From a virus (lineage: Duplodnaviria; Caudoviricetes): a stretch of 49,720 nucleotides of DNA. Made by a program: the position numbers and the translations under genes. Each line of letters opens with the position of its first letter. The first letter of the stretch is position 1. The DNA is taken from the IMG/VR virus record IMGVR_UViG_3300044795_000021, positions 1-49,720 of that record, one strand, 5' to 3'. Positions 1 through 49,720 of the stretch are shown piece after piece. The notes beneath the pieces are model-generated. The model saw only the letters and a list, made by a program, of their open reading frames with translations, ran no database searches and was not told the origin of the DNA.

Positions 1-246
1 CTACAATCAGCAGATACAGACGCTGACGGGCCTCTCCGGCGCTAACATCATGCCGGCGAACGCAGCGCAGATGATGGGGGCGGCTGGAGCGGCGCAGGGT
101 AGCTTCGGAGCCGGTCTCCAGTCCACTCTAGGAAGCGTTGGAAATCTAATCAACCGATTCTTCCCAGATACCACGCCGGCGTTCGGCCAGATGGGCACTA
201 CAGGATACCCTGTGACAGGCGGAGCTGGTACTGACCCGAGTATGTA
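1..246. repeat. Terminal direct repeat / circular-assembly overlap (copy 1)
   Basis: 1-246 matches 49475-49720 except at positions 127 and 130. It lies inside a coding sequence. Confidence 0.97.
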
Positions 247-427
247 TGGGTGGTCGCCGTACAGCCCAAGCGTTGTCGCAGGTGACGCTTCTGCAGGCGG
301 AGGCGGGCTAGCAGGAGGGGCTCCGGACTGGCTGGGATGGACCGGCGACACCGGCGCAGGCGGCTTCGATATGACTGCCGGCGCTGGAGCAGGAGGGATC
401 GACCTATCGGGGCTGTTCCAGGGGTAG
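1..427 (+). CDS. C-terminal part of a Gly-rich DNA ejection/pilot protein (gene starts at 49005 and crosses the origin; 298 aa in total)
   Basis: The frame of ORF 50..427 continues the ORF from ATG 49005 through the terminal overlap. It ends at TAG 425-427. Confidence 0.75.
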   Translation, partial: YNQQIQTLTGLSGANIMPANAAQMMGAAGAAQGSFGAGLQSTLGSVGNLINRFFPDTTPAFGQMGTTGYPVTGGAGTDPSMYGWSPYSPSVVAGDASAGGGGLAGGAPDWLGWTGDTGAGGFDMTAGAGAGGIDLSGLFQG

Positions 428-1374
428 CGCCTACCTTCGCCCCTGGGACTGTTGGACAGGTAGGCGCTGCCGGCGTACCCACGCTCGGCAACCTGAGCGG
501 CCTGCAAGCTGCTCAGCTCGGCCTTGCCGGCGCTGGCAACATTCTAGGGGTGATGCAGGGGCTGCAGGCAGGAGGACTTTCGGGATATGGACAAGCAGGC
601 ATCAATCTCGGGGCGCTCGCCACTCGGGGCCTGGGAGCAACTGGAGCTATTTCCGGGGCTACAGCATCCGAACTCGGCTCCGCTCTGGGGTACGCAGCCA
701 TCCCTCTATCCGTTTATAACTTCGCCAAGAATTGGCAGAGCGGCAGCACTTGGAGCGACGCGCTCGCCGGCGCCTCGACCGGCGCAGCCATCGGATCAGT
801 CGTTCCGGGGATCGGAACCTTGATTGGAGCAGGACTAGGAGCGGGGATCGGGGCGCTATCGTCCGCCTTTGGCGGAGGGAGAACGTCGGCGGAGGCCTAC
901 GGACAGCGCGGAATTGATGTGTCGCTGGCGGGAGCGACGACGGGGCAGAGGTCGCAGGCATTCGGGCAAGCCTCTCCATCCCAGTCCATCCAGTACATCC
1001 AGGGTGCGATGAGCGCCCACGACCAGTCTCCCGGCCACGCCGAGCCGATCCAGCTCGTCTGGGGCAAGGACAACGTGAACGGCTTTGTGACGGACATGAC
1101 GAGCTATATAGATTCCCAGATCCAGTCCGGAAAGCTCGCCCCCAACACCCCGCCGCAGCAGATCTATCAGCAGGTAGTCGCGCCTTGGCTGGCTTCGAAG
1201 GGCGCCTCCATTAACCCGAACCAGTACGATGTGCAGGGGAATCCGGAGGGCCAGAACCTGATAGATGCGGTCACGCAGGTCATCGGATTGTATCAGATGG
1301 GAGCGCTGACTGCCCAGACGCCGGTGGGTGCGCAGGGACAGACGATCTCCGGCCTAGTCGCCTACGGAGCGTAG
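337..1374 (+). CDS. Gly/Ala-rich putative ejection (internal virion) protein with glycine-zipper segment; true start uncertain
   Basis: GAAIGSVVPGIGTLIGAGLGAGIGALSS glycine zipper; position among the ejection genes. The first ~25 codons look non-coding. Confidence 0.7.
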   Translation: MDRRHRRRRLRYDCRRWSRRDRPIGAVPGVAPTFAPGTVGQVGAAGVPTLGNLSGLQAAQLGLAGAGNILGVMQGLQAGGLSGYGQAGINLGALATRGLGATGAISGATASELGSALGYAAIPLSVYNFAKNWQSGSTWSDALAGASTGAAIGSVVPGIGTLIGAGLGAGIGALSSAFGGGRTSAEAYGQRGIDVSLAGATTGQRSQAFGQASPSQSIQYIQGAMSAHDQSPGHAEPIQLVWGKDNVNGFVTDMTSYIDSQIQSGKLAPNTPPQQIYQQVVAPWLASKGASINPNQYDVQGNPEGQNLIDAVTQVIGLYQMGALTAQTPVGAQGQTISGLVAYGA

Positions 1375-1377
1375 TGT

Positions 1378-2622
1378 ATGCCCGGTCCAACTTTGGGTTC
1401 GATTGCGGAAGGTGCAGTTGGTCAGCAGCTCGACCTTCAGGCGGTCCAGTTGGGCCAGTACAAGGTGGCGGAGGCGCCTATACAGCTAGCGACAGAGCGC
1501 ATCCAGCTCCAGCGAGACCAGCTTCAGTTGCAGAGGGAACTGACGCTGGCTCAGCTGATGGCGCAGGGCTCCCGCTATGCTCCGGGTGGGGCGGAGCAGG
1601 AAGGGGCGTTCGGCGGAGTGGGAGGACTCGCCGGCAACCTGATGCAGATTGCGAATTGGGAGGTGATGGCCGGGATGCCGGATCAGGCGGCGAAGACGGC
1701 CACCTCTGCCGCTCGGCTAATGGATGCTTCGTCCAGAACCGATTATCGCAACTACCGTGTCCAGACGGAGCAGATCTCCCGCTTCACCAACATGCTGGAT
1801 ACAGTCTCGAACGACGAAGCCGGGTGGTCTCAGATCGTCACGGAGATGGGTCGAGATCCAGCTATGGCTAGAAATCCTAAATTCCAGCAGCTCGCTAGGA
1901 CGCCCTACGATCCGACGCTATTCGATCGGCTGAAGGCGGGAGCGGCTACGCTGAGGGAGCAAGCGGAGATAAACTATCGCTTGGCTGCGACTAGGAACCA
2001 GACGGCGCTGGCGGATCTGGCGCCGCTGAATCGGCAGTTGAAGGAGAGTCAGATACGCGCCAACGACGCGCTGGCTCGGAAGAGGGATGGATCAGGAGTG
2101 ACGCCGGTGAAGGCGGATGACCGAAAGGCCATCGCGGAGCTGTCTATGTCAGATTTCCCTGGCACCATGCCGGGGACGCGGGAGCAGGTTGATAGGAGAG
2201 TGGCAGAGGATATGGTGAGGCTGTTACGGTCGAACCCGAACATCACTCAGAGTGAGGCAGCTCACGAGGCCTATGCGAGGGATAAGTATATGTACATCGG
2301 CCTCCCGATGATGCCGAAGACGCCAGGGACTAGGCCGGAACTAGCTCTGGATGCGCCGGCACGGGAGAAGGGCCAGACGCCGGAGCAATGGCTGGGCTCT
2401 CTGGAGCAGGGACAGTGGTACAAGTTCCCTGCCGATCCAAGGGACCCCAAGAGTCCGCTGATCCCTAGAGTGGTGATCGGGAACAAGGCTTACTCACTGG
2501 ATGAGCTGAGAGAGAATAGGCGGCTGCAGCGGGAGGCGATGGGGATGGGAGGGGAGCCGGGGAGCCTGCCGGGAGAGGAGGATGAGGATTTGAGTGGAGA
2601 TGAAGATGAGGGTCTGGAGTAA
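1378..2622 (+). CDS. Putative internal virion/ejection protein
   Basis: 414-aa helical Q/A/R-rich ORF with an acidic tail; TAATG coupling to the next gene. Confidence 0.65.
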   Translation: MPGPTLGSIAEGAVGQQLDLQAVQLGQYKVAEAPIQLATERIQLQRDQLQLQRELTLAQLMAQGSRYAPGGAEQEGAFGGVGGLAGNLMQIANWEVMAGMPDQAAKTATSAARLMDASSRTDYRNYRVQTEQISRFTNMLDTVSNDEAGWSQIVTEMGRDPAMARNPKFQQLARTPYDPTLFDRLKAGAATLREQAEINYRLAATRNQTALADLAPLNRQLKESQIRANDALARKRDGSGVTPVKADDRKAIAELSMSDFPGTMPGTREQVDRRVAEDMVRLLRSNPNITQSEAAHEAYARDKYMYIGLPMMPKTPGTRPELALDAPAREKGQTPEQWLGSLEQGQWYKFPADPRDPKSPLIPRVVIGNKAYSLDELRENRRLQREAMGMGGEPGSLPGEEDEDLSGDEDEGLE

Positions 2623-5600
2623 TGCCGCTTGATCTGACAGAGTACGCTGGTGGCCAGCCCGGCGCTGCGGCGCCTCCTCCGGGAGGCCCGCCTCCGCTCC
2701 CGCCGGACGCTGGCGCTACGAGCGCAGTCCCGCCGGTACGAGGCCAAGATCTCCCTTGGCCCCAAGCCTCCCCGCTCATCCAGCAGTACGAGTCGGGAGG
2801 TAGGAACATCCCCAATTTCGCATTCAAGGCGCACGGCACTCCCGGCGACCCCGCCCGCACAGCCTTCGGACCGTGGCAGATCACGGATGAGAACTGGCGC
2901 GAGTATGCGCCTCAGGTCGGGATCGACCTGAAGCGATATCCCACCACCCGCTCCACTGTGAGCGCCGGTGACGACCAGTCTCGCCGGCTACAGGAGAGAG
3001 TTGCGAGGAGGCTGTACGAGGAGAAGGGCTGGGCACCGTGGGTGCCCTTCAATCCGCAGCTGGCGGCGGCGGTGGGAGGGGAAGTTGTTGCTCCCAGCCG
3101 GCGGCTTGGACGTATGCCGGCGATGCCCGGAGGGCTAGATCTCGGAGCGTACTTCGAGGCGCAGCCCAAGCCGCCCACGCTCGGAGAGCGGGTAAAGGCG
3201 ATGGGGGCGAAGGTGGGAGCGGCTGCGGAGACGGCTGCTGAGAGGATCGGAGAGGAAGCCGGAAAGGCGGTGTTGGGTGCGAAGGCGGCGAGGGATCGGA
3301 TGCTGGAGGCTACGGGGAAGGCTGCGCCGGTGGTGCAGGCGGCAGTGGATAAGGCGGCGAAGGCGACAGTGGAAGCGACTGACAAGGTTATCGAGAAGGG
3401 CACTCTCGCCGGCGAGGGCCATCCCCTCTCAGACTTCGTTGCAGGCATGCTCCAAGCCCGCGTTCCGAATCCTGTGCGGGTGTTCGTGGATACAGCCAAC
3501 CAGACGGTGAATCCCCTCAAGGCGGCTGCAGACGCTTTCAGGGAGGCGTCGGATAGGGCGAAGGAAGCTGTAGACGATCCCAAGCATGAGTGGGGAGAGG
3601 GGAATCCCCTTCGGGCGCTGGCGGTTGTTACAGACGGCTTGCGGATAGTGATAGACCCACTCGTCACGGGAGCACTGTATACGGGAGGAGGGCTGCTTAA
3701 TCCCTTCTGGCAAGCAGTGAAGCAGCCCACCGCCTCCGCCATCGGCCAAGGGCTGGATCGGCTCGGAGAGACTCTGGGGAGGTTCGATGTTAAGCAGCTG
3801 TCGGAAGAGGAGATCCGAGCAGACCCTGGCAAGCTAACGACCCTGAGAGGGTGGGGGCTGACCAGGGATCAGATCAAGGCTGACATTAAGTCCGTGAAGG
3901 AACTCGTGGATGTTGGCTTGGATGTGTATGGGGGTATGGTCGGAGGGCCGGAGATAGCGGCGCTGAAGATGGCTCCGGAGGTGGAGGCGTTTGCGAAGGC
4001 GGCGGGAAGGGCGACGGAGGCGGAGCGCCGGCAGAAGGCCTACCAAGCGGCGGCGATGGCTCAGCGGGAAGGGGCTATGACGCGGCAGGCGCTGCGGAAT
4101 ATAAGGATTGCCGTTAGTCCTCCAAAGTTAGCTCCCGATCCCGATGTAGGTCCGGTCCGATTGCTGGCGATGGGACTGGATCACTCCATGGGCTTCCAGA
4201 AGGCGCATGCTGAGATAGAGCCGTATCTGAGGAATCTGACCCACGGAACCGTGATGCCGCTCGGAGATCTGATGGACAAGATCCTTCCGCATACCAGCGG
4301 CTATGCCAAGGCCTTCACGGAGAAGATGCTGAAGCATATCGACAGGAACACTACGGTAGAGATCTTCAACAACGGCAATGATATTCCAGGGCAGGGGCCG
4401 AATGTAGCTGGGGATCATGATATTGTAAGGAACCATATTAGGTTGAGGGTAGATAGCTTCTACGGTGATGGCGCTGTTAACAACGTCATGCACGAAGCCA
4501 TTCATTCCATCACTATATCGGTGATAGATAAGCTGGTTGGAGAGGAGCTGGATGCGGCTAGGCTAGCGAAGGGAAGCGAGCTGTCTAACTCTGAAATCAT
4601 GGCTATCGTCAATAATCCTAAGAGTGACATGATAAAAGAGCTGGATATGATCATAGCTGAAGCAAAGGCTAGGGTGCTGAAGTCTGGAAGGAGCTTGGAG
4701 GCTCGGGCGTTCTACGGAATTAGGGGTGCCAAAGGCCCGAGGATACAAGCTGGTGCAACGCAGCCAAATATTTGGGATGTGGCTCACCACGCTATGTCAC
4801 CCCGGTACGAGTTTCTGGCAGAGGTGTTCACAAGGACTGATTTTCAGGAGTTCCTTGCTAACTCTGAGAAGTATGCCTCTCCGAAGTATAAGTTTAGGAA
4901 TCTGATGCGGCAGATGACGACTTGGATCGGGCAGCACCTGGGGATTACCGACCCGAAGGAACTGGGGCTGCTGGATGCGGCGCTGAGGTCAGGGACGAGG
5001 ATGATGGAGACTCAGACAGCGATGGGAGGACAGAAGGCGATCGTGACGCCGGCTAGGAGGTGGATTGGAGACTACGCTTGGGCCGCTGCTAAGAGGAATC
5101 AGCCGACGATAGTGGCGAGGGATGCAGAGGGAGCGATAACAGCAGGGGACATTCGGAACGCTACGACACAGATCTTGCCGCCGGTCGAGCGGCCACCAGA
5201 ACCTATAAGGCAAGTTTTGCCGGTAGGAGCTGCTCCGCGCCTGCCACCGGAAGTCGGTAGGGCTATCAAGGCTGCTGAAACCGATACGAGGATCTCTATC
5301 GAGAGGTGGCTGCGGTCGCTGGCGCCGGAGATGCTGAGCAGGAACGCGAAGCTGGGCGCGGCGGTTATAGCGAAGGCGCTCACCCGCTACGAACAGGCGG
5401 TGGCGGCGGTCACCTACGGGTCGAGGACTCGGTTGCGGTTCTGGGCTTCGCGGAAAGACCAAGCAATGGACTTCATAGATAGGTATGAGAAGGGAGGGCC
5501 GGCGGCGTTCCACGATAATCCAGTGCTGCGGGATCTGGCTGAGCATTACAAGAGGTGGGCGGAGCGGCTGGCGAAGAAGGATATTGGGAATGGGCTGCAA

Positions 5601-7838
5601 TACGAGCCGCGCGACCACTATCTCTACCACGTCTTCTTGGATCAGGAAGGGGTGGCGGATTACTTCAACAAGAAGTATGGGAGTAAGTGGCTCGATCCGG
5701 ACTTCGTGAAGGATCGAGTCTTTGATCTGTATAAAGAGGCGCGGGATGCGGGCTTCACCCCGAAGTACGACAATCCGGAGGATATCATGCTGGCTCGGGA
5801 TTATGCCTCCAGCATGGCAGAGGAGCGAATCAATATTCTGGACGAGCTGGCTAGCCACGGACTGGCCATCCGGAAGATGCCGAAGGAGGAGGAGCGGATC
5901 ATCGTAGGGGCGCACCCGGTGACTGGAGAGATCGGAGTGCATATCTTCCCGGAGAAGCCGGCGACCGAGAAGCCTCCGAATACAGAGACCGTGCGGTCGC
6001 CCACCGGCGACATCTTCTTCGTGGACAAAGATGTACATCTGGTACTGCACAATGCGATGTTCTCGAAGGGACTGTGGGAGCTGGAGGGGCTGGAGGGGAG
6101 GGCGTTCCGGGGGTTTATGAGTCTGAAGAATGCCGTGGTGCCCTACCGGCTGGCATTCAGTCTGTTCCACCCCCTCCACATTGCGGGGATTGATATGGCA
6201 GCGGGAATGACCCGCGCTACTGCGGACATGCTCGCCGGCAAGATCCATCCCGTCACTTGGCTGGCGAAGTCGCTCGAGAGCGGCTTCAACCCGATCATGG
6301 AGACCATCAATATACCCTTCGGGAGGGGCGGGTGGCGGGTGGTGCGAGCGTTTGAGGGGAAGATACCAGAGGAGCTACTGACTGAGGACGAGCGGCTGGC
6401 GCTCAAGACCGTCTTCGAGATGGGCATCACGCCGAAGATGTCCTCTATCCATCGCTCCAACGCCCGAGCGAACTTCATGCAGGCCATGACGGACCTGATA
6501 GTAGATGCCAAGCGGGGGAGGCCGGTGAGAACGGTCTGGGATGCTTCTCGGGCCACTTGGCATCTACCCTTCGCAACAATGAGCGCCCTTGCGCACCCGA
6601 TCTTCGAGGTGTGGATACCGAGCTTGAAGACGGCATCGGCTCTAAAAGATGCAGCGAGCTGGATAGCGCGCAACCCGGAACTGGCGGCGAACGACTCGCA
6701 GCGCCTGCTCCATATGCGCCGGCTCGGGAAGAGTGTTGAGAACCGCTACGGAGAGATGGCCTACAACAAGCTGTTTTGGCAGAAGTGGATTAAGGATGTA
6801 GCGGTAGCGGATACGCTGAGCCTCGGTTGGCAGCTGGGCTTCCTTCGGGAGTACGGAGGTGGCGCGATGCAGCTCGGAAAGCTTGCTACGCACTTCCCGC
6901 AGGGACTCCAGATGGCCAAGAAGGGAGAGCTGGATAAGCTTCTCTTCGTCAGCCACTATACGATTCTGGGGGCGGGGCTGGGCGGGCTAATGACCTGGGC
7001 GATGACCGGCAAGCCGCCGGAGGGCCTGATGGACTACGTAAATCCGAGGACGGGGAAGACGAATCCGGACGGTACTCCGCAGCGCGTGACGACGATGTTC
7101 TATTCGAGGGAGTTTGCGGCGCTCTATAAGCATATGGAGAACGAGGGCCTTGCCGCCGGCGTGAGCCGGGAGATTCTGAACAAGGGCTCCGGGATCTTGA
7201 GCCTGATACATGAGAGCTGGACCGGCATCAATGAGTTCGGGCAGCATGTGAGGGATGAGGACGCTGACTTTATGACGCAAGTGGAGCAGCAGGTCGCCTA
7301 CTCACTGGCGCAGCTCGAGCCGATTTCGATGAGGGCGGTGGATTGGCACTGGAGGACGAATAGCCTCTCGGAGCTGCCGGGGAAGATGGCAGAGGGAGCG
7401 ACGCCCCTCTCCGTGTTGGGCTTCGCGCCGGAGCCGAAGTACATGCAGGAGACCAAGACGACGGCTGGCATCAAGGATACCTATCGGAGATTCGTCGCCG
7501 GCAGAGAGACGCCCTATGAGGCAGCTGAGAGATCAGAGCAGTATGCGAAGTTGCGAGACGCCTACCGGAAGGGATCGGGAGAGTGGCCGAAGATCCTGAA
7601 CCAAATGTCTGTGGATCACAAGCTGACCGGGAAGCAGCAGGCGCATCTGATCCGCTCCCTGAATGAGAACCTCACGCCGGAGATGCGGATGTTCATCAGC
7701 TTGGGTCGATGGCCAGAGAAGCAGCAAGCGCTGCTGGACAAAATGTCGCCGGCGGAGCGCCGAATGTATCTGCCGCACGCCGCCAAGACGATCCGGTGGA
7801 CCTACCGGCCGCCGGAGCGGAGGCCGAAGCAGCCATGA
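2622..7838 (+). CDS. Large internal virion protein with N-terminal lysozyme/transglycosylase-like domain and a central HExxH metallopeptidase-like motif
   Basis: 1738 aa. YESGG...TAFGPWQITDENW...GWAPW resembles a lysozyme-fold transglycosylase. VMHEAIHS is followed by a later EFLAE (zincin-like). Confidence 0.75.
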   Translation: MPLDLTEYAGGQPGAAAPPPGGPPPLPPDAGATSAVPPVRGQDLPWPQASPLIQQYESGGRNIPNFAFKAHGTPGDPARTAFGPWQITDENWREYAPQVGIDLKRYPTTRSTVSAGDDQSRRLQERVARRLYEEKGWAPWVPFNPQLAAAVGGEVVAPSRRLGRMPAMPGGLDLGAYFEAQPKPPTLGERVKAMGAKVGAAAETAAERIGEEAGKAVLGAKAARDRMLEATGKAAPVVQAAVDKAAKATVEATDKVIEKGTLAGEGHPLSDFVAGMLQARVPNPVRVFVDTANQTVNPLKAAADAFREASDRAKEAVDDPKHEWGEGNPLRALAVVTDGLRIVIDPLVTGALYTGGGLLNPFWQAVKQPTASAIGQGLDRLGETLGRFDVKQLSEEEIRADPGKLTTLRGWGLTRDQIKADIKSVKELVDVGLDVYGGMVGGPEIAALKMAPEVEAFAKAAGRATEAERRQKAYQAAAMAQREGAMTRQALRNIRIAVSPPKLAPDPDVGPVRLLAMGLDHSMGFQKAHAEIEPYLRNLTHGTVMPLGDLMDKILPHTSGYAKAFTEKMLKHIDRNTTVEIFNNGNDIPGQGPNVAGDHDIVRNHIRLRVDSFYGDGAVNNVMHEAIHSITISVIDKLVGEELDAARLAKGSELSNSEIMAIVNNPKSDMIKELDMIIAEAKARVLKSGRSLEARAFYGIRGAKGPRIQAGATQPNIWDVAHHAMSPRYEFLAEVFTRTDFQEFLANSEKYASPKYKFRNLMRQMTTWIGQHLGITDPKELGLLDAALRSGTRMMETQTAMGGQKAIVTPARRWIGDYAWAAAKRNQPTIVARDAEGAITAGDIRNATTQILPPVERPPEPIRQVLPVGAAPRLPPEVGRAIKAAETDTRISIERWLRSLAPEMLSRNAKLGAAVIAKALTRYEQAVAAVTYGSRTRLRFWASRKDQAMDFIDRYEKGGPAAFHDNPVLRDLAEHYKRWAERLAKKDIGNGLQYEPRDHYLYHVFLDQEGVADYFNKKYGSKWLDPDFVKDRVFDLYKEARDAGFTPKYDNPEDIMLARDYASSMAEERINILDELASHGLAIRKMPKEEERIIVGAHPVTGEIGVHIFPEKPATEKPPNTETVRSPTGDIFFVDKDVHLVLHNAMFSKGLWELEGLEGRAFRGFMSLKNAVVPYRLAFSLFHPLHIAGIDMAAGMTRATADMLAGKIHPVTWLAKSLESGFNPIMETINIPFGRGGWRVVRAFEGKIPEELLTEDERLALKTVFEMGITPKMSSIHRSNARANFMQAMTDLIVDAKRGRPVRTVWDASRATWHLPFATMSALAHPIFEVWIPSLKTASALKDAASWIARNPELAANDSQRLLHMRRLGKSVENRYGEMAYNKLFWQKWIKDVAVADTLSLGWQLGFLREYGGGAMQLGKLATHFPQGLQMAKKGELDKLLFVSHYTILGAGLGGLMTWAMTGKPPEGLMDYVNPRTGKTNPDGTPQRVTTMFYSREFAALYKHMENEGLAAGVSREILNKGSGILSLIHESWTGINEFGQHVRDEDADFMTQVEQQVAYSLAQLEPISMRAVDWHWRTNSLSELPGKMAEGATPLSVLGFAPEPKYMQETKTTAGIKDTYRRFVAGRETPYEAAERSEQYAKLRDAYRKGSGEWPKILNQMSVDHKLTGKQQAHLIRSLNENLTPEMRMFISLGRWPEKQQALLDKMSPAERRMYLPHAAKTIRWTYRPPERRPKQP

Positions 7839-9187
7839 AGGTACTGGTTCTGGACAATGCCGGCGAGGCGGGAGGGCTGGATCTGGCCATCCGCGCCCGC
7901 GACGCCAGTCACGAAGTCCGCTACTGGCTTCCCCCTTTCAAGGGTCAGGGCGGCCCTCGCCCCTACGGGGACGGACTGGTGGATAAGGTGGAGGATTATC
8001 GCCCCTGGATGAAGTGGGCGGAGCTGATCGTGCTGACCGGCAACGCTGATCACATGGACGATCTCGCGGAGTATTTCGGAAAGGGCTATCCGATCTTCGG
8101 CACAAATCCGAAGGCTGCGGCGCTGGAGTGCGATCGAGCGGAGGGCCAACGTGTGCTTGCGGAGGCCGGGATTGAGACCCTCCCATATAAGGTTGTTTCC
8201 AGCGCCAAGGAGGCACTGGCGCTGATCATCGAATCGCGCTCGCCTTGGGTGATGAAGCCGTGGGGAGGGGAGTGCGACAAGGCAATGACCTATGTGGCGG
8301 AGACTATGGATGATGCGATCTTCACCATCCTGCGGTGGGAGAAGGAGGGGCGGTGGAAAGGCCAGATGATGATGCAGGAGAAGGTGGAGGGGATCGAGAT
8401 TGGGATCTCGGGGATGTTCGGGCCTGGCGGCTGGTGCCACGCTTTAGAGGAGTCTTTCGAGCACAAGAAGTTTCTGGTCGGAAACTTGGGAGAGAACACC
8501 GGCGAGATGGGGACTGTGATCCGGCACGTTGGGAAGAGTAAGCTGTTTGGGCAGCTGCTCGAGCCGATAGAGGATCAGCTGCATCAGCTCAACTTTGTGG
8601 GCGACTGCAATGTGAACTGCATTGTGGATAAGCGGGGAGGGGTGTGGCCGCTGGAGTTCACGATCCGGCTCGGATGGCCAGACTACTGTATCCGGCAGGC
8701 CGTTCTGAGGGGAGACCCGGTGGAATGGATGGCGGCGCTGCTCGCCGGCGAGGATCGCTTCGATCCTCAGATGGGCCGGATAGCGGTGGGCGTGTGCCTG
8801 ATGCATGGGGACTTCCCGCGAGGAGGAGATGCCCGTCCGAAGGACCCGCTTGGGACCTGGGCCGGCTATCCCATCTATGGGATCTCGAATCGGGTGGAGG
8901 ATGCGCTGCATTGGCAGGAGGCGATGGTCTCTCCGACGCCGGCGCTGGTTGGCGATAGTGTGAAGGAGATCTCGATGGTCTGCACTGCCGGCAACTTCCC
9001 GATGGTGGTGACGGGGACCGGAGAGACGGTGCGGGAGGCTGCTGGCGAGGCCTATCAGGTGGCCTGGGGCCTCCATATCCCCTCCAACCTAATGTTCCGA
9101 ACGGATATAGGCGACGGCTTGGAGCTGGACCTGCCCCGGCTCCAGAAGCACGGCTTCGCTAAGGGGATGCGCTACGATGGCCGTTAG
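7835..9187 (+). CDS. PurD (phosphoribosylamine-glycine ligase)-like ATP-grasp enzyme
   Basis: MKVLVL start; PIFGTNPKAAALECDR, PWVMKP, MMQEKVEGIE, FEHKKFLVGNLGENTGEMG, PLEFTIRLGWP match GARS ATP-grasp motifs. ATGA overlap with the upstream gene. Confidence 0.85.
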   Translation: MKVLVLDNAGEAGGLDLAIRARDASHEVRYWLPPFKGQGGPRPYGDGLVDKVEDYRPWMKWAELIVLTGNADHMDDLAEYFGKGYPIFGTNPKAAALECDRAEGQRVLAEAGIETLPYKVVSSAKEALALIIESRSPWVMKPWGGECDKAMTYVAETMDDAIFTILRWEKEGRWKGQMMMQEKVEGIEIGISGMFGPGGWCHALEESFEHKKFLVGNLGENTGEMGTVIRHVGKSKLFGQLLEPIEDQLHQLNFVGDCNVNCIVDKRGGVWPLEFTIRLGWPDYCIRQAVLRGDPVEWMAALLAGEDRFDPQMGRIAVGVCLMHGDFPRGGDARPKDPLGTWAGYPIYGISNRVEDALHWQEAMVSPTPALVGDSVKEISMVCTAGNFPMVVTGTGETVREAAGEAYQVAWGLHIPSNLMFRTDIGDGLELDLPRLQKHGFAKGMRYDGR

Positions 9188-9623
9188 GCCGGTATACGGA
9201 CCAGAGGATTATTTCGCCCCTGGAGATTGGAACATCATATGTTCCATCTGCGGTACGAAGATGAAGTTCAGCCATGCCGTGCAGAACTGGCAGGGCCAGT
9301 GGCGGCATCCGAAGTGCGATGAGGAGCGCCACCCGCAGGACTTCGTACATTCGCGGAATGCGCAGGAGATGGCTATTCCGTATCCGCAGTATCCGGGGGA
9401 GGCTTACGCGGAAGCGTGCGATCTGAATGGGATCTCTGCGATACCGAACCTGGCGATTCCGGATTGCTCGATCCCCGACAACCCGATCACTATGGAGGTG
9501 CCGGGGAGCGAATGCCAGCCGTTCGGCCACACCGCTATTCCAGATGAGGCGGAGCCGAACTGTGCTATACCGGATGAGAAGTGTGTAACTGGAGCCGCCA
9601 CGCCCGGCGTGGTGAAGCGATAG
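9177..9623 (+). CDS. Small Cys-rich (Zn-binding) phage protein
   Basis: WNIICSICG...KCDEERHPQDFV; C-terminal AIP/IPD-C repeats. Confidence 0.7.
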   Translation: MAVRPVYGPEDYFAPGDWNIICSICGTKMKFSHAVQNWQGQWRHPKCDEERHPQDFVHSRNAQEMAIPYPQYPGEAYAEACDLNGISAIPNLAIPDCSIPDNPITMEVPGSECQPFGHTAIPDEAEPNCAIPDEKCVTGAATPGVVKR

Positions 9624-9635
9624 AGGGAACTGAAT

Positions 9636-12422
9636 ATGGAAGCTAATCGAGTTCGTACCTTCGGTCAGCCCTTTAGGCCGATGGACTTCGTGCCGAGAGC
9701 GCCGCCGGCGATCCCGGCGTGGTGGCTGAACAGCCTCGACGTGCTGGAATTCGACGTGTTCCAAGGGGCGCAGACCGTGCAGGAGGTTCTCGATGCGCTG
9801 GGATTGAGTGGAGGGGGGATAGGTGCTTGGCCTCCGGTACCGCCGGTGTATGTGACAGGGCCTTGGTTCTTCAATGGGCAGACGGATGAAACGGCAGTTG
9901 TGATCGTGCCGGCGGTTGCATCTTCCGGCGCTCCGAGGAACGTAGTTGGTCTAGGAGTTGAGCTTGGTGCTCAGACTGTTCCTAACCAGTGGGCTGAGCA
10001 GATATGGGGAATGGGTGCAGCGCCGGGTTGCAGCAACGGGCTTGGGATTAGCGCCGGCACGAATGCCTCCGATTGGGCGCTGCTCATCCAGAACGCTGCT
10101 CAGACGTCTAACTTCTTCGGTATTCGGGGGGATGGCAGTGGGTTTCTGGGAGTGCCGCCGAACCAGATTCTGTGGAATTCAGCCGGGAGTTGGGTACTGC
10201 CGGCGAACTGGCCGGGAGGCGGGGGTGGGGTGATCTCCACTGTAACCGCTCCGTTCAGCGTCCAGGCCCAGGTTACCAATCCAGAGGGCATATCTTCTGT
10301 ACAGACTGTACTCTCCGTTGCCAACCCCTATTCGCCAACGGTCGGCATCAACATGATTGCGCCAGTGTCGATCTCTCCAGGAAACGATTGGTCGAGCGGA
10401 GTCATTCTGCGGCTGTCGGGGCAGGTCGGATACGACTGCGCATCGGTGTATGCGGCCTCGCAGACTGCAATCAGCACAGTTCCGCCGGGTCCGAACGATG
10501 CAAATTACTGGGCCTTGCGGGTTGCTGAGAATCCGGCAGGGTCAGCACCTGGAGCTTCTAACGGATTGAAGGTCTCCGTCGGGGCGGTTGCCGGCGACAC
10601 GCCCTTCATGGTTTGTAAGGGGATCGCCTATGGTGCGCTCCGAGGGAGCGAGCCACCGGGATCTATTGCTATCCTAGTGGATGGTAATATGGGAGGGACC
10701 ATAGGTCCACAGATGACCAGCCCCACCGGCGTCTCCTTCAGTTGGGACACCGCTGGCCACTTCTACGTCGGGTCGGCGCTGCTGCCAGGGTCGGCCTCGC
10801 CTCGCTCCACGATGGGCCACGGGAGCGCGGAGGTGGTCCCGTTCACAACTACGCAGACCGTCAAGACGATCTCGCACACTATGACTGGACCGGGTTGGCT
10901 GCTGGATCTTGGCGGCTTGAGCACTGGGCTGGACGTTCCGCAGACGACAGACTTCAGCAACGGCCTGTGCATCAACATGGGGACTAGCGAGCTAGATGCG
11001 CCGATCTCTGTGATGAACTCGGGGGGCACGGCGGAGTTCTTTCGGATTCGGGGAGATGGCACAGGATGGCTTGGGCCGTCTGCCGGCAACTGCTTGACGT
11101 GGGATGCCAGCGGGTCGTTCTCGGTGCTGGGGAATGCGGTGATGCCGGCGGCTAGGGCGTTGACAAGCGTTACAACTCCTGACAATCCGTTCCCTGGCCA
11201 GATGTGGTTCCGCACATCTGACGGCTCGCTCGCTGTCTGGTACGATCAGCCTGGCTGGGGCCACTGGGTGAGTGTGACCGGCGTAAGGACGCTGGTGGAT
11301 CTGGAGGATGTGAATGTTGTGAGTCCGGCGGTGGGTGAGGTTCTGACGTGGAATGGAGCGAGATGGGCTAACGCGCCGGCGGGAGGGGGCGGAGCCGGCG
11401 TTACGACTCTGGTAGCGCTCACAGATGTTGGACCTATGACGCCGGCGACCGGCGATATATTTGGCTGGAATGGCGCCCGCTGGATCAATGTGCCTGCTCC
11501 TGTCAACCTGCTGCCGCTCAACAATACTTGGAGCGGCACTAACATCTTCAACAACGCCGCGACTTTTAGCGGCACTACTGGCTTCAGTTCTGGCGCTAGC
11601 GTCTATTTTTGGGGTGAGGTGCGCGTCGAGCGAGCTGGCGCGCTGTCGAGCCTCACCATCCATACCGACGGCAGCGGCTCAATCGGTCCCGCTCCCAACA
11701 TGCTGTCGTGGGACACTGCTGGAGTCTTCACGCTGAATGGTACGGCGACGCTGCCTGGAGGTGGCGGTGTGACGGCGCTTACGGGACTCACCGACGTAGG
11801 TCCGATGACGCCGACGGCGGGGCAGTTCTTGTCGTGGAACGGTACGCGCTGGCTCAACGTAGCCGCTCCTGGCGGTGTGAGTCTTGCCGCTAACAATAAC
11901 TGGACGGGACAACAGACTTTCAGCGGGAATACGGTCTTTGGCCTCGGCAGCACAGCTACATTCAACGCAGCAACATACTTCAACATAGCTGCGCAGTTCG
12001 CGGCGGGTCTGATTGCTACTGGTGTAGTGACGGCCGGCTTAATCATTACGCCCGGAACTACCGTCTACGCGCCCGGCACCGGCGAATACGTCTGTGATGT
12101 CGCTACCGGCATGGACTTCGATGTGAATCTGATATTCGCCGAGAACGATGGCATGCCTTCCGTCACGATAGATGTGAGAAATGCTGGCCATCGCACCTGC
12201 CGGGTGAATCTGAATATCCAGAACGGGCCAGCGGGTTCAGTGTCTATGATCAGCATCTTTGCGAACGGTGCTCTGTCCATCATGTGGGCGAACGCTACGC
12301 CGCCTATGATCAGCACGACCCCCAACGAATTTACCTGGGTGGAGATTTTCTTCAGTCAGGCGATCAATCAGGCGACTTTCTTGCCCGCCGCACTCGGCAC
12401 TTTCCAGAGCAATTTCTCTTAG
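9636..12422 (+). CDS. Tail fibre / receptor-binding protein 1
   Basis: 928 aa, Gly/Thr/Trp-rich; repeated SNGL.I..GT...RGDG.G modules; three LTDV...WNG.RW.N repeats. Confidence 0.75.
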   Translation: MEANRVRTFGQPFRPMDFVPRAPPAIPAWWLNSLDVLEFDVFQGAQTVQEVLDALGLSGGGIGAWPPVPPVYVTGPWFFNGQTDETAVVIVPAVASSGAPRNVVGLGVELGAQTVPNQWAEQIWGMGAAPGCSNGLGISAGTNASDWALLIQNAAQTSNFFGIRGDGSGFLGVPPNQILWNSAGSWVLPANWPGGGGGVISTVTAPFSVQAQVTNPEGISSVQTVLSVANPYSPTVGINMIAPVSISPGNDWSSGVILRLSGQVGYDCASVYAASQTAISTVPPGPNDANYWALRVAENPAGSAPGASNGLKVSVGAVAGDTPFMVCKGIAYGALRGSEPPGSIAILVDGNMGGTIGPQMTSPTGVSFSWDTAGHFYVGSALLPGSASPRSTMGHGSAEVVPFTTTQTVKTISHTMTGPGWLLDLGGLSTGLDVPQTTDFSNGLCINMGTSELDAPISVMNSGGTAEFFRIRGDGTGWLGPSAGNCLTWDASGSFSVLGNAVMPAARALTSVTTPDNPFPGQMWFRTSDGSLAVWYDQPGWGHWVSVTGVRTLVDLEDVNVVSPAVGEVLTWNGARWANAPAGGGGAGVTTLVALTDVGPMTPATGDIFGWNGARWINVPAPVNLLPLNNTWSGTNIFNNAATFSGTTGFSSGASVYFWGEVRVERAGALSSLTIHTDGSGSIGPAPNMLSWDTAGVFTLNGTATLPGGGGVTALTGLTDVGPMTPTAGQFLSWNGTRWLNVAAPGGVSLAANNNWTGQQTFSGNTVFGLGSTATFNAATYFNIAAQFAAGLIATGVVTAGLIITPGTTVYAPGTGEYVCDVATGMDFDVNLIFAENDGMPSVTIDVRNAGHRTCRVNLNIQNGPAGSVSMISIFANGALSIMWANATPPMISTTPNEFTWVEIFFSQAINQATFLPAALGTFQSNFS

Positions 12423-12433
12423 GAGGAGCGCGT

Positions 12434-14281
12434 ATGGCTTTGCAATTTCCTCCCAATCCAAGCACCGGCGATACGTTTGACGGCTGGACCTTCGATGGTA
12501 CTATGTGGAAGCGTGGCATAGTAGGTCTTGCCGGCATCCCGCCGGTGGGTCCGCTCAACTGGATAGTAAACGATGGCAGTGGGACGCTTGGGAGCATCCT
12601 CACGCCGGCGCTGCAATGGGAAGCGGATGGTTCAGGTCTGTTGGGACAGGCGGGAGTCGGGCTAGGATGGGACCCGCAGGGCAGTATAGAGATCCACGGC
12701 GCGACAGGTGCGACGCCACTTACTGTGTGGGCCGACACCTTGAAGGTGCTGAATCTTGCCGCTGATGGTTCAGGCTCGATAGGCCCTATCGTGTGGGACG
12801 CAGCTGGAGCAGTGAATATCCCTCCCACCGGCGGCCCACTGCCCGGCGGCTTAGTGAATGCTCCCTTCATAGTTAATCGTACGGGCGGCACTGCAATGTC
12901 GCTCGCCGGCGATGGTTCAGGCTCGATCGGAAACCTGAGCTGGAACACCGACGGTAACTTCGTTATTTCGTCCGCAGGTAATACCAACCCGGCGCTCTCA
13001 ATTACCTCATCGACTGCGCTCAGTGTCACGGGTGGAGGGGGTGGAACGCCCTCTTTCACCGCCAACGCCTGGGGTTACTTCCGGCAGATGGGTGCCAATC
13101 AGGCGATGCTCGAGCTGCAAAACTCTGCCGGCACGGCTCTTTGCTCCTTCCGCACCAATGGTGGCAATGTCTCCGCTATGAGCTGGAATGCGAGCGGCAG
13201 CTTCTACATTGGCCCGCCTACTGCCAGTGTGCCCTCTCTCACCGTGCGCGGCATCCCCAATCCCAATCCCACCAACTTCATTGTCGGCACCGTCGCACAC
13301 ACGCTGCCGAATCAGTGGCTGGCACAGATCGGCAACGGTGGACCGACCGCAGGACTTGTCGCGGGCTGCTCCAATGGCATGTGGATCTCCGCCGGCACGA
13401 ATGCCACCGACATGGCGCTGCAGGTCCGTAATGATGCCGACACAGTGGATCTACTCGCACTGCGTGGTGATGGTTCGGGAGTGGTGGGACCGGCAGCCGG
13501 CTCGCAGTTCCGTTGGACCTCTACAGGCCAGTTCACCTGTTACAGCAACAATAACTCCGGCCCCGTGCTCACAGTGCAGGAGGCTTCCGGCAATATGGCC
13601 TTCGAGACCATGCGGATACTGCGGCTCGGTGGGGCTAACTGGCGTGCGCTAACTCTGAACGGCGGCGTTGACATCTCCGCTCCCTATACCTGGACCGGCA
13701 CTAATCCGCTGCTGCGCATCTTCACCGAGGACGACGCCAGCCCGCCTGTCACCTACAACCTGTTCATGGTAACGCGCAGCGGTGCTTGCCAGATCAATGC
13801 GCCAAGCGGCAATGTGCTGTCTGTTACAGCCACCAACAACGGTATGCCGCTGCGATTGCAGTGCGGTCCTAGCTCAGCTGACCTTGCCACCGGCTACAAC
13901 GGTGCGGGACAGCTCATTTGGCGGATCTCAGGCGGAGGGACCATGCAGCTTCCGTTGATCGGGACCACTGCCAATGCTGCTAATATGTACATAGATGTGG
14001 CTGCAGGAATCAAAGCCATTTATCAGTCCACTTCCTCGCGCCGCTACAAGAGGGATATTAGACAACTGACCCGCGAGGAAGCTCTCGCCATCAAGGCGCG
14101 TCTCTCGCCGGCGGTGTTCAAGTCCATGTGCGAGGCTGATGATCCGAGCAGGGAACGCATCAGCTTCATCGCCGAAGATGCTGCAGCGGCGGCGCCTGAA
14201 CTCGCCACCTACGATGCCGAGGGCAGGCCGCAGGGAATCGACATGAACGCACTGGTCGCTGTGCTGTGGGCAGCTACCTGA
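12434..14281 (+). CDS. Tail fibre/spike 2 with C-terminal intramolecular chaperone (peptidase S74-like)
   Basis: AGGAGGAG RBS before ATG 12434; MALQFPPNPSTGD N-terminus; STSSRRYKRDI...FIAED...PEL chaperone motif. Confidence 0.82.
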   Translation: MALQFPPNPSTGDTFDGWTFDGTMWKRGIVGLAGIPPVGPLNWIVNDGSGTLGSILTPALQWEADGSGLLGQAGVGLGWDPQGSIEIHGATGATPLTVWADTLKVLNLAADGSGSIGPIVWDAAGAVNIPPTGGPLPGGLVNAPFIVNRTGGTAMSLAGDGSGSIGNLSWNTDGNFVISSAGNTNPALSITSSTALSVTGGGGGTPSFTANAWGYFRQMGANQAMLELQNSAGTALCSFRTNGGNVSAMSWNASGSFYIGPPTASVPSLTVRGIPNPNPTNFIVGTVAHTLPNQWLAQIGNGGPTAGLVAGCSNGMWISAGTNATDMALQVRNDADTVDLLALRGDGSGVVGPAAGSQFRWTSTGQFTCYSNNNSGPVLTVQEASGNMAFETMRILRLGGANWRALTLNGGVDISAPYTWTGTNPLLRIFTEDDASPPVTYNLFMVTRSGACQINAPSGNVLSVTATNNGMPLRLQCGPSSADLATGYNGAGQLIWRISGGGTMQLPLIGTTANAANMYIDVAAGIKAIYQSTSSRRYKRDIRQLTREEALAIKARLSPAVFKSMCEADDPSRERISFIAEDAAAAAPELATYDAEGRPQGIDMNALVAVLWAAT

Positions 14282-14291
14282 AGGAGAGTAT

Positions 14292-14471
14292 ATGGCTAAG
14301 CTGAAAGTTGAGTTGGAGCAGATGGATTGGCAGGTGCTCTTGATGCTCGCCGGACAGGGGTATCAGGAGGTCGTACAGAGGGTAGCGAATCAGCTGAACG
14401 CCGCAGCGCCGGCGGCGAACGGGCAGGACAGATCGGAGGAGCCGCCGGCAAGAGAGGCAAGCCGTGCGTAG
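14292..14471 (+). CDS. Small hypothetical protein (59 aa), possible fibre assembly helper
   Basis: AAGGAG RBS; MAKLKVELEQMDWQVLL...; read by hand, below the ORF-track cutoff. Confidence 0.6.
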   Translation: MAKLKVELEQMDWQVLLMLAGQGYQEVVQRVANQLNAAAPAANGQDRSEEPPAREASRA

Positions 14472-14679
14472 ATTTGCAATCCTGGCACTGGTGTTGGTTC
14501 TGGCTGGCTGTGAGGACTGGGCTGGCCATAAGGAACCGGCAGCTCGATCTCTGGTAGAGGCATGTCTGAGGGAGGCGAATATTCAGGGAGAACAAGCGGG
14601 ACGCTTAGGAGTGGCCTGCGCGGCTCTGAATACTTGGGTGAATCAACAAGGGTGGGCTGGACAGCCCGCGAACAGATAA
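14464..14679 (+). CDS. Small lipoprotein
   Basis: MRRFAILALVLVLAG-C: basic N-terminus, hydrophobic core, LAGC lipobox. Confidence 0.7.
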   Translation: MRRFAILALVLVLAGCEDWAGHKEPAARSLVEACLREANIQGEQAGRLGVACAALNTWVNQQGWAGQPANR

Positions 14680-14690
14680 CGGAGGCTATT

Positions 14691-14810
14691 ATGGCAAGAC
14701 GTAGTAAAGGCCACGAACCACCGCCAGGCTTTGTGACGGTTCCGGCTTCAGGTAGGGCGGCTCGGGCGCGGAAGGGGAAGCGCGGAGGCGGGCGCCGCGG
14801 CAAGAAATAA
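14691..14810 (+). CDS. Small basic (Arg/Lys/Gly-rich) peptide
   Basis: GGAGG RBS; MARRSKGHEPPPGF...RKGKRGGGRRGKK. Confidence 0.6.
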   Translation: MARRSKGHEPPPGFVTVPASGRAARARKGKRGGGRRGKK

Positions 14811-14820
14811 CATGATCCTA

Positions 14821-14835
14821 TTATATGGTATATAA
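14821..14835. promoter_or_regulatory. Operator-like palindrome TTATA-N5-TATAA (copy 1)
   Basis: TTATAtggtaTATAA between convergent genes; one of five copies. Confidence 0.6.
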
Positions 14836-14846
14836 CGCGGTACATA

Positions 14847-16040
14847 TTACTTGATCGCCACTAGGTCGAACCCGCCCTGCGGGGAGTTGACCATCTGGAT
14901 GTATCCAGCCTTGATGGCGCCGGCGAGTATGTCCTCGAAGCTCTTGGCGGACGGGAAGGCAGAATGGATAAACTGGTAGGCCGCCCCATAGCTGACCCGC
15001 CCGCGCTTCTGTACAAAGCGGATGAATCTCTCGCTCTGCACGGACTGCTGGGTTCGCCCGATCCGGGCGAATACCTTTACCATGTCTCGCTCCAGTTCGG
15101 AGACAGCGAGGTTCGCCGCTTCGAGATCCTGTCTGGAGATGACCAAGTTGTCGTGAGTTGCGGCAGCTATGCACATGGCGGTCTTATGTATATGGGTCTG
15201 CTTGCGTGCGAGGTAGCCGGAGAACCGATCGTCATCCAGCTCGTCTGGTTTGTTCTTCCAATGAAGCTGGTACCACTCCTCTCCGTATGCGACCCCATCT
15301 TGGGTTATAGCGTAAGGGCCGATTAGTTGAGTGGCGATCCGTTCGAGATCCTGAATGAGAGCGATCTGAATCTCGGCCATTTCCTTCGGCATGTGGAGGG
15401 ATGGATAGGCTACGAACTTCTCCTTCTCGTCGGCGTAGACGAACAGGCAGCGGGACGTAAATCCGCCTCCGATCACATACTCGGGGAAGTTGCCGGCGAT
15501 CCAAGCGGGAGTGGTGCAGGCGATCAGGTTAATGTAAGGGTTCTCTACACTGTTGCAGCCGGACCCCTTTGTAACCTTCTGGAATACGCCGACCTTTGAG
15601 TCCCAGAGGGACACGAGGAAGTCGATCTGCTCCCGGTTACTGGGATCGACGAGATTCCCGAACTCGCTTGATTCGATGGTGATGGCAGACTGGATATGAT
15701 AGGCGCCATTGAGCTGGAAGGTTTCGGTGGAGTTCTCGAATGATTCTACGAGCGCCTGCCAAGTTACAGCTTCCGGCCCGAAGGTAATACCGGGGATCTT
15801 GCGGAGCAAGGACATGGCGATGTTCGCAGTGGTGGATTTGGAGACCACGCCGGGCGGCGCTACGAGAACGATGTAGAAGTTTGGATGCCATTTGAAGTAT
15901 CCTTGGTCGATCCAGACGTGCCGGCGGAGCGCACCCGCAAGAGCGCTGACCCCGCTCCAATAGTGCATCCGGCGGGGGGCTTCGGAAAAGCTGGCGTATT
16001 GAACGTAGGCGTCCAGCCAATTCTCGAAATTGCGAGTCAC
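14847..16040 (-). CDS. DUF3987/YfjI-like P-loop NTPase (putative replicative helicase)
   Basis: YIVLVAPPGVVSKST Walker A-like; SSEFG; NLIACTTP; GGFTSR arginine finger. Adjacent to the DNA polymerase. Confidence 0.7.
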   Translation of the reverse strand: MTRNFENWLDAYVQYASFSEAPRRMHYWSGVSALAGALRRHVWIDQGYFKWHPNFYIVLVAPPGVVSKSTTANIAMSLLRKIPGITFGPEAVTWQALVESFENSTETFQLNGAYHIQSAITIESSEFGNLVDPSNREQIDFLVSLWDSKVGVFQKVTKGSGCNSVENPYINLIACTTPAWIAGNFPEYVIGGGFTSRCLFVYADEKEKFVAYPSLHMPKEMAEIQIALIQDLERIATQLIGPYAITQDGVAYGEEWYQLHWKNKPDELDDDRFSGYLARKQTHIHKTAMCIAAATHDNLVISRQDLEAANLAVSELERDMVKVFARIGRTQQSVQSERFIRFVQKRGRVSYGAAYQFIHSAFPSAKSFEDILAGAIKAGYIQMVNSPQGGFDLVAIK

Positions 16041-18601
16041 TGACAGTGTCCCCAGCTCACCTCACTCGTCTTGATGGAAACGGGGATCGTCAACGGATCA
16101 GGATACGGAACCGTCACTTTAGCACAACGGCGCAATTCTGTCAAGCACTCTTCACGCCGGCTCGTCTGGAATTGGCCAGGGAGTGAGTCGTGGACCTGCG
16201 CTAGGACTTGGACCGCCGGCGCTTCGCGGTAGAGCCGCTCCCAGATCCTGTTGATGACGATGGAGACTGTTGATTGGGGTATCCATGCGAGGGCCTCTGG
16301 AATGATAGACTCAACTCTATCAAATATGTACCAGCGATACCCGAAGTGATTCTCAATATAGCGTCGTTTAATGACTTGGTTATGAACAGCTTGGTGCCAT
16401 CGGAGGATACCCGGATGCGCCCCGAACCATAGTCTCTGAGCGCGTTCAACTTCAATAATAGTTCGTCCTGTATGCGCTGCCATAGTTGGGGGCTTACCTC
16501 CATAGTTGGTTCCATGGCAGAAGACTTTAGCGAACTCTCTGAGGTGTTTTCTGGGGCCACGATGATCTCCGTACTTGGGGTGGGATTCTACAAGCTCTTC
16601 CAGTGGGGGAGGCTCGCGCCCGTCGAGCACGAAGGAGTTGAGCAGATGTATGTCTGCACCCATTCGCATAGCGGCCTTGAGCATGGCATCGTCAGCCTCC
16701 CAACAAACGACAAAGAGATCGGCCCGCTCCAGGTCCAGATCAAACCATGTATAGCCAGGGTCGGGGACGAAAATCTCCCGGATGTTCGGGAATTGATACG
16801 GATCTGAAGTCCCATCGAAGGCGCCTCTAGCAGCAGCCTTTCCAATGCTCTTCGATTTCTCGCTCGGGATATTCTGGAGATTAGTTCCAGAGCCGAAAGC
16901 GTTCTCGCTGGAGGACAGGCGGTATGTTTTCGGAGCGGACTTTCCACCGGCGCTCCCTCCTATATTAAAAGCACAGCGCATACGCCCATCAGTATCCAGA
17001 GGACGAAGGAGAAAATTAGAAAGAAACTTGCTGAGGGTCCGAATATCACGAATAGAATTAACGAGAGGACGGAGTAGAGGCTCAAGACGAGAAAGCTTGT
17101 CAAGAGCTTCATCCTCAAGTGTGGGTCTTTGAGGTTCACCGGGCTTCCCCCTTTTCCACTGGACGGGCATGTTGAGTTTGGAGTAGAACAGGTCATGCAT
17201 CTGCTTCGGGCTGTCCACGTTGAAGGAGAAGCCGAGATCGGAGTAGCGGAGGATGAAGTCGATGAAGTTCTGCCGGCGCTGGATCTCCACCTGAACCTCA
17301 AGGATCAGCTCGTCCCGCCGCCTCCGGTCGATGCGGATGCCGCGCTGCATGGCTTGTAGAACGGGCCAGAACATCGCCTGTTGGAAGTCGTGGACGGGCT
17401 GGAGGCCGAGTTGGCGGACTGTCTCCAATTCCACCCGCCCGACCTCTTCCGTATAGACGCAGTCGAGACAGTTGTAGTGCCAGAGCTGATCCTCTCGCAT
17501 GTCCTTCTCCCAATCCTTCCCTTCGTCCTTCCAGAACACGTAGTAGTTGGCGTACATGCTCGCCTGGAAGGCGAGGGACTTAGGCATGTCGGAGAAGATG
17601 GAGTGCTGGGAGATCATCGTGTCCTGGTCTACCTTCGGGACAAAGTGCCACCAACGCCAGGTGTACTGCGAATCGTAGAGGATGTTCTGCCCGACTACCC
17701 GGACGTTGGGGTGGGTGAGGAGACGAGAGAGTTGCTGAACGATTCCAGACTCTTGCTCCAGATCCCAATAACCCTCCCTCCGTTCGAGGCACATGAAAGG
17801 GATGCAGAGCGCATCTGTAGGCGACCAGCTGATTCCGGCGCAAGCAATATGTCCTGCGCGAGTCTCAATATCAAAGGAGACGCGAAGGGGCTCAGAGCGA
17901 ACGGAGGCCCGTCCGATAAGACTTCGGAGAACATCCTCAACCTGACTGTAGCTAGGTCGAAGGATGAAGCGGTAGTCGGGCGTCGGATAAGCAGCTCCAT
18001 TTCTAAAGCGTGCCGCTCGACGGAGATCGTTGACCGCAATAGCTCGCCAGTCCCACTGTCTAAGGATGGCAGCGGGATGGTATGTAGGAATGACTTTGGT
18101 GGGGGGCTGGCCGGAGTCGAGGTCGGTCCAGAGCATGGAGCCTCGCCACTTGGTGATTCCCCAGCGGCCAGTGAGCGCCCAAGTGCTCGGGCCGCCCACT
18201 GTGATAATGATCTCAGGGTGGACAAGAGAGATCTCCTTCTTGAGTTCTTCGAAGCCTTCGGCAACTCGGGGGTCAACAAGCATGTCGCGGAGACAGACGA
18301 ACGTCTTCGGTTCTATGCCGGCGGCCCGGCGAGCCTCATCTTCCTTGCTCGGCTTCTTAGGGAACCTAGGGGACTTTCGGAGCCAGAAATCGAACTTGTT
18401 TCGGGGCGGACGGTACTTGCAGAGGTTGGTGAGGAAGCACTGCGAGCGGAGCAGCCCGGCTTCGTTGAGCATCCGGTTCAGCTCCATGCCAGAGGCTCCC
18501 ACGAAGGGAGCCAGCTGGCGCTCCTCCATCTCTCCGGGCGCTTCCCCAACCACCATTACCTTGGCGTTTGGAGGCCCGGAGGATGGGACCTTGATCGCCA
18601 T
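16037..18601 (-). CDS. polA: Family A DNA polymerase with N-terminal uracil-DNA glycosylase-like domain and 3'-5' exonuclease
   Basis: UDG family-4-like VGEAPG..PFVG.SG and TYHPAAILR; exonuclease FDIET, GQNILYD, YNCLD; polymerase RLSSS..NLQNIP, AKVFCHGTNYG, QVHDS. Confidence 0.93.
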   Translation of the reverse strand: MAIKVPSSGPPNAKVMVVGEAPGEMEERQLAPFVGASGMELNRMLNEAGLLRSQCFLTNLCKYRPPRNKFDFWLRKSPRFPKKPSKEDEARRAAGIEPKTFVCLRDMLVDPRVAEGFEELKKEISLVHPEIIITVGGPSTWALTGRWGITKWRGSMLWTDLDSGQPPTKVIPTYHPAAILRQWDWRAIAVNDLRRAARFRNGAAYPTPDYRFILRPSYSQVEDVLRSLIGRASVRSEPLRVSFDIETRAGHIACAGISWSPTDALCIPFMCLERREGYWDLEQESGIVQQLSRLLTHPNVRVVGQNILYDSQYTWRWWHFVPKVDQDTMISQHSIFSDMPKSLAFQASMYANYYVFWKDEGKDWEKDMREDQLWHYNCLDCVYTEEVGRVELETVRQLGLQPVHDFQQAMFWPVLQAMQRGIRIDRRRRDELILEVQVEIQRRQNFIDFILRYSDLGFSFNVDSPKQMHDLFYSKLNMPVQWKRGKPGEPQRPTLEDEALDKLSRLEPLLRPLVNSIRDIRTLSKFLSNFLLRPLDTDGRMRCAFNIGGSAGGKSAPKTYRLSSSENAFGSGTNLQNIPSEKSKSIGKAAARGAFDGTSDPYQFPNIREIFVPDPGYTWFDLDLERADLFVVCWEADDAMLKAAMRMGADIHLLNSFVLDGREPPPLEELVESHPKYGDHRGPRKHLREFAKVFCHGTNYGGKPPTMAAHTGRTIIEVERAQRLWFGAHPGILRWHQAVHNQVIKRRYIENHFGYRWYIFDRVESIIPEALAWIPQSTVSIVINRIWERLYREAPAVQVLAQVHDSLPGQFQTSRREECLTELRRCAKVTVPYPDPLTIPVSIKTSEVSWGHCQ

Positions 18602-18643
18602 CAGCGCTCCTCGTAGTTGTCCGGGTACTCGCCGGCGATAGTG

Positions 18644-19966
18644 CTATTCGAGCGCGGAGAGGCGCTTGACGGCGATTCCGTAGGCGGATTCGTCGAGTTC
18701 AATTCCGGTGGCTTTGCATTTGAGAGTGTTGCATGCTGGAAAGATAGTTCCAGTCCCAGCAAACGGATCGAGTACTGAGTCGCCCGGTCTGATTGACCTG
18801 CGTAGGAGATCTTCATAAAGCGCGACTGGTTTCTGCGCCGGATGCCCAAGGTTTGAATCTGAAGGATAAGTGAGAACATCGCTGTATAACCTCGTTACTG
18901 GGCGGTCGCCCTTCTGGGCGTAGATGATCATTTGCCACTTTCGAATAGGTCCAGATTCTGGCCAGGGAGCGCGGATTGCGGCGGGGTTGACCCAGATGAG
19001 AGGGGTGCGGAAGGCGTGCCAGCCGGCGAGCTTGAGATGAAGTCGGATTTCCGCCCACCTTTCAATATCGCAGAAGAGATACAGGTGTGCTCGAGGTTTC
19101 GCAAGCCGGAACGAATGTTCTGCGAAAGCAGGTATAAGCTTAGCCCAGGTCTCATAGGAATCGTCATAGAAATGACTACCCGCAGTTTTCCCCGCCGAGT
19201 CTCCGAAGTCATCCGCAGAGACCCCGTAAGGTGGGTCCGTGAGAATAACGTCGAAAGACGCTGCTGGCATCTCTGACATAGCAAGAAGGCAGTCCGCTCG
19301 TTGCAGAACGTGCATCGAGGAGCTGAACGTAGCGCCAATCGCTGCGCCCAAGGCCGCGTGCCTTTGGCTTTCCTCGTGCCGCTTGAGAAGCTTAAAGGCT
19401 TCCTTTCGGGAGTTCGCATTTTGAATCACCTTTGCCTTTTCGGGATCGCGCAGAGCGCGCCCGAGAATCATGTCCTGCCGGACGTTCTCTTGGTGCTGGC
19501 CTTCGGAGTTGCCCGAGACCTCTTCCGCAATGACGGCAGTGGACGGTCTATCGTCACCGCGCTCAGAGGCTTGTCGGGCACGAAGATCTGCAAGTCGCGC
19601 AACTGCGTCCGCCCGTTCTTGCCAAGAGAGATCCTCCCGACGTATATTTTCCTCAAGCTCAATTTCCTCTGCGTCCACAGGGTCAGCGTCCCCGATGAAA
19701 GTACAGGGTACATGGCCTTCTGGGATGATCTTGCCGTTACACGAAAACTCAGTGGATAGGAAGTGGAGATGCTCCATGGCTCGAAGACGGCGCTCTCCGA
19801 CGACGAGCGTGTAGTCATCTTCTGCCCACCTGACGACGATCGGGTGGATGAGGCCGTTTTGGGCGATGGAGCCGGCGAGATCGAGGATCTTTTGCTGGTC
19901 AAATTGCCTCCTCTGCCTGTTTGGCTTGATGACGATTTCCTCGAGCGGAATAACATATAGCTGCAT
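18644..19966 (-). CDS. ParB-like N-terminal domain fused to a beta-class N6-adenine/N4-cytosine DNA methyltransferase
   Basis: RQRRQF...SIAQNGLIHPIVV...GERRLRA (ParB); TDPPYG, HPAQKP, VLDPFAGTG. Confidence 0.9.
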   Translation of the reverse strand: MQLYVIPLEEIVIKPNRQRRQFDQQKILDLAGSIAQNGLIHPIVVRWAEDDYTLVVGERRLRAMEHLHFLSTEFSCNGKIIPEGHVPCTFIGDADPVDAEEIELEENIRREDLSWQERADAVARLADLRARQASERGDDRPSTAVIAEEVSGNSEGQHQENVRQDMILGRALRDPEKAKVIQNANSRKEAFKLLKRHEESQRHAALGAAIGATFSSSMHVLQRADCLLAMSEMPAASFDVILTDPPYGVSADDFGDSAGKTAGSHFYDDSYETWAKLIPAFAEHSFRLAKPRAHLYLFCDIERWAEIRLHLKLAGWHAFRTPLIWVNPAAIRAPWPESGPIRKWQMIIYAQKGDRPVTRLYSDVLTYPSDSNLGHPAQKPVALYEDLLRRSIRPGDSVLDPFAGTGTIFPACNTLKCKATGIELDESAYGIAVKRLSALE

Positions 19967-19980
19967 TGCGAGTATCCTCC

Positions 19981-20009
19981 AGGGGAGGGCAGGGAGCCTG
20001 CCCTCCCCT
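19981..20009. other. Perfect 13-bp inverted repeat directly upstream of the RBS of the ParB-MTase gene
   Basis: AGGGGAGGGCAGG-gag-CCTGCCCTCCCCT; no U-run. Confidence 0.7.
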
Positions 20010-20018
20010 CTCTATCTA

Positions 20019-20687
20019 TCAGCACCCATTGAGACAGAGTCCGCCACCACCATCAGTCCCGCCGAAATACTCTTCGGAAAGATCCATAGTGCCCCACGGC
20101 CCAATGTCGCCGCCGGTCGTCATCAAGTTGCTCAACTGGACACCGAACAGTCCGGTTAGCACGTACTCCTCCAGCCCCGAGCCCGATTCCAGCCGGTCCA
20201 TGATGGTCCCTATGCCATCGCCGATTGCTATCCAAACGTCAGGGCAGTAGTTCGACAGCAGCCACGAGATGCCTGTCCCAATCGCGTAGCCGGTTTTGTA
20301 GGCCCCCCACAGCGCCAGGCCTACATAAACAGTAGTGAGCAACCCACTGGCGTATATGCCCCAAGAACCGCCGGGGGCAGTCAGGTAGTCGAGGTAGATC
20401 AGATAGACCGTGTTCTGTGGTCCAGTGGAAGGTGGAATCCACGGGCCGGCCATCCTCTCCTTTACTTGCGCCCTCCGAGTAGCAGAGAGTGCGGCGAGGT
20501 TGGCGGCAACGATGCCGGGCGCTCGCTCCGCGATATCAGCAGGCGTCGTGCCGATCACGCTTGGGGCGATGTAGCCGGTCTTGGCGAGGGCGGGACGCGG
20601 CAGGACGGCTCCTAGACTCCCGAACAGGAGCGGAGTTGCGCCAGCGCCAGCAAGGAAAGCCCGACGAGATACAGCGCCCGTTCCCAT
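20019..20687 (-). CDS. Putative Tat-exported protein with hydrophobic glycine-zipper C-terminal region (bacteriocin/toxin-like)
   Basis: MGTGAVSRRAFLAG...PALA twin-arginine signal with AxA cleavage site; VGLALWGAYKTGYAIGTGISWLL. The ORF extends upstream to ATG 20840. Confidence 0.6.
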   Translation of the reverse strand: MGTGAVSRRAFLAGAGATPLLFGSLGAVLPRPALAKTGYIAPSVIGTTPADIAERAPGIVAANLAALSATRRAQVKERMAGPWIPPSTGPQNTVYLIYLDYLTAPGGSWGIYASGLLTTVYVGLALWGAYKTGYAIGTGISWLLSNYCPDVWIAIGDGIGTIMDRLESGSGLEEYVLTGLFGVQLSNLMTTGGDIGPWGTMDLSEEYFGGTDGGGGLCLNGC

Positions 20688-20833
20688 TGGGTAGCGGGAA
20701 AGAGCCGGTATCCGGCCCGTGATTGGTAAATCTCTGGAATTGACTTGCGACCGTATGAGCGGAAGGTCCGCCAGCTCCCGACGAGCCACAGTGCCGAACC
20801 CAGCAAGCCGATGATTATGGTTTCGCCATTCAT
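20612..20833 (-). CDS. Small two-TM membrane protein (immunity- or holin-like)
   Basis: IIIGLLGSALWLVGSW and ALYLVGLSLLALAQL hydrophobic helices; purine-rich RBS upstream. Confidence 0.55.
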   Translation of the reverse strand: MNGETIIIGLLGSALWLVGSWRTFRSYGRKSIPEIYQSRAGYRLFPATQWERALYLVGLSLLALAQLRSCSGV

Positions 20834-20932
20834 GTGCCATCTTCCTTCTCCCTAGGTTGGAGTAAAGGCAGACTTCCGGCGCCCCGGTCTGCCAGCGGGG
20901 TGAGTCAGCGAGGCTGGAGGACCCCGCTGCGC

Positions 20933-21415
20933 CTAGCCAATCTTCGCAATCGACTCCACTTCGTCGAACACGTCCCCCTGATAGGGCCGGTTGCCGATGC
21001 GGCAGAGGACCTGCCGGCCTACGATCATCATCAGATTGAACGCCTCACCCGGCTTGTTCATGTCGAGCGCGTCGCGGAGAATCCGAAGGCCGTTGTTCTT
21101 GCCGGGAGCCATGTCCAGCGCCCCGCCGGACTTCACGTCCAGCCGGAAGCTGTACCGGAGCGGCACCTTGTCCTGGCCTACGAGGGCACGGACCTGCGGA
21201 TTGCCGGAAATGTCCACTTCGACCGGCACTTCGCAGAACACGAAGACCTGTCCGAGGGTGGACTCCTTCTTACCCTCTGCGGTGCGGGTCGTCGGCTCAC
21301 CGAGCGTGCCGGGGAAGGAGAGGCCGCCCGGAATGGGAGGCCGGCGGGTGTTCGCCTCGGTCAGGGTTGCGCCGAGGAACACGGAGGGATCGAAGCCACT
21401 AACTGTATCATTCAT
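20933..21415 (-). CDS. Putative single-stranded DNA-binding protein
   Basis: 160 aa, beta-rich OB-like pattern; directly after the AAA ATPase in a recombination/replication module. Confidence 0.6.
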   Translation of the reverse strand: MNDTVSGFDPSVFLGATLTEANTRRPPIPGGLSFPGTLGEPTTRTAEGKKESTLGQVFVFCEVPVEVDISGNPQVRALVGQDKVPLRYSFRLDVKSGGALDMAPGKNNGLRILRDALDMNKPGEAFNLMMIVGRQVLCRIGNRPYQGDVFDEVESIAKIG

Positions 21416-21445
21416 ATCATCTGTCTCCTGCGTAAGGGGGGCGAG

Positions 21446-22330
21446 TCAGGCTTTCACTTTGGAAGAGAAGCGGCCGCCCCGACTTTGCCACTTCTCTATG
21501 ATCAACTTGAAGTTCGGATCTATATTCTGCGAAACGGGAAGGTTGCGGGTCTTGAGATCGGCCAGCGGGCTGCCGGTATCCCAATTCCACTTATCCTTCA
21601 CCCGCACCGTCAGGATGGTATCGGAGAACATGGATGGGATCTTGGGCGCGAGCTTCTGGCCGGGAGCGGAGGTCATCAGCTTGAGGCCGCCGAGCACGTC
21701 ATCCGTCTCGCGCTCCACATGAGCGATCAGGACGAAGTGACACTTGCAGCCGTCGCAACAATAGCGGATGAAGCGCTCCATCTGCTCCTGTACGATGCCG
21801 TAGTCTGGCTTGTCCCGGACCGGCTTGTTTCCGACCTGCATGGCCATGACGAAGTTGCCGAGTTCGGTGGTGCCATCTATCACAATGGCGCGGTCCGGCC
21901 CCCAGCCGTCAACGGCCCCGTAGTTGATCCCGGTCCGCTGATCCTGAAAGGAGTTCATGACCTTGAGGAGCTGCTCGAAGGGATTGTTGGCGGCTCGGTT
22001 CATGTCTTGGATCTTGCAGAGAGCGGAGAGCGTGCTGCCGGCGATCACCTGTGCGTTGAGAGCCATCGCGCCGAACCCCCCCTTCTGGGCAAGCTCGAGG
22101 GAATGCCAGTGGAGATTGTCCGGCGGCTTGGCGCCGCGGTCGGTCCAGTAGCCGAGAAGGGACTCCAGCCCCGTACCGAGGTTCAGGTAGAATACATCGA
22201 CTCCGGTGTCAACCAGCGTCCCTATGCAATAGGTCTTGCCGGTCCCCGCTGGGCCTTCCAGCAGGACATTCACCCCCTTCAGGAGGGACTGGTCCGCCGG
22301 CGACACTATACTCAGTTTCGGTTCTGTCAT
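21446..22330 (-). CDS. AAA (Sak4/AAA_24-like) P-loop ATPase
   Basis: VLLEGPAGTGKT, AIVIDG, FVLIAHVERE, GQKLAPKIPSMF. Confidence 0.85.
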   Translation of the reverse strand: MTEPKLSIVSPADQSLLKGVNVLLEGPAGTGKTYCIGTLVDTGVDVFYLNLGTGLESLLGYWTDRGAKPPDNLHWHSLELAQKGGFGAMALNAQVIAGSTLSALCKIQDMNRAANNPFEQLLKVMNSFQDQRTGINYGAVDGWGPDRAIVIDGTTELGNFVMAMQVGNKPVRDKPDYGIVQEQMERFIRYCCDGCKCHFVLIAHVERETDDVLGGLKLMTSAPGQKLAPKIPSMFSDTILTVRVKDKWNWDTGSPLADLKTRNLPVSQNIDPNFKLIIEKWQSRGGRFSSKVKA

Positions 22331-23330
22331 GGTGCGAGTTCTCCTGGCGCTTGAAGTGGGCGACGTGTAGATCGAACTCCCGCTGCTTCAGGGCGGGAGG
22401 GAGGAAGTCGATCAGATCCCAATCGACCGTCTGGCTGGCTCGGAGGTCGAGGAGGGAGCCGGGGACGACGCTTGGGTCGTGCGTGTGGCAGCGGGAGCAG
22501 CACTGGCCCTCCACGCTGAATGCCTCTCCGGAGCCTTCCTTGCGGATGATCGCCCAAACGTCCAGACACATCGGGCAGACCTTGGCGCGGGAATAAGGGG
22601 GCCAGCCCCGGCTGTCGGCGTCGGGCCGGACTATCTGGACGGCTGGGCCGTCATTCAGAATGATGGTGAAAGCGGGCACAGGCGAGTCTCCTGTCTTGGG
22701 ATAGAAGAAGCGGGCGATGTGGCGCGTTAGCGCCAGAGGGATCTTGGCTACGAGGGCGCTGCCGATCTTCCGCTCCGTGGATTGGGAGGAGAAATGAGAG
22801 ATGGAGATCTTCTCGCGGAACCAGTCACCGCCCTGCTTGGAGTCGGCGTAGCCGGGCGTGGGGAGCGCCGGCACGTCTCCCCAGAAGAAGAAGCTCCCGA
22901 AGTGGGCATCGGCAGGGCCGAGGAAGGTCTGTGCGCCCCGGACATTCTCCACCACGAGCGGCACCTTGTGGCCGGCGGCCTCGCTGGCCTCCTTCTGGAG
23001 CCTGAAGGCTGTCAGAAAGAGGGTGTTGTCCGGCGGAGGCAGGGCCTTGGCGCGCTTCCAGGGCATAGCTCGGTAGCTGTAAGCCTGACATGGCGGGCTG
23101 GCGACGATAAGGGTGGCGTCTCGGAACTGCTGGCCGTGAAGCGTCCGAACGTCCTGCTGGACAAGATGGCCCGGATAGCGGTGCTCCTTCCAGCGTTGTC
23201 TGGTGAGGTCGAAGCCGACCGTGAAGTAGCCCTCTGCGAGAAGGCCCTCTGCCCATCCTCCGAGGCCGCAAAAGAGGTCGATGGCCAGAGGGCGCGCGCA
23301 GGAACTGTATTTTGTGCTCCTATAACTCAC
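22209..23330 (-). CDS. Short C5-cytosine DNA methyltransferase reading in-frame into a Cys-rich (CPMC..CCSRC) domain
   Basis: IDLFCGLGG (motif I), ASPPCQ (IV), VVENV (VI); GTG start 23330 after GAGGA. Confidence 0.82.
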   Translation of the reverse strand: MSYRSTKYSSCARPLAIDLFCGLGGWAEGLLAEGYFTVGFDLTRQRWKEHRYPGHLVQQDVRTLHGQQFRDATLIVASPPCQAYSYRAMPWKRAKALPPPDNTLFLTAFRLQKEASEAAGHKVPLVVENVRGAQTFLGPADAHFGSFFFWGDVPALPTPGYADSKQGGDWFREKISISHFSSQSTERKIGSALVAKIPLALTRHIARFFYPKTGDSPVPAFTIILNDGPAVQIVRPDADSRGWPPYSRAKVCPMCLDVWAIIRKEGSGEAFSVEGQCCSRCHTHDPSVVPGSLLDLRASQTVDWDLIDFLPPALKQREFDLHVAHFKRQENSHHDRTETEYSVAGGPVPPEGGECPAGRPSGDRQDLLHRDAG

Positions 23331-23337
23331 AGCTTCC

Positions 23338-24264
23338 TCAGAGTTTGATCTCCTGTCGGGTGACGGGGTCCCACTTCCGCCGCTCGAAGAACTGCTCAAG
23401 CCACGGCCGTTCATCCTCTGCCTTGCAGACCGTCCGGAAGCCGCAGCCACCGTAGTTGGAGCAGGAATGATCGAGATTGTAGCGCCACCGCTTGGTGCGC
23501 CAGCAGCGGATAATGTCCTCCAGCCACTCCAGCAGCTCTCCGTACCAACGATCGACTTCGAAGCTGGAGAAGTTGACGATCGCCTCCTGTGCTTCGTTCT
23601 TCGTCTTGAGCATGGAGACGCCCCGGACGAGGAAGCCATTGACGTTGAGAGACTGGCGGAGTCCCCAGGTGTAGCCGATGAATTGGCTGCGCAGGTCCCA
23701 TTGGCTGGACCAAGTGGGGCCGAGACGGCTGGTGGTCTTGTCGTCCTCGCCGTAGATGCCGCCGGCATACTGCACTACCATATCAGCGCGGATGCTGTAG
23801 AGCAGCGGTTGGCCTGTCTCTGGATGAGCGAGGGCGAGCGGGAGAACGTCGGAGACCTCGATGGCGCGCTTGCCTCCTGGCAGGACGATCGGGAAGCCGG
23901 TGTTCATGGTGAGGGGGAAGCTGTCCATGTAGTAAGAGTAGGCACGGGCTACGCCCTGCAGGGACTTGGGATGGTCTTGGGGGCACTCAAAGTCCCCCCA
24001 CGCCTTCAGCATCTCTCGGAGTCCGAGGGCTTCGGCGTCCTCTGCGCCGACGCCCTCTTCGAAGAAGGCCCTTCGGGCGTATTCGAGGCCGATGGCGTGG
24101 ACCTTGCCGGCATGGAGGTCGATCTTCTCGGCTTTGCTCTTCCAGTTGGCGAAATAGGTCTTGAAACAGAGCTGCGGGCAGGCCTTGAAGGCGGCCAGCA
24201 TGCTGCTGTCCCAAACCTCAGGGAAGGTGATAGCGGTCTGAACTGCGGTCTGGATTGCGTTCAC
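23338..24264 (-). CDS. PD-(D/E)XK (RecB/Cas4-like) exonuclease
   Basis: SSMLAAFKACP, IRADMVV..YGEDDKTT, QFIGY, C-terminal CSNYGGCGFRTVC; GTGA overlap with the upstream gene. Confidence 0.85.
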   Translation of the reverse strand: MNAIQTAVQTAITFPEVWDSSMLAAFKACPQLCFKTYFANWKSKAEKIDLHAGKVHAIGLEYARRAFFEEGVGAEDAEALGLREMLKAWGDFECPQDHPKSLQGVARAYSYYMDSFPLTMNTGFPIVLPGGKRAIEVSDVLPLALAHPETGQPLLYSIRADMVVQYAGGIYGEDDKTTSRLGPTWSSQWDLRSQFIGYTWGLRQSLNVNGFLVRGVSMLKTKNEAQEAIVNFSSFEVDRWYGELLEWLEDIIRCWRTKRWRYNLDHSCSNYGGCGFRTVCKAEDERPWLEQFFERRKWDPVTRQEIKL

Positions 24265-24452
24265 TCGGTGCTCTCCGGTTGGGCGTTCCACTCCTCCGGG
24301 TCGAGTCGGCTCCGGTCGCCGAAGAAGTGCGAGCCGCAGAGTCCCGTCGAGGCTATGTGCCCCGACGGGGTGTGCAGCCCTACCACGGGGGAGGCACCGC
24401 AGACGGTGCACTCCACCTGGTAGATGGCTGTGTATTCAGCGCTTGCGTTCAC
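24261..24452 (-). CDS. Small Zn-ribbon protein
   Basis: CTVCG...LCGSH; coupled to neighbours by 4-nt overlaps. Confidence 0.65.
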   Translation of the reverse strand: MNASAEYTAIYQVECTVCGASPVVGLHTPSGHIASTGLCGSHFFGDRSRLDPEEWNAQPESTE

Positions 24453-24952
24453 TTCGTCGCCGGCTCGGAGACGAGATCAATGGCCCGCTTGGACCACAGA
24501 GTGGCGATGGCGGCGGAGGGTTCTAGCTTTACGCCTTTGCAGATGGAAGCGATCCCTTCGAAGGTGATCGAGTCGTTCTTCGAGGAGAGCATGTGCTTCC
24601 AGACGGCGGCGAGCTTCCCGTAGGAGGGGGCCTTCTTGGCATCTCTATTGATGGTGTACTTGTGGCCGGGGCCAGAGAGAGTGCCGTAGGGGTTGCCTGT
24701 CTGCCGCCAGAAGCGGAACTCGCCGGAGGTCTTGCGAGTGTCGGGAGCGTGGCCGTTGGAGCGCCGGCGGGTGCGGACTCCACGCATGGTGAGCCTGCCA
24801 TCTTGGTTGGAGAGGATCAGGATGGCTTCGAGATAGAGGTCGTCCCGCTTGGCCTTCGGCAGAAGGGGGACTATCTCATTCCAGTCGAAATGCGAACGTA
24901 GGGTCGGTAGGGTCATGGGTGCGAATCTACCTCTGTTGGGGAGGGGAATCAT
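24449..24952 (-). CDS. Hypothetical protein (basic; start may be 24916)
   Basis: ORF fills the operon with 4-nt overlaps. Confidence 0.55.
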   Translation of the reverse strand: MIPLPNRGRFAPMTLPTLRSHFDWNEIVPLLPKAKRDDLYLEAILILSNQDGRLTMRGVRTRRRSNGHAPDTRKTSGEFRFWRQTGNPYGTLSGPGHKYTINRDAKKAPSYGKLAAVWKHMLSSKNDSITFEGIASICKGVKLEPSAAIATLWSKRAIDLVSEPATK

Positions 24953-25182
24953 TCGGCCTTCTTGAGAGCCTTCAGGCTGTTCTTGAGGGCCTCTACATCA
25001 ACGGGAGCCTTTCTGGCCTTGGCGGCGGCAGCGCCGGCAGCGGCGGTGGCGCGGGCTTGGCGGAGGTCCGCCATCGCCTCGCGCCAGTCCTGCGCCGTCA
25101 TCGTGCCGGCCTCCTGTTTGGCCTTCCAGATGGCGATCTTACTCGCCACGTCGGCGCTCTGAGAGATATCAGGTGGTGACAT
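24949..25182 (-). CDS. Small helical hypothetical protein
   Basis: 77 aa, Ala-rich; ends VDVEALKNSLKALKKAE. Confidence 0.65.
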   Translation of the reverse strand: MSPPDISQSADVASKIAIWKAKQEAGTMTAQDWREAMADLRQARATAAAGAAAAKARKAPVDVEALKNSLKALKKAE

Positions 25183-25366
25183 TGCGGCTTCCTTCTACGC
25201 GCTCCATATATTCGCGGAGCAATTGGACGATCAGACGTTGGTACGCTCCGTGCGGCACGCGCATCTCGGTGTCGGACCAGAGATGAAGATCCAGCCATGC
25301 ACGGAGATCTTCCGGCAGGCTGGTCTTCAGATGAACGGGGCGGATGATGTTCGGAGGACGGGGCAC
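25169..25366 (-). CDS. Small putative ribbon-helix-helix DNA-binding protein
   Basis: VHLKTSLPEDLRAWLD...YQRLIVQLLREYM strand-helix-helix pattern. Confidence 0.55.
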   Translation of the reverse strand: MPRPPNIIRPVHLKTSLPEDLRAWLDLHLWSDTEMRVPHGAYQRLIVQLLREYMERVEGSRNVTT

Positions 25367-25375
25367 GGTTCTATC

Positions 25376-25501
25376 TCACTTCTGCTTGGACTCCGGCTTG
25401 CGGTCTGCCCAGCCGGTAGCGGCTGCAGCGAGGATCGCCAGGAAGGCGGCGATGCCGGAGAGAATCGCCGTTACCACGTCGTCGAGCCAGTGCATTGGCA
25501 T
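25376..25501 (-). CDS. Small single-TM peptide
   Basis: GAGGAG RBS; VVTAILSGIAAFLAILAAAA followed by a basic tail. Confidence 0.55.
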   Translation of the reverse strand: MPMHWLDDVVTAILSGIAAFLAILAAAATGWADRKPESKQK

Positions 25502-25502
25502 G

Positions 25503-25784
25503 TTAGGACTCCTCTCGGTTGATCTTCGCGTCGATCCAGACTCGCAACTCGTCGAGCGGCGTGTCTTTCTTAATCCGGGTGAAGTACCAACGGAAGCGCA
25601 TCCCATCTTGGCTCTCCTGCGAGAGCAGCTCGCGATAGAGGGCCTTCTCGGCTAGGCGCTTCGCGTAGTCCTCTGCAATCCGTTCCGCCTCCGATTTGCC
25701 GGCGCGGGCGCGTTTCGCCTCCTCGACCTCGTTGGCGCGTTGCATAGCGCGGAGGAGTATGGCTTGGAGGCGATCAGCCGGCAT
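25503..25784 (-). CDS. Hypothetical protein
   Basis: 93-aa helical ORF directly downstream of a sigma70-like promoter. Confidence 0.6.
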   Translation of the reverse strand: MPADRLQAILLRAMQRANEVEEAKRARAGKSEAERIAEDYAKRLAEKALYRELLSQESQDGMRFRWYFTRIKKDTPLDELRVWIDAKINREES

Positions 25785-25808
25785 GTGGGAGGCGGTTCCG
25801 TGGTCCTG

Positions 25809-25823
25809 TTATATGGTGTATAA
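25809..25823. promoter_or_regulatory. Operator-like palindrome TTATA-N5-TATAA (copy 2)
   Basis: TTATAtggtgTATAA overlapping the -10 box of the minus-strand promoter. Confidence 0.7.
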
Positions 25824-25848
25824 TACGCCCATTTTTCCCGGCTGGCAA
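25820..25848 (-). promoter_or_regulatory. Sigma70-like promoter for the replication operon
   Basis: TTGCCA-N17-TATTAT on the minus strand, just downstream of a terminator. Confidence 0.7.
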
Positions 25849-25887
25849 CCACTCTATATCGGGACGGAGGCGGCGGGACGGATAGGC

Positions 25888-25918
25888 AAAAAAGAAGGCG
25901 GGCTTTCGCCCGCCTTCT
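25888..25918 (-). terminator. Intrinsic terminator
   Basis: AGAAGGCGGGC-GAAA-GCCCGCCTTCT followed by a T-run on the minus strand. Confidence 0.88.
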
Positions 25919-26165
25919 CCGCCCCCCGGACTCGCAGACGGAGGACTCGGCCCGGAGCCAACACCGGGGCCTGGGACGGCGTGCCGGGAACAATCGCCAG
26001 CGGGTCTATTTCACCAGATTGAAGTAACCGCCAGCTTCACCACGGCCAGAATCGTGCCCTACGGGTTTTCCTCCGGGCCAGAGGTCTCTCCTTCGGTGCC
26101 GCTACGCACAGACCAGCCATGCGGCCCTTCCCAGAGAGCTTGGTGTGCCGTCCACCTAGTCGGGA
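25919..26165 (-). ncRNA. Putative multi-domain structured RNA (Y-RNA/Yrl-like module plus anti-RBS hairpin)
   Basis: About 245 nt with no credible ORF, between a stop codon and a terminator. Closing helix GGACGGC/GCCGUCC (26147-26153 with 25974-25980) and several hairpins. Confidence 0.55.
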
Positions 26166-26840
26166 TCAGGCGGCCAGACCCTTGAGAGAGGCCTTGAGAG
26201 CAGCCGTGTCCACGTGAGTCGCCTTCGCGGCCTTCGCGGCCTCAATGGCGTCTACGAGCGGCTTGATCTCCGGGTCCATTCTCAATTGCTGTTTTTGCTG
26301 CGGAGACCAGTCGCGGATGTGGTCTCGGACTTCCTGCGCAGTGCGCCCGGTGAACTCCATCAGGGCCTGGAGCAGGACCGAGGTGCCAGCCATCCCGCCG
26401 CCGACTCGGGCCTTCGCCCACTCCCCGCCCATGAGTCGCTCATGGAGGCGGTCGGTGGTCTCTGCCCAGTCGTCGAGGTCCGGAGCGTCCTCGCCGGCGA
26501 GTTCGTCTCCGTACTTCTGCTTGCCGCCGTGGCCGGTGAAGCGGAGCGCGAGCGCCGGATTCAGTGGGTACGTGCGCGTGGCTCCATTCCGAAAGTCCAT
26601 CCGAATGGCCAGATCGTTGATGGTGATACCGGCGAGCTGCTCGTTGGTCAGGTCATCCAGCACCTGCCACTCGCCGCTCGGGAGGCGAGCCATCACGTCC
26701 TTGTAGAAGCGGGCCTTGCCGACGAACTCGACTTCGCGCCCGTCGGTCATCGTGACCTTCTCGGCGTCTCGCTCTTTCTTGCCGCTGGCCTTGCCGGCGG
26801 GCGCAGTGGGAACTGCGACTTCTGCTGCGATTGCGTTCAT
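26166..26840 (-). CDS. Conserved-looking phage hypothetical protein (paralog of 34113-34775)
   Basis: AGGAG RBS; own promoter; C-terminal half aligns with the 34113 protein. Confidence 0.75.
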   Translation of the reverse strand: MNAIAAEVAVPTAPAGKASGKKERDAEKVTMTDGREVEFVGKARFYKDVMARLPSGEWQVLDDLTNEQLAGITINDLAIRMDFRNGATRTYPLNPALALRFTGHGGKQKYGDELAGEDAPDLDDWAETTDRLHERLMGGEWAKARVGGGMAGTSVLLQALMEFTGRTAQEVRDHIRDWSPQQKQQLRMDPEIKPLVDAIEAAKAAKATHVDTAALKASLKGLAA

Positions 26841-26915
26841 CTGGGATCTATCTCCTCTGAGAGTGCCGGCCCCTTTATCGGGCGGCGGGCCGGTCAAATT
26901 CCGCATTGCAGGCGT

Positions 26916-26944
26916 ATGATGGCACAACGCGGGGCGCGTGTCAA
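26916..26944 (-). promoter_or_regulatory. Sigma70-like promoter
   Basis: TTGACA-N17-CATCAT with TG at the extended -10 position. Confidence 0.7.
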
Positions 26945-27051
26945 CACCTCTATACGGTCAATCAGATGGCGGGTCGGACTCTTCCTGTTCGTTGAAGGCC
27001 GGAGGGCACGACTCGTCGTCATCCCCTCCGGGGTCCGAGAGCCAGTCTGGA

Positions 27052-27303
27052 TCAGTCGTCGTCACCACGCTCCGCCTGTTCGGCTGTCACCCTGGCGTAG
27101 AACTGCTCGAAGGTCTCCCCTTGAGAGTTCCGCTCCGGGATGGGAGGGCCGCCTCGCACATTCTGAACAGCCCGCATCCAGCCTTCAAAGTTCCATGTTT
27201 GGTAGTACTTGGCGGCGGCCTGGACATTCCCCCGCCACCGCTCAGACCACCCCGGGTCTAGCTCGTCGAGGACTTCCTCGAGAGTCGGGTCGCTGGTGCT
27301 CAT
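27052..27303 (-). CDS. Hypothetical protein
   Basis: MSTSDPTLEE...; ATGA-coupled to the upstream ORF. Confidence 0.55.
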   Translation of the reverse strand: MSTSDPTLEEVLDELDPGWSERWRGNVQAAAKYYQTWNFEGWMRAVQNVRGGPPIPERNSQGETFEQFYARVTAEQAERGDDD

Positions 27304-27479
27304 TCTTCGTTCACATCCTCTGCTTCGTAAGAAGTGTCCTCCGGCTCCCACTCAAAGGAGCTGTCGTCCTTCTCGCACTTCGCCACGGCCTTCTCGCTGG
27401 CCTCGTCTTCGTCGCTGGCGGAGATGGCGATCTCGGCGGTGGCGGTGACAGTACGGGTGATCTTGACTATGTATTTCAT
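27300..27479 (-). CDS. Small acidic hypothetical protein
   Basis: GAGGAG RBS; MKYIVKITRTVTATAEIAISASDEDEASEKA. Confidence 0.65.
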   Translation of the reverse strand: MKYIVKITRTVTATAEIAISASDEDEASEKAVAKCEKDDSSFEWEPEDTSYEAEDVNEE

Positions 27480-27712
27480 CGGCTTGGCTCCTCGTAGAAC
27501 GCCCGGTACTCGGGCTTGATAAATCGGAACTGTTGCTCGTAGACGGCGTGAGAGATCCGCTCCAGCCACTCCTCCGAGTGGGGAGCGCCGTGCAGAGCGC
27601 CGTGGCAGTAGCACCGGCACTCGGGGTGCTCGGCCGCCGAGCAGCTTTCGGCGGCTCGGAGGATGAGCGCGAGAGTGGCTTCGCGGGTGCGGAGTCCTGG
27701 CGGGCGCTTCAT
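27476..27712 (-). CDS. Small Cys/His (metal-binding) protein
   Basis: C...ECRCYCHGALHG; ATGA coupling. Confidence 0.65.
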   Translation of the reverse strand: MKRPPGLRTREATLALILRAAESCSAAEHPECRCYCHGALHGAPHSEEWLERISHAVYEQQFRFIKPEYRAFYEEPSR

Positions 27713-27945
27713 GGGCGGTAGCTCCCTTTGCTGATGCTCTGGAGTGTCTGGTAGTAGTTGATTCCCTTCTCGGTGAGGGTCCAGATGCGCTTGCCGTCTG
27801 CGTCGAGCGACTCCACGATCATGCCTTCCGAGATGAGCTGAGCGGCGGCTTGGTCCACCCTCCGCTTCAGCTCGGCCTTTCGTTCGCGCTCTCGGCGCAC
27901 CATCTCTGCAGCCGCCTTGAGCTGCTCGGGTGTGGCGTACTTCAT
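27709..27945 (-). CDS. Small protein, winged-helix-like C-terminus
   Basis: QLISEGMIVE...WTLTEKG wing motif; AAGGAG RBS. Confidence 0.6.
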   Translation of the reverse strand: MKYATPEQLKAAAEMVRRERERKAELKRRVDQAAAQLISEGMIVESLDADGKRIWTLTEKGINYYQTLQSISKGSYRP

Positions 27946-29459
27946 CGCCGGTCTCCTTTCGTTCCGTAGGTCAGTGTATCTCTTGCTCGGGTGATGGCAA
28001 CGTAGCGAAGATTCGCTTCCTGCTGCAGCGCTTCTGGCTCCTTAATCCACCAGCCCGGCACGAGGTCCGGGCGGAGGAAGAACACATGGTCGGCCTCCAG
28101 CCCTTTGGCCTTGTGTATTGTGCTGAACAGAGGCCCAGAGCGACCTTCAGAAAGTTGGCGAATGACACTTAGAACCTCCTCGGTGGTCTTGAAGCCCTCG
28201 GCCAGGCTCCGAACGGTGTCGGCCTTGTCTTGGAGCGCGGCGACTTTCCAGTCCATGCCCTTGCTCTGCGCAGCAGAGGTCTCCTTCTCGAGCCAGCGGT
28301 CCACCTTCGCCAGCAGGAGGAAGGCGTCCTGCGTCCGGAAGCGGCGGACGAAGCTGGCGAGGCCCTCCAGAGCGTTTGAGAGGACGCGGCAGGGCTGCCG
28401 GGCGCGGACTTGCCGCATGACGGCTGCCATGAGGGGGGCGTTGTTCCGGCAGACGATCAGCTCGTTGTCTCGGGTGAAGAGAGCGGGATCGGCGGCGGGC
28501 TCCTGGCCGGTCGACTGGCAGTGGGCTTCGCGCCAGTAGACCGCGCCCTCGGGAGCGCCGGGCCGCGCCTGAATGTGGGGGACGAGCGCTTGCGCTTCGC
28601 GTACGACGGAGAGCGGGCAGCGGTAGGTGATCGAGAGCGGCAGCTCGGTCATCCCGAAGTGCTCCTTCAGAAGGTCCAAGCTGTTGAAGAGAGCGCCGCG
28701 GAAGCCGTAGATGGACTGGTTCCGGTCGCCCACTGCCACCACCAGAGCGCCGGCGTCCCGGAGCTTGCCAAGCATGAGGTGCTGGATGCGGTTCAGATCC
28801 TGCGCCTCGTCTATCAGAACGGTGCCGAAGGCAGGGAAGTCCCAATCCCGGTAGATGGGCCAATAGAGCTGGTCCGTGAAGTCGTACATGGGATCGAAGA
28901 GACCGGCGTTGAACACCTTCGAGGTCCAGTGGGCTACGGCGGGAACGTCGCTGTCGTCGATATCCCAGTCGCCGGCGGAGATGAACCGCTCGAAGTCGCT
29001 CGCATTGACCTCTTGCTCGAGGCCCAGGCCGGAGTTCTTAGCCGCCTCGATGATGCGGCCGATGGTGTAGCCGAAGGCGCGCCGGAGATGATCCGGAACC
29101 AGCGCCTCGATCAGCCGCTCGTTCTTCTTGGCGTCGAGCCGCGTCTGTGGGGCTGGCTTGTTCGAGAGGCAGAGCCGGTTGCCGAGAGCATTCAGAGTGA
29201 GGGAGTCGCCCTGCTGGAGCTTGCTCCTGGTCTCCTCGGCGATGGAGCGGTTGAAGGCGAGAAAGAGGACCGGACCCTGCGCGAAGCGGCTGCCGTGGAC
29301 GATAGTGGTGGTCTTGGCGCAGCCGGCGACACCTTGGATGAGGAGCGGCTGGGCGCTCTTCTGAATGGCGTCGTAGATTGCTAGCTGGAGATCGCTCCAG
29401 CGGAGCTGGTCCTCCACGTTCTGGGAGAGGATGGGATCGGGAGTTGGCGAGTCGTTCAT
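27942..29459 (-). CDS. UvrD/Rep-like superfamily 1 helicase
   Basis: GVAGCAKTT, LIDEAQD, VGDRNQSIYGFRGA, TYRCP, STIHKAKGLE, YVAITRAR. Confidence 0.93.
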   Translation of the reverse strand: MNDSPTPDPILSQNVEDQLRWSDLQLAIYDAIQKSAQPLLIQGVAGCAKTTTIVHGSRFAQGPVLFLAFNRSIAEETRSKLQQGDSLTLNALGNRLCLSNKPAPQTRLDAKKNERLIEALVPDHLRRAFGYTIGRIIEAAKNSGLGLEQEVNASDFERFISAGDWDIDDSDVPAVAHWTSKVFNAGLFDPMYDFTDQLYWPIYRDWDFPAFGTVLIDEAQDLNRIQHLMLGKLRDAGALVVAVGDRNQSIYGFRGALFNSLDLLKEHFGMTELPLSITYRCPLSVVREAQALVPHIQARPGAPEGAVYWREAHCQSTGQEPAADPALFTRDNELIVCRNNAPLMAAVMRQVRARQPCRVLSNALEGLASFVRRFRTQDAFLLLAKVDRWLEKETSAAQSKGMDWKVAALQDKADTVRSLAEGFKTTEEVLSVIRQLSEGRSGPLFSTIHKAKGLEADHVFFLRPDLVPGWWIKEPEALQQEANLRYVAITRARDTLTYGTKGDRR

Positions 29460-29469
29460 GGGATACCTC

Positions 29470-29649
29470 TCAGGGAGTGGTTGGGATCTGGAGGGTGATG
29501 GTGAGCATGCCGAAGCGCCCGTCGTAGTACCGCTGCGGCTCGTTGGGAGGCGGCGGGTCGGCGCCTAGGAGCGTCTGGAGAACGTCGCTTGGCGCTAGCA
29601 TGATGAAGCGGCCGTCCTCGTCTACGACGGAATAGAGAATCTCGGACAT
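29470..29649 (-). CDS. Small hypothetical protein (59 aa)
   Basis: GGAGG RBS; MSEILYSVVDEDGRF...; read by hand. Confidence 0.55.
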   Translation of the reverse strand: MSEILYSVVDEDGRFIMLAPSDVLQTLLGADPPPPNEPQRYYDGRFGMLTITLQIPTTP

Positions 29650-29664
29650 ATGTCTGCCTCCGAT

Positions 29665-29704
29665 GCAGACTCCCGCCCCTCGTCCTTGTATCGCGGGAGT
29701 CTGC
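29665..29704. other. 12-bp inverted repeat upstream of an RBS
   Basis: GCAGACTCCCGC...GCGGGAGTCTGC. Confidence 0.65.
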
Positions 29705-29755
29705 CGTTGTGGCCTGCCATCCTTCGAATGTATGCGGCGCGTTAGAGGGGCGGCG

Positions 29756-30196
29756 CTAGCCGCACTGGATCTCGTAGACGTTCTCTTCCACCTCCACCTT
29801 CTTGGTCCCGATCAGAACGCGCTTGCAGACCGTGGAGGAGAAGACGAAGCAGAGCTTGGTCCCGTCCCAGTCGGGCCGGCGCTCGCCGTACTCGTTGATC
29901 TTCTGATTCCGCCAGATGGTCGAGAAGTACGTCTGCTTTTGGGCATCCTTCGGACGGTGCTCGGTGTTGAGACCGGAAGCGCGCAGCGCCCGCCAGACCT
30001 GTCGGAGGAGCAGCGTGCCGCCGGAGGCTCGGAGGTTGATCCAGCCGGACTGCAGCTCAAAGTCCACGGAGACCTGATCACCGAGCGCCTCGAGCTGCTG
30101 CCAGAGGTTGGCATACGTCTGGACGGCGTGGTCGAAGTTGAGCAGGTTGCGATCGGCGTTCTCTTGCGCTTCGCGGAGCGAGTCTTGAATCTTCAT
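29756..30196 (-). CDS. Hypothetical protein
   Basis: AAGGAG RBS; ends CKRVLIGTKKVEVEENVYEIQCG. Confidence 0.65.
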   Translation of the reverse strand: MKIQDSLREAQENADRNLLNFDHAVQTYANLWQQLEALGDQVSVDFELQSGWINLRASGGTLLLRQVWRALRASGLNTEHRPKDAQKQTYFSTIWRNQKINEYGERRPDWDGTKLCFVFSSTVCKRVLIGTKKVEVEENVYEIQCG

Positions 30197-30276
30197 GGAA
30201 TCTCCTTTGCGATCAGGTAGACGACCAGGACAATCAGCCAAATGCCGATCGTCAGATGAAAGAGGGAGCGGATCAC
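30193..30276 (-). CDS. Small TM peptide (27 aa)
   Basis: VIRSLFHLTIGIWLIVLVVYLIAKEIP; 4-nt overlaps on both sides. Confidence 0.5.
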   Translation of the reverse strand: MIRSLFHLTIGIWLIVLVVYLIAKEIP

Positions 30277-30524
30277 GTGCCCCACTCCGCCGGCACGAGG
30301 TCGGGGTAGTTCAGCCGGAACCACTCGCGGGTGTCGGGGTTCTCTACGCCTCGGAGCGTGCGCCAGCCGGTGGCTCCGGACTTGTAGATGGCGTCGATGG
30401 GAGCGCGATCGTCGGCGGCGTGGGCCTGCTCCATCTCGATGTAGTAGTCGTAGGAGCGGAGCATACGGCCCCACGCTGCGATGGCGCGGTAGTCGGACGG
30501 TTGGGTGTGGATGATCTCAGTCAT
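30273..30524 (-). CDS. Hypothetical protein
   Basis: Preceded by AACCAGGAGACTCGCACCA. Confidence 0.65.
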   Translation of the reverse strand: MTEIIHTQPSDYRAIAAWGRMLRSYDYYIEMEQAHAADDRAPIDAIYKSGATGWRTLRGVENPDTREWFRLNYPDLVPAEWGT

Positions 30525-30729
30525 TGGTGCGAGTCTCCTGGTTGGGAAGCGGATTCACGTCGTCTGGGTACACATCTATGATGTGCTGAAGGATAACGCA
30601 GTCGATCAGGTTGGCGATATCTCTTCGCTTGTCCCAGTCGATCCGCGTACAGGGATCGTTGAGCAGCTTGGAGATGCCGCGGAGCTTTTCGACTTGCTCG
30701 GGCGCAAGCAGGTAGCCGACTGGCTTCAT
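30517..30729 (-). CDS. Hypothetical protein
   Basis: GGAGG RBS; MKPVGYLLAPEQ. Confidence 0.55.
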   Translation of the reverse strand: MKPVGYLLAPEQVEKLRGISKLLNDPCTRIDWDKRRDIANLIDCVILQHIIDVYPDDVNPLPNQETRTND

Positions 30730-31247
30730 TTGTTCGCCTCCAGGACGGTTTGCCGGATCAAGGAAGCTATTATACGCGGGTCGCCGGCGGCTGGCAACGG
30801 GTCTTTGCCGGTTCGAAGCGCCAAGATCGAGGCCTTCTCGGGGGAGACCGGCAGGTCGAGGCTGCGATCGGGCCGGAGGCTGGCGTGCAGGCGGCGAATG
30901 CCGGCAGCCCACTCCTCCGGAGGCTGGCGTGTCGGTTCTGGCTCCGGCGGTCGGCCGAGCCGTTCGAAGAGCCGGGCCTGGCTCTCGGCCAAGACGGAGG
31001 CCGGCGGTTCGCCCGCAGCGCTTCGCGCTGCGCCGAAGGCGGCTTCGAGTTCCTCGTCTGTCAGAGTGGGCTTGAATGCCTTCCAGGCCTCGTTCCGGAC
31101 GATCCGGCCGATCTGGGTGATAGAGTAGCCGGAGATGGCGGCGAGCTGGCGCTGGGTCGCTCCGCGCTCGTACAGCTCTCTGATCTTCAGGATGACCTCC
31201 GGCCGGCTGTGGGCGGCTCGGAAGTTACCGTGGGCGAACTTCGTCAT
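30726..31247 (-). CDS. Helix-turn-helix DNA-binding protein
   Basis: IRELYERGATQRQLAAISGYSITQIGRIVRNEAW; AGGAG RBS; operator palindrome immediately upstream. Confidence 0.75.
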   Translation of the reverse strand: MTKFAHGNFRAAHSRPEVILKIRELYERGATQRQLAAISGYSITQIGRIVRNEAWKAFKPTLTDEELEAAFGAARSAAGEPPASVLAESQARLFERLGRPPEPEPTRQPPEEWAAGIRRLHASLRPDRSLDLPVSPEKASILALRTGKDPLPAAGDPRIIASLIRQTVLEANK

Positions 31248-31260
31248 CGACGTGCTCCTG

Positions 31261-31275
31261 TTATATGGCCTATAA
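31261..31275. promoter_or_regulatory. Operator-like palindrome TTATA-N5-TATAA (copy 3)
   Basis: TTATAtggccTATAA, 13 bp upstream of the HTH gene start. Confidence 0.7.
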
Positions 31276-31332
31276 TGCGACCAAGAAATCAGCCTCGGAG
31301 GGCCGGCTGTCCGGCCCTCCTGAGCTGCCTCC

Positions 31333-31575
31333 TCAGGCCTCGCCTGCGCTGTACCAGAGCAGCGAGATGGTGTCTGCCAGCTTGTAGCCCAACTCCTTAG
31401 GGTCCATGTCCGCAGTGATCGGGCCACAGAGCGCGTAACGGCGCTCCCGGTGGGCGGAGGCGAGCCGGCGGCCCTCTACCTGCCCCTCAGCCTCCGTGTC
31501 GTAGACGTGGAGGAACTTGGGCTCCGCGCCCTCGGCTCCTTCGATCAAGATCCAGACCTTGTCGGCCTTGGCCAT
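31333..31575 (-). CDS. Hypothetical protein
   Basis: 80 aa; TGATG coupling. Confidence 0.6.
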   Translation of the reverse strand: MAKADKVWILIEGAEGAEPKFLHVYDTEAEGQVEGRRLASAHRERRYALCGPITADMDPKELGYKLADTISLLWYSAGEA

Positions 31576-31961
31576 CAGAGCTCTCCCGACCCGGAGACGT
31601 GGTCGACCAGATAGCGGCCGATAGCGGTGTCCGACCAGAAGGGGTCGGAGTCGAACTCTGACGAGAACTCCTCCTGCGTGGTGTGGGGAGGGCAGCGCCA
31701 GATGCCGTTCTCATCCTTGAGCGGCTCGAAAGCGTAGCTCAGCCCCCGGCTATCCACGTCGATAGTGACGCGGCAGCCTCTCCAATAGATGATGACTTCC
31801 TGCAGAGAGGGCTGGTCGGTGGAGCAGCTGGAGTGCCAGATGTGCGGCTTCTGGAGCGCCGCCAGGCGGGCTTCGAGCTTGGCGGCCTGGCGCTCTAAAG
31901 CGTCCATCCTGGTCTGGATGCGATCGAAGTCGACGATCTTGAAGGGGAGTTGGTCAGACAT
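31575..31961 (-). CDS. Hypothetical protein
   Basis: 128 aa; AGGAG RBS. Confidence 0.6.
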   Translation of the reverse strand: MSDQLPFKIVDFDRIQTRMDALERQAAKLEARLAALQKPHIWHSSCSTDQPSLQEVIIYWRGCRVTIDVDSRGLSYAFEPLKDENGIWRCPPHTTQEEFSSEFDSDPFWSDTAIGRYLVDHVSGSGEL

Positions 31962-31965
31962 TGGG

Positions 31966-32202
31966 TTACTCCTGTGCGTCGCGGAAGAATTGATCGCGCT
32001 TCTCGTTCCATATCTTCGTGACGAGCTGCTTCAGCTCGAGCCAGTCCTCGTACGCCACGGAGGCGTACTCGAGGGTGGCTTCCGGGAAGCGGTCGTGGTG
32101 GCGGAGAGCATAGTCCAAGACCTCGAGAGAGGAGTTGATGATGCGCTCTACGCTATTGGTCAGGACCGCGTGGCGTTCGGCTGGTGTGTATTCGAAGGCC
32201 AT
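31966..32202 (-). CDS. Hypothetical protein
   Basis: 78 aa; TAATG coupling. Confidence 0.6.
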   Translation of the reverse strand: MAFEYTPAERHAVLTNSVERIINSSLEVLDYALRHHDRFPEATLEYASVAYEDWLELKQLVTKIWNEKRDQFFRDAQE

Positions 32203-32399
32203 TAGTCGGGCACTCCTGCGATGTCGAAGAAGCGGCGGGCGTCTGCGTCGGACATGGGCTGGAGTCGGGAGACGGCGGAGCAGACTTCGTACCAGGCGGA
32301 GCGGAGACGGCCGTCAGGGATCACGCGGGTGCCTGGGAGAGTGGCGGGCCGGATGTCGCGGAGCGCCCGTGCGAGCTGATGCTGGGTCAGAGTGAGCAT
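32202..32399 (-). CDS. Hypothetical protein
   Basis: AACCAGGAG RBS. Confidence 0.6.
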   Translation of the reverse strand: MLTLTQHQLARALRDIRPATLPGTRVIPDGRLRSAWYEVCSAVSRLQPMSDADARRFFDIAGVPD

Positions 32400-32414
32400 G
32401 GGGGGATCTCCTGG

Positions 32415-32498
32415 TTAGGAAAGCCAGAGGCCGAGGAGCATAAGCGCCATGCCGGCTGCGCCGGTGGCGAGGATGAGGAGTTTGAAGAGGATCAGCAT
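32415..32498 (-). CDS. Small hydrophobic peptide (27 aa)
   Basis: AACCAGGAG RBS; MLILFKLLILATGAAGMALMLLGLWLS. Confidence 0.55.
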   Translation of the reverse strand: MLILFKLLILATGAAGMALMLLGLWLS

Positions 32499-32554
32499 TG
32501 TTGTCTCCTGGTTGTGGGAGGGGGCCGTCGTCGGCCCCCCGCCCGGGTTGGCTC

Positions 32555-32761
32555 CTAGCGGATGGAGATGGAGGCGATCAAGTCGCGGAGCTGATCTCTG
32601 TAGAGCAGCACCGCTATCCGCACCACAGTCGGGTCGCCGTGGTAATTGCGGAAAGACTTGATGGGCAGCTCCGATGCCATATCCTTCAGCTCTTGGCAGG
32701 CGGTCTCAAAGGACCGGGTGTTGCTGTCTTGATCGTATGTAGAGACGGGCATGTTAGCCAT
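32555..32761 (-). CDS. Hypothetical protein
   Basis: Preceded by GGAGGACTCGCATCA. Confidence 0.6.
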   Translation of the reverse strand: MANMPVSTYDQDSNTRSFETACQELKDMASELPIKSFRNYHGDPTVVRIAVLLYRDQLRDLIASISIR

Positions 32762-32791
32762 TGATGCGAGTCCTCCGTTGGTGGAAAGTCC

Positions 32792-32833
32792 ACCCCATTA
32801 CGCTCTCCGGCTATCCGAAGAGCGCAACGGGGT
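32792..32833 (-). other. 19-bp RNA hairpin (with G-U pairs on the minus strand), RNase III-site-like
   Basis: ACCCCGUUGCGCUCUUCGG-AUAG-CCGGAGAGCGUAAUGGGGU. Confidence 0.65.
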
Positions 32834-32839
32834 CGGGCT

Positions 32840-33019
32840 TTAGAGCCGGGGGCCGATGAGGGTTGGCTCCGCCTCGGGCCGGTGGAGTTCCAGCCAGACG
32901 TTCCACATCTTGGCGGCGTTCCGAGACCAGGTGAAGGCCTCGACGAAGTCAGAGAAGGCGCGGATGGGCTGGTCGCCGGCGGTGCGGGGCAGCTCGAAGA
33001 TGAGGATTTGCTCTTTCAC
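32840..33019 (-). CDS. Small hypothetical protein (59 aa)
   Basis: GGAG RBS plus GTG; (M)KEQILIFELPRTAGD...; read by hand. Confidence 0.5.
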   Translation of the reverse strand: MKEQILIFELPRTAGDQPIRAFSDFVEAFTWSRNAAKMWNVWLELHRPEAEPTLIGPRL

Positions 33020-33222
33020 AGGAGTTCTCCCAGTTTGGAAAGGCGGTGGGGGGAAGAGAGCGCGAACACCTCCCGGTCGGGGGCGGAGTTGGCGAAGGCG
33101 ACGGCCTCATCTTGCGTCTCGAAGGGGCCGACGACGCCGACTACCTCGAGGACGGAGTCGGGATTGCGGGCGTCCGGCGCGATGAAGTCCACCACGACGA
33201 AGGTGACGGTGCGGTTAGCCAT
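33016..33222 (-). CDS. Hypothetical protein
   Basis: VVGPFETQDEAVAFA; GGAGG RBS. Confidence 0.6.
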   Translation of the reverse strand: MANRTVTFVVVDFIAPDARNPDSVLEVVGVVGPFETQDEAVAFANSAPDREVFALSSPHRLSKLGELL

Positions 33223-33421
33223 GATCGTATCCCTCCCCCCGAACGGGGCGCAGTTCGCGGACTTTGCCGGCCAGGACTCCGTGGTCGAGGAGCGCCGTTT
33301 GGAAGACGTGGACCGCGTCCGCCTTGGCGTACGCCAAGGGCGAGATGCGGACCCAACGGCCGTTGCGCTTCTCGAAGATGGAGTAGAGTCGGCGGTGCTG
33401 GTTCGGAATGAAGATGGTCAT
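33215..33421 (-). CDS. Hypothetical protein
   Basis: AACCAGGAG RBS. Confidence 0.6.
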   Translation of the reverse strand: MTIFIPNQHRRLYSIFEKRNGRWVRISPLAYAKADAVHVFQTALLDHGVLAGKVRELRPVRGEGYDHG

Positions 33422-33436
33422 GGGGTTGGCTCCTGG

Positions 33437-33559
33437 TTAGACGGGCTGGCAGTGGTGATAGGCGTCGAGTGCGTCAGCGTACGTCTCGTACCAGCCGATG
33501 ACGCGCTTGCCGACGGACAAGACGTAGAACCCGTACATCTTCACGATTTGGTACTTCAT
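33437..33559 (-). CDS. Small hypothetical protein (40 aa)
   Basis: GGAGACTCGCATCA leader; MKYQIVKMYGFYVLSVG. Confidence 0.6.
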   Translation of the reverse strand: MKYQIVKMYGFYVLSVGKRVIGWYETYADALDAYHHCQPV

Positions 33560-33627
33560 TGATGCGAGTCTCCGAAGTGTTGAAGGTGAGTTGCGAAGCG
33601 GGCGGGCGGACCCCCGGCCCAATCCGG

Positions 33628-33656
33628 ATCATACCGCCCCCGCGCCCGTCTGGCAT
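33628..33656 (-). promoter_or_regulatory. Sigma70-like early promoter
   Basis: ATGCCA-N17-TATGAT upstream of the small-gene cluster. Confidence 0.55.
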
Positions 33657-34112
33657 GGCTCTTCGCCACCTCTACGCGCCCGTCCGTCTGGCTCCTGGCT
33701 GTCCGCTGCCTGTCGTCTGTCGTCCGTACCCGTACGGTTGTTTGGTCCGCGCTCAGGGGAGCCGGGGCCACCGTCTGGGGTTTATAGTAAAAAAAAAATT
33801 AAGAATAAAATCCAGACCCTGAGCTGACCCTCAGCCGGAGGCTCCCTCAGCCGGCGGGCCGGTTCTGGGTGAGGGGGGCAGGCGACCGTGCGCGTACGGT
33901 AGGGCGGAGAGACGGGGGCGCGTGGCAGGCGGCGGGTCGGCTCTGGATGGGGGGGAGCGCTGGCGGGCCGGTTCTGTGATCAGGATTCGTCTGGATTATA
34001 GGAGCGCTCCTGGCGCTCCTCAGATGCCGGGGCGCGTCCTTGCGCCCCCCTGAGCCGAGCGGGGCAGCTTCACAGTCGTTCCGGCTGCGCTGCCCCGCCA
34101 TCTTAGGCTCCT

Positions 34113-34775
34113 TCAGAGATTCAGCAGGCTGGCTTTCAGGTCGGCTGCGCTGCTACCCTCAGCTTCCGCTGACTTCGCTCGCGCTTCTCTGAGCGAATCG
34201 ATCGTGGGCTTCAGGTCCGGGTCCACCATCAGCTTCTCCCGCTCCTTGACCGACATGGAGCGGACGCGCGTCTCCACCTTGTCCAGAGGCTTCTTCCAGA
34301 CGGCCGCGATAGCTTCGATAAGCAGCCGGGTATCGGCGCTGAGGCTGCTGCCTGCGCTCGCCTTCTCCCAGAGTCCGTTTAGGAGTCCAGAGACGGAGTC
34401 ATTGAGCGCTGCCCACTTCGCCTGCGGGCTGGCGCTAACCTTCTTGTCCCCTGAGCCGCTGGTGCTCAGCGCCGCGTCTGCGGTGGGCTTGCGCTGCGCT
34501 CCGAGCGCCATGAACTTCGTCTTTATGTCGGTGCTCAGGTCCGCGTAGCGCATGCTAATCGGAGCCAGAAGGGCCTTCGTCTCGAAGCCCTTGCCGTCTT
34601 TCAGCTTCGCGCCCTTGACGCGGACGAAGAAGGTCGTGCCGTCTGAGTCCTGAGTGTAAGTGATATCACTGTCCCCTCTGAATTTCGGCTCAGCGTTCGG
34701 AGGGAATGTCACGATGGCCGGGGGCGGAGTCTGAGCAGATGCGCTCTGCTCTGGCGTCTTTGATGTTTCGTTCAT
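34113..34775 (-). CDS. Hypothetical protein (paralog of 26166-26840)
   Basis: GGAGACTCGCATC leader; C-terminal alignment with the 26166 protein. Confidence 0.75.
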   Translation of the reverse strand: MNETSKTPEQSASAQTPPPAIVTFPPNAEPKFRGDSDITYTQDSDGTTFFVRVKGAKLKDGKGFETKALLAPISMRYADLSTDIKTKFMALGAQRKPTADAALSTSGSGDKKVSASPQAKWAALNDSVSGLLNGLWEKASAGSSLSADTRLLIEAIAAVWKKPLDKVETRVRSMSVKEREKLMVDPDLKPTIDSLREARAKSAEAEGSSAADLKASLLNL

Positions 34776-34813
34776 GATGCGAGTCTCCCGCGCCCACGTC
34801 GGGCGCATCTAGT

Positions 34814-34842
34814 CTTATACGCCTGTCAGCGCTCGCAGTCAA
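34814..34842 (-). promoter_or_regulatory. Sigma70-like promoter
   Basis: TTGACT-N17-TATAAG. Confidence 0.55.
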
Positions 34843-35219
34843 CAGGTTTCTTCTGGCTTTGTCTCGGTTCGTCTGCGGCGCCAGGTACGCTGCACCGCAG
34901 CATAGACGAAGTCAGGTGCAGCCGACACGAGCGGTAGCGGGAGACTCCGGCTGCGGCGCCTGCCGTCTGACTGCGCTCCCGTCTGAGGCTGCGCCCGTCT
35001 GAGCGCCGCGCCCGCTTGCCAAACTTCCGGCTGGAGAGCCTTGCCGTCTGAGAGGGCCAGGAGGGGGAAAATCGGCTGAGCGGCGCGCGCGGGGGAATCG
35101 TTTTCGTGATCCTGAAACCGCAGGATAATATGCTCCCATAATGCTTCGCATTTCCGATCCTATAACGCCGGAAATACAGGAGCATGTAATATGACGACAG
35201 TTCCATTACACCGGCCTCG

Positions 35220-35234
35220 TTATAGCAGATATAA
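35220..35234. promoter_or_regulatory. Operator-like palindrome TTATA-N5-TATAA (copy 4)
   Basis: TTATAgcagaTATAA in the divergent intergenic region; further half-sites near 35137 and 35161. Confidence 0.65.
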
Positions 35235-35304
35235 CGCGCCCACACTCCCGAACTCGGGAAGCCGGGCTCCCGAATGCCGGAAGCCGGATTGCCTAATAGA
35301 CCAG

Positions 35305-35333
35305 TTGACGCGTCGCCGGTCGCGCGGTACAAT
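35305..35333 (+). promoter_or_regulatory. Sigma70-like promoter for the packaging/virion operon
   Basis: TTGACG-N17-TACAAT. Confidence 0.75.
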
Positions 35334-35396
35334 CAAACCGGACTGGCGGCCAACTTCCGCCGGCGACCAGCTCCCACTCGACTGAGGAGGATTCCA

Positions 35397-35591
35397 ATGG
35401 CAAACGAAGGCGACAGGCTGAAGTTCCTAGAGCAGGCTGTAGCGAAGGCCACCTACGGAGGGACAGCAGAAGAAGCGATGAAGCAGTGGGAGGAGGCGAT
35501 GAAGAAATGGGAGGAGGAACAGAAGCCCCCGGACGCCGGCGCTAAGGGTCCACAGAATCCTGAGCAGCACAAGGGCAAGAAGGAGAAGTAA
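35397..35591 (+). CDS. Small hypothetical protein
   Basis: GAGGAGG RBS; MANEGDRLKFLEQ. Confidence 0.65.
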   Translation: MANEGDRLKFLEQAVAKATYGGTAEEAMKQWEEAMKKWEEEQKPPDAGAKGPQNPEQHKGKKEK

Positions 35592-35786
35592 GTGATTAAG
35601 CGGGCACATGAAGAAGAGGATCAGGAGAACTTCGAACAGGAGCAGGCCGCGATGGTAGAGGACTGGAAGGAGCTGGTGAAGGCACAGCAGGGAACCATCG
35701 ACACGCTCCAGCAGCTGGTGGAGAAGCTAGTTGGGCTTGTCCAAGACCTGGCCGCGCACGCCAGTGAGGAGAAGTCAGCGGAGTGA
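35592..35786 (+). CDS. Small coiled-coil protein
   Basis: AAGGAG RBS plus GTG; heptad pattern. Confidence 0.6.
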   Translation: MIKRAHEEEDQENFEQEQAAMVEDWKELVKAQQGTIDTLQQLVEKLVGLVQDLAAHASEEKSAE

Positions 35787-36550
35787 ATCCGCTTCTCCAG
35801 AGCCTCCTGAACGCCTCGCCGGCGACCTCTCTCCCAGGCGATAGCCCCATCGCTGCGCCGGCGAAGCCTCCCATTCAGAAGCTCCGCTACTCCCATCAGG
35901 CCATGATCGACCTGATCATCTCCGACCCCACCATCTCCCAGAACGATATCGCCGATCACTTCGGCATGAGCGCCTCATGGATCTCCACGATCATGTGCAG
36001 CGATCTTTTCCAGTCTCGGCTTGCTGAGTGCCGGGAGAAGCTGATCGACCCGCAGATCCGGGCCTCCCTCAAGGTCCAGTTCGAGGGCATGCTAGCGCGT
36101 AGCATGGAGGTGCTTCGGGAGAAGATGAAGGCTCGTCCCGATCTGATCCCGGACCAGCTGGCTGTGCAGGTGATGAAGGTTACTTCACAGAGTCTCGGTT
36201 ATGGAGTGAGGGAAGCCCGCGTCTCAGTCCAAGAGACCCATGTCCATCTGGAAGAACTCGGCAACAATCTCGTCAGCCTGCTCCGCAGGCGGAAATCGGA
36301 GATCTACGATCATGAAGCCTCCAGCGACCAAGATCAGCACCAAGGGCATCCACAACAGCTCCAAAGCGGGACCGCCCCGCGAGCTGGCCCACCGCAGCAA
36401 GCACGCCCCTTGGGCCTGCCTCCAGCCCACCAGCGGCTACAAGCCGGGGACGCTCGGGAAGGTGGGCTGGTGCATCCGGTTCACCGGGGAGCCGAACCAG
36501 CGCCCTCCGACCGATTCGTCGGCGATCCGCCAGCACCAGAAGTTCGCTAG
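35783..36550 (+). CDS. HTH protein, putative terminase small subunit
   Basis: ISQNDIADHFGMSASWISTIM HTH; located upstream of the large terminase. Confidence 0.6.
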   Translation: MNPLLQSLLNASPATSLPGDSPIAAPAKPPIQKLRYSHQAMIDLIISDPTISQNDIADHFGMSASWISTIMCSDLFQSRLAECREKLIDPQIRASLKVQFEGMLARSMEVLREKMKARPDLIPDQLAVQVMKVTSQSLGYGVREARVSVQETHVHLEELGNNLVSLLRRRKSEIYDHEASSDQDQHQGHPQQLQSGTAPRAGPPQQARPLGLPPAHQRLQAGDAREGGLVHPVHRGAEPAPSDRFVGDPPAPEVR

Positions 36551-36566
36551 GGGGGAGAAGGGATGA
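36312..36566 (+). CDS. Small basic hypothetical protein (overlaps the 3' end of the previous ORF)
   Basis: MKPPATKISTKGIHNS...IRQHQKFARG; ATGA coupling to the next gene. Confidence 0.45.
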   Translation: MKPPATKISTKGIHNSSKAGPPRELAHRSKHAPWACLQPTSGYKPGTLGKVGWCIRFTGEPNQRPPTDSSAIRQHQKFARGEKG

Positions 36567-37156
36567 GGTCTCCAATCTACAGCTATCCGCTGTCTGCCGC
36601 CGGCGAGGCGCAGTGGGATGCACAGGGCTCCCTCATCCTGCCGCTCGACTACATCCAGCTCGCCTTCGGCGTCACCTGCGGCGGGCTGCTGTCATCCGAT
36701 GCCGCCGGCATCACCTACAGCTTTCTGTTCACACTGGACGACATGGGGCCAGACAACCGCTATATAGCTACCGTGGCGCAGACCGGCACCACAGTCACAG
36801 TCACGGATACAAATCTGCAGAGGATCGGAGGAGTGGCCGCCGGCGACATAGCTCGCGCCTTTTGGGCCAATGGCCTTCCGAGTGTCTGGGGAGTTGTGGC
36901 GACCACTCCCACCCCCACCAGCTACACCATGACAACAGCCGTGGCTGCACCGACGCCCATATCTGCCAGGGGTGGTTATCACGGATACTGGCGGCTATTC
37001 GCCGCCCCTGCCAGCCTCACCGGCCTCTCAGCTAGAGGCAGCGGATCTCTCGCACATTCGACGACAGGTCCTGCCACCGGCCTGGTGCTGAGGGCGTCCG
37101 CGGTGGGAGGCGGCTCTGTCACTGGAGTCGTTGTACAGGGAGCGGGGCCAGGATAA
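36563..37156 (+). CDS. Putative virion structural protein
   Basis: 197 aa, Thr/Ala/Gly beta-rich. Confidence 0.6.
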   Translation: MRSPIYSYPLSAAGEAQWDAQGSLILPLDYIQLAFGVTCGGLLSSDAAGITYSFLFTLDDMGPDNRYIATVAQTGTTVTVTDTNLQRIGGVAAGDIARAFWANGLPSVWGVVATTPTPTSYTMTTAVAAPTPISARGGYHGYWRLFAAPASLTGLSARGSGSLAHSTTGPATGLVLRASAVGGGSVTGVVVQGAGPG

Positions 37157-37302
37157 TGCCTAAAGCATTCACGGACTGTGTGAAAGGGGGCGGGCGGGTG
37201 AGGACTAAGAAGCTCTCCGGCGGCCGCTATATCCACTTCTGCTTCAAAGGTGGCAAGTCGCACGCCGGCGAGGTCAAGTCGAAGAAGCGAGGGAAGAAGT
37301 GA
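37156..37302 (+). CDS. Small basic protein (48 aa)
   Basis: MPKAFTDCVKGGGRVRTKKLSGGRYIHFCFKGGKSHAGEVKSKKRGKK; TAATG and GTGA coupling. Confidence 0.65.
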   Translation: MPKAFTDCVKGGGRVRTKKLSGGRYIHFCFKGGKSHAGEVKSKKRGKK

Positions 37303-38075
37303 GAGCGATCGTCCCTCCGAAGCACCAGAACGAAACCGTACGGCTCCCGCCGCTCGGATTCAGCTTCCGGGAGTTCCTCGCCGCCAACGAGACCCTCGTC
37401 CCGGATTCTGCCAGCGTCCGTGCCAACGTCTGGAGTGGCACCGACATATCTCCGGATTCCCTTATCCAGGGCAGCGCCACCGTCACCGGAGACATTGTCA
37501 CCCAGCTGGTAACGGGAGGGGTGTCTGGCACCATCTACAATCTCACCTGCACTGTCTCGACGAGCTTGGCGCAAGTTCTGAGCCTGTCCTGCTTTCTGGC
37601 GGTGATACCGGACGAGGAGAGCCAAGTGGATTCGATAGTAATCTACAGTTCGAATGTCGTCGGCACTCGGACGAATGATAACGCTCCGCCGGGCTTCATC
37701 GGGGAGTACATGCAGACCCAGGCTAGCTGGGCGCCAGCTACCAACGTGGTTACTGCAGTGACCTCGCTCCAGCTGTCGCCCGGCGACTGGGATGTGGAGG
37801 GGATCGGCATGTTCTTGCCGGCAGCCATCACCGGAGTGGGCTATGCGGCCGCTGGCGTCTCCGGCAATCCGACCGAGTTCGGCGCAGACGGCAGCTGGAG
37901 TGCGCTCTCCTGGGCTGACCAGACGGTGATCGGCCCAGTGACAGTTTCCGTTCCTACTCCAGTGGTGCGCTTCAGCCTCGCCAACTCCACGAAAATATAT
38001 CTGGTCACCGAGGTGTTCTTCGGCATCAGCACCTTGCAGGTCAGCGGCGTCATTCGAGCGAGGCGGATGCGGTGA
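37299..38075 (+). CDS. Putative virion fibre/adaptor protein
   Basis: GTRTNDNAPPGFIGEY...LSPGDWDV...IRARRMR tail-fibre-like C-terminal domain. Confidence 0.6.
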   Translation: MRAIVPPKHQNETVRLPPLGFSFREFLAANETLVPDSASVRANVWSGTDISPDSLIQGSATVTGDIVTQLVTGGVSGTIYNLTCTVSTSLAQVLSLSCFLAVIPDEESQVDSIVIYSSNVVGTRTNDNAPPGFIGEYMQTQASWAPATNVVTAVTSLQLSPGDWDVEGIGMFLPAAITGVGYAAAGVSGNPTEFGADGSWSALSWADQTVIGPVTVSVPTPVVRFSLANSTKIYLVTEVFFGISTLQVSGVIRARRMR

Positions 38076-39532
38076 CGCCGGCCAGCCTCACCGCCGAGAT
38101 GATCGAAGCCTTTGCAGGAGTCTACCTGAGTCCCCGCTATGACCAACCCCAACCCACCCCCGACTTCCACCGGGAAGCCTGGGAATATTATTGTACTGAT
38201 CGGCCGGCTTGTGCCCTCGCAGCCCCCCGAAACCATGCCAAAACCACCGCTCTCACCGACGACTACATCCTCGCCAATGCCTGCTTCCGGGTGGAGGAGT
38301 ATATCATCGTTATGGGTGCGAGCGAAGAGATGGCTGTCGAGCGCCTGGGCGATATTACGATGGAGCTGAAAGAGAATGACTACCTCCGCGAGGCCTTCAA
38401 GATCAAAGCGTTTCTTCAGGAACAAAAGACCGATATCATCGTCGAGTGCACAGACGGATATCAGTTCAGAATCCTCGCTCGAGGAGCTGAGCAAAAGATA
38501 CGGGGTAGGAAGTGGAGGGGAAAGAGACCGGGACTTATTGTCTGCGATGATCTCGAGGATGATGAGCAAGTGGAGTCGCGGGATCGCCGGCGAAAGTTCT
38601 CCCACTGGTTCTTCCGGGCTGCCCGTCAAGCACTTAGAGACGGAGGACGCATTAGAGTCCACGGCACTATCCTCCACGAGGACAGCCTCTTGGCTAATCT
38701 TATCAAGCAGTGGCGAGGAAAGCTCTACAAGGCCCACCGCAGCTTCGATGAGTTCACCAACATCCTCTGGATCGAGAAGTTCCCCGAGACGAGGCTCCGG
38801 GAGATCCGGCAGGAGTTCATTGAGCGCGGAGACGCCCCCGGATACTCCGGGGAGTACCTGAATGACCCTTTCGACTCCGACGAATGCTTCATCCGGCGGG
38901 AGGACCTCCTGCCGATGACAGCGGAGGACCACGGGAAGCTGAAGAAGTACTGCGTTGCGGCAGACTTCGCGGTCTCAAAGGCAGACAGCGCAAATCGCTC
39001 TGCTCTCTCCGTCGGCGGCAAAGACATGGACAATTTCCTCCACAAGGTTGATAACCGGGTGGGGAGATGGGATATTCTGGAGCTGATCGAGGAGATGTTC
39101 TCTGTTCAGATCAGGTGGAAGCCAGAGATCTTCTGGGTCGAAGACGGAGCGATCTGGAAGGCCATCTGGCCTATCATCCGGCCGGAGATGAGGAAGCGAG
39201 ATGTCTGGATCAACTTCAAACCGATACCTTCGACTAAGGATAAGGCGACCCGAGGGAGGTCGTTCCAGAAGCGAACCCGTGCCGGCGGCTTCAAGGTCGA
39301 TAAAGAGGCCAGCTGGTATCCGGCCTGGGAGAACGAGATCCTCCGATTCACCGGCATCACCGAAGCCACTCTCGACGACCAGTTCGACGCCGAGTCGCTC
39401 CTCTGCCGGGGGTTCGAAGACTTCTACGACATCGAACTGGACGACCTACTATCAGATGAGATTCTGGAGTGGAGAGAGCTGGCCGAGCAGGCTCGCGGTC
39501 CAAGGGGCCGTAACCAATACACGGGATACTGA
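38072..39532 (+). CDS. terL: Terminase large subunit
   Basis: APRNHAKTT Walker A; IRGRK..RPGLIVCDDLE Walker B; AADFA and DDQFDA nuclease motifs. Confidence 0.93.
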   Translation: MTPASLTAEMIEAFAGVYLSPRYDQPQPTPDFHREAWEYYCTDRPACALAAPRNHAKTTALTDDYILANACFRVEEYIIVMGASEEMAVERLGDITMELKENDYLREAFKIKAFLQEQKTDIIVECTDGYQFRILARGAEQKIRGRKWRGKRPGLIVCDDLEDDEQVESRDRRRKFSHWFFRAARQALRDGGRIRVHGTILHEDSLLANLIKQWRGKLYKAHRSFDEFTNILWIEKFPETRLREIRQEFIERGDAPGYSGEYLNDPFDSDECFIRREDLLPMTAEDHGKLKKYCVAADFAVSKADSANRSALSVGGKDMDNFLHKVDNRVGRWDILELIEEMFSVQIRWKPEIFWVEDGAIWKAIWPIIRPEMRKRDVWINFKPIPSTKDKATRGRSFQKRTRAGGFKVDKEASWYPAWENEILRFTGITEATLDDQFDAESLLCRGFEDFYDIELDDLLSDEILEWRELAEQARGPRGRNQYTGY

Positions 39533-41685
39533 TGGCTGAGGAACTGGAAGCCCGACTGCGGTTCAATCAGGATCTGATTGACGCGCCGAACATCTGCGAG
39601 CGGCTCTCGACGGAGGACCTGCAGAAGATCAGCGCGTGGACCTGGGACGGCTTCATTCGGGATAAGGCGAGCCGCCGGCAATGGGAGCAACGGAACAGCG
39701 CGGCGATGGACCTGGCGATGCAAATACAGGCGGCTAAGAACTTTCCTTGGCCAAACTGCAGCAACATCATTTTCCCCTTGGTCTCGATCGCCGCGCTTCA
39801 GTTCTCGACCCGTAGCTACTCGAATCTGATCCGGGGGACGGAGATCTTCAAATACCGCACGGTCGGCATCCAGGACCCGAGAGTGGTGGAGCAGGCGCGG
39901 CTGATCTCCAAGCACATGAGCTGGCAGTGTCTGGAGGAGGATTCGGCGTGGGAGGAGCAGCACGATCGGCTCTTCATCAACCTCGCCATCGTCGGAACGG
40001 CTTTCATCAAGACTCGGTTCTCGCCGGCGGACCTGCACAACACCAGCACTCTGGTCCCTGCCAGCGACCTCGTGATGGACTACTACGCGCGGAGCGTAGA
40101 GGCGTGCGCCCGGAAGACCGAAGTCATCAAGATGTACCGGAATGAGATCTATGAGAGATGCCGGCGGGGCGTCTTCCGGGATGTGACGGAGGAGAGCTGG
40201 TTTGCTGAGAATGCCCGCGTCGGCATTGTGGAGGCTCTGGATCGTGACGACCGGGACCGAAGAACAGGTCTTGCTGCGCCTCAAGGCGACAGGGACACTC
40301 CCTTTACGGTCTTGGAGCAACACCGTTGGCTGGATCTCGATGGAGATGGTTACGCCGAACCCTATGTTGTTCTACAGGAGTCAGCCTCCCGATCTATCCT
40401 GCGTATTGTCGCAAGGGTTGATCGGATGGAGGACGTTGAGACGACAGAGAGAGGTGAGATAGTCTGCATTCGCCCCACCGAGTCCTATACCAAGTACGGC
40501 TTCATACCCGCGCCTGATGGGGGCGTCTATGATATGGGATTCGGTGTTCTGCTAGGACCGCTGAATGAAACTGTGGACACTGCGATCAATCAGATCTTCG
40601 ATGCCGGCACCAGCAACATGCTCGGCGGCGGCTTCGCTGCGTCCGGCGCGAAGATGAAGGCCGGCGTCTACACTCGCACGCCTGGCGAGTACAAGATCAT
40701 CAAGGGAGCAGCTGATGATATCCGCAAGTCGCTGGTTAGCTGGCCGGAGATACCGATCTCTAATGTCCTGTTCCAAGTCCTCAGTCTGGTTATACAATAC
40801 GCGGACCGGCTGGCTGGTGCTACCGAGACGGTGGTTGGAGAGAATCCTGGTCAGAACACGCCGGCGTCCACCTACCAAGGGATGGTAGAGCAAGGCACCC
40901 AGATCTACCGGAGCATCTTCAAGCGCATCTGGCGCTCGATGAAGGAAGAGGGCAAGAAGCTGCACATGCTGAACGCCCGCTTCTTGGCGGACAGCCAGCA
41001 GTTCGGAGAGGGCAATGAACGTATTACTCGTGAGTCATACAAGACAAACCCCAACATGCTGGTCCCCACGGCTGACCCGAACATGGTATCCGATCAGATG
41101 CGGTTACAGCGTGCCTCGCTGGTACGGCAGGGTGCTCACGCAGTTCCGGGTTACAATGTTGAGGAGGTGGAGAAGGAGTGGCTCCAAACACTGGGAGTTG
41201 ACAACATCAAGGCAGTGTATCCTGGGGCATACTCGCAATTCGCCCAACAGCATCCCCTTCCCAACCCGAAGGTGCAGGTCGAGCAGCTGAAGATGCAGGC
41301 GCACCAGATGAAGTTCCAGTTCGAGAAGTGGAAGACGGTCACGGAGCTACAGGCGGGGATGGAGAAGATGCGGGCGGAGGTGGACTTCATCCGGGCGCAG
41401 GCGGCGAAGCTCGTCGCTGACGTTGGAGCGGAACGGGCGGCGCAGCAGCTCGAGGCCTTCGATAAGGTGATGGAGCATCTAGAGAAGATGGGCGATGTTA
41501 TGAACGGGCGGATAGAGGCGATGATGAAGGGCGCTGGCGGAGCGGAAGGAGAAAGAGGTGAAGGTGACGAAGGAAGAGCTGGAGGAGCTGAAGCAGTCCC
41601 CGGCAGGCAGGGCGCTATGGCGGTACCTGCGGGCGCGGGTAACGGGGCTGCAGGACCAATGGGCGGAGGGCCGGTTCAACAGTGA
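39532..41685 (+). CDS. Portal protein
   Basis: 717 aa after terL; KNFPWPNCSNI.FPL, WLDLDGDGYAEPY, YDMGFG.LLGPLN; C-terminal coiled coil. Confidence 0.88.
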   Translation: MAEELEARLRFNQDLIDAPNICERLSTEDLQKISAWTWDGFIRDKASRRQWEQRNSAAMDLAMQIQAAKNFPWPNCSNIIFPLVSIAALQFSTRSYSNLIRGTEIFKYRTVGIQDPRVVEQARLISKHMSWQCLEEDSAWEEQHDRLFINLAIVGTAFIKTRFSPADLHNTSTLVPASDLVMDYYARSVEACARKTEVIKMYRNEIYERCRRGVFRDVTEESWFAENARVGIVEALDRDDRDRRTGLAAPQGDRDTPFTVLEQHRWLDLDGDGYAEPYVVLQESASRSILRIVARVDRMEDVETTERGEIVCIRPTESYTKYGFIPAPDGGVYDMGFGVLLGPLNETVDTAINQIFDAGTSNMLGGGFAASGAKMKAGVYTRTPGEYKIIKGAADDIRKSLVSWPEIPISNVLFQVLSLVIQYADRLAGATETVVGENPGQNTPASTYQGMVEQGTQIYRSIFKRIWRSMKEEGKKLHMLNARFLADSQQFGEGNERITRESYKTNPNMLVPTADPNMVSDQMRLQRASLVRQGAHAVPGYNVEEVEKEWLQTLGVDNIKAVYPGAYSQFAQQHPLPNPKVQVEQLKMQAHQMKFQFEKWKTVTELQAGMEKMRAEVDFIRAQAAKLVADVGAERAAQQLEAFDKVMEHLEKMGDVMNGRIEAMMKGAGGAEGERGEGDEGRAGGAEAVPGRQGAMAVPAGAGNGAAGPMGGGPVQQ

Positions 41686-41845
41686 GAACCCCCAGGTGTG
41701 TACGACGGCTAACATATCGGCTGTTACGCAGCTTCGCGCGTTCTTGGAGATTATCGAGATAGATGTGGAGGAGCTGAATGGAGAAGATAGAGAATCGCTC
41801 GGGATTCAGGCCCGTAGGGAAGGCGGTGCTGCTGAGAGCGTTTGA
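41558..41845 (+). CDS. Small hypothetical protein
   Basis: GTG start after a purine-rich RBS; typical post-portal small helical protein. Confidence 0.55.
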   Translation: MKVTKEELEELKQSPAGRALWRYLRARVTGLQDQWAEGRFNSENPQVCTTANISAVTQLRAFLEIIEIDVEELNGEDRESLGIQARREGGAAESV

Positions 41846-42107
41846 GCTGGCGGAGCGCCGGATGGTGGTCCACCTCCCGGACGAGGTGGAGATGAGCAGC
41901 GCGACCTGCGACACGCAGGGGATTGTGGTGGAGATAGGACCGGATTGCTGGAACGGCCCAAGCGAGACGCCTCGGGCGAAGGTGGGGGATAAGGTGCTGA
42001 TAACCCGCTTCAGCGGCGGAATGCTTAGGGGCAACGATGGATATATCTATCGGATGATCCCTGACCATGCGATATACGCGGTGAAAGAGGAAGACGGTCA
42101 TGGCTGA
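41778..42107 (+). CDS. groES: GroES/Cpn10-like co-chaperonin
   Basis: FRPVGKAVLL...GIVVEIGP...KVGDKVLITRFSG...DG..YRMI....IYAV. Confidence 0.82.
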   Translation: MEKIENRSGFRPVGKAVLLRAFELAERRMVVHLPDEVEMSSATCDTQGIVVEIGPDCWNGPSETPRAKVGDKVLITRFSGGMLRGNDGYIYRMIPDHAIYAVKEEDGHG

Positions 42108-42990
42108 TGAGAACACAGAGGCGCCGGCGGATGGCGCGGAGGTCGAGCAGCAGGCTCGGCAGATGGGGTGGATGCCGAAGGAGGATTGGAAAGGGAATCC
42201 AAACTCTTGGGTGGACGCGGGAGAGTTCGTCAAGCGCGGGGAGACCTTCATCCCCTTCCTGCAGCACGACCGGAAGAAGCTGAAGAGCGAGCTGGAGGCG
42301 GAGAGGCAGAGCCGGCTGGCGGTAGAGCAGCAGCTGAAGGAGGTCCGGGAGTCGGTGGAGGGTCTGAAGTCCTTCAACGAGGAGATGGCGCAGGAGCGGC
42401 AGGCCCGCCGGAAGGTAGAGCTGGCGCAGGAGCTGAAGCAAGCGAGGGAGGATGGGAATGAGGTCCGAGCAGCAGAGCTGACAGCAGAGCTGGGAGAGAT
42501 TGTGAAGAAGCCAAACGGGGCTGCTCCGGCGCCCGCTCCCGCTCCGAAGCAGCCGGATCAGCCCGTGATCCAGCCTTGGGTGAAGCAGTTCATAGATGGG
42601 AACTCGGAGTTCTTCCAGAGTGGGAGGAAGGTCGCGCTCTTCAATGCGGTGATGCTGGAGCGTCGGCAGGCCGGCGACATGAGGGTCGGACCGGAGGACG
42701 GGACGGCGCTCCTTAACGAGGTCAGGGAAGAAGTAGACAGGGCGCTGGGCGGGAATCCACGTCGGCAGGCAGCGGCTCGTACGGAGGAGAGCCGGCCCGC
42801 CGGCGGTCGCTCTCGCGCCTCCGGACAGGGCTACGCAGATCTGCCGCCCGAGGCTCAGGAGAAGTGCAATCAGCAAGAGGAGAGGTTCGTAGGTAAAGGA
42901 AAGGCCTTCAAGGACCAAGCGGCGTGGCGCAAGCACTACGCGAAGGAGTACTTCGGTCCCTCCGCGGTGACGCGGATGGCAGGAGAGTGA
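42100..42990 (+). CDS. Capsid scaffolding protein
   Basis: ARQMGWMPKEDW..WVDA.EFV, long coiled coil; located between portal and capsid genes. Confidence 0.75.
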   Translation: MADENTEAPADGAEVEQQARQMGWMPKEDWKGNPNSWVDAGEFVKRGETFIPFLQHDRKKLKSELEAERQSRLAVEQQLKEVRESVEGLKSFNEEMAQERQARRKVELAQELKQAREDGNEVRAAELTAELGEIVKKPNGAAPAPAPAPKQPDQPVIQPWVKQFIDGNSEFFQSGRKVALFNAVMLERRQAGDMRVGPEDGTALLNEVREEVDRALGGNPRRQAAARTEESRPAGGRSRASGQGYADLPPEAQEKCNQQEERFVGKGKAFKDQAAWRKHYAKEYFGPSAVTRMAGE

Positions 42991-42991
42991 A

Positions 42992-43654
42992 ATGGAGCAG
43001 AGAACCAAGGATCTTCCGCAGCCCCCTCCCGTGCCGCCGGGCCTAGTGACGGCGGCGACCCTCTCCGGCGCTCCGACTCCGGCTGAGGGGGTGCGGGCGA
43101 TGGCGCAGGTAGCGCAGATGGAGAAAGCTGCGAACACGGCGACTGAGCAGAACAATCCCGCGGAGGCGGCGGCGGCTGAAAAGATGCTCCGGGAGCGCGG
43201 ACCTCGGCTGTCGTTGAACGCCCCTTCCCGACGGCTCGAGGCGCCACCGCTTCCCGGCTACCACCTGCATTGGTTCTTGGAGAGAAACATTCCGAAAGCT
43301 CTCGCCGGCTGGTATGAGTTCGTCACTCCGCAGGAGATGCCAACTGTCGATGCCTCCATCGGGGGGCGGACGGAGGGCAGCACGAGCGACGATCTGGGTG
43401 GAGCGAGGATCGCTGCGATCGCCGGCACGGATGAGCAGGGAAAGCCAGAACAGCTGGTCCTCATGAAGATCCGGCAGGAGTGGTTCTTCCGGGAGCAGCG
43501 GAAGATTGCAGAACGCAATCTGGCAATCATCCAGCAGGTGTTCCACAAGAGAGCGCCGGTGATGGCGCCAGAAGAATCTAGGTCAGACTACGGTATGAGG
43601 TATACGAGAGAGGCAGTCATTGATATGTCCAATGGCAGGTTCAGGAAAGAATAG
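42992..43654 (+). CDS. Head-module hypothetical protein
   Basis: PGYHLHWF...ALAGWYEFV...LVLMKI..EWF pattern. Confidence 0.65.
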   Translation: MEQRTKDLPQPPPVPPGLVTAATLSGAPTPAEGVRAMAQVAQMEKAANTATEQNNPAEAAAAEKMLRERGPRLSLNAPSRRLEAPPLPGYHLHWFLERNIPKALAGWYEFVTPQEMPTVDASIGGRTEGSTSDDLGGARIAAIAGTDEQGKPEQLVLMKIRQEWFFREQRKIAERNLAIIQQVFHKRAPVMAPEESRSDYGMRYTREAVIDMSNGRFRKE

Positions 43655-43686
43655 GTCGTAACCTTAACTAACCGTGGAGCTTTAAC

Positions 43687-44334
43687 ATGGCCGCACCTGT
43701 AATCGGCGCAAATGCCAATAAGCTAAACGGCTTCACTCCAGTCGGATATCTGAATGCTGCCGATTGGGACGGTCGAGGCCGAGTCTACACAATCCCCGCT
43801 ACAAACACTAACGCGATCGCGGTAGGAGATCCGGTTCGGCAGCTGGCGGGGCTGGATGCCTCCTACCAGTACGCCTGTATCGACATAGGAGCGCCGGGCG
43901 TGCCGCTCGTCGGAGTGGTATTGGCGCTCAGCACCAACAAGCGGGGGATGGGTCCCTGGGTGGACCCGACGCAGCTGAACACGATCCTCCACCGGCCCGC
44001 CACCGCCACGCCGACCGACTGGTACGCGCTCGTCGGAGACGATCCGAACATAGTCTATGAGGGACAGGAGCAGACGACGGGGAACGTCGCCGGTACAAAC
44101 TTCACCGCCGCAGCCGCCGGCAAGAATGCCAACTTCGGGCTAAGCCCTCTGACGGGTCCGGGTTGGCTTAGCCAAGCCTACGTTGACAACGGCACGGCTG
44201 CTGCAACCACCGCCACCTATAGTCTCCGTCTGCTGAGCTTGAAGCAGAGCATAGACAACTATCCTGGCCCCTGGCAGAGATGGTGGTTTATCATTCAGAA
44301 TCACGCTTATTGCAGTCGGCCTGCAGGCGTCTGA
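43687..44334 (+). CDS. Putative capsid decoration/cement protein
   Basis: GFTPVGYL, IAVGDPV, DDPNIVYE; immediately upstream of the MCP. Confidence 0.65.
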   Translation: MAAPVIGANANKLNGFTPVGYLNAADWDGRGRVYTIPATNTNAIAVGDPVRQLAGLDASYQYACIDIGAPGVPLVGVVLALSTNKRGMGPWVDPTQLNTILHRPATATPTDWYALVGDDPNIVYEGQEQTTGNVAGTNFTAAAAGKNANFGLSPLTGPGWLSQAYVDNGTAAATTATYSLRLLSLKQSIDNYPGPWQRWWFIIQNHAYCSRPAGV

Positions 44335-44350
44335 TTAAAGGAGAAGGAAC

Positions 44351-45271
44351 ATGGCAGGCGGCGTAATCACTACTGGCAGTCATCCAAAGTTACTCTGGCC
44401 CGGCATCAAGGCGACTTGGGGACAAGTCTACGATGAGCATCCCTTCGAATATCCCGATCTCTACGACATTGACTCGTCAGAGAGAGCCTGGGAGGAGGAC
44501 GTGCAGATCACGCCCTTCGGACTGGCGCAGTTCAAGGCGGAAGGTGCGACTGGCTACTTCGACTTCGAGACACAGGGTCCAGTCACCCGATACACCCATC
44601 TAGCGTACTTCCTCGGTTACAAGGTAACCTACGAGGAGCTGTCGGACAATCTGTATGAGATCGTGGCAACTCGGAGGGCCAAGGCGAATGCCTTTAGCAT
44701 GGTGCAGACGATCGAGAATGTCTCGGTGGTGCCGTATAATGATGCCTTTACTGGGGCGTTCTATATTGGAGGGGATGGGGTCAGCCTTTGTAACGTGGCT
44801 CATCCGAACACCACGGGTGGATTCTACTCCAACATGCTCTTCCCTGGAGCAGACCTTTCGGAAGCTGCTCTCGAAGACATGGTGATTCTGATCATGGGCG
44901 TTCAGAATGATCGAGGATTGCTGGTGAGCATCATGCCTCGGAGCCTGCACATCCCCCGGCAGGAGTGGTTCAACGCACACCGGATTCTGAAGAGCGTCCT
45001 CCAGCCTGACACCAGCACGAACAACATTAACGTGCTGCGGGCCACAAACGCCTTCCCGGAAGGTATCAAGATGAACCACTACTTCACAGCCTCTCATGCT
45101 TGGTTCGTTCGGACCAATTGCCCAGAGGGGATGAAGTATTACTGGCGCGAGCGACCGGGCTTTGCTCAGGATAATGACTTCGACACGATGAACCTCAAGG
45201 CGCGCAGCTACATGAGGCTCTCAGTCGGGAATACAGATCCTCGGGCGCTCTTCGGAAGCAATGGACCTTGA
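44351..45271 (+). CDS. Major capsid protein
   Basis: AAAGGAG RBS; 306 aa; HPKLLWPG, GDGVSLC..AHP, AWFVRT, DFDT.NLK...YMR.S.G.TDPR..FGS.G HK97-fold pattern. Confidence 0.88.
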   Translation: MAGGVITTGSHPKLLWPGIKATWGQVYDEHPFEYPDLYDIDSSERAWEEDVQITPFGLAQFKAEGATGYFDFETQGPVTRYTHLAYFLGYKVTYEELSDNLYEIVATRRAKANAFSMVQTIENVSVVPYNDAFTGAFYIGGDGVSLCNVAHPNTTGGFYSNMLFPGADLSEAALEDMVILIMGVQNDRGLLVSIMPRSLHIPRQEWFNAHRILKSVLQPDTSTNNINVLRATNAFPEGIKMNHYFTASHAWFVRTNCPEGMKYYWRERPGFAQDNDFDTMNLKARSYMRLSVGNTDPRALFGSNGP

Positions 45272-45278
45272 TGTGATA

Positions 45279-45313
45279 CGGGGTCACGTTATACGATATA
45301 TAATGTGACCCCG
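45279..45313. promoter_or_regulatory. Long inverted repeat containing TTATA-N5-TATAA (copy 5)
   Basis: CGGGGTCACG-TTATAcgataTATAA-TGTGACCCCG directly after the MCP stop. Confidence 0.7.
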
Positions 45314-45330
45314 AATCCGGGAGATGAATC

Positions 45331-46125
45331 ATGCCTTCTGTCTTGCCAGCGTCACAGATTCCGGCGCGGTTTCTGTCCGGAACCACACCAGATCCCGTCT
45401 ACAGTCCGCTTGGGGACTGTGGAGCAGGGAACCCATTTTTCTACCAAGTTCTTGCGGACGATTTCAACTTCATAAACGTGCCGGCGTGGACAGGGACGCT
45501 GACAGCAGTGCCGGGAGATGGCGGTCTCGCCGCTCTCGCCGGCACGGTGTCATCGTCGCCGTCCTTCACTCTCCCAGCCACCGGCAGCAATCCTCCTGGC
45601 ACCACGCAATCCACGAAGAAGATGTTCTTTGTCATCCGCATGATGCTGACGACAGCCGCCAGCGCTTGGAACGTAGGCTTAGGTACGCTAACTGATGGCC
45701 TCGTCGTCCAGGGCACTCCTACCCTCGGCGTAGTCACTCTAGTCAACGCGGCTAGCGCCGGCAACAGTCCCTCCGGCGCCGCTGTCACCAACACTTTCCC
45801 GAACATCCAGGTGCCCACAGTGGTCTCCGGCCAGTTCTTCGACGTGGCGATCGAGATCGACAGGTATCAGAACCTGTCGCTGTATATGGGGCCGAGGCTG
45901 GTAGGGTGGATGCCGCAGAGCGGGACCGGATACGGGCCGGGGAGCAGCGATACATTCATCCAGACCCGCGGGCGGGTCTACCGGAACTACAACTTCCTAG
46001 CGCAGAACACCAGTGCGCCGGGCTGGGTCCAGACCAACCCCATCATGTTCACGCTGGCACCGCTCGGGGCACTGTTGAACTTTACGGGCCAGGTAGACTT
46101 CGTTGGCGTGCTGAAGGAGCGTTGA
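45331..46125 (+). CDS. Putative virion structural protein
   Basis: 264 aa, beta-rich (DDF, VDFVGVLKER end); after the MCP. Confidence 0.65.
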   Translation: MPSVLPASQIPARFLSGTTPDPVYSPLGDCGAGNPFFYQVLADDFNFINVPAWTGTLTAVPGDGGLAALAGTVSSSPSFTLPATGSNPPGTTQSTKKMFFVIRMMLTTAASAWNVGLGTLTDGLVVQGTPTLGVVTLVNAASAGNSPSGAAVTNTFPNIQVPTVVSGQFFDVAIEIDRYQNLSLYMGPRLVGWMPQSGTGYGPGSSDTFIQTRGRVYRNYNFLAQNTSAPGWVQTNPIMFTLAPLGALLNFTGQVDFVGVLKER

Positions 46126-46508
46126 TGAAGGCGCAGATTCGGGATGGGCAGAAGAACGTGAGGCTAGTGATTAAGGGCATCGCGCTGAAGGATCTCGAAC
46201 CGACGCCCATTCTGGATATTAGGAAGCTGATGGTGCCGCCGGGCGGATGGAAGGGCCTCCGACTGGACTCGGCGGTGTGGACGGTACAGGAGAAGATGGG
46301 GCTCGCCCTCTGGTGGAGTAATCCGGCGGAGGAAGGGGATCTAGTCTTTCCGATGGAGAGCCGAAACTCCGTCCGCTTCGACGAGGGGTTGTCCTCGCCT
46401 CGGATCGAAGAAGGCTGGTCGGGAATCCTCTACCTCTCCAGCTTCAACGTAGAGGGCGCGCCCTCTCCGAAGCGATTCTTCGTCCTTCTGGACTTTGACA
46501 AGCAATGA
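46125..46508 (+). CDS. Putative virion protein
   Basis: AAGGAG RBS, TGATG coupling; MKAQIRDGQKNV. Confidence 0.6.
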   Translation: MKAQIRDGQKNVRLVIKGIALKDLEPTPILDIRKLMVPPGGWKGLRLDSAVWTVQEKMGLALWWSNPAEEGDLVFPMESRNSVRFDEGLSSPRIEEGWSGILYLSSFNVEGAPSPKRFFVLLDFDKQ

Positions 46509-47260
46509 TCATCTCCTACACGCCGGCGACCAATAACACTGCTTGGAGCATCATCTGCGGGGCCATGTGGAAGGCCTGCATCATACCGGAGGGTGACGAT
46601 CCCAGCTCGGAGGAGATCGCCAAGTACACCCGGACGCTGAACCAGTACATCAACTTCGTTCAGACGCGCGGAATCCGGCTGTGGCTACAGAAGGACTTCG
46701 GTCTCGAGCTGGAGGAAGGCAAGGGCCTCTACACGCTCGGCCCGAACGGCAATGTTAGGATGGTGAAACCGATGCAGATAGAGGATCAGTACTATCTGTA
46801 TCCGAAGGATATGGGAGCTACCCGCCGGCCGGTCTTCAAGATCTCCCGGCAGGAGTGGGACATGCTCTCTGTCACAACCCAGCGCGGCCCCATCACCCAG
46901 ATCTTCGTCGATCCGCAGCAGTACACCCTGAACATCAACACATGGCTGATCCCGGATAAGGTGGAGGCGAAGGGGAGGTTGCATGTGGTGCTGAGAGAGC
47001 AGGTGGAGAATTTCGTCAGCATCACCGATGGGATGAACTTCCCGATAGAGTGGGCGCTGACTCTGGAGTGGGGGCTGGCGCAGCAGATCTGCCAAGGGCA
47101 GCCGCCGGCGGTTATGCAGCGATGCGATGCAATGGCCGCTCTCCACCTGCAGGCGCTCGAGGAGTGGGACTCGGAGTACGGCACCAGTATCCTGCCCCGC
47201 CCGGACCAGCGGATGTTCCAAGGGTCGCAGAGGTTTAGGGGCGGAGCAGGCTGGCGATGA
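46505..47260 (+). CDS. Head-tail adaptor (podovirus gp4/gp11-like)
   Basis: IICGAM...GDDPSSEE...LN...GIRLW; FPIEWALTLEWGLA. Confidence 0.7.
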   Translation: MIISYTPATNNTAWSIICGAMWKACIIPEGDDPSSEEIAKYTRTLNQYINFVQTRGIRLWLQKDFGLELEEGKGLYTLGPNGNVRMVKPMQIEDQYYLYPKDMGATRRPVFKISRQEWDMLSVTTQRGPITQIFVDPQQYTLNINTWLIPDKVEAKGRLHVVLREQVENFVSITDGMNFPIEWALTLEWGLAQQICQGQPPAVMQRCDAMAALHLQALEEWDSEYGTSILPRPDQRMFQGSQRFRGGAGWR

Positions 47261-48786
47261 ACGCCTCTGCGAGGTCGATGGAGATTCCGAAGCGGTGGCC
47301 GCTGGTGGCGCAGCAGTCGAATCGGAGCGAGAGCTGGATGAAGGATGCGAGGCTGGTGAACTGCTTCGCAGAGCAGGACAAGAATCTGGGCGAGTGGATC
47401 GTGCAGAAGAGGATTGGGTATACGCTGGACTATACAGTGCCCTTTCAGAAGGGCCTCGGCATGTATGCTTTCGGTCCGCCGGGTGTGTTCGGAGTGCCTG
47501 GGCCGAAGGACGTATACTCTGTCTTCGGGGGCCAGACGGCTGGCGCCGCTCGCCCTTATGGGAACCTGTACAAGAACGGGAATCTGTTCGGCAGCCCCGG
47601 TCTGGATGAGTCTGGCACGAACGGAGGCATATACGCGTGGGTGGAGGATCAGGCTTCTCCGAACCATCTGATATTCGCAGGGGCGGAGCACATCTATTAT
47701 CTGTCCGCCGGCGACACAGACTGGCATTTGGCTCCTACTCCCGTCACTGGCCCTAATGCTATCAGAGGGATAGCGTATCTGGATCAGACGATCTATTTCA
47801 TGGATGCGAATGGAGTCATTTACAACAGTGCCTTCAACGATCCGGGGAACTGGCCCGGGAGCCAGGTGACGGCTAACTCCCGCTACGGCGTAGGGATACA
47901 ACTCGTCCAGCAGCTCAGCTACATTATCGCGCTGAAGAGCAACAGCATGGAGGTCTTCTACGATGCGGTGAATCCGCCTCCCGGCTCACCACTTTCTCCA
48001 GTTCCGGGAGGCATCTCTCCGTACGGGGCGCTTGCCGGCACGCCGCAGGTGATTGACGATATCCTTCTGTATCTGACATCTGACAACACGGTGTCGCCGC
48101 AGGTCGTCCGGGTGGACAATCTTACGCCGACGATCGTCTCCACGCCGGCGATCGAGCGCCTTCTAGATCCCATCCCCCGCGCCTACGCTGGAGGCTACAA
48201 CGCCATATCGTGGACCTTCAAGCACGGAGGCCACCGTTTCTACGGCCTGAACTTCCCCTTCCCGATAGACGCCTATGGGATGACTATTCCTTCGGCTCAA
48301 ACTGGACTGACCCTCGTCTACGACATAGACCAGCAGCTCTGGTATCAGTGGACCGATCCGGATGGTGGCTTCTGGCCTGTGGTCTCTATGGCCTACGACT
48401 CGCAGGCCCGCCACGTTCTGCAGGGATGGGACGATGGGAGTGTGTATATATTCGAAGGGGACTACGAGTATCCGACTGACAACGGGGTGGTAGTGCCGGT
48501 GAGCATCTACACGCCGAACGCTGACTTCGGGACTCGCCGGCGGAAGACCCTCCATCGAATGTACTTCAACACCGATCAGACGCCGAGCAGTATCATGATG
48601 GTGCGCCGGTCGGATGACGACTATATGACATGGAGCACGCCGAGGCGGGTGGATCTCGGCAGACGGCGGCCAGAGATGCGGAACGAAGGCACCTTCAGCC
48701 GGCGCGCCTACCATTTCAGCCACCACGCCGCCACCGCCTTCCGGGTTCGGAGTGTGGATTTGCAGATGGATATAGGTGTGATATGA
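47257..48786 (+). CDS. Tail nozzle / packaged-DNA stabilisation protein (P22 gp10-like)
   Basis: IVSTPAIERLL, GHRFYGL, TLVYDI..QLWYQW, SDDDYMTWS..R; beta-propeller-like. Confidence 0.78.
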   Translation: MNASARSMEIPKRWPLVAQQSNRSESWMKDARLVNCFAEQDKNLGEWIVQKRIGYTLDYTVPFQKGLGMYAFGPPGVFGVPGPKDVYSVFGGQTAGAARPYGNLYKNGNLFGSPGLDESGTNGGIYAWVEDQASPNHLIFAGAEHIYYLSAGDTDWHLAPTPVTGPNAIRGIAYLDQTIYFMDANGVIYNSAFNDPGNWPGSQVTANSRYGVGIQLVQQLSYIIALKSNSMEVFYDAVNPPPGSPLSPVPGGISPYGALAGTPQVIDDILLYLTSDNTVSPQVVRVDNLTPTIVSTPAIERLLDPIPRAYAGGYNAISWTFKHGGHRFYGLNFPFPIDAYGMTIPSAQTGLTLVYDIDQQLWYQWTDPDGGFWPVVSMAYDSQARHVLQGWDDGSVYIFEGDYEYPTDNGVVVPVSIYTPNADFGTRRRKTLHRMYFNTDQTPSSIMMVRRSDDDYMTWSTPRRVDLGRRRPEMRNEGTFSRRAYHFSHHAATAFRVRSVDLQMDIGVI

Positions 48787-48995
48787 CTCTGCTGCAAGTG
48801 CCGAACATTAGCGAGCCGCTCGTCGGTACGCAGAAGATCAACCACCGCTGGTGGAGCTGGCTCGAGGCGCTCTGGCGCTACTTCTCGACGGCGTACTCTG
48901 GGAAGGTGGCCTTGCCGGCGGCCACGCCGGGAGGAGCAGCAGGAGAGATGGTCTTTGAGAATGGAGTTCTGACGAAGTACACTGCGCCGACCTAG
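48783..48995 (+). CDS. Small tail protein
   Basis: MTLLQVPNISEPLV...WWSWL...GEMVFENGVL; ATGA overlap. Confidence 0.6.
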   Translation: MTLLQVPNISEPLVGTQKINHRWWSWLEALWRYFSTAYSGKVALPAATPGGAAGEMVFENGVLTKYTAPT

Positions 48996-49004
48996 GAGAC
49001 AGTT

Positions 49005-49720
49005 ATGCGGATGTTTCCTGTGCAGCAGATGGTAGGCGGAGGGGGCGCCGGCGGCGGGTATCAGAACTTCGCAGGTGCTCCCTCCATCTGGGGTGGGCCG
49101 CCGACGGTACAGGCAGGGATTGCTCCCGCTCCGGGGCCGATGCCGTCCGGCATCTTGGGAGACATTGGGCAGGTAGCGGGGACCGCCGGCAATATATACA
49201 GTCTGATCCAGTCGAATGCCCTGATGAACGCCGGCAGGCAGGGCATTGCTCAGGCTAATCCCTTCGGCCCTTACAGACCGATGTATGGGCAGCAGCTGAT
49301 GAACCTGATGCAGAACCCTTGGAGCGTGACGAGCCTGCCGGGATATCAGTTCCTGATGGATCAAGGTACAATAGCAGCCAACCGGCAGGCTGCGGGGCCG
49401 GGCGGAGTGGGATTCGGATCGACCGCTGACAAGGCGCTGCTGACGCAGTACGGGCAGGGTCTCGCGGATCAGTTCTACAATCAGCAGATACAGACGCTGA
49501 CGGGCCTCTCCGGCGCTAACATCATGCCGGCGAACGCAGCGCAGATGATGGGGGCGGCTGGAGCGGCGCAGGGTAGCTTCGGAGCCGGTCTCCAGTCCAC
49601 CCTGGGAAGCGTTGGAAATCTAATCAACCGATTCTTCCCAGATACCACGCCGGCGTTCGGCCAGATGGGCACTACAGGATACCCTGTGACAGGCGGAGCT
49701 GGTACTGACCCGAGTATGTA
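49005..49720 (+). CDS. DNA ejection/pilot protein, N-terminal part (continues to 427)
   Basis: AGGAG RBS; LPGYQFLMDQG...GFGST..ALLTQYGQGLADQFYNQQI motif typical of podovirus ejection proteins. Missed by the ORF track because it runs off the window end. Confidence 0.75.
   Translation, partial: MRMFPVQQMVGGGGAGGGYQNFAGAPSIWGGPPTVQAGIAPAPGPMPSGILGDIGQVAGTAGNIYSLIQSNALMNAGRQGIAQANPFGPYRPMYGQQLMNLMQNPWSVTSLPGYQFLMDQGTIAANRQAAGPGGVGFGSTADKALLTQYGQGLADQFYNQQIQTLTGLSGANIMPANAAQMMGAAGAAQGSFGAGLQSTLGSVGNLINRFFPDTTPAFGQMGTTGYPVTGGAGTDPSM
49475..49720. repeat. Terminal direct repeat / circular-assembly overlap (copy 2)
   Basis: Matches 1-246 with two mismatches (49601, 49604). Confidence 0.97.

Follow-up and report, generated by a model that had tools for sequence, protein, structure and literature searches.

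The window, by which we mean the whole stretch of DNA that was analysed, is a complete IMG/VR phage record of 49.7 kb. Terminase, portal and tail genes occupy its plus strand; the minus strand carries the genes for polymerase, primase, helicase and methylases, besides numerous small ones. Searches of the window and four relatives for an integrase or resolvase came back empty (no match to PF00589 or PF00239 in 5/5 genomes), and a plasmid or carrier state is possible for these phages. A GroES-like gene adjoins the portal gene (41778-42107, plus strand). The features considered here lie on the minus strand, at a gene that we call the anchor gene and at a structured element that forms its 3' end:

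26916..26944, minus strand: anchor-gene promoter, sigma70-like (TTGACA-17-CATCAT, TG), with similar sites in 6 relatives
26166..26840, minus strand: anchor gene, 224 aa, of no known family by homolog and profile searches; throughout the phage family it ends in the element
25949..25971, minus strand: P1 hairpin, immediately 5' of the flank; position constant and sequence free (judged by eye in the clade, uncounted)
25945..25949, minus strand: 5' flank CGAGU (family form C(A/G)AGU), likely structural, not antisense
25923..25944, minus strand: P2 hairpin, stem 25944-25939 with 25928-25923, backed by stem covariation
25929..25938, minus strand: P2 loop, putative antisense seed with core UGCGAGUC; it complements, and covaries with, the leader tag GACUCGCA
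25917..25922, minus strand: 3' flank GCGGAG (family form GCGG(A/G)), from comparison with relatives
25888..25918, minus strand: intrinsic terminator with U tract, predicted RNA 3' end, from the fold and a promoter/terminator survey

The element (25971-25888) is positioned 215 nt past the anchor-gene stop codon, and the minimum free energy fold gives its parts in the order P1, flank, P2, flank and terminator (z -2.4; 4 of 200 shuffles were equally stable). An initial annotation of this DNA had quoted the minus strand from 25949 to 25919 correctly, but the hairpin it drew there, CUCCGUC with GGCGGAG, gives way in both the fold and the relatives to CCUCCG with CGGGGG, closing a 10-nt loop, UCUGCGAGUC. 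P2 did not form from the opposite strand in a fold check. Across seven sequences, 39 of 40 stem cells of P2 are paired, nine with changes on both sides; with seven related sequences this is a modest test, in which none of 500 shuffles and no slid register equalled the observed pairing. In the wider family, G-U outnumbers A-C in the stems (12 versus 4), and a U tract lies downstream in 41/59. The flanks C(A/G)AGU and GCGG(A/G) are retained in relatives with another loop and tag, and are therefore likely structural. Two relatives (L056, L060) retain flanks and stem around a loop of only 4 nt and may have lost the seed.

A DNA search of the phage collection returned no relative of the element region. 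In close relatives the 3' UTR is unalignable or missing and the order of the element parts is unchanged, the element beginning at the stop codon in L004, L005, L006, L016 and L018. Because several relatives have no gap between stop codon and element, and because no promoter-like site was found on the minus strand between the anchor promoter and the terminator, the predicted RNA is the 3' end of an mRNA, whether released from it or not.

The initial annotation had proposed two antisense segments. One of them, UGCGAGUCC (25936-25928), is indeed complementary to the leader tag. The other, a 12-mer at 25949-25938, does complement 32767-32778 perfectly, but it consists of flank and stem, and its predicted opening cost is 7.8 kcal/mol as against 0.7 for the loop seed. 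In six relatives the counterpart of the 12-mer matches leaders of the same genome over no more than 6-7 nt, and L108 has the same CCUCCG stem with a tag that is not complementary to it. The predicted working seed is the P2 loop, not the 12-mer.

Leader tags in the window

The heptamer ACTCGCA occurs 15 times in the window against 7.5 expected, a count reached in none of 100 shuffles. Six of its eight minus-strand copies lie between the Shine-Dalgarno (SD) sequence and a start codon, compared with none of the seven plus-strand copies. Over 47 starts listed by hand (one further start was left out, having no start codon), loop pairing of at least 7 nt upstream of the start was found for 7 of 30 minus-strand (early/middle) leaders and 0 of 17 plus-strand (late) leaders. 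These seven, together with a possible eighth site, are the following, identified by loop pairing except where other evidence is given:

34775..34785, minus strand: tagged leader of the gene at 34113-34775, an early paralog of the anchor, 8 bp to the loop; also by paralog search
33559..33570, minus strand: tagged leader of a 40-aa early ORF, 8 bp
32761..32778, minus strand: tagged leader of a 68-aa early ORF, 9 bp to the loop and 12 bp to flank plus stem
30524..30535, minus strand: tagged leader of an 83-aa ORF, 8 bp
22679..22688, minus strand: tagged GTG start, 7 bp, in frame within a longer methyltransferase ORF; start uncertain
22330..22339, minus strand: tagged leader of an AAA_24/Sak4-like gene, 7 bp; the ortholog is also tagged in L004 and L006
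19966..19973, minus strand: tagged leader of a ParB-N/DNA methylase gene, 7 bp; the ortholog is also tagged in L006, L008 and L009
16031..16038, minus strand: tag copy overlapping the primase ORF at its first codons, 8 bp; possible eighth site

Pairing in the window amounts to just 7-9 bp, and two untagged leaders, at 32202 and 337, rank among the tagged ones by duplex energy.

Covariation of loop and tag

Within the clade of the window, the six records with a GCGAGUC loop have GACUCGC leaders (five in the window, two in G001, three each in G002 and G004, two in L004 and one in L005) and no GGACUCA leader. The two records with a UUGAGUCC loop have GGACUCA leaders (four in G003, six in L009) and no GACUCGC leader, and these two are the nearest kin of the window on the protein tree. 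The initial annotation had suggested that one RNA loop addresses a set of identically tagged leaders, and this covariation, together with that in the wider family, strongly supports it; rather than keeping the tag with the antisense segment gone, relatives switch loop and tag jointly.

The wider family was assembled around the anchor protein, for which 700 homologs were found among 8000 candidates scored, with 193 viral loci, of which 80 were kept. The protein matched no PHROG or Pfam family, and Atlas gave just unnamed viral clusters; its invariant residues are H, Q, K, D and R. For one homolog (P0041), a confident model (mean pLDDT 88.8) matched nothing in the PDB at E 0.001, the best Z being 4.9 across 44 residues (rmsd 2.2), and the fold search returned two unnamed viral models at E <0.001; the missing PDB match is no proof of a new fold. 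The early paralog in the window (34113-34775) has its equivalent in 5/5 relatives searched, each of which contains a second family member.

A CUCC inside a hairpin loop, at most 150 nt from the stop codon, was found in 47 of 87 distinct 3' regions. The 40 loci without a loop seed by this CTCC rule include the clade of the window itself, whose loops are without CUCC, and among held-out loci 13 of 25 lacked one. We defined the cognate 8-mer as the complement of the loop CUCC plus 4 nt and sought it before starts, with permutation of labels as the null. Over the 43 seeded loci with at least 6 kb of DNA (27 seeds; DNA partial), 48 cognate 8-mers preceded starts against 4.7 expected (p 5e-5), and with one vote per seed the figures are 21.5 and 2.4. 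The unchanged rule, applied to 25 held-out contigs that were fetched after the first set (12 of them seeded; one, L129, near-identical to an earlier locus), gave 11 against 1.0 expected (p 3e-4). It should be noted that only the held-out test is blind, since the seed rule was chosen after the first set had been viewed.

Kinship was addressed by comparing the own seed of each locus with that of its nearest neighbour with another seed: over 61 loci the own seed wins 36 times, loses 3 times and ties 22 times (sums 85 versus 4). Neighbours recur in this comparison, so that its loci are not independent, and four reciprocal near pairs agree with it. Each of ten different tags has at least two cognate starts. 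Of the 58 cognate copies that lie on the gene strand, 48 are start-associated, as are 4 of the 11 on the opposite strand, and complementarity is limited to GGAG plus 4-6 nt, beyond which it falls to background. In one complete genome (MW202489) the 8-mer has four sense copies, all preceding starts, and a single antisense copy, which is the loop. An earlier test over whole regions was noisy (138 versus 56 non-cognate, 78 loci).

A survey of tagged starts, for which the hairpins of L041 (where the automatic rule chose the wrong one) and L042 were assigned by hand, yielded 117, with 49 upstream of the element, 27 in the first gene behind the terminator and 41 further downstream. A promoter-like site lies within 160 nt of 29 of the 117, and of 70 among the 782 starts without a tag. 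The same genes stay targets although their tags differ: another protein family is tagged in 19 loci and the early paralog of the anchor gene in 12, always by the local tag. This paralog, 2.6-8.6 kb upstream, is the most constant upstream target. In L042, where the element lies 1.4 kb downstream past inserted genes, nine starts are tagged.

About half of the relatives show no loop-tag pair. A start with the cognate 8-mer was absent from 20 of the 43 seeded loci and from 6 of the 12 held-out seeded loci, for both of which the DNA is partial, and the pair is absent over the 41 annotated starts of PP438425, the only cultured relative. Apart from that phage, the family is uncultured, and it is widespread.

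Proposed mechanism and alternatives

On comparative sequence grounds, the loop-tag system is real and selected. The structured 3'-end RNA likely pairs in trans with the tagged early/middle leaders and likely blocks ribosome loading, a reading to which we give a probability of about two in three; a trans-acting translational repressor is the most likely form of the system. A host-type promoter would drive the anchor mRNA, whose terminator-capped 3' end would accumulate, whole or after cleavage. The loop would then form 7-10 base pairs over the spacer between SD and start codon or, in most relatives, over GGAG itself. Pairing of 7-10 bp over the SD or the spacer blocks 30S loading, as is established for sRNAs. 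The accumulating RNA would in this way damp the tagged genes and act as a delayed negative control of early functions, although the timing is not evident from the sequence, as the anchor promoter seems just as early as the genes it would control. We infer pairing in trans because 49 of the 117 tags are found upstream of the element, at distances of up to 8.6 kb, and because the next gene in the window is untagged.

The position of the element behind one gene could have another meaning, namely that the hairpin guides the anchor protein, which would bind the constant flanks and be directed by the variable loop to tagged leaders for repression or cutting. The linkage of element and gene across the family, which survives the insertion of other genes in L008/L009 and L042, would fit this proposal, as would flanks conserved whatever the seed, the short seed of the window and the invariant H, Q, K, D and R residues of the anchor protein. 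However, a shared promoter and terminator would also explain the linkage, many relatives have the seed within a terminator loop that lacks the flanks, and many anchor genes are without an element, so that we regard a guided protein as unlikely. Just as doubtful is its extension, in which the anchor protein and the hairpin of its own message would form a reprogrammable RNA-guided regulator; lineages would rewrite guide and tags and so keep private address codes, possibly as exclusion groups between co-infecting relatives. The pairing may also be real and act mainly in cis, the loop folding upon read-through onto the leader of the next gene. The 27 tagged starts in the first gene behind the terminator would suit such an arrangement, which is nevertheless quite improbable given that neither the window nor its clade has a tag on the next gene, that 49 tags are upstream and another 41 beyond the first gene, and that the next gene has its own promoter past the terminator.

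Covariation does not give the sign of regulation, and in the clade of the window most of GGAG is spared by the loop, so that pairing might instead activate or stabilise the tagged messages, or the tagged leaders might titrate the RNA. We see little chance of either, because most relatives have a loop that pairs over GGAG itself, for which the established outcome with sRNAs is blocked initiation. Early messages of T4 are controlled by proteins that recognise initiation regions (parts of PMC3014915 and PMC1702504), and the tag could likewise be a protein site, of the RegA/RegB kind or a DNA operator, with its inverted copy as a decoy or an extra DNA site. The chance of this is slimmer still: the tags are strand- and start-specific, the lone inverted copy lies within a loop that covaries and that belongs to the coding strand, P2 being absent from the other strand, and a change of specificity would be needed for each of 10 tag types. 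Seeds are short and labels are common to kin, which might suggest chance or a base composition shared by relatives; the permutation, held-out and nearest-neighbour controls make this explanation close to negligible.

Comparison with known systems and further features

The C4 RNA of phages P1 and P7 is cut from a longer transcript, and short segments in its loops pair with a ribosome-binding region (as described in part of PMC5320573). Our element is similar in silico, with a loop that pairs over the ribosome-binding region and a loop sequence that sets specificity. It differs in having one covarying seed loop, compared with the a'/b' pair of C4 in a three-stem fold, and a 5' flank that does not follow the tag; in forming the 3' end of an early/middle gene, the phages having yielded no integrase; and in addressing about seven unlinked leaders as opposed to an immunity operon. 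Rfam gave no gathering-level match in the window or ten relatives, and the C4 model gave none at E up to 10 in the window or up to 5 in L007. By its predicted pairing, then, the element works like C4 and is not a member of the C4 family. OppZ and CarZ of Vibrio cholerae derive from 3' UTRs, share an mRNA terminator, inhibit translation by pairing and are autoregulatory (sections of PMC7398697). Our element likewise shares the terminator of an mRNA; in contrast to their self-pairing, just one (L041) of the 45 loci with tagged starts has a tag on the leader of the anchor gene itself, and that leader is untagged in the window. T4 shuts down a set of early messages with proteins, RegB and RegA, by way of a feature common to the initiation regions (PMC1702504 and PMC3014915, in part), whereas the recogniser here appears to be an RNA loop.

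A further comparison is with the start-associated sequence (SAS) motif of Cluster K mycobacteriophages, which lies in one orientation over the SD of non-structural genes and whose function was left open (Pope et al., PMC3203893, in part). Like SAS, the tag of the window is repeated in one orientation beside starts of non-structural genes; it differs from the 13-bp SAS consensus, the phages are unrelated, and the tag has switched here among at least 10 sequences. The same source, in the part used here, notes a single inverted SAS copy in K1 phages. We found that this copy is a 10-nt hairpin loop, intergenic and on the strand of the genes, in Anaya (L180:31871) and CrimD (L183:30836), and the stretch was matched in 130 mycobacteriophage records. 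The right parts of Pixie and TM4 contained no such loop and no run of at least 9 nt, TM4 having one unpaired 8-nt match inside a gene. Judged by these genomes, Cluster K1 mycobacteriophages have the loop-tag layout for SAS, and because they are cultured they offer a testable answer to the 2011 question of SAS function.

No paper on a phage RNA complementary to a tag common to several starts turned up in a literature search. The searched part of the PMC10690425 supplements (10,006 viral candidate RNAs) did not contain six loop strings, and the hairpin may still be listed there without a function. If our reading is correct, phages without a detected integrase use a single RNA loop and a tag that can be rewritten to run a multi-gene regulon, a task given to proteins in T4, and the family supplies at least 10 natural loop-tag pairs usable for swaps and for orthogonal translation switches.

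The region contains further candidate RNA features. Upstream of the seed hairpin and less than 200 nt from the anchor stop, nine loci (L007, L037, L045, L061, L083, L088, L097, L129 and L139) have a hairpin of the form UGAC...GGAAAGAC or GAAUAGA(A)C; we take it to resemble a C4-type stem, but L007 is without a C4 match in Rfam. The P1 loop of the window (25954-25962, minus strand) complements GGAGCCAAC, which has three minus-strand copies in the early region (33433, 32870 and 32555), one of them the leader of the gene at 33421, and P1 could be a second, lineage-specific seed. The same 3' UTR contains a second structured RNA (25983-26046, minus strand) whose ends are fixed and whose inner stem is swapped (window, L008, L009 and L173-L178). 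It is present in five other phage contigs, in three of them just 3' of a sub-threshold match to YrlA (Y RNA-like), and may be a YrlB-like RNA or a processing signal.

At the other end of the anchor message, a 5'-UTR hairpin (26866-26893, minus strand) with a large loop, GCC...AAAG, is retained in the clade and in some distant relatives and may be a protein-binding site. An 11-mer, ACCGGCCCGCC, has three copies on the early strand (33972, 33863 and 26894, minus strand), one of them at this hairpin, and a plus-strand copy at 43991. Finally, two similar promoter-like stretches (31251-31283 and 25811-25848, minus strand) precede the genes at 31247, which has a weak HTH_3 match (E 0.0024), and at 25784.
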